This document shows positions 1 through 64,000 of a stretch of DNA of 64,000 nucleotides, piece after piece. The DNA is from Chlorokybus atmophyticus (taxonomy: Eukaryota; Plantae; Mesostigma and Chlorokybus algae), in the NCBI GenBank assembly GCA_009103225.1, contig RHPI01003488.1:248001-312000 (forward strand). The letters run 5' to 3'. Position 1 is the stretch's first letter. Every line of letters begins with the position of its first letter. Below the pieces are notes generated by a model. That model did no database searches. It saw only the letters and a list, made by a program, of their open reading frames with translations, and was not told the origin of the DNA. Position numbers and translations under genes: made by a program.

Positions 1-408
1 CCTCCACGGGGGGGCGCACCCTTCTCTCCTCACTCGCCGCTCTCCTCCTCCTCACTCAAGGTGTGGCGACGCGGACTTGTAGCCCCCGCCAACCTATTGG
101 CGGCAAGCCTAGCTGCCTTGGCCGTGGCTTCCACATCCTCTCCAATGCCACGGGCACATTTTGACCGTGTGGTGGTTATGGAGATCGACCGCCTATCCTT
201 CCTTCAAACCACACTCGCCACCCATGCCAAAAATGGCGCCGTGCTAGGGTTTCAAGCGACTAGATAAGGAGCTTGTGACTCACAACTCACTCTAGTGAGT
301 GCTTGTGCCCCGAAGTGCCTAGGGCACTAGGGGCACAAACGTCTCATAACTTATTAACAAGTTCTTGAGTTCATGGGCGCGCATTTCATGCGCTTCATGA
401 ACTCATAT
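1..408 (-). mobile_element. 5' end (terminal repeat A plus start of gag) of a second copy of the PAT/DIRS-like element; runs off the left edge of the window
   Basis: 1-408 aligns with 22244-22663. About 210-408 is the same A repeat as 17705-17908 and 22460-22663. Confidence 0.85.
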
Positions 409-2389
409 CAAAGCGCATCAGTCTAGCAAGTGCGTTTACGCTAAGGCTGTGGTTTAATAGTATAGGGATAAACACGCCTGTAGATGATCCAAGAGCTTCC
501 ATAATTGAGAGGTTTTCTCCATTATTGTCATCAATGGTGGGGATGACGAAAAATTGCAAGATGATATTCGCTTTTTGTTATTGTATGCACGCGATGCTAC
601 GAAAACCTTCCATGATGTTACATTACTCAAATGGCATGGACAAGTTTGCGAACGCTCACACACCTATCTTAACAGGTAGCGGCTAAATTGAGATGTCCAG
701 CAACATCGAGGGGTGGATGAGCAACAACACGATGTGTTCGACATTGATATAGCCATTATGCGCTTGGCTCGTATTGCGCCTAATTTTTAAAACCCGAACA
801 CCTACTACTTGAATTGGCACATGTGGTTGGAGAACAAGTAGCTGCAAGCATAGTGGCAATAATCGCTTGGACTCTGGTGGTAGCGCCCGTGTTTGCCCCG
901 CCATTAGACAGTACAATACTCTACATGACTGTTGTCGGCATATACTCACGCGAGTGACATACTCACGCTCGTATGAAGTGGTCACGCGATTATCATGATG
1001 CTTGTGTTGTGCAACCCAAACTTGTGCACCGCGCCACATTGTTGCAATTTATGTGTAAGCCCTTAAATTAATTTCATGTGACGCTAGTGTCATCTAATAA
1101 ACTTGTTGGACTGCAGTGTTTGAAAACTGTTGTTGGCAATCCGCTGCATTCGACATGCATATACACCCTTGTATTAAAGATGTAGATTAATAGGGTCGTT
1201 GTATGCACCGACACAAGGATTATATGGCATGTGCATTTTACTAAAATTTGAAGACTCATAAATCAATGTCAAAAAGTAGCAGCCCTAGGTGGAATACCTA
1301 GATACGCTCTTAGAGGGGCGTATTCACGTGCTCCACACATAGGTACGCTCTGTGTGTGAAGGGCGGGTAAGGCAAAACCCTGTCATAACAAAGCCAAGCA
1401 CCCCATGCACACAGCAACCGAGCATCACATTTCGATCATTAAACTTGAAACACCATACTAATCTACCCTGTTACACTTCTTTGTATTGCCTTTTCACTCG
1501 GCTACAGGTGAGTTAACAAGCTATAAACGCCTTGTCGCCCACACAATGCTCCACACATCAAATTTGTTCGCCAAAAAGAACCCCAAGAGATACTGGCATA
1601 TGCTAGTGGCATATGCTAACATGGTGTAACACATGTCACCTTAGCCCTACATATAACTAGACACTGTATTACATATGATGCACTGGTGTAGTACATGTTT
1701 TCGCGCTCATCATGTGTCACATTTGCAACTTGTTAGTTGATTAAGCCTATCACATAATCATTGATTAGCTTCATGTAAGCTGCCTATCAGTGCCTTGTCC
1801 AATTTATCATGAGCAACGCTGAAGAGATTACGGATAGACTGTACGAGCAAACCACCTACATATCGCACACACCTAAGCAATTGAACTCGCATGTAATCAT
1901 GATGTAAGTATGACCCCATGCTATAGTATTAATTGCTTGAACAATTGAGAGCAATTTGCATGGCTTAGTGAACGTGATATCACACCCCACTTAACCATAA
2001 AAGACTATGCATTATGGTCAAGTCATAATTTGTTTATGTACCTTGCAGTGACATTCCCCCCCAATTTGAGAACGCTAACATCCTTGGCAGCTATTCATTT
2101 CAGCTGAAGGATTATTATAAGGGCTTAACTCAAGGTTGGTCACCCGCCCCCCGCATGACCGGCCCTGTTCAGGCCCATATTAGACAACCTCGCGCAGACC
2201 GCGCCAATACTAGCCCCACAGGTCGCATCGCAACAAGCATTGTTAAGAACTGACGTACATGTATGCATCCTATCTTATATGTGCGCTCTTACCAGGGGAA
2301 CACCAAGTGTAACATACAAGCATGTCAACACCAAAGGAAATATATTAAAATTCGACATGTATGCGCCACCTATAATGACTTAGATACTA

Positions 2390-2620
2390 AGCTAGTCAAC
2401 ATTAGAAAGAACTAGTCAACTCTGGTCAACATTGGGTTGTTTAAAGTCATCACTAGTCAACGGTTAAAGTTGAAGTTGACTATAACTGTCGTAACTCCCA
2501 TAACGCCCATTGGCTGTATCTCCCGTAGCACAACCGCCGCCCATAGTGTAAGAAACATCAACAAGCTGATTGTACCATAGGCATACTATATTAACAAACC
2601 TTATACTTAACCCTCAACAG
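2390..2620 (-). repeat. Highly degenerate Copia LTR-like remnant (family A/B motifs)
   Basis: Contains ctagtcaac/ggtcaac and ataactg..gtaactccc motifs shared with the Copia LTRs; ends not resolved. Confidence 0.45.
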
Positions 2621-3296
2621 GCAGGTCGCAACTTGCCTCGCCAACTATATCGGTCAGTTTAATGCGACCGCCGTCAAGCATGCCGCGACCAACTAATAAT
2701 GGCACTAATGTGATTATTCATAATGCTATTGGCTGAAGCAATGATTGCAAAAATCGTGTGCAAGGCAGAAAGCAAACCCGGATTTCAAGCTCCAATACCG
2801 ATGTCACAATTCACTCAACCGTACAAGACTTGCTGTTATGGTCGATTCATGGTCTATGTATGTACCTTCCCATTACAATGACAGTTCCTTGAAACCAAAC
2901 AAGGGTTCTGATTAAGTCTTAATAGAAACCAGATTTGTTGTGGTTCCGTGATCGGACCATCATATGGAGTATTGGCTAATATTCGCTTGCCGACATTACC
3001 GGCTAACAGCGCGTGACACTGGCCATTGGTGAACCTGCCATTGCAGATGCAAGCGGGCCTTAATCGCGCCATCAGCCAGCACCCTTTACATATAGCATAG
3101 CCCCGTTTTGCACATTGGGTAGCTGATTCAGTATGCCTTACAAAGCGCCGGCGCTGTAAACTTGCACGCCGTAATGGTAGTAGTTGTTGTTGTTGTGCTT
3201 GAGCTGAGCAGCAACGACGGCGGCGGCGGCGCTGACCTTGTTGTTGATGAGTGTGTTGAGGTGTTTTGCTGCTAGCTGCACAATTTAAATTGGGAG

Positions 3297-4330
3297 TTGC
3301 ATGAGACCGGAAACATGGTTATGGGGAACGGGGGGGATGGTGGTGAAGTTCGGTTGGAGCACATGCAGCGCCAGAGCATGGCCCGTTCGCATATGCTGCC
3401 ACTCCCCAACCCGCTGCACATTCAGCAACGCCGGTTACAGCTGCAGGCATTTTGGCAAAGCTTAAGGGAGGACCCGTCCTCACTAAGTTCTGCACAGCAG
3501 AGGACGCCGCGCTCAAGATATGAAAAGACGCTCAGCCTGTCACCCCACCTTTTGGCCGCTGGTGGAGTCCCTAACGCTCCAAATGAAGCTCGCCTTGCAT
3601 AGGAGCTCCACTTATACCCCGCTGTGCGGTCGCGTCTGCGAGCTGTGGACAGGCAGAAACACACGGAATGGGTGAAGGTGAAGGTAGAGTCAATACTTGT
3701 GCCCATAACGCATGACCATTCGCCTGCCTGCGGCATCAGTCTGCTGCATCCTCCCGAGGGTATTTATGACGTGCGCTTAGCGGTTGCGTCCACGCTCGTA
3801 TGGCTACCGGATGCTGCTCCCAATGCTACTCACTTTGTTGGTGATGCTAAGGGACATCTGCCCAAGATTCCACGTCTGCAGCGTGCGAAGGATGTTGATG
3901 ATGACACCGACCAGGCGCCACCTCTACCGGACACCACCCCGGTTTGTGATGATGGTAATGTCATTATGGCCATGAATGGATGTATCCTCAAGTTCATGCA
4001 CAAATCGCGCCAGTATGCCTTCTGGGACCTGGCTCGTGGCAAGAACTTGAGCTTCAAAGAGAAGCGCCTACTGGACAACATGCAGGGTTTTACGTTTCAC
4101 GATGACCCCCTTTTATCGTACATATTATATCAGCCGTATCAGGTAATAACGGCAGTATTTGTGCGGTCCCCATTATGCTGATGTATTTAGAATGCGGCCG
4201 CAAGCTTGTTTGGCAGGGCTAAGGTGGGCAAGATGTTCAATGAGCGCAAGCTCGTTGCGCAAGTTGATGCCTTGTACAGTGAGCAAGCTCGAGCCTGCAT
4301 GCGAAACCGCCCTCCCGAGCAGCTAAGCTG
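3297..4330 (+). pseudogene. Decayed ~340-codon reading frame of unknown, probably TE-derived, product
   Basis: ORFs 3297-3602 and 3624-4181 are in the same frame, separated by one TAG. Protein-like sequence continues in frame past further stops to ~4330. No recognisable motif. Confidence 0.4.
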
Positions 4331-4928
4331 TGGTAACACGTGCATGTTTTTGTGGCGTGCTGTGCCTACCAGGCATTAGGCTTGTTACAAGCCGTACCTT
4401 CATGGCAGGTGGTGGGGCTTGTTTGGACGTGCTTGGCAGCTATGGGTTGGGGCGCTTGCGGGTGTGCGCAGCTGCATTCATATGCGTGTCCGTATGCTAG
4501 CACGTGCAGCTGCGTTGGTGTTCGCTTCAAGCTAATGTTTACAGCTGCTGCATCCTGTGTCATGTCACCATTAATCCAACATATGAGCATGTACACACGC
4601 ACACATATTGCTTTACGGTTGTGTTTGAGTTCATTAAAGCATGTGTGCGCAGCTACTGCGTCGTGTGTCATATTGCTATTGATTCATCATAGGTGCGTGT
4701 ACAGCTGCATTGGTGTCTGCCATAAGCATGTGTTGCACCGAATGCATGTGCGATTGCGTGTATGTTCACTTCAAGCAGGTGTGTGCTACTACGTGATGCA
4801 TCTTATCACCGTTGATTTAGCACCGTCCGCGTGCAGCTGCATTTGTGTCCGCCCTAAGCTTGTGTGCACACCTGCCGCATTGGTATACGTTCAAGTATGT
4901 TTGCAGCGGTAGTGGCACGCGTTGTGTG

Positions 4929-6666
4929 TGTTGAGACCTAGTGATGCGCCCACTGTGTGTGTAGTTGCCTCTTACATACAAGTGTGCACACAGTAAAGAC
5001 AAGTGCAGCAAGCACGCCAACGACCGAGACAATGTGCGACCCGCTATAGTAAGCAATATACAGTGTCTTATATATCATGCTACTAAGCACTAGTCCACTT
5101 CACGCAATGTTGGTCAAAGTCAACACTAATCAACACTTGTGAATGGTTGAAGTCAATGGTCAAAGTTAAAGTCGATCATGGTTAACCATAACTGCCGTAA
5201 CTCCTGTAACTCTCATACCTCCCGTAACTATAAAGGTTAAGCTGATCATACCAACTACATGTAGGCGCCGCCTATACATGTACTTTCAACAACCTATAAC
5301 GTTTAACACTCCCACGCGAGCAGCTTGACCTTGAACTCCAAGTTCTTCTCGCAAGCTTACCCACCTGAACTTACTCCATTGAACACTCCCACGGATGTGT
5401 TGCTCCCATGGACTGGATGCTTGTCTCCATAACACTATCTTTCTCCTCGTGCTGCCAGTAGAACTACAAGGTTCCAGCACTCCTTGTTTCCTGCGCATAG
5501 TTGTTGCATCAGGTTCCACCACACCACATCTGAGGACTCCAACTTAGTCACTAGCGTAGCAAAGCTCTTTCCCAAGCCAGCTAAAACTGCCTACATTACC
5601 TCCTCTTCCTTTCATTGTGGCCCACTGCTGCAAGGTCTTGCCAAAGCTCCCTTGCACGCGAGATGTACTTTTGGATTGGCTCATTGTGCTCCATCATCAC
5701 AAGTGTCAGCTTGCGTCTCAGCTGCAACTTGCGCGAGTTGTTGTTGGCCTTAAAGAGGGTGTTGAAGACCTCCCACGCCTCACATCCAGTCATGCAATCC
5801 GCAATAAGTAGGAGATGGAAGTCTTTAACGTGCAAGCCTATCAGCGCAAAAGCTGATTGTGAGCTCTTGATCCAAATATCAGCGTCACCTGTTCTTGGCC
5901 GCAATGATGTGGTTTAATCTTGCAATCCACAACAAGAGGTGAGTTGGAAGTCTTTGACGTGCAAGCCTATTGGCGCAAAAGCTGATTGTGAGTTCTGTGT
6001 CCAGGTATCAGCGTCACCTGTTCTTGGCCGCAATGATGTGGAGGAGGTGGGGTTAGCAAAACTCCAGAGCTTCTTGTGAATCAGCAACAACTTCATCTTC
6101 AGTGACCATGAAGCGTAGTTGTGCAGATCAAGGGACTTGATGGGCATCCTATTTGTGTTAGCCATTGCTTGCTACATAATAGTACAACTCACCCTCTCCC
6201 CAAGAACACTCTACTAGTAGGCGCCTATGCTCAACACTTTCTCTCACTACCACAAGCAATCACACAAGCGATTGCAGGCCCATAACCTATTGAGCTTTAG
6301 TGATGCGCCAGTGTGTGTGTATTTGCCTCTTGCATACAAGTGTGCACACACCAGGGACAAGTGCAGCAAGCACGCCAACTATAGACACAATGTGCGACCT
6401 ACTGTATTAAGTAGTATACAGTGTTTTGTAAACTATGCTATTAAGCACTAGTCAACTCTAGTCAACTCTGGTCAAAGTCAACACTAGTCAACACTAGTTA
6501 ATGATCAAAGTCAACGGTTAAAGGCAAAGTTGATCATGGTTGACCATAACTGCCGTAACTTCTGTACCTCTCGTAACTCCCATAACTATAGAGGTTAAGC
6601 TGATCGTATGAACTACATGTAGGCGCCGCCTATACATGTACTTTCAACAACCTATGAGGTTTAACA
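4929..6666 (-). mobile_element. Non-autonomous Copia derivative (family B, copy 1): LTR-PBS-gag remnant-pol tail-PPT-LTR
   Basis: LTRs 4929-5308 and 6288-6666. PBS (rc GGTTATGGGCC) at ~6277-6287 and PPT (rc GCTCGCGTGGGAG) at 5309-5321. gag-like NYASWSLKMKLLL and ISRARELWQDL; pol tail ..REELGVQG. Confidence 0.9.
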
Positions 6667-6899
6667 ATGTCGCCGCTTATTCAATATGCGTCCGTGAGTA
6701 GCTGCGTGTTGTGTCCACCTTCAAGCGTATGTGCGCAGCTGGTGCGTGCTGATGAGGGCTTTTGTGTCAGCACCAGCCGTCTGTGCGTGTACCGGATGTG
6801 CGCATGTGTGCCACTGTTGCTTTAAGTAGCTTGCTAGCGTGCAGCTGCAAGCAGCCATTGTGCATCGAGTGGGTCAAGTAGTACTTTTATAATGGCCGG

Positions 6900-9800
6900 A
6901 GGGGTTAAACCTGCAGTTCACGCCATCTGGTGCGCGGTGTATGCGCATGTAGCACACCCAGTTCATGTGCTATCTCAATATTGCGTGCTGCGTGCAGGCA
7001 GCAACGTGGCCGCTCTACTAGGGGGGGCCAGCAAAGAGATGGTAAGGGTGTTTTGCAACAAGACACCCACTACTCTAAGAAAGGCCCATCATGGTGGTGG
7101 CCTGCTCCTCCCAATCACGATTGTGGTCAATTGAACGGACGCGGACGCGGACGAGGCGCTCAGCAGTATCTGTCAGGCCTTTCCTACCCTCCTTATGGCC
7201 GGTGGCCAGCGCCACCTATTGCATGGTAAGGTCCACCTCCATGGGTGAAGACGGAGGAGCACCTTGCCCACACACGCAAGTGGTGCGCATGCTATTATCT
7301 TAAGGTATTGTCACTAGTTTTGGAGCCGGCAAAAGTTTGTAGAGTGTACATTTGCAGGGTTGTTTATATTTTGCGGTAGTGTGTGCTGAGAACCATCACG
7401 CGTGCACATGTGTTTGATATACCGTAGATGACATGCAGCTTGCGCAGGGCATCGATAAGCGCTATAAGCCCCAAGTGTAATACATTATACTATGAGATGA
7501 CAATGTGCTGAGCCGGTGTTGTGCTAGTAGGACACTTAATGACAGCCATGACTTCAATCATAATGAGCTTATAGCACACAACATGACTATACCAGCTCCA
7601 TTAAAATCGGTGCTGCTATTGTGCATCAATCACCACAACTTGCAGCAGGCTTCACAAAATTAAACTGCCGTTTTTAAGCTGCCATATGCTTCGCATGCTG
7701 GCAATCCGCCATGTTTAAAGGCGGCTACTACAGTCAAACGCCCCCTGAGCGCCATAGTGACGAGCAATGCCTCAACGGCTTTGAGCGAGCAATTAATTTA
7801 TTGTGAGAAGTATGCCACGCATGCAGACTTTCCCCTATTTACAGTCCCTGAAGTCCCAGACTTACTGGGCACTTAAATACAGCAACCATTGCTGCATCGC
7901 GTTTAGTTGCCAGCATTACTACCCACAAAGCTTGCGGAGCCACCACCCGCCAATGCGAAGGTGTTTTGCTCAAATGTTAAGCAAGAGCATTTTGTGCGTG
8001 AACTCTGATGTAAGCTTAACAAGGTGCAAACCGAGCCAATGGATCCTTAGTGTGACGAGCATTGGTGGCAGCACGTTGTGCGCTCAGCAACACCAGATAG
8101 CAATCACTTTATGGCTGCTACATCTTGTCAAAGGCAAGCAGTGTTGCGCACGTGGTTGATCACTGACAAGATAATAGGTGTTCTTTGCTACGCTAGTTGA
8201 GTCAACGATACAAGTTGAGTTGGGTGGGCATAATGAAAACGCAGCAAAAGAAAGTTGAAAGAGGTGAAGCAGATGTTGCTGCAAGAGGATTGCATTACCG
8301 ATTATGTAATGCAAAGGGAAGCTCCAACATCAATAAAATTTTGCAATAGGCGATCAGCTACACAGCACCGAGCCTTTTTTTTGCTAAAGGATTTGAACAA
8401 TTTGATGCATTCAGGAGCAATGTCTGCTCAAAACCCGATGCAAGATGTGAAGGTAATTGCAGGATTTGGAGTGGTTGAAAATGATAGCGCCAAGCTGCAC
8501 CTCATTATGAATTTGAGATATATTAATGCAATTTCAGCACATACTCCCTTCAGTTATTAGCACCGGGATGATGCGTTGCTGTACACGCAAAGGCTATCAT
8601 TAAGTGACAGCGGACTTGAAATTAGGCTATTAAAATGTCCCAATATATGCAGATAGCAAGCCCTATTTGGCAACCTGCAAGAGTTGTACACCAATGGAAT
8701 GTGCTACCGTTTGGCCTCAGCCAAGCCTGTTTACAAAGCTTATGTCTACAATCTGCACACCCTTGCGCAAGCTAGGCATAGGCTGTTCACCATATATTGA
8801 TGACATGCATCTCAGCCATGTCAATTGCAGCCATATGTGCTGGCGCATCTTGCAATTATTGCGGCTGTTCAAAATTTTGAGCATGTTTGTCACCCTGCAG
8901 AAGTGCGTACTTTGGCCGCAACCACCTATGTCGCTATTAGGCCTGCTTTTGGTCACCGAGTGTGGTGTGTTCTGCATACCCTTTAACAAATTGCAGCGAT
9001 TGTTGGAGCCAACGCACAAGTTGATGAGCGCAAATGTGATGACAAAGTGCATGGTGGCACAGGTAGCAGGCAGGCTGGTGGCAATGACGTTGGCCTTAGC
9101 TCCCACATACTTATATGCGCGCTGGCTGCTATAGATAACCGCTGATCACTATAATTAAGATGAAGAGGTTACACCGCCGTCGTTGTTGGTGGACATTTGT
9201 TTGTGACTGCAGCGAAATGTGCCGGCATTAAATGGCTCGGCGTGCTAAAAGCCGCCAATGGCACATGAGTTGCGCGTGGATGCATCTGACACCATTGGCT
9301 GGGGTGCTACAGGCCCATGGGCGGCGACGGTGGGAACTTTGCTCCTTGGCAATATGGTCTGCCTTGAGTAGCGAAGGAGGCATTAGCATATGTGGATGCC
9401 CGTTTAGAGTTAATACAACAGCAACTAGTGTTGCATTATGCCACTAAAAGGATTGCTGGCGCTTGCTAACTTGCCGTGGCTATGCTGACAAAGTTGACAG
9501 CATTGTACATAGCTTTGCAAATGGCATTGCACTGTTGATGGCAAGTTTTTTGGGGAATAAGATTTTGCGGTCTGTATGGTTTTGGAGCCACGCGCGCATT
9601 TGGCAATTTGAGGATGCGCTCTCGAAGCTGCCAATCCAGGGGAATTGAGCACTAATAGACACACCCACTGCATGTGTCTAGTTCTTATTTAGCAAGCCTT
9701 GTGTGAATGGGTTTGCAGCGAACAGGAACGCCTCATCTGCAGCGTTCATGGCGGCGGCATCGGCACAGCTGTGGCCAATGCCGGGCAATGTGGGCAATGC

Positions 9801-11000
9801 ACTCACCTCCAATTGAGGCAAGCTTGGATGGAGGCGGGCAAGGGACTCTTATGGTTTCACCCTCCTATGACCCTCCTGCATCAAGCAATCACATCGTTTA
9901 TGCATTACCAGCTGCCAGCTATTGTGCTGCTACCAAAATGGCACTTTAATGTATGGTGGCATGCTGTCATGGTGTCTGGTGCAAGCAAGACATGCGCCAT
10001 ATAGGCAAGCGCAGGGGCTGGTTTGTGACATGGGCGAAAGTACATGACAATACCATCAATGCGAGATCTTGTCCAAATGTTGTGGCTTATATCACATGGG
10101 AACCAGAGGTACATACTCGTCATGCAAGTATAGATGCACACTTTGTGCTCCTTTCCACAATCCCTTAGCTTAAATGTCTTTTAACAACACACCTGTGCGT
10201 AGCGCATGCTGCGCACCACCTCGTTGGAATGAGTGCAATCCCAGGTAAGGGCAATGGATGCCACATTGTTGGCAGTGCTTTACAGATGCGTGATATACGC
10301 ATATCAACGCTAATACTGCACTCCTCCTAGTGTTTGTATTGCGGGCTAGAAAACAAATTTGGGGCCTTTTGGTTTATGCTGAAGGGGCTCTCATGTACAT
10401 GGCTCAAGTACAGCTCCAGCACTCTGCAGAATTTCACACTCAAGTCGCTCCTGCAAACTTTGATAGATGGTACCCGCCCTGTAATATAGTTCTTGAGATG
10501 GGTGGCTCGTGTACCGACGTACGTGCCGTCCATTAGTATATGTCTTATTTCTATGTGGGCATCTTCACTGCCTCTTTGCCATGTGCACCATAAGTACGTG
10601 CACAATGTGTAGTCACGCTAGACAATTACGCTTTTGTAAGTGGCCCGCATTGGTCTATTACTCTGCACTTGCGGCTAAAGTAGCATACCAGTATGTTCTC
10701 GTTGGCATGAGTCAAAGGTATGGCACGCACGAGCTGCTCATTAGCTCGAGCGGTCATCTTGACATCGCTAGCGCAATACTCACGCACATCCACAGACTCG
10801 CAAGAATTGCCTGCGGGATGACTTGTGCTCCACGGGCCCACTCCATTATACCACTTGAAACCAGCGCTTCCAAGCATAATGATCACCTTCAGGGTGCTAC
10901 TGGATATTATAAGTGTGCACCACTCTGGTCCTTGCGCCGGCTTTTGTGTTGTGCACGTCGCTCAAATGCCCGGTTAAGTAGGTCGCCACCATGGTCGAAG
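6900..11000 (+). mobile_element. Degenerate DIRS-order (tyrosine-recombinase) retrotransposon: gag tail, RT, RNase H, methyltransferase-like domain, probable YR remnant
   Basis: KLHLIMNLRYIN (~8490), YIDD (~8795), RVDASD..GWG (~9275) and WFHPP..L....IVLLPKW....WW (~9850-9960). Many stops and frameshifts; boundaries approximate; YR assignment weak. Confidence 0.75.
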
Positions 11001-11227
11001 TGACATCTGCCACGGCAACAATTAATACTTGCAAGTTGCCCATGAACTCCTGCCACACAAGCTCCCGCCAAGCGCGAGTACTCTCATGAGTGGCTGCAGC
11101 ACTAATGCGCTCCACATCGGCCAAGGCGAGTATGGACCATTGCTGCATGTTGCGCTGCAGTAAACTCCTATTGCCGACGTGCAATGGCCGTGTGCATTGG
11201 GTCTCCATATCAGCTTGAAGGGACCAA

Positions 11228-11315
11228 GTGAAGTCCATACCTGCGCATGTGACCTGAGTAGAACAGATGGTGTGAAGTCCATACCTGCGCATGTGACTTG
11301 AGTAGAACAGATAGT
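11228..11315. repeat. 44-bp tandem duplication (2 copies)
   Basis: GTGAAGTCCATACCTGCGCATGTGACYTGAGTAGAACAGATRGT twice, period 44. Confidence 0.95.
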
Positions 11316-11464
11316 GGACGCAATTGCTCATGTAAACTATTATGCCTTATCTCGACGGATAGCTTTTGGGCATGTATAGAAATCTATACATTTGATTGTT
11401 CTCGTCTAGCAGTGTTGTCTACTACCTTATGTTGAGAGGGAGGGTAGCAGTCAATATAGCACAT

Positions 11465-12335
11465 GATTGCTAAACCTGTTACAACTCTTACCACTGAAGA
11501 GGACATGTCATAGTACATGCCCGACTTTGCACACTATTGCAGATTATACTTAGCAACCATTTCGATTTACATCTTGCATCATGTAAGAGCTCATACATTA
11601 GCCAATACACGCCTGCCGACGTCACTGGCTGACAGGGCATAACACCAGCAATAAGTGAATTTGCCATTGCAAAGGATGTAGGCCGGCGTTGAATGCACCC
11701 TCAGCCTGCACCCTCTGCCAATATTACAGCCTCGAGCGCGCCCTTGGTAGCTGCAGCATAACTTGCAGGGTGCCGGCGCTATAAGCTTGCACGCCGTAGT
11801 AGTTGTTGGTGTCGTGCTTGATCAGAGCAGCAGCAATAGCGGCGGTGCTGAGCTTGTTGTTGACCCTCTTGCCACACTCTAACTTACGATATGCGTAATA
11901 CATCAATCGCGCGATTGCATATAAGTGTTATGTTGTCTCAATTGCACAACTGCATATGATCGTTACCGTCTGGTTGCACTTAGGTAGCAATCGCACGGCT
12001 ACATAGTATATGTTTTTACAATTGTCTCGACCACATGATATATTTCATTGTAAGGTTACGCGTAACACCCTATGGTATGAGTATTTGAATATTGTTTTCT
12101 TCCTTTCGATACGAATGAAGGGCGTATCGAAATCGTACGAAGGGCGTATCGAAATCGTGAAAATTGTGAATACAAGTATAGGCGATTGCTAAACCTGTTA
12201 CAACTCCTACCATTGAAGAGGACAAATCTTAGTGTCTTAATACATGCCCGACTTTGCACACTAGTGTAAGATTGTAGTTAGCAACCATTTACAACTTACA
12301 TATAAGTACATACTTGCATCGCGTGAGAGCTCATG
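11465..12335. repeat. Pair of ~140-bp imperfect direct repeats ~720 bp apart
   Basis: GATTGCTAAACCTGTTACAACTC...CATGCCCGACTTTGCACACTA...AGAGCTCAT at ~11465-11600 and ~12185-12335. Confidence 0.85.
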
Positions 12336-13659
12336 CACTAATTGTGACATGAAGCATGGTCCGTAGGTACGGTTCTCTATTAGACTTGAAACAAAGAGAA
12401 TATCCTTGTTGATGTTATATTTTTGGAACGAGAGATTACATCGCCAATAGCATGATCGTACAACTACACAAAAAGCGATAAAAGTAATGTATGTATAGTT
12501 ACATAAAAATATATAACATTATTGACTACATCCGCATGTGATTGCGCGGCTTAGAGGTAAGCAGCAACAGCCCTTATTTAAGATATACATATTTAGTCTT
12601 TTTTTAAAAGGTCAATAGTATATTATAATTTGTAGCACCACCCCTCTTTAATGAATTTGAAAGCTATTAGATAAGTGTGGTCATTATGAGAGAAGACTAT
12701 ATGGACAATGGCATGATGCGCGCCTATTAAGGTGCCCTTAATAAAATCGTTTACACCATGTGGTTTGTTAATTGCTCGGTTGCAGTCGGATTGGCAAAAG
12801 GATATGATCGGCGGTGTTAAAAATTCAGGTATTTTATAGTCGAATCAATTGTTTTACCAATGCATAGCAGACTCTATCAAGTTGTTTTACCAATGTATTG
12901 CATATTATACCACTGCCACAAGGCTGCTCTTTGAGTGGCTAGTGTGCTCAACAATTTTGTTCTTTGTGTTGCCCAATAGGCTACATTACAGGCATTTGCC
13001 CAGCGGCATAACTGTGAAGATTATAATTTGGAATGTCATGAAGCGTCTTGGGCAAGTGTAGTCCCCGACAGATCTACATATAGCTTTATCATATGGAGGA
13101 ACCCTGTGCACTCGGCCTTGCACTCACTCCTTTGCGTGGACTGGCCACTCATTAATGTGACACGATGTGCGTGGTTACCGTCATGCGGTAACACTTAGGG
13201 TCATGCCTCGAATGGCCGTGGCCATGTAACCACTGGTCGATGGGCCACGTGGGTCAATGGCCCGCTAGCAGCTGGGCTCAAATACTTCCAATTAATGCAT
13301 TGCATCAACAGCTAGCCATATGTTGTGGTGGCTAGCTTGCATTTGCATTGATAACCCCAATGTTTCCTTACATCCCCAACATTGCTTGCAGCTTTGGACA
13401 AAACAAGCTGCGCGTGCACCATGTGGAGCATGTGAAGGCCGAGCAATTGCAACCTACACATATGCTGCATGCCATTTGCAAGTGCCCTAAAAGATGTCAT
13501 GCGGCATCTGTAGCTGCGCTGATATCCCAATGACTTATATAGCTTCGAATTAAAGGTTTGCGTGCAGCATGATGTGACGATACCACTGCTTACTTGCTGT
13601 TCGTGGCTTGGTAAGTCAATGCACAATCATTGAGAACTTGCAAATGGAAGTCCCACATG

Positions 13660-14220
13660 CTACACCGGTGGAGCATTTCGTATGGGAAGTCGCAGCAGCG
13701 CTGTAAGGGAAGAGAGGACAATTACTCAGCTCTAGGCACACCCACGCCTAATATATGCACACTCACACACGCCACACCACACACCACAAGGGATGAGGGG
13801 GAAAGCCCCTTCAACTGCTACTAGCCAGGCACTCCACACATACGTGGGCCTCAAGTGGTGAACACACTTTAATGTTTTTACAAACACTGATCCCATCCCT
13901 ACTCAAAAACGCAACTTAGCCTCTATACCACATGCTACTCTCCCGACCTTGCACTCAGGATGTTCAAGGCCACCTAGGCCTTGTCACTATGCGCTGACCT
14001 TATTATAACATCAAGAGCAATAAACTCCACCTCGAGTATCAAACACCTTAGATTCTTATAAGAGTAATAATCCTACCTCACAATTACAAACTCATGCTCT
14101 TTAAGTACATATGTGCTTGCGGACTGCCCATCGGCACCATTTGCCTTGCGACTGTCACACCTATGGCAAATTGCACTGCCACAGCACAGATCCTCTTGTT
14201 TGCCAACTTGGCTCACTAAT
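13660..14220. repeat. Unclassified interspersed repeat X, uninterrupted copy
   Basis: Reverse-complement similarity to ~32420-32566 joined to ~39397-39830, i.e. the two flanks of the Gypsy element. Confidence 0.75.
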
Positions 14221-14233
14221 TTAAATCTGCCAC

Positions 14234-16524
14234 TGTTGAGAACTAGTGATGCGCCTAGTGTGTGTGTATTTGCCTCTTACATATAAGTATGCACACACCA
14301 CGAACAAGTGCAGCAAGCACGCCAGTCATAGAGGCAATGTGCGACCCACTGTGTTAAGCAATATACAGTGTCTTATATACTATGCTACTAAGCACTAGTC
14401 AACTCTAGTCAATTCTGGTCAAAGTCAGCACTAGTCAACACTAGTCAACGGTCAAAGTCAAAGTTGATTATGGTTGACCATAACTGCCGTAACTCCCGTA
14501 ACTCTCATAACTCCCGTAACTACAAAGGTTAAGCTGATTGTACCAATTACATGTAGGCGCCGCCTATACATGTACTTTCAACAAGCTATAACATTTAACA
14601 CTCCCACGCGAGCAGCTTGACCTTGAACTCCAAGTTCTTCTCGCAAGCTTACCCACATTAACTTGCTTTTTTAACACTCCCACGGATGTGTTGCTGCCAC
14701 GGACTTGATGCTTGTCTCCATGACACCATTCGTCTCCTCGTGCTGCCAGCATGATAACAATGTTCCAATACTCCTTGTTTCCTCTTCAAAGTATTCGCAT
14801 CAGGTTCCACCACGCCACCCCTAACCTTGCTCAGGTGGTTTCGAAGACTCCCACAATGGCAAACTATGCTATAAACTACACCGAGTTCTCTACCTTAGCA
14901 ATGCTGTACCAGAGTGTAGGCCGTGCAAGGGTTGATTAGACCCTTCTACTAAGGAAAGCACCCCTCCCATCTCCTGTTGGCTAGCTATACAACTCAGTAC
15001 TTGCATGCCGATCAATTGAAGTGTTCTAACTAGTACCGCACACCTGTGTGCTACCAAAAACAACTCCATAGCAATGCAACCTCTAGTGTATGCAGCTCAA
15101 CACCAGCAACTACTCATAGGCTAGCAGTAACTCTCATAGACCTTTATGTCTGCAACCTCCATCTACGCATGTCCTTCACGCATCCTTGCAGTGGGAGAGG
15201 ACGGACGAACACCATCTATTGCAACTTTTTAAGGTCCTCACCAATGCTCAAAAGCAATCGCCATCGAAGCGTGCTTCTCCTTGGTTGCCTCATCGTGGAT
15301 CCTCTCCTGGCACTCGCGAATGAAGTGGCCCTGCATCTTGCAGTAGTGACACTCTTTGTCACGGGATGGCTTCCCACCACCTGCTTTACTCCTGCTTCGT
15401 GTGTGTTGAGAAGATAAGGCAGCAAGTGCAATAGGTACTCCACCATTCTCTATCTCCTGAACATCAACTTGCCTTCCACAGCTAGCAGCTTAAGCACTAC
15501 ATCAGCAAACTTCAAAACCACGTCTGAGGACTCCAACACAGTCACTAGCGTAGCAAAGCTCTTTCCTAAGCCAGCTAAGACTGCCCACATCACCTCCTCT
15601 TCCTTCACATTGTGGCCCGCTGCTGCTAGGTCTTGCCAAAGCTCCCTTGCACGCGAGATGTACTTTTGGATTGGCTCTTTGTGCTCCATCTTCAGAAGCG
15701 TCAGCTTGCGTCTCAGCTGCAACTTGCGCAAGTTGCTGTTAGCCTTGAAGAGGGTGTTGAACACCTCCCACGCCTCACGTCCAGTTTTGCAATCCACAAT
15801 AAGAGGGAGATGGAAGTCTTTGACGTGCAAGCCTTTCGGCGCAAAAGCTAATTGTGAGTTCTCTGTTCAGGTACCAGCGTCACCTGTTCTTGGCCGCAAT
15901 GCTGTGGAGCAGGTGGGTTCAACAAAACTCCAGAGCTTCTTGCGGATCAGCACCAACTTCATCTTCAGCAACCATGAAGCGTAGTTGTGCAGATTAAGGG
16001 ACTCAATGGGCATCATATCTGTGTCAACCATTGCTTGCTACACAATTGTACAACTCACCCTCTCCCCAAGAACACTCTATTAGTAGGTGCCTATGCTGAA
16101 CACTTTGTCTCACTAGCACAAGCGATCGCACAAGCAAGTGTGGGCCCATAACATGTTGAGAACTAGTGATGCGCCCAGTGTGTGTGTATTTGCCTCTTAC
16201 ATATAAGTATGCACACATTAAGGACAAGTGCAGCAAGCACGCCAGCTATAGAGGCAATGTGCGACCCACTATATTAAGCAGTAAGCAGTGTCTTATATTA
16301 TGCTACCAAGCACTAGTCAACTCTAGTCAACTTTGGTTAAAGTCAACACTAGTCAACACTAGTCAAAGTCGACGGTCAAAGTTAAAGTTGATCATGGTTG
16401 AGTATAACTGCCAAAACTTCCGTAACTCTCAAAACGCCCGTAACTATAAAGGTTAAGCTGATTATACCAACTATATGTAGGCGCCACCTATACATGTACT
16501 TTCAACAAGCTATAACATTCAACA
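14234..16524 (-). mobile_element. Non-autonomous Copia derivative (family B, copy 2), gag-only
   Basis: LTRs 14234-14600 and 16154-16524 (TG..CA); PBS at 16141-16153; PPT at 14601-14613. gag from ATG 16031 carries stops; no intact INT/RT. Confidence 0.92.
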
Positions 16525-18039
16525 TGCCCATTTGCTCACAAGGTCACTCGACCGTGTCTTTGATAACTTATGCACATTGCAAAGTTTAAGTATGCACACG
16601 TACACTCCACTCATTCTCCCTCACATCAATGTTGTATAATTGCAAAGGGCGTGACATCAAGTTACCATAAGCACATTGCGTACCGACGTCCATAAAGCAA
16701 CCATTCATTTGCAATCTAAATTGCGTACATGTATGGCGTACTGTTTGCTGCATGTCCCTCGTACATGAAAGCATAACTTAAACAATCTCATTTTGAGCAT
16801 TGATCGAGCTACATACTCGTGCTCACCCATTCCCACATGGGTTGAATCAAACACCACATTGTTCGGTCACCTAACAGATACACTTGCGCGCACGTGCGCG
16901 CACACATGTAGCACGTGCAGCAGTTTAGCAAATGCACATTTGTGACATACATATCAGCTTGTAAATTAGACCACACCTGGCATGCAAATGTGCATGCAGC
17001 TGATCCACCACTTGATGCAATCACCATGACATAACACGCACGCACGCACACACGTGCAGCAAGTGCAGCAACAAGCAGCATATGCATATGCACACGATTA
17101 CGGCACATATCAGGGTGTAAAACAGTCCGTAACTAGCTTAAAAGTGTACGTGCAACAAAGATATCATTATGACAGATGCATATGCATGCACACGCGCATA
17201 TACACTCGCACACGCGCAGCAAGTGCGGCAGCAAGCAAAGGCATGTGCAAAGTCACGTACAAGCAACAAACGCACACTAATTTAGCATGAATCAGCATCA
17301 CAAGCAACTCACACCGTGCATGCAAACATCCGTGCACCTTAGGATAGCATCATAACAGAGGCATATATGCATGTCTATGGACAAGCAAGAGCTATTAGAG
17401 GGGCAAAGAACTCACACACAAGTTGTATGCAACACACGGCTCATGCTGGGGGGTCGCTATGGGTCGATAGCATGGTGGCTGTGCCCAGCACCCAAGTGCA
17501 TTACAATATAAATGTATAAGTGTATGGATACAGGCGGATGTATGCACAAGTCTGCACTAGGGTGCTAGGCTACAACTATGGGAACTACTTCTTCACGTCA
17601 AGTGCGAAAGTCACGCGCTTCTTCGGTCTTCGACTTGGTGACGGCGCCATCGCCGCTAACATAGAGGTTGAAGCTTGAAAAGCCTGTACACGTGCAAAGT
17701 GAACCACACTTGCCACCCACGCCAAGGATGGCACCGCCGTGCTAGGGTTTCAAGGGACTGCATAAGGGTCTTGAGACTCACAACTCACGCCTAGTGAGTG
17801 CTTGTGCCCCCAAGTGCCCAAGGCATTAGGGGCACAATAGTCTCATAACTCATTAAAGAGTTCTTGAGTTCATGAGTACGCATTTCATGCGCTTTATAAA
17901 CTCATATAACTCACACACGAGTTATATGCGACACACAGCTCATGCTTGGGGGTCGCTATGGGTCAATAGATGGATAAAAACAGTAAGAGCATGTACCACC
18001 CAAGCCGAGGCTGCGCATTAATGTGTGCAACTCGGGCGA

Positions 18040-18950
18040 CGCCGCGCGCACATAGCCCTCAGCTGCAGTGGAAGACTTCCAGCGCCCAAATTGCTGCCAC
18101 AGGTGCTTAGGCAACCTTCACGGCTTGGGTCGCAGCTCCCGAATGGGCAGAGTGTGTGCCAATACGCGTGGGGTCCTCCCCTGCCGCCATAATGGCTGCC
18201 TTCTCCCAACTCAAAATGGTGCCATATGGCATTATGGTGTTGCGTATAATGCACGTTCCCCCCACTCATATGATGGAGCGCAGCAACTTGCCCGGACCCG
18301 CGTGCCGATATCCCGAGGCGAATGACTTTTTGGTGTGCATTACAGGATATAAATCACCACCCATTGCACCTATATGCACTGTGGCGCCCACATTGTGTTT
18401 TCGTTTTGCTGCGTGGGATGACGAGATCCATGCGGCCTGGGCAAAAAACAATGTCCTGGGCGTTGACCTCCGCCACGTTGGAATGTTGAATTATACCCAC
18501 AAACCGCAGAACTACCGCCACCACTTGGAAACTGGCCATTAAGCCCCACCCGTTGCGAGCAAAGTGTGAGACCATGGCTAGCAGGAGCTCAGGCGTATAT
18601 GCATCCTTCTTTTGCGTGTTAAATGGTAGCAGCCTGGCAGCGGTCTCACGCACCACCGCAACGCGTGCATGCGCAGTGGGAGAGGTCTGGCCTGCCATGG
18701 TATGCGCAGCATGTATTATCGAAGAGGCATGTTTCACAGGTGCCGGGGTGGTGGACTCCACTAACATCTTGAAAAAGAGCCACTGCGCCAGAGTCTGCGG
18801 GTAGGGCAGCCCAACCACAAGGCGTACAGATCTCTACAAAGCGGCGCTAGTGGCTCTCATGGCCGCGTAGGGTGCTAGTAGCATGTAACGCCGCTGCCAC
18901 TGCCGGGTAAAAGGTGCGCAGGCGCTCAATCTCATAGTCTTCGGGGATGT
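18040..18950 (-). pseudogene. Tyrosine recombinase of the PAT-like element (frameshifted)
   Basis: LVIPRSKT, GTHSAHSGAATQA (H-x-x-R box, with R changed to H) and GRWKSSTAAEGYVR (catalytic Tyr). Confidence 0.85.
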
Positions 18951-19119
18951 TGGGCATGAGCGACTGCAGGCTACGCTCGATAGCAGCTGCACATAGCATG
19001 TGTCAATGGTCAGGACGCGAAGTCAAATTGCAATGCCCATATGCGACCATTGGGTAAGCCCCCCTAAAGTTCCGCAACTTGAGGGCTAGGCCATAAGCAG
19101 GCTGGGCCTTTGGGTAGGC

Positions 19120-19420
19120 TCACAACATCTGTAACAATTGGTGCCCACACCTAACTAGGGCAGAGTACGGGCCACCAAGTTTGAGTTGTCCACTCAGGTA
19201 CAATAAGGGAAATTCGAACCTTGCATTCGCAAGCATGGCACGAAACAGTGCCAACACGGTGTGGTGGGGGATGGCACCTGTTGTTGCAATCACTCCAGTC
19301 ACAATGCAAAGCATTGCCGGACGAGCCCGGACATGGCAACACTGAGTTAAAGGCCACACACAGAATGTCGGCATCCGTAGCGGTGCGGTCTACATGAAAA
19401 GGGCCTCACTTGCGGGCAAG
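19120..19420 (-). pseudogene. Dam-like N6-adenine methyltransferase domain of the PAT-like element
   Basis: GPFHVDR.ATDA..AFNS..PGSSG.ALHCDWS..NNRCHPP..VG.V....ISLIVPEWTTQTWWPVL matches the DIRS MT domain pattern. Confidence 0.8.
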
Positions 19421-19429
19421 CAAGCGGAC

Positions 19430-20882
19430 CCAGGGGTTTGCAAGGTCCAACCGTTCCAATCCGGTGCTTTGAAGAGCGTGTCCGCCTCCTCATTGAGCTC
19501 GCATGGTAACCACTCCACATGCAAGCGGATGCAATGACGGTGGCAATGTAAGACACTACGGCATGCCACTTGCTGCAAGAGCATGGCCTCACTGCCCCGT
19601 TTACGCAGAATGTAGTACACATTGCGGGCATTGCCATAGCACAGCACCGTGCATGCATGTAGCTCTTTCTCGACAGTGAGCAAGGCACGCTCAAGTCCCA
19701 GTAACTCGCGGTATGCCGCGGTATGAAGTCAAGCACTCATCCGGTGTAAATGTGCCCTTCGCCACGGGGGTAGCTGTGCCATGGCGCACTAGTCCCCAAC
19801 CAGTGCCGCTAGCATCCACAAATTGCACTATGTCCGGCTGCGCAGTAGGCCAATTGGGTGCTTAGTTAAGCTGCTCAAAGTGGTCTCTCAGCCACATTAC
19901 CTTCGCAATCTCAGGTTGGCGTAGCACCATGTGAGAGCTCCTTGAGCGGCAGGTCTGAATCGAATGGCGTGTTTGCCAAGTTATGAGCTTTACGGCAGGA
20001 CCCTACACCAAGAACATGGATTGTAGCTTGCCACAGATGCGGGCCAGCAACTTCACTGGCATATGGCGCCTCTCACCAAATGCGCATTGCAAGTCTCTGA
20101 GCAACCCATCGCGCTTTATGCCAGGGACACGAACAGTACCAGTGCGTGTATCCCACACAAAGCGAAGGAAGATGATAACTCTGCTCAGCACAATCGGCGC
20201 CTTTGTGTTGATCACTAGCCCGCACCATGCTGCATCTGCTTGCACAAAGGACAGGGTGGAGGCATGCTCTGCCTTGGAGCCAGCAGCAAATAGGAAGTCG
20301 ACAATGTATGGCAATACGCGAATGCCTTGCACACGCCAGCGTCGCACCAACTGCTTCATAACCTTTGTGAACACGAAGCAAGCCGTGCTCAACCCAAATG
20401 GCAACGAGCAAAAGTTGTACATGTTGCCCGCAAATGAGAACCCCAAGTAGCCCTAAAAGGCGGGGTGAATGTCCACATGATGGTATTCAGACTTTAAGTC
20501 CGTGGAGAACAACCAATCCTCGGGTTGTAGCAAGTCTGTGATGCTGCGCACATCTGCATACTTGAATGGGGTGTTCACCAAGTAGGAGTTGACATAGCGC
20601 AAGTCCATAATGATGGCGCAACTTGCGGCCATCATTTACCACATTGAGTGGGCTCACTACGAGGGGGGGTGTAAGACACTCTTGTGTAGCCCCATTATGC
20701 ACCGAGTTTGCAATGGCCGCTGCAGTAAAAACCGAAAACTCATGCACACCCTTAAGATTGGAGAATGCCCATTCAGGTGGTAGATCTTGAGCCCACGGCA
20801 GCTTGTACCCGTACTCCACCCATGACAGGATTATAGTAGACTCATAGAATTTCACGCCATGCGGGCAAGGCATCCCGTAAGC
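19430..20882 (-). pseudogene. Reverse transcriptase / RNase H of the PAT-like element
   Basis: LRDALPAWREI, IMDLRYVN, FSTDLKSEYHHV, LPFGLSTA and LPYIVDFL; RNase H WLPCELNEEADTL.K. Confidence 0.9.
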
Positions 20883-21477
20883 GGTGCCTTATATATGGAC
20901 TTGCCACAACCAAGTTGCTAGGTGCTTGTGCAAGCTCATGATGCTTCATCCAATCTTCCACGAGCTCTGACTTCATTGCAATGTAGTCAAGTGCCACAGT
21001 GTACACTGCCTCTGTTTCTACCTCCCGTATGTGTCATAAGTGAGTGAATGCACTCTCATCTTGGACCAGTCATTACTTTTGCATACGATGTTCGATGGGG
21101 ACGTTTAAGGTTTTGAAATGAAGCGCTTTGCAGCGCTCATACCAATAAGCGGCCAATAGGAAAGAAAATCGAAAAAGAAAGAAACTGTTTTCCAAGGACG
21201 GCCTCACACACAAGTTGCACCAAACAGAGTGCAACCATAGCAAACCGTGTTAAAATTTACGTTCTTTAGCTCTATGTGAGTGTCACTGCGTCACAAAAAG
21301 GCACCCAAAGTTTCATCCCATTCAAGAGTTGTGCGACACCTCAATCGAAGTTACAGGCAACGATTGCACACAAGTGTACAGTTGCTATGCTATCACATGG
21401 TCACCACAGCTACAAAGCTGTTCTATCGGCCCCCACGGTTAGCGGAGGTCTTACGGCAATTGGCACGCACGTGCCTT
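20883..21477. other. ~600-bp unclassified insertion in the PAT-like pol
   Basis: Removing it restores GCG GGG AGC TTA CGG GAT GCC (AGSLRDALPAWREI). An 8-bp direct repeat GTGCCTTA lies at 20884-20891 and 21471-21478. Confidence 0.75.
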
Positions 21478-21609
21478 AGCTCCCCGCTGTTTTAACAAGT
21501 GCGGGCATCACGCTGGCCCCCAGTAAAAGCCGCCTGAAACTGTATGGGAGCGGTTATGTAGCTGGTGTGCCTTGCACCACATGCATAGGACCCGGAGTAG
21601 TGAGGGGGC

Positions 21610-22430
21610 TTACTGGCCCCGCCCCTTGTTGGGAGTATAGGCAGGCTTTGCCTTGATCTTAGGCTGCGCCGCAGCCACCTCCTTCATTGCCATCTTAAGG
21701 CGCTTCTCTTCCAGGTGATCCGCGGCCAGAGGGTTGCCCTGCAATTTCTCCACCACCTTCCTGTAATGTAATTGTTGGCCATTTCCACATAGTGAAACTG
21801 CTTGAACACTTCGTCCAGCGCTAGGGAGATAAGCCGCCACATTCACATGTTGCCGAGCCCGCTTCCTCATGTTCTCCTTCAAAGGGACCGCGGGCTCATT
21901 AAAGCGGTTGCACATCGCCTCCACCCGAGCATTGAGGGTGTTGGAGTCCGTCTCGCGGCGAAGGATGCTCACGAGTAGCGGGTGGTTGGGCTCGGTGGCG
22001 ACGGGCTCACGAGGGATGGCGGGCGCCTTCCCACGCTTGAGGCGCATGTTCTCCGCCTCCAACTCCTCCAACCTCCGTGCCATTACCTCCATGGGTGTCA
22101 TGGATGGGGAAAAGCGTTGGAGAACGGGCTTGCCTCCTTCTTCCTACGCTTGTAAGTGACGAAGGGCGGGTTTCCGTCATCCTCGTTGTCCTCATCCTCC
22201 TCACCACCACCGTCACCTTCCTTGTTTACCTCCTCCTCTCCCCTCCCCACGGGGGGGCGCACCTCTCCCTCCTCCCTCGCCGCTCTCTTTTCCTCCTACT
22301 CACTTAAGGTGTGGCAACGCGAACTCCTAGTCCGCGACAAGCGATTGGCGGCTAGTGACGCTACCGCGGCTGTGGCCGCCACCTCCTCTGCATCATCTTG
22401 GGCACTCGGTCGTGACTGTGCAACCATGAT
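21610..22430 (-). pseudogene. gag-like ORF1 of the PAT-like element (stop and frameshift)
   Basis: The 163-aa ORF 21610-22101 is preceded by acidic, low-complexity coding sequence that is conserved in the copy at 1-210. Confidence 0.7.
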
Positions 22431-22699
22431 GGAGATCCTACTCCGTCCACACCTCCTCACCACACTTGCCACCCACGCCAAGGATGGCGCCGCCGTGCTA
22501 GGGTTTCAAGCAACTAAATAAGGAGCTTGAGACTCACAACTCACGCCTAGTGAGTGCTTGTGCCCCCAAGTGCCCAAGGCATTAGGGGCACAAGAGTCTC
22601 ATAACTCATTAACGAGTTCTTGAGTTCATGGGCGCGCATTTCATGCGCTTCATGAACTCATATCTCCCGCCCCAAATTTAACAACTCTGGGGAGTTGTC

Positions 22700-23724
22700 T
22701 GCTTCACCTTTCTCGGGGATGTCCTCACCCTCGGCATCACTACCACGGCTAGCGCGTGTGCAAATCATTTTTGACTACTCTATTTCACAAAACCCGTTCG
22801 GTGCCTTCGCCATCACCCCTCCTTGGTACTACCAACGAGGGGTGGAGCAAGCAATTCAGCGAGTCGCTTGCTCCACCCCTTTACACCACCTTTTACACTC
22901 ACCCCCAAACCCACCAAGGGAGGGCTTGTCTACTACGTGCTGGAGACATTTACATATTCGTCGCGGTGTGCTGACACGCACGATGCTTGAAACCACCTGC
23001 GCTTTGTCAACCTCGTATGTTGTAAACCCCCATTCATTTGTATGCATGTGTTGTGATTATGCTTGTGCGTGTGTCGTGTCTCTCTTCTCTTTGTGCAACA
23101 GTCTCACCCACCCACAATCCTTTGCGCAGACATTTGTACGAGCAAGCCGGATGGGACATTCTGCCCAAATGGCTTCACGGGGTGTTGGGAGGAAGTTTTC
23201 AGGGTGCGTTTGTCGTGTTGTGTCGTGTTGCCGCAAAATAAACAAGCAACAGCTGCAATTGAGTCACTTCTCCTGTTCCACTGCTTGCTCACTAAGTTGC
23301 CGTTGCGACCCCCACCACCGTTGCCACCTCCGCCACCACTATCACCCCCACCTGCGCTACTACCATTATCGCCATCACCACCACCACCGCCATCGCCGCG
23401 GTGGCGGGGATGGTGGTGATAGCGGCCATCCCCACCATCACCTCCACTTTCATCACCGCCGTCACCGCCCCCACGCATTCGTCATGGTGATTGCCAGGTT
23501 GAGGGGGTGCTTCGGTTGTTACATTGCATGCCTGTGAGATTGCGCTCTTCACATGGCCATTGTTGTTGTTTTAATTTGACGTACATGCACGTGTCACACA
23601 ATCAATAAGCCCAACCCGTGCGGTCAATGCCAACCTATGACTAGCGGCTGTCACTGGATCCATCAACATGGCTTCTTCAAACATATAGGTTAACGTTACT
23701 ATAGTCAGTGTACACGCTATAGCG
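22700..23724 (+). pseudogene. Decayed duplicate of the secreted-protein gene at ~40875-41770 (Pro-rich linker and EGF exon)
   Basis: Colinear nucleotide similarity, e.g. GGGGATGTCCTCA.CCTC.GCATCAC, AAGCCCAACCC.TGCGG and GTTAACGTT. Confidence 0.85.
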
Positions 23725-23780
23725 TGTTGAGAACTAGTGATGCGCCTAGTGTGTGTGTTATTGCCTCTTACATACGCGTG

Positions 23781-26700
23781 TGTTAAAGGAATGGAGTCAG
23801 CCGTTATCTTCATGTCACTTTTCTACGATCAACTTATCTTTTAGCAGTTATGGTCGACGGCAGTTACAGTCGTTACAAGTCAACTCTGGTCAACCTTTTA
23901 CTTTAACTAGTGGTTATGGAGGTTACAGGAGTTACGGGAGTTATGGAGGTTACGGGAGTTACGGTCAATTGCCGTTACACAAGTCACGCTTTGACTTTGA
24001 CCAGTGTGTACTAGTGTTGACTTTGACTAGTACCACATATAGTTGACTAGTGTACTATATAAGCCACTGTGTGTTGCTTATTCCAATAGATCCACTTTGC
24101 TCTATTTCTTGGCGCCACACTTTGTGCATTGTGTGCTTAGCTTGCTACTGTGCAATCTCTCAACAGGTTATGGGCCCACACTAGCACTAGCTACACAATA
24201 GGATAACAAGTTGGTGATTAGCTTGGGGAGGCGCCGTCTTCATTGCAACCTAGCAAGGGAAGCATGGCGACCAGCTATGACAAGGTGAACATTGAACCTC
24301 TGGACCTCGACAACTATGGGACATGGAGCATCCGGATGCAGATGCTACTCATGCACAAGGATCTATGGTCAGTGGTGGATCCCACAGAGCGCCCTCTCGA
24401 CATGGAGGACGCACCCACAAAAAGAAGGTCAAATCAGGCACTTGCTTTGATATGATTGAATGTAGTACAGCATCACTTAGCGCTTGTTGCACGTTGCAAG
24501 TCTGCTAGAGAGTTGTGGCAGAAGTTTGCTGAGGTTTACAAGGCTAAGAACAATGCTAGGAAGTTGCAGCTGAGGAAGCAGTTGAATGCTTTGAGGAAGG
24601 ATGTTGCTGAACCTGTCATCAAGTTCATCTCACGAGCCAGGCAGCTGTGGGACGACTTGCTTGCCATTGGACATGAAGTGAAGGAGGTGGAGGTGGTCTG
24701 GGTCATCCTTGCTGGCTTGCCCAAGGAGTTCGAGATGACTGTCACCATCATGGAGTCAACCAGTGAGGAGCTCACCCTCGAGGCCATCACCCCACGCCTA
24801 CTTCAGGTCGAGCAACGAGCATCCACTTCACGCCAGGACGAGGCTGAAGCTGTGGCATTCGCGGCACAATCCAATCCACGCCCCAACAACAACAACGGTG
24901 GTGGGAAGAAGGAGACGCGTACCTGCCACTACTGCAACAAGAAGGGACACCTAAAGAAGGACTGTCGAAAGTTGAAGCGCGATCAGCAACAGAAACAAGG
25001 TTCTGATAGACAAGCTGTAGCACTTGCTGCTAGCACCACTGCTATCGAAAGCGCTTGGTTGTTCGATTCTGCGTGCACACAGCATATGACCCCACACAGA
25101 CATGAGTTCCAGGAATATCATGCTCTGAGCGATGCTGCTGGTGTGAAAGTGAGCTTTGGCAACAAGCTGCACTTGCAAGCTGTGGGAGTGGGCACCGTCA
25201 TCCTACACACTGTGGTGGCGGGCGCTACACACGAAGTGGCCCTGAAGGAGGTGATCCATGTGCCAGGATTAGCTTCCAGCCTGTTCTCCGTTCGAAGAGC
25301 TACAAGCGCAGGCGCCAAAGTTGACTTCACTGCTCAGAAGTGTCAAGTCAAGGTGAACAACATTGTTGTTGTGGAGGGCACATTGCAAGAGAGCTTGTAC
25401 TGCATTACACTGGTTCGGCAGCATGCGTTGTCTGCGACAGTCACTGCATCGGACAAAGCTCATCTTTGGCACGGAAGACTTGGACATCTTGGATGGGACA
25501 ACCTGGCAAGACTGGTGGCTGAGGACATGGTGGAAGGGATCAACATCAAAGCGGAGGACATCAAGGCAGTAAAAGGTGATCTATGCGAGACGTGCGTGCT
25601 GAGCAAGATGCCTAGGCAGCCTTTTCCTACCTCTTCCCGCACCAGTACAGCACCCTTGCAGCTCGTGCACATGGATGTGTGCGGTCCCATGCCAGTTGCG
25701 TCCACTGGAGGGAGTTGGTACGTTGCCACTTTCATAGATGACTTCAGCAAGCTGTCTGCTATCATTCCAGTTGCTGCGAAGTCGGATGTTGCTGCTGTAG
25801 TCAAGAGGACACTCACTCAGCTGGCTACACAAGCAAAGACAAAGGTGTTGGCGTTGAAAAGTGATCGAGGCTCTGAGTATCTCAACCACACCTTGAAGAG
25901 CTACCTGGATGAGCACGGCATCAAGCATGAGACTACTGCACCCTACACCCCTGAGCAAAACGGTGCTGCGGAGCGTCTCAACCGCACGCTTGTGGAGCGC
26001 GTTCGTGCCATGCTTACAGATACAAAGCTGGACAAAGCTTTGTGGGCTGAGGCGTTTGTCACGGCCAATTACATCCGCAATAGGTCACCTACGAGCAACA
26101 GAGCCAAGACCCCGTGGGAGTTGCTCTACGGTGCGAAGCCTGATGTAACGCACATGCGTGTGTTTGGAGCCAAGGCGTATCCACACATCCCCAAGCAGCT
26201 AAGAAGGAAGCTTGAGAACGTGAGGGAGATGGGTGTCTTTGTTGGGTACGAGCCAAACTCCAAGGCGTACAGGATCTTGCTTGAGGACAGCAAGAAGATT
26301 GTGGTTCGAAGGGATGTTGTCTTCGACGAGAAGATGGTGGCGACTTCACCAACAACACCTTCTACGCCTGTGAACAATGACCTTGCTGAGGAGCCTGAGG
26401 TCATCACCACACCATCTGCCAACGTGGAGGTTCCTAATGGTGCGCCACACCTTGAGGAGGACGAGATTGCACCTGTGGATGAGCAGGAGAGGCGCTACCC
26501 TGTGAGAATCAGAGCGCCACCTCAATTTTACCAAAGGTTCCAGGCCATGAGCGCTGAAACCACTGAGGAGAAGGAGCCAAGCACCTACCATTAGGCCAAT
26601 ACAGCTCCAGATGCTGAGTTGTGGCGCAAGGCCATGGATGAGGAGATTGCTTCGCTACACGCCAACAAGACTTGGGTACTAGAGCAGGTTCCACAAGGCG

Positions 26701-28513
26701 TCAAGCCTATACCTGTCAAGTGGGTGTACAAGATTAAGCGTGACGGCAAGGGCAACATTGAGCGCTACAAGGCGCGACTTGTGGCAAAGGGCTTCCTACA
26801 GGAGGAGGGCGTTGACTACAAGGAGGTGTTTGCACCTGCCAGTAAGCACACAACCTTCAGGGCGCTACTTGCAAAAGTTGCTGTAGAGGACTTGGAGCTG
26901 CACCACCTGGACGTGAAGACTGCTTTTCTCTATGGAGAGTTGGATGAGCAGATCTACGTGCAGCAGCCTCAAGGTTACGAGGAGGGAGGCTCAGGAAAGG
27001 CTTGCTTGCTACATAAGGCTCTTTATGGGCTTAAGCAAGCGCCAAGAGTCTGGCACATTCGGCTCAGCAAGGAGCTAGAGAAGATGGGCGTTCAGCAGTC
27101 ATCATCAGATCCCGGGCTCTTCATCAGTGAAGACGGCCAAGTGTGGTTGCTGGTGTATGTGGACGACATCATCTTGGCATCAAACGACACTGCAGCGATG
27201 TCACACATCAAGGTGACACTGCAATCTGCTTTCGAGATTCGAGATCTTGGCGATGCACGCTTGTTTCTCGGCATTGTCATCACCAGAGACAGAGTTGCAA
27301 GGACAATCAAGATCACCCAGAAACAAATGGTCTTGGATGTACTCAAGAAGTTCAAGTTGCAAGACGCCAAGGGCAAGGCAACACCACTGAGCGTGGGAGT
27401 ACATCTACTCAAGGCACAGGACACTACCACTGTGCTTGACAAGGCTACATATCCATATGGTGAGCTAGTTGGGAGCCTCATCTACTTGTCCATCAGCACA
27501 AGGCCTGACATCGCACAAGCCGTGGGAGTCTTGGCGAGACACATGTCAGCACCAACCATGGAGCACTGGAGGGCGGCAAAAGGAGTTCTTCGCTACCTTG
27601 GCAGCACCTTGAACGTGGGTATCACTTTTGGGAGGACAACAGATATTGCATTACAGGGTTATTGTGATGCGGACTATGCGGGGGACCTCGACACAAGGAA
27701 ATCTACCACAGGATACACTTTCCTGATGGGAGGAGGCGTCGTCAGCTGGAACAGCCGATTACAGCCTACCGTTGCTGCATCAACCACTGAGGCCGAGTAC
27801 ATGGCGGCTTCATCTGCAGTAAAGGAAGCATTGTGGCTTCGCAAGCTTATTACTGACTTGGGACATGTGCTGAGCTGTGTCACAATCCTTTGTGACAACC
27901 AGGGCGCACTCAAGTTGAGTATGCACCCCATTACATCCACCAGGACAAAGCATATTGACACTATGCACCACATGGTGAGAGAGAGAGTTGCACGTGGTGA
28001 AGTGGAGTTCAAGTATTGCAGTACAGAGGACATGCTAGCTGACTGCATGACCAAGCCACTTCCACCCAACAAGTTCAAAACCTGCTGCATCGGACTTGGA
28101 GTACAAGGTTAAGTTGCTCGCGTGGGAGTGTTAAAGGAATGGAGTCAGCCGTTATCTTCATGTCACTTTTCTACGATCAACTTATCTTTTAGCAGTTATG
28201 GTCAACGGCAGTTACAGTCGTTACAAGTCAACTCTGGTCAACCTTTTACTTTGACTAGTGGTTATGGAGGTTACAGGAGTTACGGGAGTTATGGAGGTTA
28301 CGGGAGTTACGGTCAATTGCCGTTACACAAGTCACGCTTTGACTTTGACCAGTGTGTACTAGTGTTGACTTTGACTAGTACCACATATAGTTGACTAGTG
28401 TACTATATAAGCCACTGTATGTTGCTTATTCCAATAGATCCACTTTGCTCTATTTCTTGGCGCCACACTTTGTGCATTGTGTGCTTAGCTTGCTACTGTG
28501 CAATCTCTCAACA
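23781..28513 (+). mobile_element. Full-length Ty1/Copia LTR retrotransposon (family A), young
   Basis: 385-bp LTRs at 23781-24165 and 28129-28513 with only 3 differences seen. PBS GGTTATGGGCCCA at 24166; PPT-like CGCGTGGGAG before 28129; TSD GCGTG / ACGTG. Confidence 0.97.
24264..28112 (+). pseudogene. Copia gag-pol polyprotein (gag, CCHC knuckle, protease, GAG-pre-integrase, integrase, RT, RNase H) in one frame with two premature stops
   Basis: CHYCNKKGHLKKDC, WLFDSAC, WHGRLGH, VHMDVCGP, KSDRGSEY, YKARLVAKG, YVDD, YCDADYAGD and TKHID. In-frame stops TGA 24453-24455 and TAG 26592-26594. Confidence 0.96.
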
Positions 28514-28842
28514 ACGTGTGCACACACTAAGGAAAAGTGCAGCAAGCACGCCAACTATAGAGACAATGCGCGACCCATTGTATTAAGCAATATACAGTGT
28601 CTTATATACTATGCTACTAAGCACTAGTCAACTCTAGTCAACTCTGGTGAAAGTCAACACTAGTCAACACTAGTCAATGGTCAAAGTCAACGGTCAAAGT
28701 TAAAATTGATCATGGTTGGCCATAACTGCCATAACTCCCGTACCTCTCATAACTCCCGTGACTATAAAGGTTAAGCTGATCATACCAACTACATGTACGC
28801 GCCGCCTATACGTGTACTTTCAACAAGCTATAACATTTAACA

Positions 28843-30070
28843 TAGTGCATGCGCATGCGTGCGAGACTTGAAAGCCTGCATGCGACTATCCTATTGTACT
28901 TGACTTGATTGGTGTTTGCGTGTGAGCAAAATGCGTCGACGGCAGCAATTGCAAGTCCTTTTGCTCGAGGCCGGTGTCCACGGGGCTGTGGAACACTCCC
29001 CCGCTGTAGTGCATCAAGCGAATCAATTGCGTCCTCGACGCAGACACATGCTGCCACAAGTGCAAGGCCAACCTCGCTTGCTGAGCATACCATACCGGCG
29101 ACGGCCGCTACAACAAGGTGTGTGCGTGCGACCCATAAGGCGCAACAGCGCATGCATGCACACACGCAGGCACGTATGTATATATGTCTCACATGCTCTA
29201 TTGCCTGCAGGTGTGCAAGCTCTTTAATTGCGGGAAGAGTTCCCACGCATGCTCTAGGGACGCTCACCTTAACAAAAGCAATGACGCATGGGTTGCTGGC
29301 AAGATGTGCAAGTAGTAGTGGTACACGACACCCACACAACTCGGTTCTCGCAACACTGCCCCCTGCAAGCTGAAAAGAGAATGAGTACATCATGGTACAG
29401 CATGGTAGGAATAAGCACTAGACTCTTAGAGTATAGCTCGGCTAGGATGGGTGATGAGACACCGCACGTGCGGCAACTTCATATAATGGGGTATACAAGT
29501 GGATTGATGAATAATGTCATGTGGCATGTGCCATATTGGCGATACAGTCGCGTGCATTGCGTGGTTGTCGCTGTCACGCTGACGGCAGTTGCAACCAATT
29601 GCTAGGGCAGATGCTGATAACACATTGGGCAATACAAGCTTGGCTACAAGCAATTCATGTGGCGCACAAATCAACAGAAGCGCTACGGTATGTGTATATA
29701 CATGATCGGTTGAAGCCAAATACTCTGTGCCATGCAAGTACCATGCATCCGGCATTGCTTCGCACCTCGTGTAGTGTTATAGACTCCAAAGTGCCATGCA
29801 TATCAACACGGTCACCTGGTGAGCAGCAATTGAAAGGAGGACACCCTATGGGTATGTGAGGTCTGTGCACTAACCCCTGAGCGTACAACATGAACACGAC
29901 ATGCGCGTCCTCGCAATGTCATCATTATTTGGTGCGCCCATCGCGCCATATTCGCGGCCGCGTTGCCAGCCGAACAGCAGCCTGCAGGTGATACCCTAGA
30001 CGTGCCGCATGTCTGGCCCAATAGGGCGGCCGAAGATGGACGAAGTGCTTGCGCCACATATAATGCGCGC
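28843..30070 (+). pseudogene. Continuation of the decayed duplicate: PAN-domain exons with stops, 3' region and LPAAT 3' fragments
   Basis: Colinear with ~41770-43380. 29826-29938 and ~30020-30065 match the reverse complement of LPAAT 3' sequence; 29941-30010 matches 52137-52205 directly. Confidence 0.85.
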
Positions 30071-31540
30071 TGTTGAGAACTAATGATGCGCCTAGTGTGT
30101 GTGTATTCGCCTCTTACATATAAGCATGCACACACCACGGACAAGTGCAGCAAGCACGCCAGCTACAGAGGCAATGTGCGACCCACTATGTTAAGCAATA
30201 TACAGTGTCTTATATACTACGCTACCAAGCACTAGTCAACTTTAGTCAATTCTGGTCAAAGTCAACACTAGTCAACATTAGTCGACGGTCAAAGTTAAAG
30301 TTGATCATGGTTGACCATAACTGCCGTAACTCCCGTAACTCTCATAACTCCCGTAACTATACAGGTTAAGCTGATCGTACCAATTACATGTAGGCGCCGC
30401 CTATACATGTACTTTCAACAAGCTATAACACTCCCACGCGAGCAGCTTGACCTTGAACTCCAAGTTCTTCTCGCAAGCTTACCCACATTAACTTACTTTA
30501 TTGAACACTCCCACGGATGTGTTGCTGCCACGAACTTGATGCTTGTCTCCGTGAAACCATCCTTCTCCTCGTGCTGCCAGCAAGATAACAATGTTTAAAT
30601 ACTCCTTGTTTCCTCCTCATAGTATTCGCATCAAGTTCCACCACGCCACGCCTGACCTTGCTCCGGTGGTTTCGGAGACTCCCACAATGGCCAACTATGC
30701 TATAAACTACACCGAGTTCTCTACCTTAGCAATGCTGTACCAGAGTGTAGGCCGTGCAAGGGTTGATCAGACCCTTCTAATAAGGAAAGCACCCCTCCCA
30801 TCTCCTGTTGGCTAGCTATACAACTCACTCACTCACTCCTTGCATGCCGATCAATTGAAGTGTTCTAACCAGTGCCGCACATCTGTGTGCTACCAAAAAC
30901 AACTCCATATCAATGCAACCTCTAGTGTATGCAGCTCAACACCAGCAACTACTCATAGGCTAGCAGTATCTCTCATAGACCTTTGTGTCTGCGACCTCCA
31001 TGTACGCATGTTCTTCACGCGCCCTTGCAGTGGGAGAGGACGGACGAACACCATCTACTGCAACTCCTTGAGGTCCTCACCAATGCTAAAGAGCAATCGC
31101 CATTGTGGCGTGCTTCTCTTTGGTTGCCTCATTGTAGATCCTCTCCTGGCACTCGCGAATGAGGTGGCCCTTCATCTTGCAGTAGTGACACTCTTTGTCA
31201 CGTGATGGCTTCCCACCACCTGCTTTGCTCCTGCTTCGTGTGTGTTGAGAAGATAAGGCAGCAAGTGCAATAGGTTCTCCACCATTCTTTATCTCCTGAA
31301 CATCCGACTTGCCTTCCACAGCTAGCAGCTTAGGCACTACATCAGCAAACTTCAAAGCCACATCTGAGGACTCCAACACAGTCACTAGCGTAGCAAAGCT
31401 CTTTCCTAAGCCAGGTAAGACTGCCCACATCACCTCCTCTTCTTTCACATCGTGGCCCACTGCTGCAAGGTCTTGCCAAAGCTCCCCTGCACGCGAGTTG
31501 TACTTCTGGATTGGCTCTTTGTGCTCCATCCTCAGAAGTC
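30071..31540 (-). mobile_element. Non-autonomous Copia derivative (family B, copy 3), truncated at an assembly gap
   Basis: 3' LTR 30071-30430, PPT, and the same internal mosaic as copy 2; gag with knuckle CHYCKMKGHLIREC. Confidence 0.9.
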
Positions 31541-31560
31541 GGGGGGGGGGGGGGGGGGGN
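31541..31560. other. Poly-G run plus N: assembly join or gap
   Basis: 19 G followed by n at 31560; the sequence changes abruptly across it. Confidence 0.9.
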
Positions 31561-31751
31561 TGCCCATGCACAGCCGACACGCATTTACTATGTTGGCTTG
31601 CACATCATCAGCATCTGTCAGCTGCCGCGCATGCATCAGCAAGGCTGCTGACGCTTAAGCCTTAGTTGATCTCAACTTGCCTCCATCAAGTTCGAGGCGG
31701 GCTCCCTACCGCTTGCTCGGCCTTGCGGGTTAGCCTCATTGTCTGAACCAA

Positions 31752-31754
<3 letters not shown>

Positions 31755-31783
<29 letters not shown>
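31755..31783. repeat. (CT)n microsatellite
   Basis: Direct observation. Confidence 0.9.
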
Positions 31784-31784
<1 letters not shown>

Positions 31785-32566
31785 TGCTGCCGCCTGGCCG
31801 CCTGGCCAGCCTTGGCCAAAGTAGGTAAGCTGGTCTTTTACTGGCTGACTTGCGCACGCATAAGCACCATCGTAGTCAAGAGAGAAAAGGCCTGCTACTA
31901 ATTGCTGCATTACTCGTCTTGTTTAGGTGCAATGCTAACCAACCGATAAAAACCGGTCTCTAATACACTTTTTCGCGTGTGCCTGTGCGAGTGTAGTAGG
32001 GGGGCATAATGAAGGCAGACACAGCTTCAGCAACAACGACGCTGACGCCGTGGTGGCGGCTTATTGTCCTTGTCGCAGTTCTGGCCATGCATGCTGACAC
32101 GTGTACAGCGCAAGGCGAGACCTATCCGCAGCAGCTTCACGTCCTGGCGCAAGTGTCACGCCTATAAGGCTGGCAAAAGTCACTCTCTGTCCCTTACTTA
32201 TGTTGTAGGAAGAGACCAAGTGGGTTTTCCATTCCATAAGCATGTGTAGTGCTCGTGGGGTGCGCTCTCATGTAGGTCTACTCTTGAGCCTGTATGGCCC
32301 TGAGTGTGATGAACTACACAAGGCATTAATGAGGGCTAGCACAATGCTAGTGAGTGCCTGAGGCCTTTGGCCCAAACCTATGAGTTGCCACAGGATGTGA
32401 CAGCTCTAACAACGAAAGCCATGTTGGCAAACTACATGATGATACCGCAGTAGTGCGATTTGCCACTGTGATGACAGTCGCAAGGCTAAGTGATGCTTGT
32501 GGGTAATCCACAAGTACTGTACTAGGAGAGCCTATGTTTGTGGTTCCAAGGTAGGATTGTTCCTCC

Positions 32567-35500
32567 TGTAACGGAGTGCTACCGCTATGCGGTTCCCCGC
32601 CCTTATCTAATGACAATAAAGGGTCCCAACGGGATAAATACAGCCATTAAAGTCGTGTTAAGGCCTTTATAGGCCCTAATAAGGTGTTAAGTTATGTAAC
32701 ACCGACACGCTGCTAACGCAGAGCGCCATAGCCAGGGGATCTTTCGTTCCCCTAACTGCTAGCGGCGGCGGCGGCGGCGACGTGGCTGTGGTGGTGTTGG
32801 GGTAGGGGATTAAAGGGGCGGTAGCACCCCTTCTTACATTTGGTATTGAAGCGGGGGCGTGGGGGCTTGAGGGGGCGGCGACAGCTTTGGCGGCGGCGGG
32901 GCGCAGAGGCGGCAGTCGGCACTGCTCAGTGCCGACGTCAGGCCGGCGGCCTGACAGCGGCGGCAGCGGCGGCAGCTAGCAGCCGCTACCCATTAGGGTG
33001 GGTAGTGGTAGTTGTTAGCTAGTTGTTATTGTTGTATAGTTGTATAACTGTATAGTTGCTGCTGTTGGTGTAGCCTAGCCTAGCCTTGCCTTACCTTGCT
33101 TGCTTAGCCTAGCCTAGCTTGTTAGTGTGAAGGGGAGGCGGCCACTTAGGCAGCCTCACCTCAAGTATTGCATCTCAGCACATCACTTGTAACTAAATCA
33201 CATTATCACTTGTGACTGTGCTAGTGGTTGGGGCTGCCACCACTTGGATTCGTGGTGGTGTCAGGGGGGGTTGTGGTTGTTTACACTTCTCCCACCCCAA
33301 GAGAGCAGTCTAACGCCAACTTGGGATGTTTTGGCCGCCATTCTGTGCGGTAGCGCCGCCAGAATCATTCTGGGTGGTCGATAAAAAACCCTCAACTCAC
33401 ACCTGGTTGACATCGGCCTATAAGGTTGATTCAACAAGAGTTTGGCACCTTTTGTGTTATTGACAATTGTGAGTTGAGCAGGGTTGTACAAAGTGAAAAC
33501 TTTGAGTTGTTGTAGCTCGTGAACCGTCGCGTGGATTGTTTGCAAGCGAGTGTCTTGTTTAGAGGTGTTGGGCAGTCATTTTACGTGCTGTTTAACCGAA
33601 GTATAGCACCTTCAAATCAACGAAAACAACAACAACACATTCTGACACTTTCAGAGTGCACAACTTGTGTGCTTGTGCACTCATGCACTTGTAAAACTTT
33701 TGAAGGCTTGTCACCTTAGGCAGATGTTTCACCAAGGAGACGAAGGAGGGATGTAACCCGTACCTGAGGATTCATCCTATGAGCCATCAAGTGATGAGGA
33801 AGTGAAGCATTCATAAACGAGTGGTGGTTACAGTGTCGGTGAGGAGGAAGAAGCCAAGTCAAAGAGTGGTGAAGCTTCCTCAGAGAAGTCCTCTCATGAT
33901 GACCAACCTATGGACGCTTAGAGCATCATCGGGGCGGCCATAGCGAAGTACGCATCAGAGCGTGAAGCTCTTCTTGCTGCACACCCCCAGCTTCGTAAGG
34001 AAGTGTGGGATGAGTGGGCGCAGCAAGTGCGTAACGCATATAAGACGCACTTCGCGGCACTCCCGCGTGCAAGCAAAGAGATGGTGATTCGCATGATCGA
34101 GCACAAGTTTACGCGTAATTTACCGCAACTCATGCGCACAGATCCGGCAGTGGCCACTCTTATGGCTACTTATGACAAATCAGGCCCGTAGCCAGGCGAG
34201 AGGATGGCGTTTGAGGCTCTCACCTTATTGACGGTGGAAACTCTGAAGCGTTGCAAGGACCTATTCTGGTACTTAGGGCCTGAGCTGGAGGAGAAGTTAG
34301 CTCGAGAAGAGCGCTTAACTGCACGCCTCGAAGTTATGCAGTCCGAGTTGGTGGCATTACGCTAGCAGGTGGCAAGGGCTACTACTGTAGTAGGGACATC
34401 AGTTGGCCTACCCGTCATAGCGCTGAACAAGCTCGAGAAGTTCAAGCCCAATGGGGCTGTGAACATTTATGATTGGGTGGTGAATGTAAAGCGCTACTTG
34501 GCTGCACTTCAACGACCAGTTAGTGAGCATACATCTGTTGCTGAGTTGCTCATGCCACCTGACGCTTTCGCCGGATGGGCGCGTCAAACAAAGGATGGTG
34601 CTTCCAAGACTGTGGAGGCATTGTTTCAGTTTTTGGTCGAGCGCTATGGTGGCAAGGACCCGGCTACTGCTGCTCGCAACAAGGTTACCAAGTTGCGCCA
34701 AAATGGTCGGGCGCCTTCAGTGTACTTGAAGGAGTTTCAAGCATTTGTTGGCCGTGTCAACAGTTGGCTCATGCCCATGGACAAGGCTGAGCAGTTTAAC
34801 CTGTACAAGCGCGGCTTAGATGCGCGCTTGCGCGACTAGTTGCAGTACAACACGTCGACAGAGCAACCGCGGGTTCCCGCGGACCTCGCAACCTTGCAGA
34901 GGTTGAGTGTGTATCCGTTCAACGATGATGCTGCGGCTGTGCAGGACAAGTTACAGGAGGTGGCTTCAGTCAAGCCACATGGGGGAGGGGGGAAGCGGTT
35001 CCCTCCACCAAATGCGCATGCGGCAAAAAAGGCCAAAACCTTATACGCACCTGCGAGTGGTGCCACGCCTATTCTAGCACGCGCCTGCTACCATCAGTCA
35101 GGTCACATTGCGAAGAACTGCCCAACCAAGGGAATGGGCAATGTCAAGAAGGTTGAATAGGATTACATCGTGACTGATGTACCTTCATCTGGTGGCCAGT
35201 TGCTAATGTTGCATATGCATACAGCAAACTGTTTTGATGAATTGTCTCGTGTACATGTAATGACACATGCATGGCAAGCACATGATAAGCTGCCACTTTT
35301 TGATAGTGAAAAGTTGGATGACCAGGCTTGTGTGCTAGTGCATGTTGAATGTAACATGCTTATAGAAGTTTTGCGCACATTGTGTGAGTTACAAAAGAGA
35401 CACACGACACTGAGTGTGATTGTCACGGTGCCCAAGTATCATGGACCGTGGCTAAAGCATACTCGGGGGGGAAATGTGTTACAACAATCCACAAAGCGTG

Positions 35501-38500
35501 AGACGGGGACGGTGCGGTTGTCGGCAAATTGATGAACCTACACAGTTGCGGAATCTTTGCTATTTTTCAAGGGCGAGTAGTACCTTTATTGTGGACCTTC
35601 ACAAGCACGGCACAGGGTATTACTAGCTCGTTTTGCTTGGTTGACACCGGGGCAACGCATAACTTCGTCGAGAATAAATGGGTTATGCACAACAAGATAG
35701 CGTGTAAACCCTCAGCCTTCTCAGCTGTTGGTGCTGGAAGTGCGTTACCAGTGAAAGGTAAAATAAGTTGAAAGTGAAGATTGGTAGTTACCAAGCCAAT
35801 TTAACTTTCATCGTAGTACCCATTGACATAGCTAGTGTTGATGTGGTACTTGGCCAAGAGTGGCAACATCAAGTGTCTATGACAATGGATACTGCTGCAC
35901 AGTTCTGCACGGTAAGGAAGGGGCGTAAGAGCAGCACTTTGTCCATGCAGGGGTCGCATAACTTGGAATATAAGCAAACAGACTCTGCGTTACTTACGGC
36001 GCTTCAAGTGAAGCGTGCGTTACGAAAAAGCACACCTGCTTTTCTAATGCACTTAACGTTAAGTGATGATGTAGTGCCTGGCAATACAGAAGGTGTATCG
36101 GACATCATTGAGAGATTTCAGGATGTGTTCTTAGATGAATTGCCGGGCTTGCCCCCTGATCGAGGTGTCGGACACACAATACCTTTGATTCCTGATAGTG
36201 AGCCTCCATTTCGGCCTATATATAGGTTGAGCCCTCGTGAGAGGGGGTTGGAAACACAAATAAAAGAGTTATTGAAGAAGGGATTGATTGAACCAAGTTC
36301 TTCACCCTTTGGCGCACCCATATTGTTTGTTATGAACAAGAATGGGAAATTGCGCATGTGTGTGGATTATCGTGCTCTAAACAAGATCACGGTAAAGAAC
36401 AGATACCTGTTGCCAAGGATTGATGATGTGTTTTACAAGTTGTCAGGGAATGCGTACTTTGGTACACTAAGCTTGACAAGCGGCTATCATCAAACTCAGA
36501 TTCATCCTTTGGATATCTATAAGACAGCATTCAGGACACCTACGGGTCATTATTAATACAAAGTGTTACCTTTTTGATTGACTAATGCACCCGCTGTGTT
36601 TCAGAAGGAAATGAAAAAAATCTTCGGTGGTATGCTTGGTCAACATGTCATAATATATTTGGATGACATCATTGTCTTCAGTAAAACAATGGAAGAACAT
36701 AGGTAACACTTGGAAGCGGTGTTCGCAAGATTGCGCAAGCATCATTTGTTTGCAGATTTCACCAAGTGTGATTGTTGTAAAACGGAGTTGCCCTTTCTTA
36801 GTCACATTGTGAGTGGTGCGGGTATACAACCTGACCCACGCAAAGTGCAGATTGTCAAAGAGTGGCCCCAACCTTAGAATATCCATCAAATAAGTCGTTT
36901 ATAGGGTTGGCAAAGTACTTTCGCAACTTTATGATGGGGTACTCGACAATTGTCATGCCTTTGACCAAGCTGTTGCGTAAAAATGCCCCGTTCACTTGGA
37001 TCACAGCATAAGAAGTTGCTATGCAAAAGGTGCAGTTGGCTTTAACATCGGCGCCGGTGTTAGCACTGTCAATTTGGGACAAACACTTCACAGTGGCTAG
37101 TGACGCATCAACACTTGGGTGTGGTGCGGTACTATTGCAAGATGGTAGACCTTGTGCTTATGAGAGTAGGAAGTTCATTCCTGCGAGAGTGAACTACCCT
37201 ACAACAGAGCAAGAACTACTGGGTATAGTTCATGCTCTTGAGACATGGAGATGTTACTTGGAGGGTGTTCAGTTCACTACTGTGACTGATTACAACCCGT
37301 TGGTGTATATCTCAACACAACAAAACTTGTCGCGACGGCAAGTGCGCTGGAATGAGTTTTTGTCCAGGTTCACCTTTGATTGGGTGTATCGGCCGGTTAG
37401 AACGAATGTGGCTGACCCTTCGAGTCGCTGCCCGTCATTATTGGCGGTGATGCGCGCGCAACTACTCGCGACACGCAGCACATTGTCTCCCGATGATGAG
37501 TTTGTGCAAACTGTTGTTCAGGGGTACACTTTGGACCCGTGGTTTTTCATTGCAGACAACTTATAAAAGGTCGAGAAAGTTTGACAAACGTGACAATCTG
37601 TATTACATGAGCAACAGTGTGGTGATACCTGATCATGCTGAACTGCGTGTAAAATGCATAGCGGATACACATGATCCGCCTTACGCTGGGCACTTTGGTA
37701 GTCGCACAACCATTAAGGCAGCGGAACAGTTGTATTGGTGGCCATCGTTGCCTGCTAATGTGAAGCGGTATGTGGACACGTGTAACAAATGTCAACGTGA
37801 CAAACCGTTACGTAAAAAGCCCGCTGGGCTACTGAGGCCGTTACCACTTCCTGACAGTAAGTGAAAAGTGTGAGTATGGACCTTATCACTGAGCTCCCTG
37901 AGATAGCGTTGGGTCATACTGCGGTTGCAGTATTTGTGGTCCTTTGACCAAAATGGTTCACATTGTTCCTTGCCGTACGGAGATAGGCTCCCATGATTTA
38001 GCGATGTTTTCTGTCGCGTTGATGTTCAATATGCATGGTTTGCCTCGCAACATTGTCTCTGACCGTGACCCGAGGTTCGTGGCTCAGTTTTGAAAGTCGC
38101 TATGCAACTTCCTGCAGATACAACAGCATATGAATACCGCTTATAATCCGCAGATTGATAGTCAGACTGAACGCGCCAATCACGTGATTGAGGAAACCAT
38201 TTGACATTATGCGAGTCCGACTAAGTCTGATTGGGATATTTATCTTCCAATAGCTGAGTTCGCGATTAACAATGCATGGCAAGAGAGCGTGCAGGAAACT
38301 CCATTTTTCTTAAACTACGGAGTGCATCCACAAAGTCCTGCCAGTATAAAATTGCCGGCTAGCGATGTGCCTCGCGATCCTGCAGCGCGCGAGATGGCTG
38401 CGGCCATGCAAGACAGGTTAGCGTTGGCAAAGAGCTATCTGCGCGCAGCGCAAGACAGACAAAAAGCCCAAGCTGATAAGCATCGTAGGCAGGCCGACTA

Positions 38501-39396
38501 TGATGTGGGCAATTCGGTGCTTTTGAGCATTAAAAACATATCCATCAAGGGAGTGAGTACCCGAAAGTGTTTTTTTTTTCCTTCGCTGGATAGGCCCCGT
38601 CAAAGTGGTTGATCGGGTCGGCACTCACGCGTATCGTTTAGAGTTACCACATTCCATACGTATACATAATGTGTTTCATGTGAGTGTACTGAAAGCGTAC
38701 TGTTCAGATGGTTGGGTTCAACCTCCTCCACCCCCAGTCGCAGTGGATGGCGATAACACTTTCGAGTATGAGGTGGAAACAATCCAGAGTCACCGTAAGC
38801 CCCGACGCGGACGCGCGCCGACTTACTCGGTGAAATGGAAAGGGTATGGTGTTGAACACAACACGTGGGAACCCGAAAAGAATCTTACCAACTGCTAGGA
38901 GATTCTTCGGGCGTACCGGAGTGATGTGTCCGCACGCGGACGGTAAAAGGGTGCTGGCAGACAACTTTACCACTTCAGCCCTGGTTCTTTTCTCACTCAC
39001 GTTTGCAGTGCTCACGGTGGGGCCTTGCTAACCCTCAGTGAGGACATTGAAACCTAAGTGGGGGGAATGTAACGGAGTGCTACCGCTATGCGGTTCCCGC
39101 CCTCATTTAATGAGAAATAAGGGTCCCAACGGGACAAACACAGCCATTAAAGTCGTATTAGGGCCTTTATAGGCCCTGATGAGGTGCTATGTTATGTAAC
39201 ACTGATATCAATTTGAGACTCATGTCTCAACACGAGTCTCAAGTCGATATCGGCCGCTGCGCTGCTAACGCGGCCGCCATAGCCAGGGGATCTTTCGATC
39301 TCCTGGATGCCAGCGGCGGCGGCGGCGGCGACGTGGCTGTGGTTGGTGGTGTTGGGGTAGGGGATTAAAGGGGGCGGTAGCACCCCCCTTCTTGCA
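32567..39396 (+). mobile_element. Ty3/Gypsy chromovirus, structurally complete but with many stops and frameshifts
   Basis: LTRs 32567-32838 and 39068-39396 (TG..CA), exact 5-bp TSD CCTCC, PPT AAGTGGGGGGAA. gag, LVDTGATHNF protease, RT (LRMCVDYRALN, YLDD), RNase H, integrase (HDPPYAGH..C..C) and chromodomain YEVE.I..HR..YSVKWKGY..NTWEPE.NL. Confidence 0.96.
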
Positions 39397-39830
39397 CCTC
39401 CTACGGAAAACCGAGGGAGTTCGATATTCTCGAGGTTGTTGTCCAATGTTGGACAAGGTCAGCTTGTGCTGATAGGTCAGCACACAGTGACAAGGCCTAG
39501 GGGGCCTTGAACATCCTGTGTGCCAGGTTTAGGAGAGCAGCAAGAAGTATAAAGGCTTAGTGGCAACCTTGAGTAGGGATGAGAGTGTGTTCACCACTTG
39601 AGGGCCACTTGTGTGTGGGGTGCCGGGTTGTAGTTGTTGAAGGGGCTCTCCCCCTCATCCCTTGTGGGGTGTGGTGTGTTGTGTGTGTGCATGTGGGTGT
39701 GTTGGGCGTGGGTGTGCTTGGGGCTGGAGCTGTATGAGAGGTTAGTGGTCATCCTCTTCTCCCTTGGTGCGCTTCTGCAACTTCCCGTGCACCGTGGTGC
39801 TGGGGCTTCCGCTGTAAGTCCTTAGTGCTT
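39397..39830. repeat. Right part of repeat X (left part ~32400-32566) into which the chromovirus inserted
   Basis: Reverse-complement similarity to 13660-14060. Confidence 0.7.
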
Positions 39831-39859
39831 GTGCATAAGTTTGCCAAGCCCCGACCAGC

Positions 39860-41844
39860 AAGTATATAGTGATATCGTTACAGCAAGGACACCGGCGCCA
39901 ACGCTGGCCCTTACCAAGTCGTCATCACCTTGAATCAGGTATACCTGGGTATTGTTGTATATGCACTGCAGTGCCATGGGAATGCGTGCTGCCTCTGCGT
40001 GTATACACCATCCTAACAATAGTGCTTGAACCCTGGAGCTTCATACTGGCGGACTATGAAAATGCCGTAGGCCGCCCCCTCTCCATTAGCGACGTCATAA
40101 CGCTGTATCAAGCCAGCACCGACTTGGGCGATGGGATGACTGTTGACGACCTACAGGTCACCGTCACAGGGGTTGACGCTGCACGAGACATACTGAAGCT
40201 TCGGGCTCAGGTCACGCGCGCACGCCCACATGCACACATGTGCACTCCCATGCACGCACACACACATGTACACTCGTCGTGACGCTCGAGATTGTCTGAC
40301 TTGCCAACCGTGCGGCAGATCACACATGCGTACGGCGGGTTAGGCCCGTACACGGTGCCTTTCAACAACTGCTGTCCAAATGGCACGACAACCACCGATC
40401 ATAAAGACAGCGGCTGCAGCTATCGGAGGTCGCGTACTGTCACCGTAAATGTCAACAACGGCAACAACGGCGGCGTGTTCACCACCCTGCCGATCATCCA
40501 GGTGGCCGTCATGGGGCAGGACAACACCATCCAGCTGCCGTTACAGGTCCCTGACGCGGAGAACTCGTACGCGTTCACGTGCCGATGTGCCACCTACGAC
40601 GAGTCCGGATCCCTCACACCCATCGACACGCTCACCGTGTTCAACCCGAATTGCGGGTTGACGTGGCGCACGGACGGGACCCAAGTGGGGCAGCTGTGCA
40701 CCTTGCTGGTGATCGTCGAGGAGCGCCACTACGGCAATCCCCCCGCCAACTATGCGATGGACTTCATTGTGGAGGTGGTTGCGCAGCTGCAGCCGCCCGC
40801 GTGCAGCGGGGACGACCCGCTTCCGCCCCAGTGCCGACTCGACATTACGGGGGGAGTCGTTTGCGACACCTTTCCCGGGGATGTCCTCATCCTCAGCATC
40901 ACCGCCACGGCTAGCGCGTACATCAATCCCGACTACGCCATCCCACAATACCCGTTCGATGCCTACGCCATCACCCCTCCCTAGGTGGGTCGTTTGCTCC
41001 ACCCCTCCACACCACATTCACATATGCCCCCAAACCCGCCGACGGAGGGCTGGTTTACTACGTGCGGGAGATATTCCAACGCGCGTCGCAACCTGCCGTG
41101 CTCGAAACCAACTGCGGCTTCGCCGTCGTCGTCTTTGGTACCCCCCCCAATTATTTGTATGCATGTGCTTGCGCGTACACGTGTCCTGTCTCTCTCTCCT
41201 CTTTGTGCAACATTCTTACCCACCCACCCACAATCCCTTGCGCAGACCTCTGTACTGGCAAGCCGGATGGGATACTCTGCCCGAATGGCTTTACGGTGTG
41301 TCGGGACGAAGTTTGTAGGGTGCGTTCGTCGTATCGTGTTGTGTCGTGTCATATTGCCGCATCAGAAACAAGTAGCCGCTGCGATTGAATGACAATCCTC
41401 CTGTTCCCTTGCTTGCTCACTAAGTGGCCCCCACCACCGTCGCCAACACCCCCACCTCCGCCACCGCCATCACACCCACCGCCTCAACCTCCGTTACCTC
41501 CACCACGTATTCGTCATGGTGAGTGCCACGTAAAGGGGGTGCTTCAGTTGTTGCACTGCATCATGATGCGTGCCTATGAGACTGCACTGCCATGGCCATT
41601 GTTGTTGTTTTGGTGACTGTCTGTGTGTGTGTGTCACACACAGTCTGCAAGCCCAACCCTTGCGGCCCCGATGGCCGCTGTCAGCCTGCGACTTCCGGCT
41701 ATCAATGCATCTGTCAACATGGCTTCTACGAACATGTACGTTAACGTTGCTCAGTCAGTGTACATGCTGTGGTGCGTGCATGTGTGTGCGCGTGCTACCG
41801 AGTGCATACACGCGTCTATCCTGCTGTAGCTTACTGGATCGGTG

Positions 41845-41897
<53 letters not shown>

Positions 41898-42280
41898 GAG
41901 TGTTGACGGCAGCAAGGTGTGCAAGTCCTTTTGCTCGAGGCCGGTGTCCACAGGGCTGTGGAACACTCCCGCGCTGCAGCGCATAAAGTGGATCAACCGC
42001 ATGCCCGATGCCGACACATGCTGCCACAAGTGCAAGGCCAACCACGCCTGCACACATTGGGCATACTGCACCGGCAACGGCAGCAACAACGAGGTGTGCA
42101 TTCGACTTATGAGACGCAAACAGCGCACGCACGCAAGCATGCGTACACGTCTTACTCATGCTCTGCTGAGTGCAGGTGTGCAAGCTCTTTGGTTGCGGGA
42201 AGAGTGCCCACCCGTGCTACAGAGACGCTCACCTTGACACTAGCGACGACGCATGGGTCGCGTGCAAGATGTGCAAGTAG
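39860..42280 (+). pseudogene. Secreted/cell-surface protein gene: beta-rich Cys-containing ectodomain, Pro-rich linker, EGF-like domain, PAN/apple domain; 5' end missing and frameshifted
   Basis: 230-aa ORF 40292-40984 with a 1-nt frameshift at ~40978 that continues as LGGSFAPPLHTTFTY. EGF CKPNPCGPDGRCQPATSGYQCICQHGFY at 41644-41736. PAN DADTCCHKCKANHACTHWAYC..VCKLFGC in exons 41898-42093 and 42176-42280. Confidence 0.7.
41849..41894. repeat. (TG)n microsatellite directly before a 3' splice site
   Basis: Direct observation. Confidence 0.95.
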
Positions 42281-42639
42281 TAACGGTACACTACATCCAC
42301 ACAACTCGGTCCGCCATTTCATACCGCCCCTGCAAGCTGCAATCAGCGCATCAGCGCATGCACGCTTGGCTGCAGCTGAAAAGACGATGAATATAGCACA
42401 GTATAGCGTAGGAATAAGCGCGACTAGACCTTGAGCGTATTGCTCGTCTAGGATGGGTGATGAGAGATATCAAACGTGCGGCAAGCTCTTTGCAAAGTGG
42501 TGTATACAAGTGGATTGATACAGTGTGTCAAGTGTCAGGTGCCATATGAGGTGATACTGTGGCGTGCATTGTGTGTTTGTCGGTATCGCGCTTACAGGCA
42601 GTCGCAACCAATTGCTGGAGAGTAGATGCTAACAATACA

Positions 42640-43560
42640 CTGGGCAACCAGCCGGGATACAAGCACTCAATCCATATATTGACATCTAGCGCACACGACA
42701 ATGGAAGCTAGATGAGAAAGCACTACGGTATGTAGCGCATACATGATCTGTTTCGAGCCAGACTACTTTGTGCCATGTAACTGCCATGCATGCATCCGGC
42801 GCTGCTTCGCCCCTTGTGTAGTGTTATAGACTCTGAAGCGCCATGCATATCAACACGGTCATCTAGTCAAGTTGTGTCACGCAGCGAGGGAGGCAAAGCA
42901 GTAAATCATCACGCAGGACACATGTTATATACCGAGCCTGTGAAATACGAGTGATGGATCATGCCTCATGGGCTCGTGAGTAAACTTTCACTCAAATCTC
43001 TGTGCAACTCTGCAAACCATGACATCACGTCGACCCCTGGAGCAGTTGTAATGCGCTCTAAGCACTACTGAGGTTTGTAGAAACAGGGACCCAGGGATCT
43101 ACACAGAAGATATGGCAGATTCACATTCATGCACTTGGGGCCTGTAATCACTAAGAAAAAAAGCTTAAGGCAGCCTCTGCTGCTGAGCCTTTTCCTTACC
43201 CGTCACGCGCGGCACTGCTGCTGCACAGCTGAAAGGAGGACACCCTATTGGGTTATCTGAGGTCAATGACCCCTGAGCGTACAACAGGAACACAACACAC
43301 GCTTCCTTGCGTTGTCATCATCATCATCCTCATTCGGTGCGATGCTGATTGGCGTCAGCCGATCAAGACAGGATGGAGTGCTTGCGATACGCACGGTGCG
43401 TGCAAGTCAACGCCACCACAGGGATGATGATAAGGGAATCCCTGTCCTGATCGCCAGGTGCACAGCGCCCTGAACGACTTCTGACCGTACAGGAACACAG
43501 AAGCACACAAGCAGCAATTGGTTGCAAGGCCAAACACACGGGTTCATATACATAGGAACA
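42640..43560 (-). pseudogene. Inverted, internally deleted duplicate of the LPAAT last intron/exon and downstream region (~51880-53200)
   Basis: For example, 43380-43530 is the reverse complement of 51890-52040, and 43225-43345 is the reverse complement of 52207-52325. Confidence 0.88.
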
Positions 43561-43733
43561 CGTGTGGTGGTGTGGATGTGGAAATAGTGTGCGACGCCCT
43601 TATTGAAGACACGGCGACACTGAATTGAGATCAAGAAGCAAGGAACTGATGGACAATACAGGGCGAGGGGGGGGGGGGACAGTACCCTATGACACGCAAT
43701 CATACTCTGAAACGTGAATTTGCCTACACCACA

Positions 43734-45203
43734 TCATGCAGCTTTGAACTGATACTTGTAAGCGCGTAGCTTGCTAATCCCATGACGTGTGTCCGCCATC
43801 ACCGACGCGCAGTACCAACACGCCGCCACATAGCTGCATTAGCAAGCCCACGAACGTGTTAGCACCACCACCAATGTCAATCGTGTCTTTCATGGCATGC
43901 ACACACACACACACACAGAGATGCGCACTCACATTGCTGCTCAGAGCCCATATCGATATCCTTACCCGAACGCAGCTGCGGGGGCCCACATTGCATGCAG
44001 CCATTGCTCCCTCCCAACGACCACCCTGATGCAAATACTCTTCAACACCAACAATAACAACGAGTGTAACATATAACACCAGCATGCTGCGAATCTCCCT
44101 CACCTTGAGCTGTGCCATGCCCAGAAGGCAAGTGTGACTGCAGCGAGCGGCAGCGGGAGGAAGCCAACTTGCGATGAAGAAGATGACGATGTTGTGCTCG
44201 CTGGGGATACGAACAGCGCAATGGCGGCGATGCAAAGCGCGGTGCAAGCGAGCATATCTGTGGTTGTGTTTGTGTGTGCATGCAAATTATACACATGCGC
44301 ACGAACGCCACGTGTACAGTGCTAACCAACATACCTGCCGCGATGACTGTGGTGGAAGACAATTCGCCATAGAACAAAGCGTGCCGGTGCTGAATAGATA
44401 GAATTGTAAAGTTGTTGGACAAGTGTTGCGATAGTCCATTGATGTTTGCCTGCAAACAGCAAGCACAACAAGCACGACAAGCATTGTTTGTTTACCACGT
44501 GCCAGGGATGGCGGTGCTGGCTAAGAGCCGCGCGCGAGAAGAGCAGCGCCCCCGCCACCGCCCCCGCAGCAAACGCCGCCTGCGTGTACATGGTTGATGT
44601 TGAGGATGATGAGGAAGTTGCAAAGAAGGCACGGGGGGACTGTTTATTGCGTGCTTGCGTGTGTATGCACGCGTGTGCGCGCGCGTGTGTCTTTGCTTGT
44701 GTGAGAAAGTATGCATGTACAAGATCAAACAAACGGACTTCACAGTGGGCATCTGAATGAACTATGTGCATGTAGGTGTGCATGTGTGCGCGTGCCCGCG
44801 CATGTGCTTGCATGCAATCGTTGCAGCTGCGTGCGCACCGATTCACTACAAACGTGTATCTACGCGCGCTCAGATCTTTGCAAGAACGGCTGGAGTTGAA
44901 CACCTGGTTGCATGCATGCAGTGGTCTTTGTCAACAACACTGACCCTCCAGGCGAGGCTCTGCCTAGCATGACTCCTTTCCAGCTCCCTTATCACCTCCT
45001 CCTGCTCTGTAACCCCACGCAAACAAACAATGTGTGTTGATCTCGAGTGTAGAGTCACAATACGGTTATGATCTCCAGCCCAGGCCAGGCCATATGACGA
45101 TGATACAGCACACACCTTGGGTATCCAAATACTCCGTCTCCTCCGCGCCGCCTCCGCCACCAAAGCTCCCAGCGCCTATCCCTTCAGCTCTCCTACTCCT
45201 CAT
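43734..45203 (-). CDS. Conserved uncharacterised multi-pass membrane protein, 200 aa, 7 exons
   Basis: Exons 45203-45116, 45006-44945, 44579-44496, 44389-44335, 44257-44104, 44025-43966 and 43833-43734; all GT-AG and phase-consistent. EQEEVIRELERSHARQSLAWR...PW..RHA.FY...SKLRAYKYQFKAA resembles a land-plant uncharacterised family (from memory). Confidence 0.88.
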
Positions 45204-45329
45204 CTTCACCACGTACACACCTCCGCCCCTGCCGCCGCCGCCGCCGGCCTGGCCTGATGGCCTGATGCGCTCACAACGGATTACTGAGCACATGCAGATC
45301 ACTGAACAATTGGATCAGTGATCACACAT

Positions 45330-45430
45330 TTAGCGCGCAAAATTTCAAACGAGTGTGAACGGCCTTTTCTTGCGCAATTATAATTCCAGTGAAATATTTC
45401 TTGCGCAAGATTTGAAAGTTTCCCGCTGTT
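45330..45430. promoter_or_regulatory. Divergent promoter with E2F-like and CHR-like motifs
   Basis: TTTCCCGC at 45419-45426, TTTGAA at 45411-45416, TTCAAA at 45344-45349 and the palindrome TCTTGCGCAAGA at 45399-45410. Confidence 0.55.
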
Positions 45431-45520
45431 TCATCTATAGGACGATAAATAAATCAGTCACTGCGCAGACTGGACTGCATTTTTGGCTTCATTTTGGTCA
45501 GTTTCATCAGCAGGGTCAAA

Positions 45521-46447
45521 ATGGCGGCAGCGGCGGCGTCGGCGATGTCTCTGGGCAGCGGCAGGCTCTTCTCCTCGTCCTCGTCATCCACCTCCTCACC
45601 CTCCTCATCACATGCATTGCCTCGCGCCGCCGCCCCGCGACTGCGACGGAAAGCTGGTAAGCATCCTGTTCTGCTCTAGCCTGGCCTGGCCTGGCCTGGT
45701 CTGACTGTGCTTGTCTCCTCCCTTGCAGTGAGGCGGGCGGCTGAGGCTAGGTGGGGCGCCTCATCAGGCGGCGGTGGCGGCGGCAGCAACAAGGCGAGGG
45801 GCGGCAGCAGCAGGAGGGGAGAAGAAGGGGAGCAGGTGGTTAGCGTCATGTGGCCAACCTCCTTTGATGAGGTACGTGTGCTCAATGCAATGTCGCGTTT
45901 ACACATTCACACATCTCATCATTTACACAGAGTAAAGTGCTCTACTCACGCAGGTGCCTCAAGCCATCGCTGCACTCAGGGAGGGCTCATCAGTCGTGAT
46001 GAACCTCAGCTCCATCGCCAGGTGCATGCACACGCACACCCGTGCCTGTTGCAATGATGTTGGTGATGGTGGTGCACCTCTTTCTTGCCGATCTTCTTGC
46101 ATGGCAGACCTGGTTGATCAATGAGCACTGATGCCTGTGCTGATGCCTGTCTGTGTGTTGAATGCAGCATTGAAGAGCAGCAGCGATGCGTGGACTTTGT
46201 TGCCGGCGGTTGCTTCGCCATGAACGGGTAAGCATGGTGCCCCATAACAGTTGAACGATACTATGCATCACCATATCACCTTGGAATCTCATTCATTGTC
46301 ATCATCAGGCACCAGGACACGCTGTCGGACTCGGTGTTTCTGTTTCTTCCCGCGGGCGTATCAGCAGCCAACATCAACTCGCGCAGGGAGGCGCTGCTGT
46401 GCCTCGGCTCAACGCAGCTCGCCCTTGCCGAAGACCTCGCGCACTGA
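45521..46447 (+). CDS. sepF: SepF (YlmF/Cdv2)-family cell-division protein with a putative plastid transit peptide, 181 aa, 5 exons
   Basis: Exons 45521-45656, 45729-45871, 45954-46021, 46168-46227 and 46309-46447; all GT-AG and phase-consistent. Core PTSFDEVPQAIAALREGSSVVMNL..QRCVDFVAGGCFAMNGHQ..LSDSVFLFLP closely matches cyanobacterial SepF. N-terminus is Ala/Ser/Arg-rich and lacks acidic residues. Confidence 0.9.
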
Positions 46448-47143
46448 TGACAGGCATGCCTGCAGGTATTTGCGCTTCTGCACAAGACATGGTTTCCTCT
46501 CGGTTGGGACGATAGTTGTACAGGACAGACAGACAGATAAACACAAGCACACTGCAGTGTATACTAGTATATTATGACGATGGCTTTTTCTCCCCTCCTT
46601 TTGTTGTTCAGTCTCTTGTCACTGACTGGTTTGTCGTGTGTGCTGCAAGCCAACTGGCCTTTACGGATCATTGGCAGCAATGAAGCCAATACAGATATTG
46701 AACAAAGTCTTACACCTTCAGGAAAACCTGTACAGTGTAGGCCGGTACAACCATTTCACACCGGAACCCATCAACATTTGTTGCAGAGAGCTATTCAGGA
46801 ACGAATGTGGTATTGCACGTCCTTGTGTTAATGATAGCGCCAATCTAATAAGCGTGTGCAGTGCACTGAGTCGGGCCCGATCCCAACACATCTCAACTGT
46901 CACCGCAGTGCAATAGATCTGTGAACTAAAGTGTGATGTGAACACGATGTCATGCAACACCGTTTCATTGATTACAGACAGAGAGCCGAGCCAGCAACCA
47001 GTTGAGAGCTTTGAAGCAACAAGCGCGTCTCTCTATCAGTGCGCAACACCTGTGCATTGAGCACGCAATAGGGAGGTGGATAGTCGGAATGTACACACAA
47101 CGCTGCTGTTGAGGTGCCAACATCATGGACACGTGCGCATCCG

Positions 47144-49210
47144 TCAATAGGTCTCACTCTTGTACGCCCACGGATGCTCTTCCAGATAGCCCTGCACGGC
47201 ATCGCGGATGCCCAAGTTCGGCACGAGCTGCTCTGCCGAAAGGGGAGCGCGCGACACGGGATCAAAATGACCCACCTGCAAGTAACCGCAGTTGGCAACC
47301 ACAGAGATAACCACAGGAATGGATGCAGCGATAGAGTTTGTCTCGCTAAGCAGGAGTGTGCACAGATGCCAGCATACTGCATGCCGTGTGCATGTCAGCG
47401 TAGCTACTGTCAGTCAGTGAGTGAGCCAGGGATGAATGCTTTCATGCATGCATGAAAGTGGAATGAACATGGACAATCAAGCAAAAAGGGAATGAATGAA
47501 ACATCCAATGAAATGACATGCCATGTCGATGTTACCTTGCGCAGATGTTCCAGCAGCACCGCTTTTTCATACGTGATTCCGCTCGGCGTAATGACAGGCT
47601 CCCGGTAAATGTCCATTGTCAGCTTGCAGCACAGGTAGTCCGGGACCTGCAGCAAGTGCATCACCAATTCAGCAACATACACGCACTGCACATGCAATGA
47701 GTTTGAGATACACTCCGTACCTGTCCCGGGGTGTCGTTGGCCGTCGCGTCCTTCAACATCTCTTGCAACTGCGCTTGACGCTCTCTGTAGGCATCGTCGA
47801 CCTGTCTTCGCAGCTTTGCGCGGTACTCTGCGTCCATCTCCTCAGCACTCCGGCTGTCGGCACCATCCAACGCCACAACGTGCGCAAGTTCTATCGCGCG
47901 CAGCTTCTCCTCTCGCTCCTTCACCAGCAGCCTTTCCAACAGCTCCCTGCTCGCGATGTTTGTATGTTGGCATCCTTGTGGTGATGTACGCACGCGAATG
48001 CAACTCACATCAGGGCATACCTCAGCTCCTGGCGCTTGTGTGTCCTCATATCCGCCGCCTCTTGCCACTGAGTGTGCTTCACTCGGGAAAGCTCCTCCCA
48101 GATCTCCTCAAGCGTGTTTGGAGCCGCTGTGCTGTTCGGAGCTCGTGCCAAGTCATAAGCCTGTTGCAACATAGAGTCCAAGTGTGACAGCGCAGCGCAA
48201 CATAGCAAGAGCTTTGATATGCAATGGACGCATGGACGCATCACTCATTGGAGGCTTGGCCAACGTGCCTTGCTCAAGTGTCGCACGGCCCTTATGAAGT
48301 CGTTGAGATGCGATAGGGCCAAGCCTAGCATGTAATGCCCCTGCGAGCAGACCAATAAACATCAGCTACAGCCCGCATACGTAAAACACCGTAAGCAGCT
48401 GCAAACACTACAACTGTGAAACAACGAACTATGCCATATGACCTCAAGTGCCGTGCTGACAGCTTGGTAAGGCGTACCTTGACAGAGCTGGGGTCTAGCT
48501 GCAACACTCGCTCTGTGTCTGCTTGAACACGGTCCCATTCGCTGCAGGCGCAACATTGGTGTGCACTTCAGTATGTCTGTGTCAGCGCAAGCCATGACGA
48601 CAATCTAGGATCAACACTTACTTGCGGCGCCGATGGCATATGGCTCTGTTGGTCAAGTACGTTGGTACATTTGGGCAGAGCGTTATAGCCTGTAGCATAG
48701 CGCACGAGTGAGCCTCAGGAGATGCACCTCTTACTCACATTTTACCATGAATGCAGGGTGCTGTGATGCTTGCAGCAGAACACTACCAAAGCCTACTCAC
48801 CTCTGTGTAAGCTTCAATTGCGGCAGCAAACTTTCCCTTTTGGAAGCACTGGTTTCCCTGTCGACAGGGAAAGGCGGGCACAGTGATGTTACTGGGCTTG
48901 CACATACAGAGCGACACCAAGCCGCGTGTAGCTGTACCCCAGCCAATGCACTAAGTTGCACTTATCAGCGTTTGCAAGGGCAACATGGCATGTAATCACC
49001 ACGGCATAGACGCAGACATGTCTCTCATAATGCTTGCATAGCTGCATGTCATACAGACACGACGACACATAACCGCAGAACAGCGTGTTCGCATTCATCA
49101 GCATCGTCATGTGAGAACAAACGTACAACGTGGTCCTGCAGCAGATGTTGTAACGGACTCACCTGTGCTTTAAGCTGCTCTGCGCGCTTACGTGCGTCGC
49201 TATTCGACAT
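47144..49210 (-). CDS. CHIP: CHIP/STUB1-like TPR + U-box E3 ubiquitin ligase, 305 aa, 9 exons
   Basis: Exons 49210-49163, 48857-48801, 48689-48622, 48541-48478, 48340-48269, 48160-48021, 47946-47721, 47646-47536 and 47275-47144. TPR GNQCFQKGKFAAAIEAYTEAI..YLTNRAIC; U-box VPDYLCCKLTMDIYREPVITPSGITYE..FDPVSR.PL....LVPNL. Confidence 0.95.
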
Positions 49211-50258
49211 CCTCGAGCGTGTGCGTGGCCTCCTTCCCGAACCTGAACCAAAGCGTGGCCTGGCGCGTCTGCGCCTACCAGTGTCGAAAACCCACAGAAA
49301 CACTGCCAGCAGCAGGCCAGCTGTCACGGCAGCCGCCCCGCGCAAAAACCTGGGGTCTGCGCAAAAGAGCCAAGGCGAAGGCAATAAACACCCATGAATA
49401 TGCTATGCACGGAGTACAACTTGCAGCGACTGTCACTGAGTCACACAAGGGCACAATATACACAATCCATCTTACCTGCCGTGGTGAACAATTCTGTGCC
49501 GGCACTGCCTTGCAAGTCGGCTGAGGACAACGAGAATGCAGATGTAAGGTTGATAAAACGTACAAGACACATCCAAATAACATTGGGTTGAATATTTATC
49601 CAACGCCACTGCGCCAATAGGCCCAACAGACAGCGGACTTACGTGCATCAATTCCACAAAGACGAAATCAAGCAAATGCCAACAGCTTCCGACACCGTTT
49701 ACATAAACGCTCTGTTTTAGACTCACCGCTTGACCCTTTCTAGAAGGATCCAGCGCCGTCCTCCCAGCCACGTGCGAGCTGCAGCGAGCAAGCGGCGGCG
49801 CACGAACTATGGCTGAGCTACGACAGCATTCCAAGCCGATTGAAATAGGCTTGGAATGCCAGCAACAACAACAGATACCTAGCAAACAATCAGCTTAGCT
49901 CTCTCAAGGCGCCAAGCAGTGCCTGCTCAACCAGCTTGACAGAAGCAAGCAGCGCCCGCCTTGTTGACAATTACCGGAACCCAATGATATTGAAGCTCCC
50001 TCGTCACCCACCCTGTGCGCCACACCGCCGCCGCCGCCGCCGCCGCAACGCGCCGTTTGCTGCCACGTGTAAGTTCCTGCCAAGCTCCGCACTGCACTTT
50101 TCGAACACCGCTTTTGCTGTTGGCATTACGGATTCTGGTTGTTGGTGGCCTGCTTAGCGACGTGGGCGGAGAGAGACGTCACCGCCGGTGGCGACGTGCG
50201 TGGGTTGGTGGCATTCAGCATGGCATGAGGGGAGAGTTTGCTCCTCCTGCATATCATC

Positions 50259-52220
50259 ATGGCCGGCGAGGTCCGCCAGCGTGGCGTCCACAGTGACGGT
50301 GACAGCAGCAGCAACAGCGGTCAGCTGCAGCAGGTGGTCAATGGCGTGGCCAAGCCCAGCACTCAGAGCAGCACAACTGGTGAGCAACTGTCAATGCGAC
50401 TGTTAGACAGTGCATGTGATGCTAGCCAGCGAGTTTGCAGTGATAGCTTTGGCAGTTGGCTGACTTGCGAGCAAAGAAGTAGCAGACAGACTGCTACTGC
50501 ACAGCCCAGACAGAGAAAGAGGCGCAGACAGGTTGTTTGTGCTTGGGGCAAGCCACGCATTGATCGCATTGCTCACAGTGCACCAATGTGAGCTTGCTGG
50601 CTTGTTGTGGCGTTGGTGGGTTGCTCACAGACAGCCAGCATGTCGAAGTGTCAACTTGCTGCGTTGGCCACAGCATGCAGCAGAACGCTTTGTGCAAGTG
50701 CATGCACGTCATTCTTACGTGCCAGCAGCACATTGCATGGAGGTTAGCCAAGCGTGTCCAACAGTTGACACGCTGCTAAGCATGCACTTGTTTGCAGCTG
50801 GATGGGTGGACAGCGACAGCTTCTTCGCAACTGCGCGGTCGTGGATCACATTAATTACAGCTTGCGCATACATCCTATTGGTCACAATAGCATTCACAAT
50901 TGTCCTTATTTTTATTCTGCCATTGGGGCGGCGCCACCTGCGCATAACGATTGGCAACATCTATGGCACGTTTGTGGGCGCTGGAGCGGTGAGTTGCCAT
51001 TGTGGGTGTTGAGTTGAATGCATCCAGGCGTGTTGTTTACTTCTGCTTTGCAGTTGTTTCTGCTTCACTGCCCCATGAAAATGAGCGGTTTGGATAGACT
51101 GCCCTATCAGGAAGACAAGCCGGCAATCATCGCGCTCAACCATGCTTCCCCGCTTGATGTGCTCATTGCTTTCTGGCTCACACCTCAAAAGTGTGTAGGC
51201 GTTGCAAAGCAGGAGGTGAGCTTGCATGTCTGAGGATGTTCGCACATACGGGTGTGCACGCACGCACCCCACAGCGTGCATGCGCACATGCACGCTCTCA
51301 TGCCTGCACATGTGACCATGTCCAGAAGAACTGCAATGCACCACGTGTGCTTGCCGCAGTTCTTCTTGACATCGTCGTATGAATTGTTTGCAGATTGTGT
51401 ACTACCCCATGATTGGATGGCTGTACTGGCTGTCGGGTCATCTCAGGATCAACAGGAAGGCTCGCGAAAGCGCCGTGTCCGCGCTCACAGAGGCAAGCAC
51501 ATGCCGCACAGGGGGGGTGCTCGCACCAGCACTGCATGCACATGCAGAGCTGCATCCGCTTGCTCATCGGTCTGTCAGTCCATGAAACAAGTTGGCCCTC
51601 CCCCTTCAGGTCTGCGACTTCATGAAGAGACATCGCTACAGCACGCTGATCTTTCCCGAAGGCACGCGCTCGGTGACGGGCCGGTTACTGCCGTTCAAGA
51701 AGGTGCGAGACTTGCAAAACTCATCACACAGTCACCGCAATGCTGATCACAGTAAACAGTAGTTGGGGACTGACCTTCCACCCCCATGTACTGTTGGTTC
51801 CTTGCTTCTTGATCTCAAGTCAGTGTCCATGTCTTTAACAACAGCGTTGCACACCACAAGTGCGCACCATCTCATCCACGCCAACACATATGAACACGTG
51901 TTTGGGCTTGCAACTGATTGCTTCTCTGTGCCTGTATGGTCATCGTGCAGGGCGCTGTGCACATGGCGATCAAGACAGGGTTCCCGATCATCCCTGTTGT
52001 GTTAACTGGCACGCACCATGCGTGGCGCAAGCATTCCATCCGTCTAAGGCCGACACCAATCAGCATCGAGGTGTTGCCGTCCATCGACACCACGGGCTGG
52101 CGCGCGGAGGACGTCGATAGACACACGGCCGACCTCCGCGCCGTCTTCGCGGCCGCGTTGCCACCTGAACAGCAGCCTGCAAGCGATACCCCTGACGTGC
52201 GGCCCGATCGCACCGATTGA
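50259..52220 (+). CDS. LPAAT: 1-acyl-sn-glycerol-3-phosphate acyltransferase (LPAAT/PlsC family), 311 aa, 6 exons
   Basis: Exons 50259-50379, 50798-50988, 51054-51215, 51394-51492, 51610-51702 and 51951-52220. Motifs NHASPLD, VAKQE, FPEGTRS..GRLLPFKKG and PIIPVV. Confidence 0.93.
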
Positions 52221-53480
52221 TGATGATGATGACAACGCAAGGACGCGTGTGTTGTGTTCCTGTTGTGCGCTCAGGGTCATTGACTCATATACCCATAGGC
52301 TGTCCTGCTTTCAGCTGTGCAGCAGCGTCGCGTGTGATGGAAAAAGGCTCAGTGGCAGAGGCTCCCAAGCATTTTTTGTAGTGATTACAGGCCCTGAGCG
52401 AATCTGAATTGCCATATCTTTTGAGTAGATCAGGTCCTTGTTTCTTCAAACCCCAGTAGTGCTCAGAGTGCATTCCGATTGCTCCAGGGGTCGATTTAAT
52501 GTCACGTTTTGCATAGCCGCACAGAGAACCGGATGAAGTTTACTCATAAGCTCATGAGGCATCATCCATCCCTCGTGCTTCACGGGCTATGTAACCATGA
52601 CATGTGTTCTCGATGTGTCCTGCGTGATGAGTCACTGCTTTGCATTGCTCGCTTCTGAAAACTACTTGGGACCGAACAGATGACCCTGTTGATACGCATG
52701 GTACTTCAGAGTCTAAAACACCACACAAGGTGCAAGGGGCGAAGCAGCGCCGGGTGCACCGGCACTTGCATGGCGCAGAGTATCTGGCTTCGACAGACCA
52801 TATAACGACATGCGTACAAAAGGGGTATGCCACCAAGTCCGCATGCATGGTATGCTAGCAACAACGCTGACATGCACACAGTACTCAACATATAACTCAC
52901 CATCAGGCTAGCACTAAGTCTAATGTCTACACTACTCCTATCTGCCCGCCCCATTAGTTATGCAAAGCATGCATCAAGCAATCACCTGCCGACACGGGCT
53001 GATTGTCAGTTCGTTGTCGCCAACGGCCAGGATGGCCAGGATGACAGCAGCAACGACGATGACTCCCTCCCTCCCTCCCGTTCTCCCTCTCCTCCGTGCG
53101 TGCCGTAGTGTTTCAACATCTGGCTTACATTGTCTTGTGCACCCAATGTCAACAAATTGATGGCTTGTAGCCAGGCTTGTTGCCCAGTCACAACGCGCTC
53201 AGAGTTGCCACTTGCACTGTCCCTTGTGAGCAGATTGTCTTGTCTACTACCCGCGTGGTCGCTGCAATACAATGTCTTACAATGCACTGTTGGGCTTGAA
53301 CTGAACACATTGCAAGTGGCTTCGCTACTATCATCAACTCACGAAGGGTGGTCAAAACCATACATGTTGCATCGCCTAGCTTGATACCCGCACTACAAAA
53401 AGAACCGGTGTGCAGGCAATTCGCATTCGCATAGCACACCCACGTGCGTCGGTTGGCTAAGCGGTAGCAGCAGCATCGAC

Positions 53481-56400
53481 ATGGCGATGGCGGCGGCCAT
53501 GGCGGCGATGTTGCTGCTGGTAGTAGTAGCGGCGTCCTCGCCAGCCTCAGCGGCGACGGTCACTTTGGTAGCAGACGCCAGCAGGCCGAAGCACGCCGTC
53601 AGCCCCATGCTCTGGGGCGTCTTCTTCGAGGTGGAAGGAGAAAGCAACTGACCATATGAACTTGCAAATTCTTCAGCATACGCATGTCCATCTTTGCCAA
53701 TGTTTGTTGTGTGACAGGAGATCAACCATGCGGGCACAGGCGGACTGTACGCGGAACTGGTGCAGAACAGAGGTAGCACAACAACCATGCCAGATGTATA
53801 TGTGACGATCCTGTCACAATGATAAGAAATCCTTCAGACGTTTCCCTCTTCCATGCTGTGTGGCAGGTTTTGAAGCTGGCGGCCAAGCCATGCCATCCAA
53901 CCCTTACCCATGGCAGGCGTGTGCGTGCGCGTGCTCGTGCGCACATGCACGTGCATGCATGCAAGCGTGTGCATGCGTGCGTGGGTGTGCATGTGCGTGT
54001 GCGCATGTGCAGGTGTATGTGCACGCGCGCGCGTCTGCCTGTGCGTGCCGGCGCGTGCCCGTGCAAGCCTGCGTGTGTTGTCCCACGAGTGCGTATGCGT
54101 GCATGTGCGTGCATATCACTCGTGCATGTGATCACCATCCACAAGAATTGTATGCTACGACTCAACCAATGGAAGCTTACACACGCACGCACGCACAGGC
54201 CTTCAGCTCTTCCGCTGGCAACGTGCACGCCTCCATCCGCACGGAGCGTTCGTCCCCGCACCCGCGCAACCCCGTCGCCCTGCGCACCGACATCAACAGC
54301 AATGCCAACAACACTGATGTTCACGACGACGATGGCGACACCAACATCATGGCTGGTGTGGTCAACCCGGGCTTCTCCGGCATGGTGCGTGTGTGTGTGT
54401 GCTGGTCGCTGGTCGTGACACACGTGCGCGTTTGTATGCGCGTGTCTGGGCATGTGTGCGTGCGTGCGTGTTGACTTGTTTTGCTTGCCCAGAATGTTGT
54501 TGAGGGTGAGGAGTATACGCTCTCCATGTGGGCGCGCGCCGAAGGGCACATACGCGAGCTCGTTGTCTACTTGGCTGCAACAACAGCAAGTGAACGTCAA
54601 CCATTGACCCGCACATACCGGCACGTCCAGTGTCAATGCCTTCTCGCCTGCTGTCCCAAAGGAACAAAATCGAAGGCCATCACACATGACTTATCACTGT
54701 GTTCTTGGGGCAGGTTTGCGGTTGGTAGCAATTGGAAGAAGTATGCCGTGCGCTTGCGTGCCAATGCATCTGACCCCCGTGCAAGCCTTGTGATAGCTGC
54801 GGCGATGCCGTCAACGCCAGATGACAGCAAGGCCACCTTCTGGCTTGATGTTGTGTCGCTCATGCCAGCAAACATCCCGAAAGGTATGCAGTTTGTATAT
54901 GGCCTGAAACAACACATGCGCATGCATGGCTATGCACAATCGCGCAGGCTAACGCCAAGCCCGGTGCACACACATGAATCCCCATACACACACATATACA
55001 CGCGCGTATGCGCGTGTGCATGCGTGCATGCGTGTATATTAACCACGTGCACAGCACCTGCACACGGACACGCGCGTGCACGCACACACATGTGGTGGGC
55101 GTGCGCACCCGCACGCACCCGCGCAACCTCCCGAAAGGCCCTCACACAACCCCCGCGCATGCACGCGCGCGCGCGCGCGCGCGCACGCACGCACGTCCCA
55201 CACTCCACCACATCCCCCACCCACCCCCACCCCCTCAGGCCACCCCTTCCGCCCCGACCTCCTCCGCCTCCTCTCCTCCCTCTCCCCTTCCTTCCTCCGT
55301 TTCCCCGGCGGTTGCTTCGTCGAATCCGACTACCTGTCCTCTTCCTTCCGCTGGCGCGAGACCGTCGGTCCCATTGCCTCCCGTCCGGGCCACATCAACG
55401 CCATCTGGGGCTATTTCAGCGAGGACGGGCTGGGGTTCTACGAGTATCTGGTGCTGAGCGAGGATATCGGGGCCGAGCCGGTGTGGGTGTTCAACGCGGG
55501 GATCAGTCATAGGGAGAGTGTCGGAGTGGGGGAGATCGGACCGTGGGTGGAAGAGGTGCTGGAAGGGATCGAGTTTGCGAGGGGAGATGAGAAGGAGACC
55601 AAGTGGGGGAAGGTGAGGTGTTGCAGCACACAAGTCCAGTGATGCGTAAGTCTATGTGGCGCACGATGACAACCCTAACATGCGTTTGGTCGGTCTGTTT
55701 CGCATTTGAGTCATCAAGCGATCTCAGTATCGTGTAGCGTCAACACCGACTGTGCATGCACAGCCTTTCCCTGCTTGTGCACTTTGTCGGCACAACTCGC
55801 ACAGAGTTGACAGCAGAGCAGCCTTCATCTGTTTCTCGGTGTTACCCACGCATGCACCCATGCACACGTCCGTGCGTGCGTGCGTGCGTAACACTAGTGC
55901 ACGTACGAATTGTGCATTGGCTGCTACGCTTGCTATCATGCCTGCGTGTATCACATGGGTATGTATCCCAACAACTGAGCTCCAACACTCCCACTCCTCC
56001 CCTAGGTGCGAGCCTCTATGGGCCACCCTTCCCCCTTCCCCCTCCACCACGTCGCCGTCGGCAACGAGGACTGCTTCTCCCCCTCCTACCCCGCTCTCTT
56101 CTCCATCTTCTACCGCGCCATCAAGTCCCTTCACCCCGACATGACCGTCATATCCAACTGCTACGGGGACGACGACGTCACGCCCGAGGCGGATGTGCGA
56201 GACTATCACATCTATGCGAGGCCGGAGGAGATGATCGAAAGGGCGGGGGAGTTCGATGGGGTGGAGAGAGGGAAGAAGGGGAAGGTGTTTGTGAGCGAGT
56301 ATGCGGCGCTCGGAGGGGACGCGGGGAAAGGTACGGGCGGGGTGTTTGGGTGTATGTGGGGAAGGGGGCATGTTGGAGGTCTGTGTGCATGTGCGCGCGT

Positions 56401-57703
56401 GTGCGCGTGTGTGGTTTGCACAGCCTTGTGGGATATGCAACACTTGGGTAAGTGCGTGCGCACGAGCGCACGCGCGCGTGCATGTCTGTATCTGTAGTAT
56501 GGTGCATGTGTGCGTGAGGATGTCAGTATAATAGAGGCATCACGACGTACACATGCGTGTACATACACTCGCATGCACACAAGCATGTATGCATCGGGGT
56601 GCTCGACGCTTCGCTGGTGACCACGTGCTGAGAGTGTGTTTACCCGGTGAATGTGCATACACTCGCACAGATATCGTAACCACCTTCCACGCAGGCACGC
56701 TGAGGGGCGCGGTGGCGGAAGCGGTGTTCATGCTCGGCCTCGAGCGCAATTCCGATGTCGTCACGATGGCCAGCTACGCACCCCTCTTCACCCACGAACA
56801 AGTACGCAACATACACTATACACACGCATGCACCCACCCGCGCACGCACCCACCCACGCACGCTCGCACGCACGCGCGCACAATTTGACTTATTGCAGTA
56901 CACTGTCTGGGAGCCCGACGCCATCCACTTCGACTCCTCGCGCGCGTTCGGCACGCCCTCGTACCATCTCCAGACGATGTTTGGCAAAACCAACTTCAAC
57001 GGCAGCGTGCTGCTGGACTCTACTCTCCAATGGGATGACGATGATGATCATGGGGAAGAAGACAGACTTGTTGCGGCGAGTGTCATCGTGTCGGAGAGAG
57101 AAGCACGCATGGTGATAAAGGTAAAGTGAGATGAGAGGACTTGTTGTCTTACTGATAAGCGTACATGTTGTTACACTACAAAACTGCAGAAGCGTAACAG
57201 CTTCCACTCGTGTAAGTATCATGAGAGTCATGTGTCTGGGTAAGTTAGTAAGTGGAGCCTTCGCCCTGGCGCATCTGTTATCACATGATGATCAAGTGAC
57301 CAACACTCACTGACTCACTCTGTTCCTTCTCCCTTTCAACAGCTGGTGAACTACGGCTCCGAGGCAGTCAATGCAACGTTGCGAATGGATGGTTTATCGT
57401 TGAGCGCCATCCATAGCAGCGAGGATGCTACTATATACATGCTCACGAGCAAGGACCCCCTCGACACCAACACCCTCGACCATCCCGACAAGGTGACCAC
57501 ATGTGTGTGTGTGTGCGTGTGTGTTCCTCTTCATGTCCTCGCTTGTATGTCACATGTGCTTGCAGGTGGTGCCAAAGGTGTGCAAGACGCCGTTTCGCAA
57601 CAACGCGACGATGGTGTTGCCGTCGAACTCGGTCACGGTCATCAGCGTGCCCTTGACCAGCAGCACAACGACTACAGGACAGCTTGGTCGGGAGGTGATG
57701 TGA
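53481..57703 (+). CDS. GH51 alpha-L-arabinofuranosidase with signal peptide, ~684 aa, 12 exons
   Basis: Exons 53481-53630, 53718-53772, 53867-53916, 54199-54384, 54493-54620, 54714-54883, 55239-55612, 56006-56330, 56695-56801, 56899-57120, 57343-57492 and 57566-57703. Motifs FFEEINHAG.GGLYAELV.NRGFE, LRFPGGC, GNE, VSEYA and MASYAPL. Confidence 0.95.
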
Positions 57704-57741
57704 GGAAGCACACATTTATAGTTCCGAGGCACTGCGGTCAT

Positions 57742-57898
57742 GAGGAGGTAACTAGAGCCAAGCGGCTTGTTGTGTACAGTACAAAAGTATGCTCAACAGG
57801 AAGGTTGATTTTTCTTGTTGACGAGGAGGTAACTAGAGCCAAGCGGCTTGTTGTGTACAGTACAAAAGTATGCTCAACAGGAAGGTTGATTTTTCTTG
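57742..57898. repeat. Perfect 76-bp tandem duplication (period 81) in the arabinofuranosidase 3' region
   Basis: 57742-57817 is identical to 57823-57898. Confidence 0.95.
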
Positions 57899-58299
57899 CG
57901 TTGCATGCGTGTATGATGCCATCCACTCTTGGCTTACATGGTCGTAAGATGGGACGGGCATGCTCGCTTTGCCGCTGGTCGCTTGTTGCGGCTCAGCTGT
58001 TTGTTTACACATGATGAGCATGAGGGACTATCAGTCATACAGCCATGCGAAGCTTGTGCTGGCTAGTTGAGTGCCCTGTGCAAGACCCCCTGCTAGTGCA
58101 TGCACAGAAGTTGTTGTCTTCGGGTCAACAAGCGTTTTGATGGAGCAAACTTCGTTATAGCGTTGCAATCGGGATCATCTGTGTAAAGTATAAGGTCGTC
58201 ATCTCTCCACGGGAGCTGAACAGGCTGGCATTGCTTCTGATTGTATCGGTCGTTAGCCGCGGCGGGGTACTGCGCCTTTGTCAGTGTCATCAACATCTC

Positions 58300-61200
58300 T
58301 CATCATGCGCTTGCGACTCACCTACATTGTGCTTGTCTTGGTGCCATTTGTCATACTCACACGGGGCATCCAAAGGAGTGCCACACAACAGGTGCGAGGT
58401 GCATGCGCCTATGTCAACTTCACATCTGCGCATGTCTGCGCATATATGACAGATGCACCAAGCACACGCACCTGAACATGTACTACTACATGCAGGTGCC
58501 CATGCATACGTGTACCACCTTACACGCGAGGTCAGGCACATGCATGCACATGTACGCAACCAGATACATGCGTGCACAGTTGCCTACGCATACACTTGCA
58601 CATGCGCGCACACACACGCACGCATACACATGTGTGCGAACACACAGGCACGCACAGCATACATGACACCAACGCCTGCGCTTGTGATCTCAAGCGTGAT
58701 TATTGACGCTGCCAGTGGCTGGCGTTTAGTCGATGCCACTTGCAAGGTGGCTCGCGTGTTGACGCCGGCCCTTGTGCCAACTCGCATATTACACCATGTA
58801 AGTGAGCAGTGTGCGAGACCAGCTGCTGGCAGGCGTTGCACCGTGGCAAAGCGTGCACGCCCAGTCACACAAGTGGTCTGTGTTACGCACTGACCAGTAG
58901 TCGTAGTAGTGGGATGCTCTGCTGCTCTTCTTTGCCATCAAGCTTCGGCATCTGTGCTGTTGCGCACAAGCACATTGCCAATCTGGTAGTTGCCACTGTC
59001 GTTGTGTGCGTTGTTGTGTGTCGTCAATGTCTGGTCCAAAAGTGTTGTACTGTTGTATCATCATCTTGACGTCGCCATTCCCGTTCTGGAGTACTCGTGT
59101 CGCATCACAAGTGTTGCGCAAAAGACCCTTCGGTGCAACAGGTGCAGAACAGCATGCTTGCGGAGGTTGTCAGCGCAGTTGCGTGTGTGTCATGCGGACC
59201 AACCATCGTCTGTCCCGTAGGGTACAAGAGTTGGGGTCCCCAAGGATACAGAATCTTTCTGACACGTAGGTTGTGTTGCTGTGGGCCTCAACAATGGCGC
59301 TTGGAACTGACTGAGGGCCCGCCCTAAGCCCCCTTCAAGGCCTTGATACTATACTATCGTCGTCTTCTGGCTGTTCTCGCAGGCACAGACGCAACTGTGT
59401 GTACTTACAACAACAACTGAGTTGTATCCACTCGATGCGATGTCGTGATGTTTGTAGCATAGCACTGACTCTTTTATGACAGGTGCGGCCATTCACATCC
59501 CAGCGCGTTCGTGTGCAGCTCCAAGTGCGCGTGATTTGCATAGCAACAACATACCCCCTGCGAACACTCCCCCCCCCACAGGCGCAAGCTGTTGTTGCGT
59601 ACACAGTTGTGTAAAAGAAATGTTGTGTTGCAGGAAAAAATCGCTCAAAAGAATCGCTCCACCACTAAGCGCAGGCTTGAACAGGTGAGATGATGAGAGT
59701 AACAACACACGCGCGCAAGCAATGCCGGCAGATGCTTTGTTTGTTGCAAACGCAGTCACACCTTACCAACAACCTGTGCAACCAATGGGTATAGTGTACT
59801 ACCATTTGAGCTTGCAACAACATTTCCAAACAGGAACATTGCAGTGCGCTTGAGCGTGGTGAGAGATGGACGAACCCGAAGCGATTGTGTGTTCGCCAGC
59901 CAGCGCTTGTGAGGTTGGCTTCAAGGATTGGCTAATCTCTCTTACCTCTGCCTTCATTAGAATGCGACGGCAAGGTGAGTCGCTTCTAAGCAGCGTGCAT
60001 GTGAAAGGAGAGAGATTGCTGTCAGCCAGCAATCTTCGCTTGAATATCTACATGGCAGGGGTGGCATTGGGCGAGACAACTATACAGCAGGGGTGTCTGA
60101 CCAGCAGGCAATATCGTGCAGGTTGCTTGGTATCGGTATAGTCTTCATGCATGCGTAGTATAGATGAGGTAGGTACTGAAGCCCAGCCGCTCAAGCGCGA
60201 GTGCATGCTTCTTCTTTAGGCCGTCACGGAGTTAATAAGAACCGAGCCGTGGGCGGTGGTTTGACCGCGTGCATTCAGGCTGTTAATTCGCCTGGCAGCG
60301 GCTGGCTGAGCAGGTAACCTTTGTGACGAACGATGTGCATTGCAGGGCTTCTAGACTGCGTTTATGAACAGCTTGAACAGAACATCCGAGGGCAGTTGCG
60401 GTCACACAGGGCATAGCTTGGGAGCTGCAGAGATGCAACGTTGTGCGCATATGACTTGACGCGCCGCACCATGCAATCGTAGCCCTCAGAGGTTGCTGCT
60501 TGTTTCCAACGAATGAACAACAATGTTGGCAGTCGTCGTCTATACCTTTGGCAACCCAGCATTCGTGCGCGGGTGCAGCAAGTTGCTGCTTTGACATTCT
60601 CGGATTGTGCATGCCCTCGACGAGGTGCATGTTTCATGCGTGTGGCATCAGACAGCACATCCACGCATCCTACAGCAAAAGTCTGCTGGGCATCACCACA
60701 CAGCTGCGGAACAATGTATCATGCGCAGCTCGGTATAATCAAAGCAACTGTGATGTTGCAGGTAACATACGCGCCATGGCGATTGTTCGGGCTCAGAGCA
60801 CGTGGACTACTTGCTTAGTGCTGTTGGAGAGATTCCATAACCTGATGTTGTGATACATGATGGGCACGTGCGCTGAGGCATTGAAAGCGTGGAAGCAGCC
60901 ATTGCGTACCCAAATGATAAACGGGGACATTCACAAGGCGCAGTTGGAACACTTTGGTGTAAAGAGTTTGATCCGGAAAAAAAAGGAGCGATGACGCTGA
61001 TGACTGGGTTTGGGCGATTTCCACGAAGAGTGGTGGTGGATCCCGATTCTCGGCAACGAATCAAGCAGCAACCAAACTTCACCGAGCTGAGGATAAGTGT
61101 TTGTGTAAAAGCTAGCTATCAGCAATTGCTTGCTAGCAGAGAGGGAACCCAGTACATGTCGAGCCGTTGGTTTGCTTTCACAGTGCGGTGGAACAGTTAC

Positions 61201-62100
61201 CGCCCGCATTGTAGTGTGTAGAGAGTTGGCAGGTGTATGTTATACTGAGAGAGAGCACATGTTGATAGTATCAGCACACGTGCTATATCAAGCACATCAT
61301 CGTATCCCCCATCAGGCACCTCACCCATCTTGCACCACCTCCCTGCTCAGCCGCATGATGTGCACAGCAACTGAGCAGCAGCAACACTGTCCGAACCGGT
61401 CATCCCCTCCACAGCAGTTATGTTGGTGGAGGAGGACAAGCGTTCATGTGGCCGATGCATGCAGGTACCGCACTTGACTTAGCGCAGCAGCCATGCGCCT
61501 CGCTGCCAGTGAGTCGTAGTGTTGGTGACAAGTAGCTGGTAGAGCGGGCGTGGTGGCTAGCTGAAGTTGACGACGCAAAGCGCCTCTCTGGCGCCTTACC
61601 AGAGTCCACTCGAGTGCGCTGCAGGCAGGTGTTCGTTGGTAGAACTTGATTGTGCTGCGTGCTTCTGGATGATGCACGCACGCACGCACGCAGGACATAG
61701 GCTTCTTCTTGCTGTTGCTCAGTGTCTTGCTCAGTTGCCTTGCTATGTCATGGGCGCCCAGGCGGCGGCCTGGAGCACAGAGATGTCGTTGTGGCTGTGG
61801 CTTGAGGACATTAACCAGGGAGGGACTTGAGGACATCTGCGGGGCTGACGCGGGGCGACGCACAAGGTTATCCGCAGAGGTTGGTACAAGCAGGTTCACG
61901 GCACCAGTGCGGTGTCAATGTGGTACAATAGGCAGGTCTCCCATCTCTCGCGGTTTCAAGCTCACCACATTGCTCTGATCAGTGCAGCCGCAGCTGTGAA
62001 GACTCCTTCCTGCTCCTTCTCGGCGCCGACCCTAGTGATGAGCAGACACGTGCGCACACACGCACACGACACATCCACACATACCTTCCAGTGCCCGGAC
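58300..62100 (+). other. Probable additional multi-exon gene, not resolved
   Basis: Several AG/GT-bounded open segments on the + strand (e.g. ~59633-59685 EKIAQKNRSTTKRRLEQ, ~61540-61628, ~61693-61879). No full chain or family could be established, and the strand is not certain. Confidence 0.3.
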
Positions 62101-63052
62101 TAGGGTGGTGAGAAGGAGTGGAGTTCGCATGCAGTGTATGCAGAGGGCGCTTGGAGAGCGCGCAGCAGGTTGAGAGACAGGAGCAAACTTGATGATGGCG
62201 GTGCTCAACCATGCGCAGACTGCAACACACAAAGACAACAGGTAAAAAGAGTGGCGCTATCAACCGCGCATCACACTCATGCTCGTTTAGTCACCTGATG
62301 GACACGCAGCTGCTGTTGGGAAAGCCTCAGTCGCTTTCGCATTGACTCGGGACTCTGGATCAGTCAGCTGAGAGTGCTGCACAATGTCATGTTAACGATA
62401 CATCATGCGTTCCTACCATATAAAGCAGAGCGTCTACTGTTTGTATATCCGTATCACATTCACGCGACGACCCTGTCAGCGCAGTGCAATAGGGTGTCTC
62501 ATTGTTGGTACTCCAGCAATGTGGACACTCTTGTGGACTCACCTGCTACCGACATGCACTGCACGGCGGCAGCCTGTCACCCTCTCACCCTCACACGTCA
62601 TCTTGAACTAATCTTTCTTACATATAGCTTTCTCTAATCCTGCTCATCGCAATTGCCTTCATCAGTCCCACTCCCATGGTGGGTAGGCTGGTGTGGTTGT
62701 GCATGCGCATGGTGTTGGTCAAGGCGAGGAGGGCATGGCATTGCCAACTTTGACGGTCACAGTCCTCCATGTTCGATACAATTGTCATGGATAGTGTGTA
62801 GCCTTGTTGGTACTGCGCGTGCGTGCGTTTGTGCATGTGCGTATGTGTGATAGAGAATAATTCTGAAGTGCTGAGAGACAGGTCGAGTCACAGCATTGCA
62901 TTTGGTTATGCTGATATATCACAAGCAGCAGCCATCCCGTGTCAGGCAGGCAGGGCGATCAGGTGAAGCCGCGGTGTATCAATTGATGAACAAAGCAGAT
63001 GAAGCTGCCTGTATTACAACAGGTGTGGTATCACCCCACACACCAATCACTG

Positions 63053-63853
63053 CTACCTGCCAAACACAACAGGTCTCTTGACGGGAGACCCCACGCCGTG
63101 CATTCCAGTTGTTTTTTCTCCTGCTTTGAGGCGTGACGGCTTTGCGATGATGTCTCTGCACTTGGGGATGTGCCTCTCCTGCAACAAGCACAACATCAAC
63201 TAGTTAATTACAAGCGTTCTCTGTGACTGTTGCAGGCAATGTGTTGTTCAGCGTGAGCACTTACAGCAGCCTGTTTGCTGTATCGCCGTCCACAACATGG
63301 GCATTGAATCAGGCTGGGGTCAATTGTGGGCGGTGCTCGCGGTATGTCTCGTATATTCACTCCCGCTGCCACCTTCGAACAAACACTGCATCAGCAACAC
63401 ACTTCAAGCAGATGTATGAATGTTGCTCATCACAGGTACCTGCTGTGTAACCTTGCGAGCGTTGCGAATGGCTGATCTGAACGCTTCGCTCTGAGCCTTC
63501 CACTCAGCCTTTTGACTGCCCGGAAGCGGCGCGGCATCGTACGACACAGGCTTGTTGATAGTGTTCGCCTTTGTCTTGGGACCACCTTGGCTTGGCTGTG
63601 AAGTCACCGTGCAATCGCAAGTCAGTCACTCGAAACCGAACTCCCGACACACCCACACCCACACCCACACCCACGCACGCGCGCGCGCGCGCTTACTCGC
63701 ACCCGCACCCGCACTCGCACTCGCACTCACACAAGCACACGTGGGTGAGTGTGCACTCAAAGCGACAACAAGGACCTTCTGATACTTGGCTGCTTCTGTT
63801 CCCTGCACGCGTGCTGCTGTGGAGTTGAACTTCTTCCGTTTGCTCTGGAAAAC
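63053..63853 (-). CDS. C2HC zinc-finger protein (ZC2HC1/FAM164-like), 3' part; 5' exons lie beyond the window
   Basis: Exons 63853-63776, 63595-63440, 63372-63265 and 63178-63053 are phase-consistent. VFQSKRKKFNS, EWKAQSEAFRSAIRNAR and DPSLIQCPCCGRRYSKQAAERHIPKC. Confidence 0.85.
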
Positions 63854-64000
63854 CTGGCAATACATCACACGAGTCAGAAGGCTACAGACACACTTTTTGA
63901 GTGACGTGTTGTCGCACCATATCATGTAAGCTTGGTGTTGCTGAGTCAACCACTCTGAAATGCCAGCATATAATTGCACGCAGTCAAGTACAATGGCCAA

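What the first reader, a model, noticed from the sequence alone, without database searches (positions are those of the whole stretch)
45521..46447. Nucleus-encoded, intron-containing, plastid-targeted SepF: a retained cyanobacterial divisome component
Seen: four GT-AG introns, a ~50-aa Ala/Ser/Arg-rich N-terminus and a core that matches cyanobacterial SepF motif by motif, embedded among ordinary eukaryotic genes, so it is not contamination. Known: SepF bundles FtsZ and anchors it to the membrane in cyanobacteria, Firmicutes, Actinobacteria and archaea; the angiosperm plastid division machinery uses ARC6/PARC6 and has no SepF. Inference: this alga keeps a more cyanobacterium-like Z-ring anchor, perhaps linked to plastid peptidoglycan. 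The bacterial N-terminal amphipathic anchor is not evident, while a ~30-aa C-terminal extension (INSRREALLCLGSTQLALAEDLAH) could replace it. I recall scattered reports of SepF homologues in some algae and cannot verify how novel this lineage is; function in plastids appears little tested.
Basis: partly seen in the sequence, partly recalled or inferred. Interest (0 to 1): 0.75.

Follow-up and report, generated by a model that had tools for sequence, protein, structure and literature searches.

The report
Nuclear SepF gene in a green alga
This early-branching green alga (Chlorokybus) keeps, as a spliced nuclear gene, the cyanobacterial cell-division protein SepF, which the papers I could search treat as lost from chloroplasts outside glaucophytes, so its role in chloroplast division can now be tested.

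Summary
Window 45521-46447 (+) is a five-exon gene with four GT-AG introns. My exon-by-exon reading equals the public Chlorokybus model jgi/Chlat1/4981 (P0001, 181 aa).

P0001 matches Pfam SepF at 71.7 bits (cut-off 27). Its AlphaFold model overlays solved SepF at Z 14.6. The B. subtilis dimer glycine and the main FtsZ-contact phenylalanine of C. glutamicum are conserved.

Relatives occur in Klebsormidium, Spirogloea, Prasinoderma, Nephroselmis and Chloropicon. They form one clade (100/92) inside the group holding all named cyanobacteria. Three core introns match Klebsormidium in codon and phase. The gene is therefore an old nuclear gene, not contamination or recent transfer.

Two things differ from bacterial SepF. 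The N-terminal membrane-targeting helix is replaced by a Ser/Ala/Arg-rich, transit-like stretch. A green-specific C-terminal helix is modelled on the spot of helix alpha3 of Corynebacterium SepF, a proposed polymerisation switch, so it looks less like a new anchor.

Plastid import, FtsZ binding and a link to plastid peptidoglycan are inferred, not shown.

No paper in the searchable library describes a nuclear SepF in green algae. Databases already auto-label it.

The scan noted this stretch once more (s1-183854) and has another SepF note on another piece of this genome (s1-186599, unchecked).

The parts
45521..45656 (+). Exon 1: start codon and residues 1-45 plus the first base of codon 46. 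Ser/Ala/Arg-rich, transit-peptide-like presequence.
   Evidence: 31% Ser, 24% Ala, 11% Arg, no Asp or Glu, 6 basic residues. AlphaFold pLDDT below 55, no secondary structure.
45657..45728 (+). Intron 1 (GTAAGC...CAG, phase 1). Contains a short CCTGG repeat.
   Evidence: Klebsormidium has a phase-1 intron at the matching place of its presequence, with a GC donor.
45729..45871 (+). Exon 2: Gly/Arg-rich linker (residues 46-82) and the start of the SepF core (strand beta1, from 45839).
   Evidence: The Pfam match of P0001 starts at residue 83. Strand 83-86 has pLDDT above 90.
45872..45953 (+). Intron 2 (GTACGT...CAG, phase 0, after Glu93).
   Evidence: Same codon boundary and phase as the Klebsormidium intron after Glu108.
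45954..46021 (+). Exon 3: helix alpha1 and strand beta2 of the SepF core.
   Evidence: On its own it matches PF04472 positions 13-32 at 14.1 bits. Secondary structure.
46022..46167 (+). Intron 3 (GTGCAT...CAG, phase 2, inside the codon of Ser116).
   Evidence: Same aligned codon (Gly131) and same phase in Klebsormidium.
46168..46227 (+). Exon 4: helix alpha2, holding the invariant Arg122, Asp125, Gly129 and Gly136 (first two bases of its codon).
   Evidence: On its own it matches PF04472 positions 35-53 at 20.7 bits. Invariant columns come from the 90-sequence alignment. Gly129 aligns with B. subtilis Gly109, the residue changed in PDB 3zii.
46228..46308 (+). Intron 4 (GTAAGC...CAG, phase 2, inside the codon of Gly136).
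   Evidence: Same aligned codon (Gly151) and same phase in Klebsormidium.
46309..46360 (+). Exon 5, first part: strands beta3 and beta4 of the core, to residue 153. Includes Phe146, the counterpart of C. glutamicum Phe131, and Thr140 at the place of Lys125.
   Evidence: mapped with the construct numbering in PMC7118173. pLDDT 95-98.
46373..46441 (+). Exon 5, C-terminal helix (residues 158-180) carrying the green-lineage motif of the type R-R-(D/E)-A-L-x-(S/C)-L.
   Evidence: Helix at pLDDT 80-88. It overlays alpha3 of 6sat_B, with model 79-170 on chain 65-151, Z 14.6, rmsd 1.7 A and 87 of 87 residues aligned. Among the first 150 hits the motif occurs only in green-type SepFs.
46445..46447 (+). 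Stop codon TGA.

Best explanation
This is a real, old nuclear gene for a SepF protein inherited from the cyanobacterial ancestor of the plastid.

The proposed mechanism has five steps:
1. The roughly 80-residue Ser/Ala/Arg/Gly-rich N-terminus most likely serves as a transit peptide plus a flexible linker, so the protein is imported into the chloroplast stroma. This is inferred.
2. The core (residues 83-153) folds like bacterial SepF and probably forms the usual helix-mediated dimer. The fold is predicted with high confidence; the dimer glycine is conserved.
3. The dimer binds the conserved C-terminal peptide of plastid FtsZ and helps bundle or stabilise Z-ring filaments. This is inferred from the conserved phenylalanine of the binding pocket. 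The basic pocket residue is not conserved.
4. The N-terminal amphipathic membrane helix of bacterial SepF is missing. Tethering to the inner envelope would therefore fall to ARC6/ZipN-type proteins or to an unknown partner. This is inferred.
5. [quoted passage not shown] This rests on predictions only.

The gene survives in several early-branching green lines. According to published surveys it is absent from Chlamydomonas, Physcomitrium, Selaginella and Arabidopsis.
For: Family and fold:
- Pfam SepF at 71.7 bits against a cut-off of 27. Exons 3 and 4 hit the model separately.
- AlphaFold gives pLDDT 94-98 over residues 81-150.
- Best structural matches are all SepF. They include 6sat_B (Z 14.6, rmsd 1.7 A, 87/87 aligned), B. 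subtilis 3zih (Z 14.0) and archaeal SepF at Z 11-13.6.

Key residues:
- Gly129 aligns with B. subtilis Gly109 and is invariant.
- Phe146 aligns with C. glutamicum Phe131, whose F131A change cut FtsZ-peptide binding about 20-fold.

Old nuclear gene:
- Four GT-AG introns.
- Three core introns lie at the same codon and phase in Klebsormidium, and a phase-1 intron sits in both presequences.
- The Chloropicon copy sits on a 1.76-Mb chromosome two genes downstream of an Nckap1 gene.

Cyanobacterial descent:
- In an all-against-all phmmer search of 1.84 billion representatives, the non-algal top hits are cyanobacterial. Many are 70-98% identical to named cyanobacterial loci and carry the cyanobacterial N- and C-terminal motifs.
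- Core identity is 53-55% to cyanobacteria against 29-34% to Actinobacteria- or Firmicutes-like SepF.
- In the careful tree the green SepFs are one clade (100/92). They sit inside the group with all named cyanobacteria (83/74), apart from the outgroup (99/92).

Transit-like N-terminus: no acidic residue before position 51, and 31% Ser and 24% Ala in the first 45 residues.

C-terminal helix: it overlays alpha3 in two independent models.
Against: - No localisation, binding or expression data exist for Chlorokybus, and no transit-peptide predictor was available here.
- The counterpart of C. glutamicum Lys125 is Thr140. It is Arg in cyanobacteria and B. subtilis and Tyr, Cys, Met or Arg in other green SepFs, so the FtsZ pocket is altered.
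- No membrane-targeting helix was found, so the family's best-known role as a membrane anchor may not hold.
- The placing of the C-terminal helix is a prediction at pLDDT 73-88, and Klebsormidium lacks the motif.
- The tree has only 73 columns, and its rows were drawn from the best hits to this protein. Few non-cyanobacterial sequences are in it, and the position inside cyanobacteria is unresolved.
- I could not check that Chlorokybus has FtsZ with the C-terminal peptide, ARC6, or the peptidoglycan genes.
Confidence: 0.7

Rival explanations
1. The C-terminal helix is a new membrane anchor. Having lost the N-terminal amphipathic helix to the transit peptide, green SepF would tether the Z-ring to the inner envelope through its C-terminus.
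For: - The N-terminal anchor is absent while the C-terminal motif is conserved across Prasinoderma, Nephroselmis, Chloropicon-type and Chlorokybus proteins.
- In Chloropicon-type proteins the helix has a hydrophobic moment of 0.40-0.48, like most of the cyanobacterial N-terminal helices sampled (0.41-0.48).
Against: - In Chlorokybus the moment is only 0.12-0.23.
- In the Chloropicon type the mean hydrophobicity is negative.
- Both AlphaFold models dock the helix on the beta-sheet where alpha3 of C. glutamicum SepF lies.
- Klebsormidium has no such helix.
Confidence: 0.15
2. The protein is retained but has a changed job or place. It might be a stromal factor no longer tied to FtsZ, or it might be sent to another compartment.
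For: - The basic pocket residue (Lys125 of C. glutamicum, Arg in cyanobacteria) is not kept.
- No anchor was found.
- Green lineages divide plastids with ARC6, PDV and DRP5B without SepF in model species (PMC4015805 Table S1).
Against: - The core is under strong constraint. It is 55-59% identical across lines that split very early in green evolution.
- The dimer glycine and the pocket phenylalanine are kept.
- No other function of the SepF fold came up in the papers read here.
- From my own knowledge, not checked here: green plants have no mitochondrial FtsZ for it to serve.
Confidence: 0.12
3. It is a bacterial contaminant, a recent lateral transfer or a dead gene.
For: The family is otherwise prokaryotic. 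Only one model of it appears in the protein collection for this genome.
Against: - It has four spliceosomal introns and an open frame that reproduces the public model.
- Intron positions are shared with Klebsormidium.
- There is a monophyletic green clade.
- The Nephroselmis sequence comes from a transcriptome.
- GC content is like that of the surrounding window.
Confidence: 0.02

Closest known systems
Cyanobacterial SepF (Synechocystis Slr2073; Synechococcus elongatus Synpcc7942_2059, also called Cdv2)
   Same: - Same Pfam domain.
- 53-55% identity over the 73-column core.
- Same invariant Arg, Asp and Gly residues and the same pocket Phe.
- Nearest bacterial relatives by search and by tree.
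   Different: - The cyanobacterial protein starts with an amphipathic membrane-targeting helix and ends in a Pro-rich tail with a conserved Trp and an I-A-Q-type end.
- The algal protein has a transit-like N-terminus, no such helix, lineage-specific core residues (W-P-T, E-Q-Q-R, G-G-C) and a C-terminal helix motif not seen in the cyanobacterial hits.
- It is nuclear and spliced.
Plastid-encoded sepF of glaucophytes (Cyanophora paradoxa)
   Same: A SepF kept for an organelle of cyanobacterial origin. It is the only eukaryotic SepF discussed in the papers found (PMC4015805, PMC6330054, 10.1101/109975).
   Different: [quoted passage not shown] This one has moved to the nucleus and acquired introns and a presequence. 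I had no Cyanophora sequence by reference, so the two were not compared directly.
Corynebacterium glutamicum SepF (PDB 6sat, 6scp)
   Same: Best structural match, at Z 14.6 with all 87 residues aligned. This includes a C-terminal helix over the beta-sheet at the place of alpha3. Phe131 is kept as Phe146.
   Different: Only 29-33% identity. The C. glutamicum protein has the N-terminal membrane helix, and Lys125 is Thr here. The alpha3-like helix of the alga has an unrelated sequence and is longer (23 residues).
ARC6 / ZipN (Ftn2), the known Z-ring tether of plastids and cyanobacteria
   Same: From my own knowledge, not checked here: a stromal-side partner of the FtsZ C-terminal peptide that stabilises the Z-ring. 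In cyanobacteria it acts beside SepF (PMC4164004).
   Different: An unrelated fold, with a J-like domain and a transmembrane protein. It is kept in all green plants, whereas SepF is kept only in some early-branching lines.

Membership tests
SepF (Pfam PF04472, formerly DUF552/YlmF) | Sequence match to the family model above the curated cut-off | tested here: met
   71.7 bits against 27, E 6e-20, residues 83-153 on profile 1-70 of 72. Exons 3 and 4 match separately. NCBIfam gave no hit.
SepF (Pfam PF04472, formerly DUF552/YlmF) | Alpha/beta core: a four-stranded sheet packed against two helices | tested here: met
   AlphaFold gives strand-helix-strand-helix-strand-strand at pLDDT 94-98. Solved SepF structures fill the first 12 ranks at Z 11.4-14.6, and the next unrelated fold is at Z 9.5. 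This is a predicted structure, not a solved one.
SepF (Pfam PF04472, formerly DUF552/YlmF) | Glycine at the helix-helix dimer interface (B. subtilis Gly109) | tested here: met
   Gly129 aligns with the residue that differs between 3zih and 3zii (G109K). It is invariant in 90 sequences.
SepF (Pfam PF04472, formerly DUF552/YlmF) | Residues of the FtsZ C-terminal-peptide pocket (C. glutamicum Lys125 and Phe131) | tested here: inconclusive
   Phe131 is kept as Phe146, which is nearly invariant. Lys125 corresponds to Thr140 and varies among green SepFs.
SepF (Pfam PF04472, formerly DUF552/YlmF) | N-terminal amphipathic membrane-targeting helix followed by a flexible linker | tested here: not met
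   The cyanobacterial hits carry the helix at residues 1-14, with moment 0.41-0.48 in most of those sampled. The first 20 residues of P0001 reach only 0.24 and read as a presequence. AlphaFold predicts no helix before residue 83. A linker is present.
SepF (Pfam PF04472, formerly DUF552/YlmF) | Binds FtsZ and localises to the division ring | not testable with these tools
   Needs binding assays and microscopy.
Nuclear gene of endosymbiotic (cyanobacterial) origin for a plastid protein | Spliceosomal introns in a eukaryotic chromosome context | tested here: met
   Four GT-AG introns, with positions shared with Klebsormidium. A retroelement lies 8-10 kb upstream.
Nuclear gene of endosymbiotic (cyanobacterial) origin for a plastid protein | Groups with cyanobacteria in a phylogeny | tested here: met
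   The green clade (100/92) sits inside the group of all named cyanobacteria (83/74), away from the outgroup (99/92). Caveats: 73 columns, few non-cyanobacterial rows, and an unresolved position within cyanobacteria.
Nuclear gene of endosymbiotic (cyanobacterial) origin for a plastid protein | Cleavable chloroplast transit peptide and stromal location | tested here: inconclusive
   The composition fits: Ser/Ala/Arg-rich, no acidic residue before position 51, disordered. No predictor and no experiment were available.

The most novel reading that the evidence does not exclude
Green-lineage SepF may be a distinct, undescribed subfamily. It has a transit peptide where the membrane-targeting helix used to be and a new conserved C-terminal helix that works as a polymerisation switch or a partner- or membrane-binding handle. 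Early-branching green plastids would then still run a cyanobacterium-like Z-ring with both ARC6 and SepF. That state would have been lost separately in core chlorophytes and in land plants, possibly together with changes in the plastid peptidoglycan layer.
Probability: 0.35. Interest if true: 0.7.

Novelty: new variant of a known kind. Interest (0 to 1): 0.55.

Why it matters
Published overviews of chloroplast division list SepF only for cyanobacteria and for the plastid genome of glaucophytes. Table S1 of PMC4015805 leaves it blank for Chlamydomonas, Physcomitrium, Selaginella and Arabidopsis. [quoted passage not shown] Recent surveys of division genes in green algae start from Arabidopsis or Marchantia queries, so they cannot find it (PMC13519894, PMC10784329).

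A nuclear, intron-bearing SepF shared by Chlorokybus, Klebsormidium, Spirogloea, Prasinoderma, Nephroselmis and Chloropicon changes that picture in three ways:
- The gene was moved to the nucleus before the green lineages split.
- It was kept for a very long time.
- It was lost later, more than once.

This offers a concrete handle on how the Z-ring tether was simplified on the way to land plants. Because this SepF lacks its membrane helix, it also offers a natural experiment on what SepF does apart from anchoring.

The find is modest in one respect. The family is well known, and databases already label these proteins automatically.

Tried and rejected
- Genome scan with a two-sequence alignment. 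The first scan of bacterial and archaeal genomes used Chlorokybus plus Klebsormidium and found nothing, because the back-translated patterns were specific to the green lineage. The second scan, with a wider alignment, gave 578 confirmed loci, and the 80 best were all cyanobacterial. Its patterns were biased towards cyanobacteria, so I do not count it as independent evidence of origin. I used it only to name hits.
- Profile word search. It scored only the 8000 candidates sharing most words and missed even some query members. It says nothing about absence in land plants.
- Quick 145-row tree. It was disturbed by one long branch (P0180) and by one cyanobacterial sequence that I had wrongly labelled green (P0175). 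I rebuilt it without them.
- Pfam scans of 20 neighbouring ORFs.
- tblastx of the Klebsormidium locus against the whole window. It found only the SepF exon, so there is no conserved gene neighbourhood.
- Genome papers. The Chlorokybus and Chloropicon genome papers do not mention peptidoglycan or FtsZ, so the peptidoglycan link could not be checked there.
- NCBIfam gave no hit.

Full report
**What is there**

Reading the + strand from 45521 gives an ATG and five coding pieces joined by four introns. The exons are 45521-45656, 45729-45871, 45954-46021, 46168-46227 and 46309-46447. The donors are GTAAGC, GTACGT, GTGCAT and GTAAGC. Every acceptor is CAG. The phases are 1, 0, 2 and 2.

**How I handled the spliced model**

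Exon 3 alone matches Pfam SepF positions 13-32 (14.1 bits). Exon 4 alone matches positions 35-53 (20.7 bits). These are two neighbouring parts of one 72-position profile.

I handed no self-joined model to any search tool. Instead, a word search used the open frame window:45707-46054, limited to the residues of exon 2. It returned the public model eukprot jgi/Chlat1/4981/Chrsp32S04959 (P0001, 181 aa). Its sequence equals my exon-by-exon reading. All whole-protein work below uses P0001.

It joined the five exons in memory to check that they reproduce P0001, and found one GT-AG model that does so exactly. The same call tried the same joining on the Klebsormidium locus and found no model. Nothing joined was saved, printed or searched.

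**Family**

- P0001 scores 71.7 bits (cut-off 27, E 6e-20) on PF04472, with residues 83-153 on profile 1-70 of 72.
- Against the PDB by sequence, it finds C. glutamicum SepF (6sat, E 2.9e-7) and B. subtilis SepF (3zih). A profile of green relatives finds 3zih at 9e-12.
- An AlphaFold model built on a 90-sequence alignment has pLDDT 94-98 over residues 81-150. Its order is strand, helix, strand, helix, strand, strand. It has a disordered N-terminal 80 residues and a C-terminal helix at 158-180 with pLDDT 80-88.
- Foldseek and VIA-align put solved SepF structures in the first 12 ranks. Examples are 6sat_B (Z 14.6, rmsd 1.7 A, 87 of 87 residues), 3zih_A (Z 14.0) and archaeal SepF at Z 11.4-13.6. 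The first unrelated fold follows at Z 9.5.
- Gly129 aligns with the glycine replaced in the B. subtilis G109K dimer mutant and is invariant.
- The construct in PMC7118173 is residues 63-152, which equals the 90-residue chain of 6sat. With that numbering, C. glutamicum Phe131 aligns with Phe146, which is nearly invariant. Lys125 aligns with Thr140. That position is Arg in cyanobacteria and B. subtilis and varies among green relatives. The FtsZ pocket is therefore kept only in part.

**Organism and relatives**

The source name of P0001 says Chlorokybus, as earlier notes of this scan also say.

- A word search with the core found one relative, Klebsormidium nitens KFL_000090060. UniRef already calls it 'Cell division protein SepF'.
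- A full phmmer search of 1.84 billion representatives gave 1167 hits at E 1e-3 or better.
- Look-ups named Prasinoderma coloniale, Spirogloea muscicola and Nephroselmis pyriformis (from a transcriptome) among the best hits. A profile search added Chloropicon primus.
- Further green-type sequences come from unnamed metagenomes and transcriptomes.

These proteins share core residues that the cyanobacterial ones lack: W-P-T, E-Q-Q-R and G-G-C. Most also share a C-terminal motif of the type S-R-R-D-A-L-x-S-L-A-K. Among the first 150 hits this motif occurs in no cyanobacterial sequence. Klebsormidium lacks it.

**An old nuclear gene**

The Klebsormidium gene lies on a 474-kb scaffold and also has four introns. 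I read its junctions directly.

| Intron | Klebsormidium | Chlorokybus |
|---|---|---|
| 1 | phase 1, in the presequence, GC donor | phase 1, in the presequence |
| 2 | after the Glu of F-S-E, phase 0 | after Glu93, phase 0 |
| 3 | inside Gly131, phase 2 | inside the aligned Ser116, phase 2 |
| 4 | inside Gly151, phase 2 | inside the aligned Gly136, phase 2 |

Chlorokybus and Klebsormidium lie on either side of the deepest split of the streptophytes. The gene was therefore nuclear and spliced before that split.

The Chloropicon copy has no intron. It lies on a 1.76-Mb chromosome, two genes downstream of an Nckap1 gene.

**Origin**

- The non-algal top hits of the unbiased search carry the cyanobacterial hallmarks: the N-terminal helix of the type M-S-x-x-F-x-K-L-K-D-F-V-G and a tail ending around I-A-Q.
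- Many are 70-98% identical to named cyanobacterial loci. Examples are P0011 at 98.5% to a Leptolyngbyaceae locus and P0025 at 97% to Prochlorococcus.
- Over 73 core columns, P0001 is 53-55% identical to cyanobacterial SepF, 55-59% to other green SepFs, and 29-34% to Actinobacteria- or Firmicutes-like SepF.
- A careful IQ-TREE analysis (81 rows, LG+C20) recovers the 15 green sequences as one clade (100/92). The clade sits in a polytomy with all named cyanobacteria (83/74), apart from the outgroup (99/92).

I left out P0180, P0142 and P0016 (long branches), P0175 (mislabelled) and two duplicates. The limits are the short alignment, the few non-cyanobacterial rows and the lack of a glaucophyte sequence.

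**The two ends of the protein**

The first 45 residues are 31% Ser, 24% Ala and 11% Arg, with no acidic residue before position 51. A Gly/Arg-rich stretch follows up to residue 82. This fits a chloroplast transit peptide plus a linker, but I had no predictor.

No N-terminal amphipathic helix like the cyanobacterial one is present.

The C-terminal helix overlays alpha3 of C. glutamicum SepF in the Chlorokybus model, with model 79-170 on chain 65-151. It does so again in a separate model of the Chloropicon protein, with model 84-184 on chain 63-149, Z 11.5. In C. glutamicum that helix covers the beta-sheet face used for polymerisation and was proposed to act as a switch (PMC7118173).

The Chlorokybus helix is weakly amphipathic, with moment 0.12-0.23. 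I therefore favour a cap or switch over a membrane anchor. Both remain predictions.

**Literature**

- In the searchable library, sepF of eukaryotes appears only as a plastid-encoded gene of glaucophytes (PMC4015805, PMC6330054, 10.1101/109975).
- Table S1 of PMC4015805 lists SepF for S. elongatus and C. paradoxa only.
- PMC12462475 states that SepF homologues seem absent from Chlamydomonas and speaks of a function lost during plastid evolution.
- PMC3499364 found none in Nannochloropsis.
- Only two papers hold both 'SepF' and 'streptophyte', and both mean the glaucophyte gene.
- Two recent surveys of plastid division and peptidoglycan genes in green plants do not mention SepF. They start from Arabidopsis or Marchantia proteins.
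- They do report peptidoglycan toolkits in Klebsormidium and Chloropicon, two SepF-bearing lines.

Subscription papers are not covered, so an earlier mention cannot be excluded.

**Verdict**

The SepF identity, the nuclear location and the cyanobacterial descent are well supported. Plastid import and action on FtsZ are the most likely reading but are untested. The anchor role is doubtful. The gene is a known family in an unrecognised setting with a changed architecture.

Noticed in passing
window 35768-37566 (+): ORFs with reverse-transcriptase (PF00078, 28.9 bits) and RT-RNase H domains (PF17917, 105 bits). This is a retrotransposon remnant 8-10 kb upstream of the SepF gene.
   Followed up: partly
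window 44322-44903 (-): A 192-residue ORF just upstream of the SepF gene has a weak AA_permease_2 match (E 0.004, below the cut-off). The Klebsormidium SepF gene also has an amino-acid permease gene as a neighbour, but tblastx found no similarity between the two loci outside SepF.
   Followed up: partly
P0028, P0049, P0056, P0060, P0062, P0101, P0104, P0111, P0112, P0121, P0122, P0137 (hits): A second class of SepF-domain proteins. Most are closest to Synechococcus/Prochlorococcus-type loci. Each has an N-terminal stretch of the type R-S-H-Q-V-K-V-T-L-N...E-L...L-D ahead of the SepF core, in place of the amphipathic helix. Some are 340-430 residues long.
   Followed up: no
P0016 (448 aa, hit): A protein that starts like a Ser/Thr protein kinase (glycine-loop motif G-A-G-G-F-G) and ends in a SepF domain (residues 369-436). 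This looks like a kinase-SepF fusion of unknown source.
   Followed up: no
P0042: The nitrogen-fixing endosymbiont or organelle UCYN-A (Candidatus Atelocyanobacterium thalassa) keeps an ordinary cyanobacterial SepF.
   Followed up: no
L081:4200-4670: Intron 1 of the Klebsormidium SepF gene appears to use a GC donor (CAG|GCGAGT) rather than GT.
   Followed up: partly
same genome, another piece (scan note s1-186599): The scan holds a further first-reader note of a nuclear, intron-containing SepF on another piece of this genome (1121 letters). It may be a second copy or the same gene on another scaffold. The window itself holds one copy only.
   Followed up: no
window 45680-45700 and 45240-45262: Short CCTGG/GGCCT-type repeats lie in intron 1 and in the 5' flank of the gene.
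   Followed up: no
P0001 residues 50-58 and aligned places in P0002, P0003, P0004, P0007 (alignment A3): A small conserved spot with a tryptophan lies 25-35 residues before the core in streptophyte, Prasinoderma and Nephroselmis SepFs. The Chloropicon type has E-R-D-P-S/L there. It could mark the mature N-terminus or a vestige of the membrane helix.
   Followed up: no
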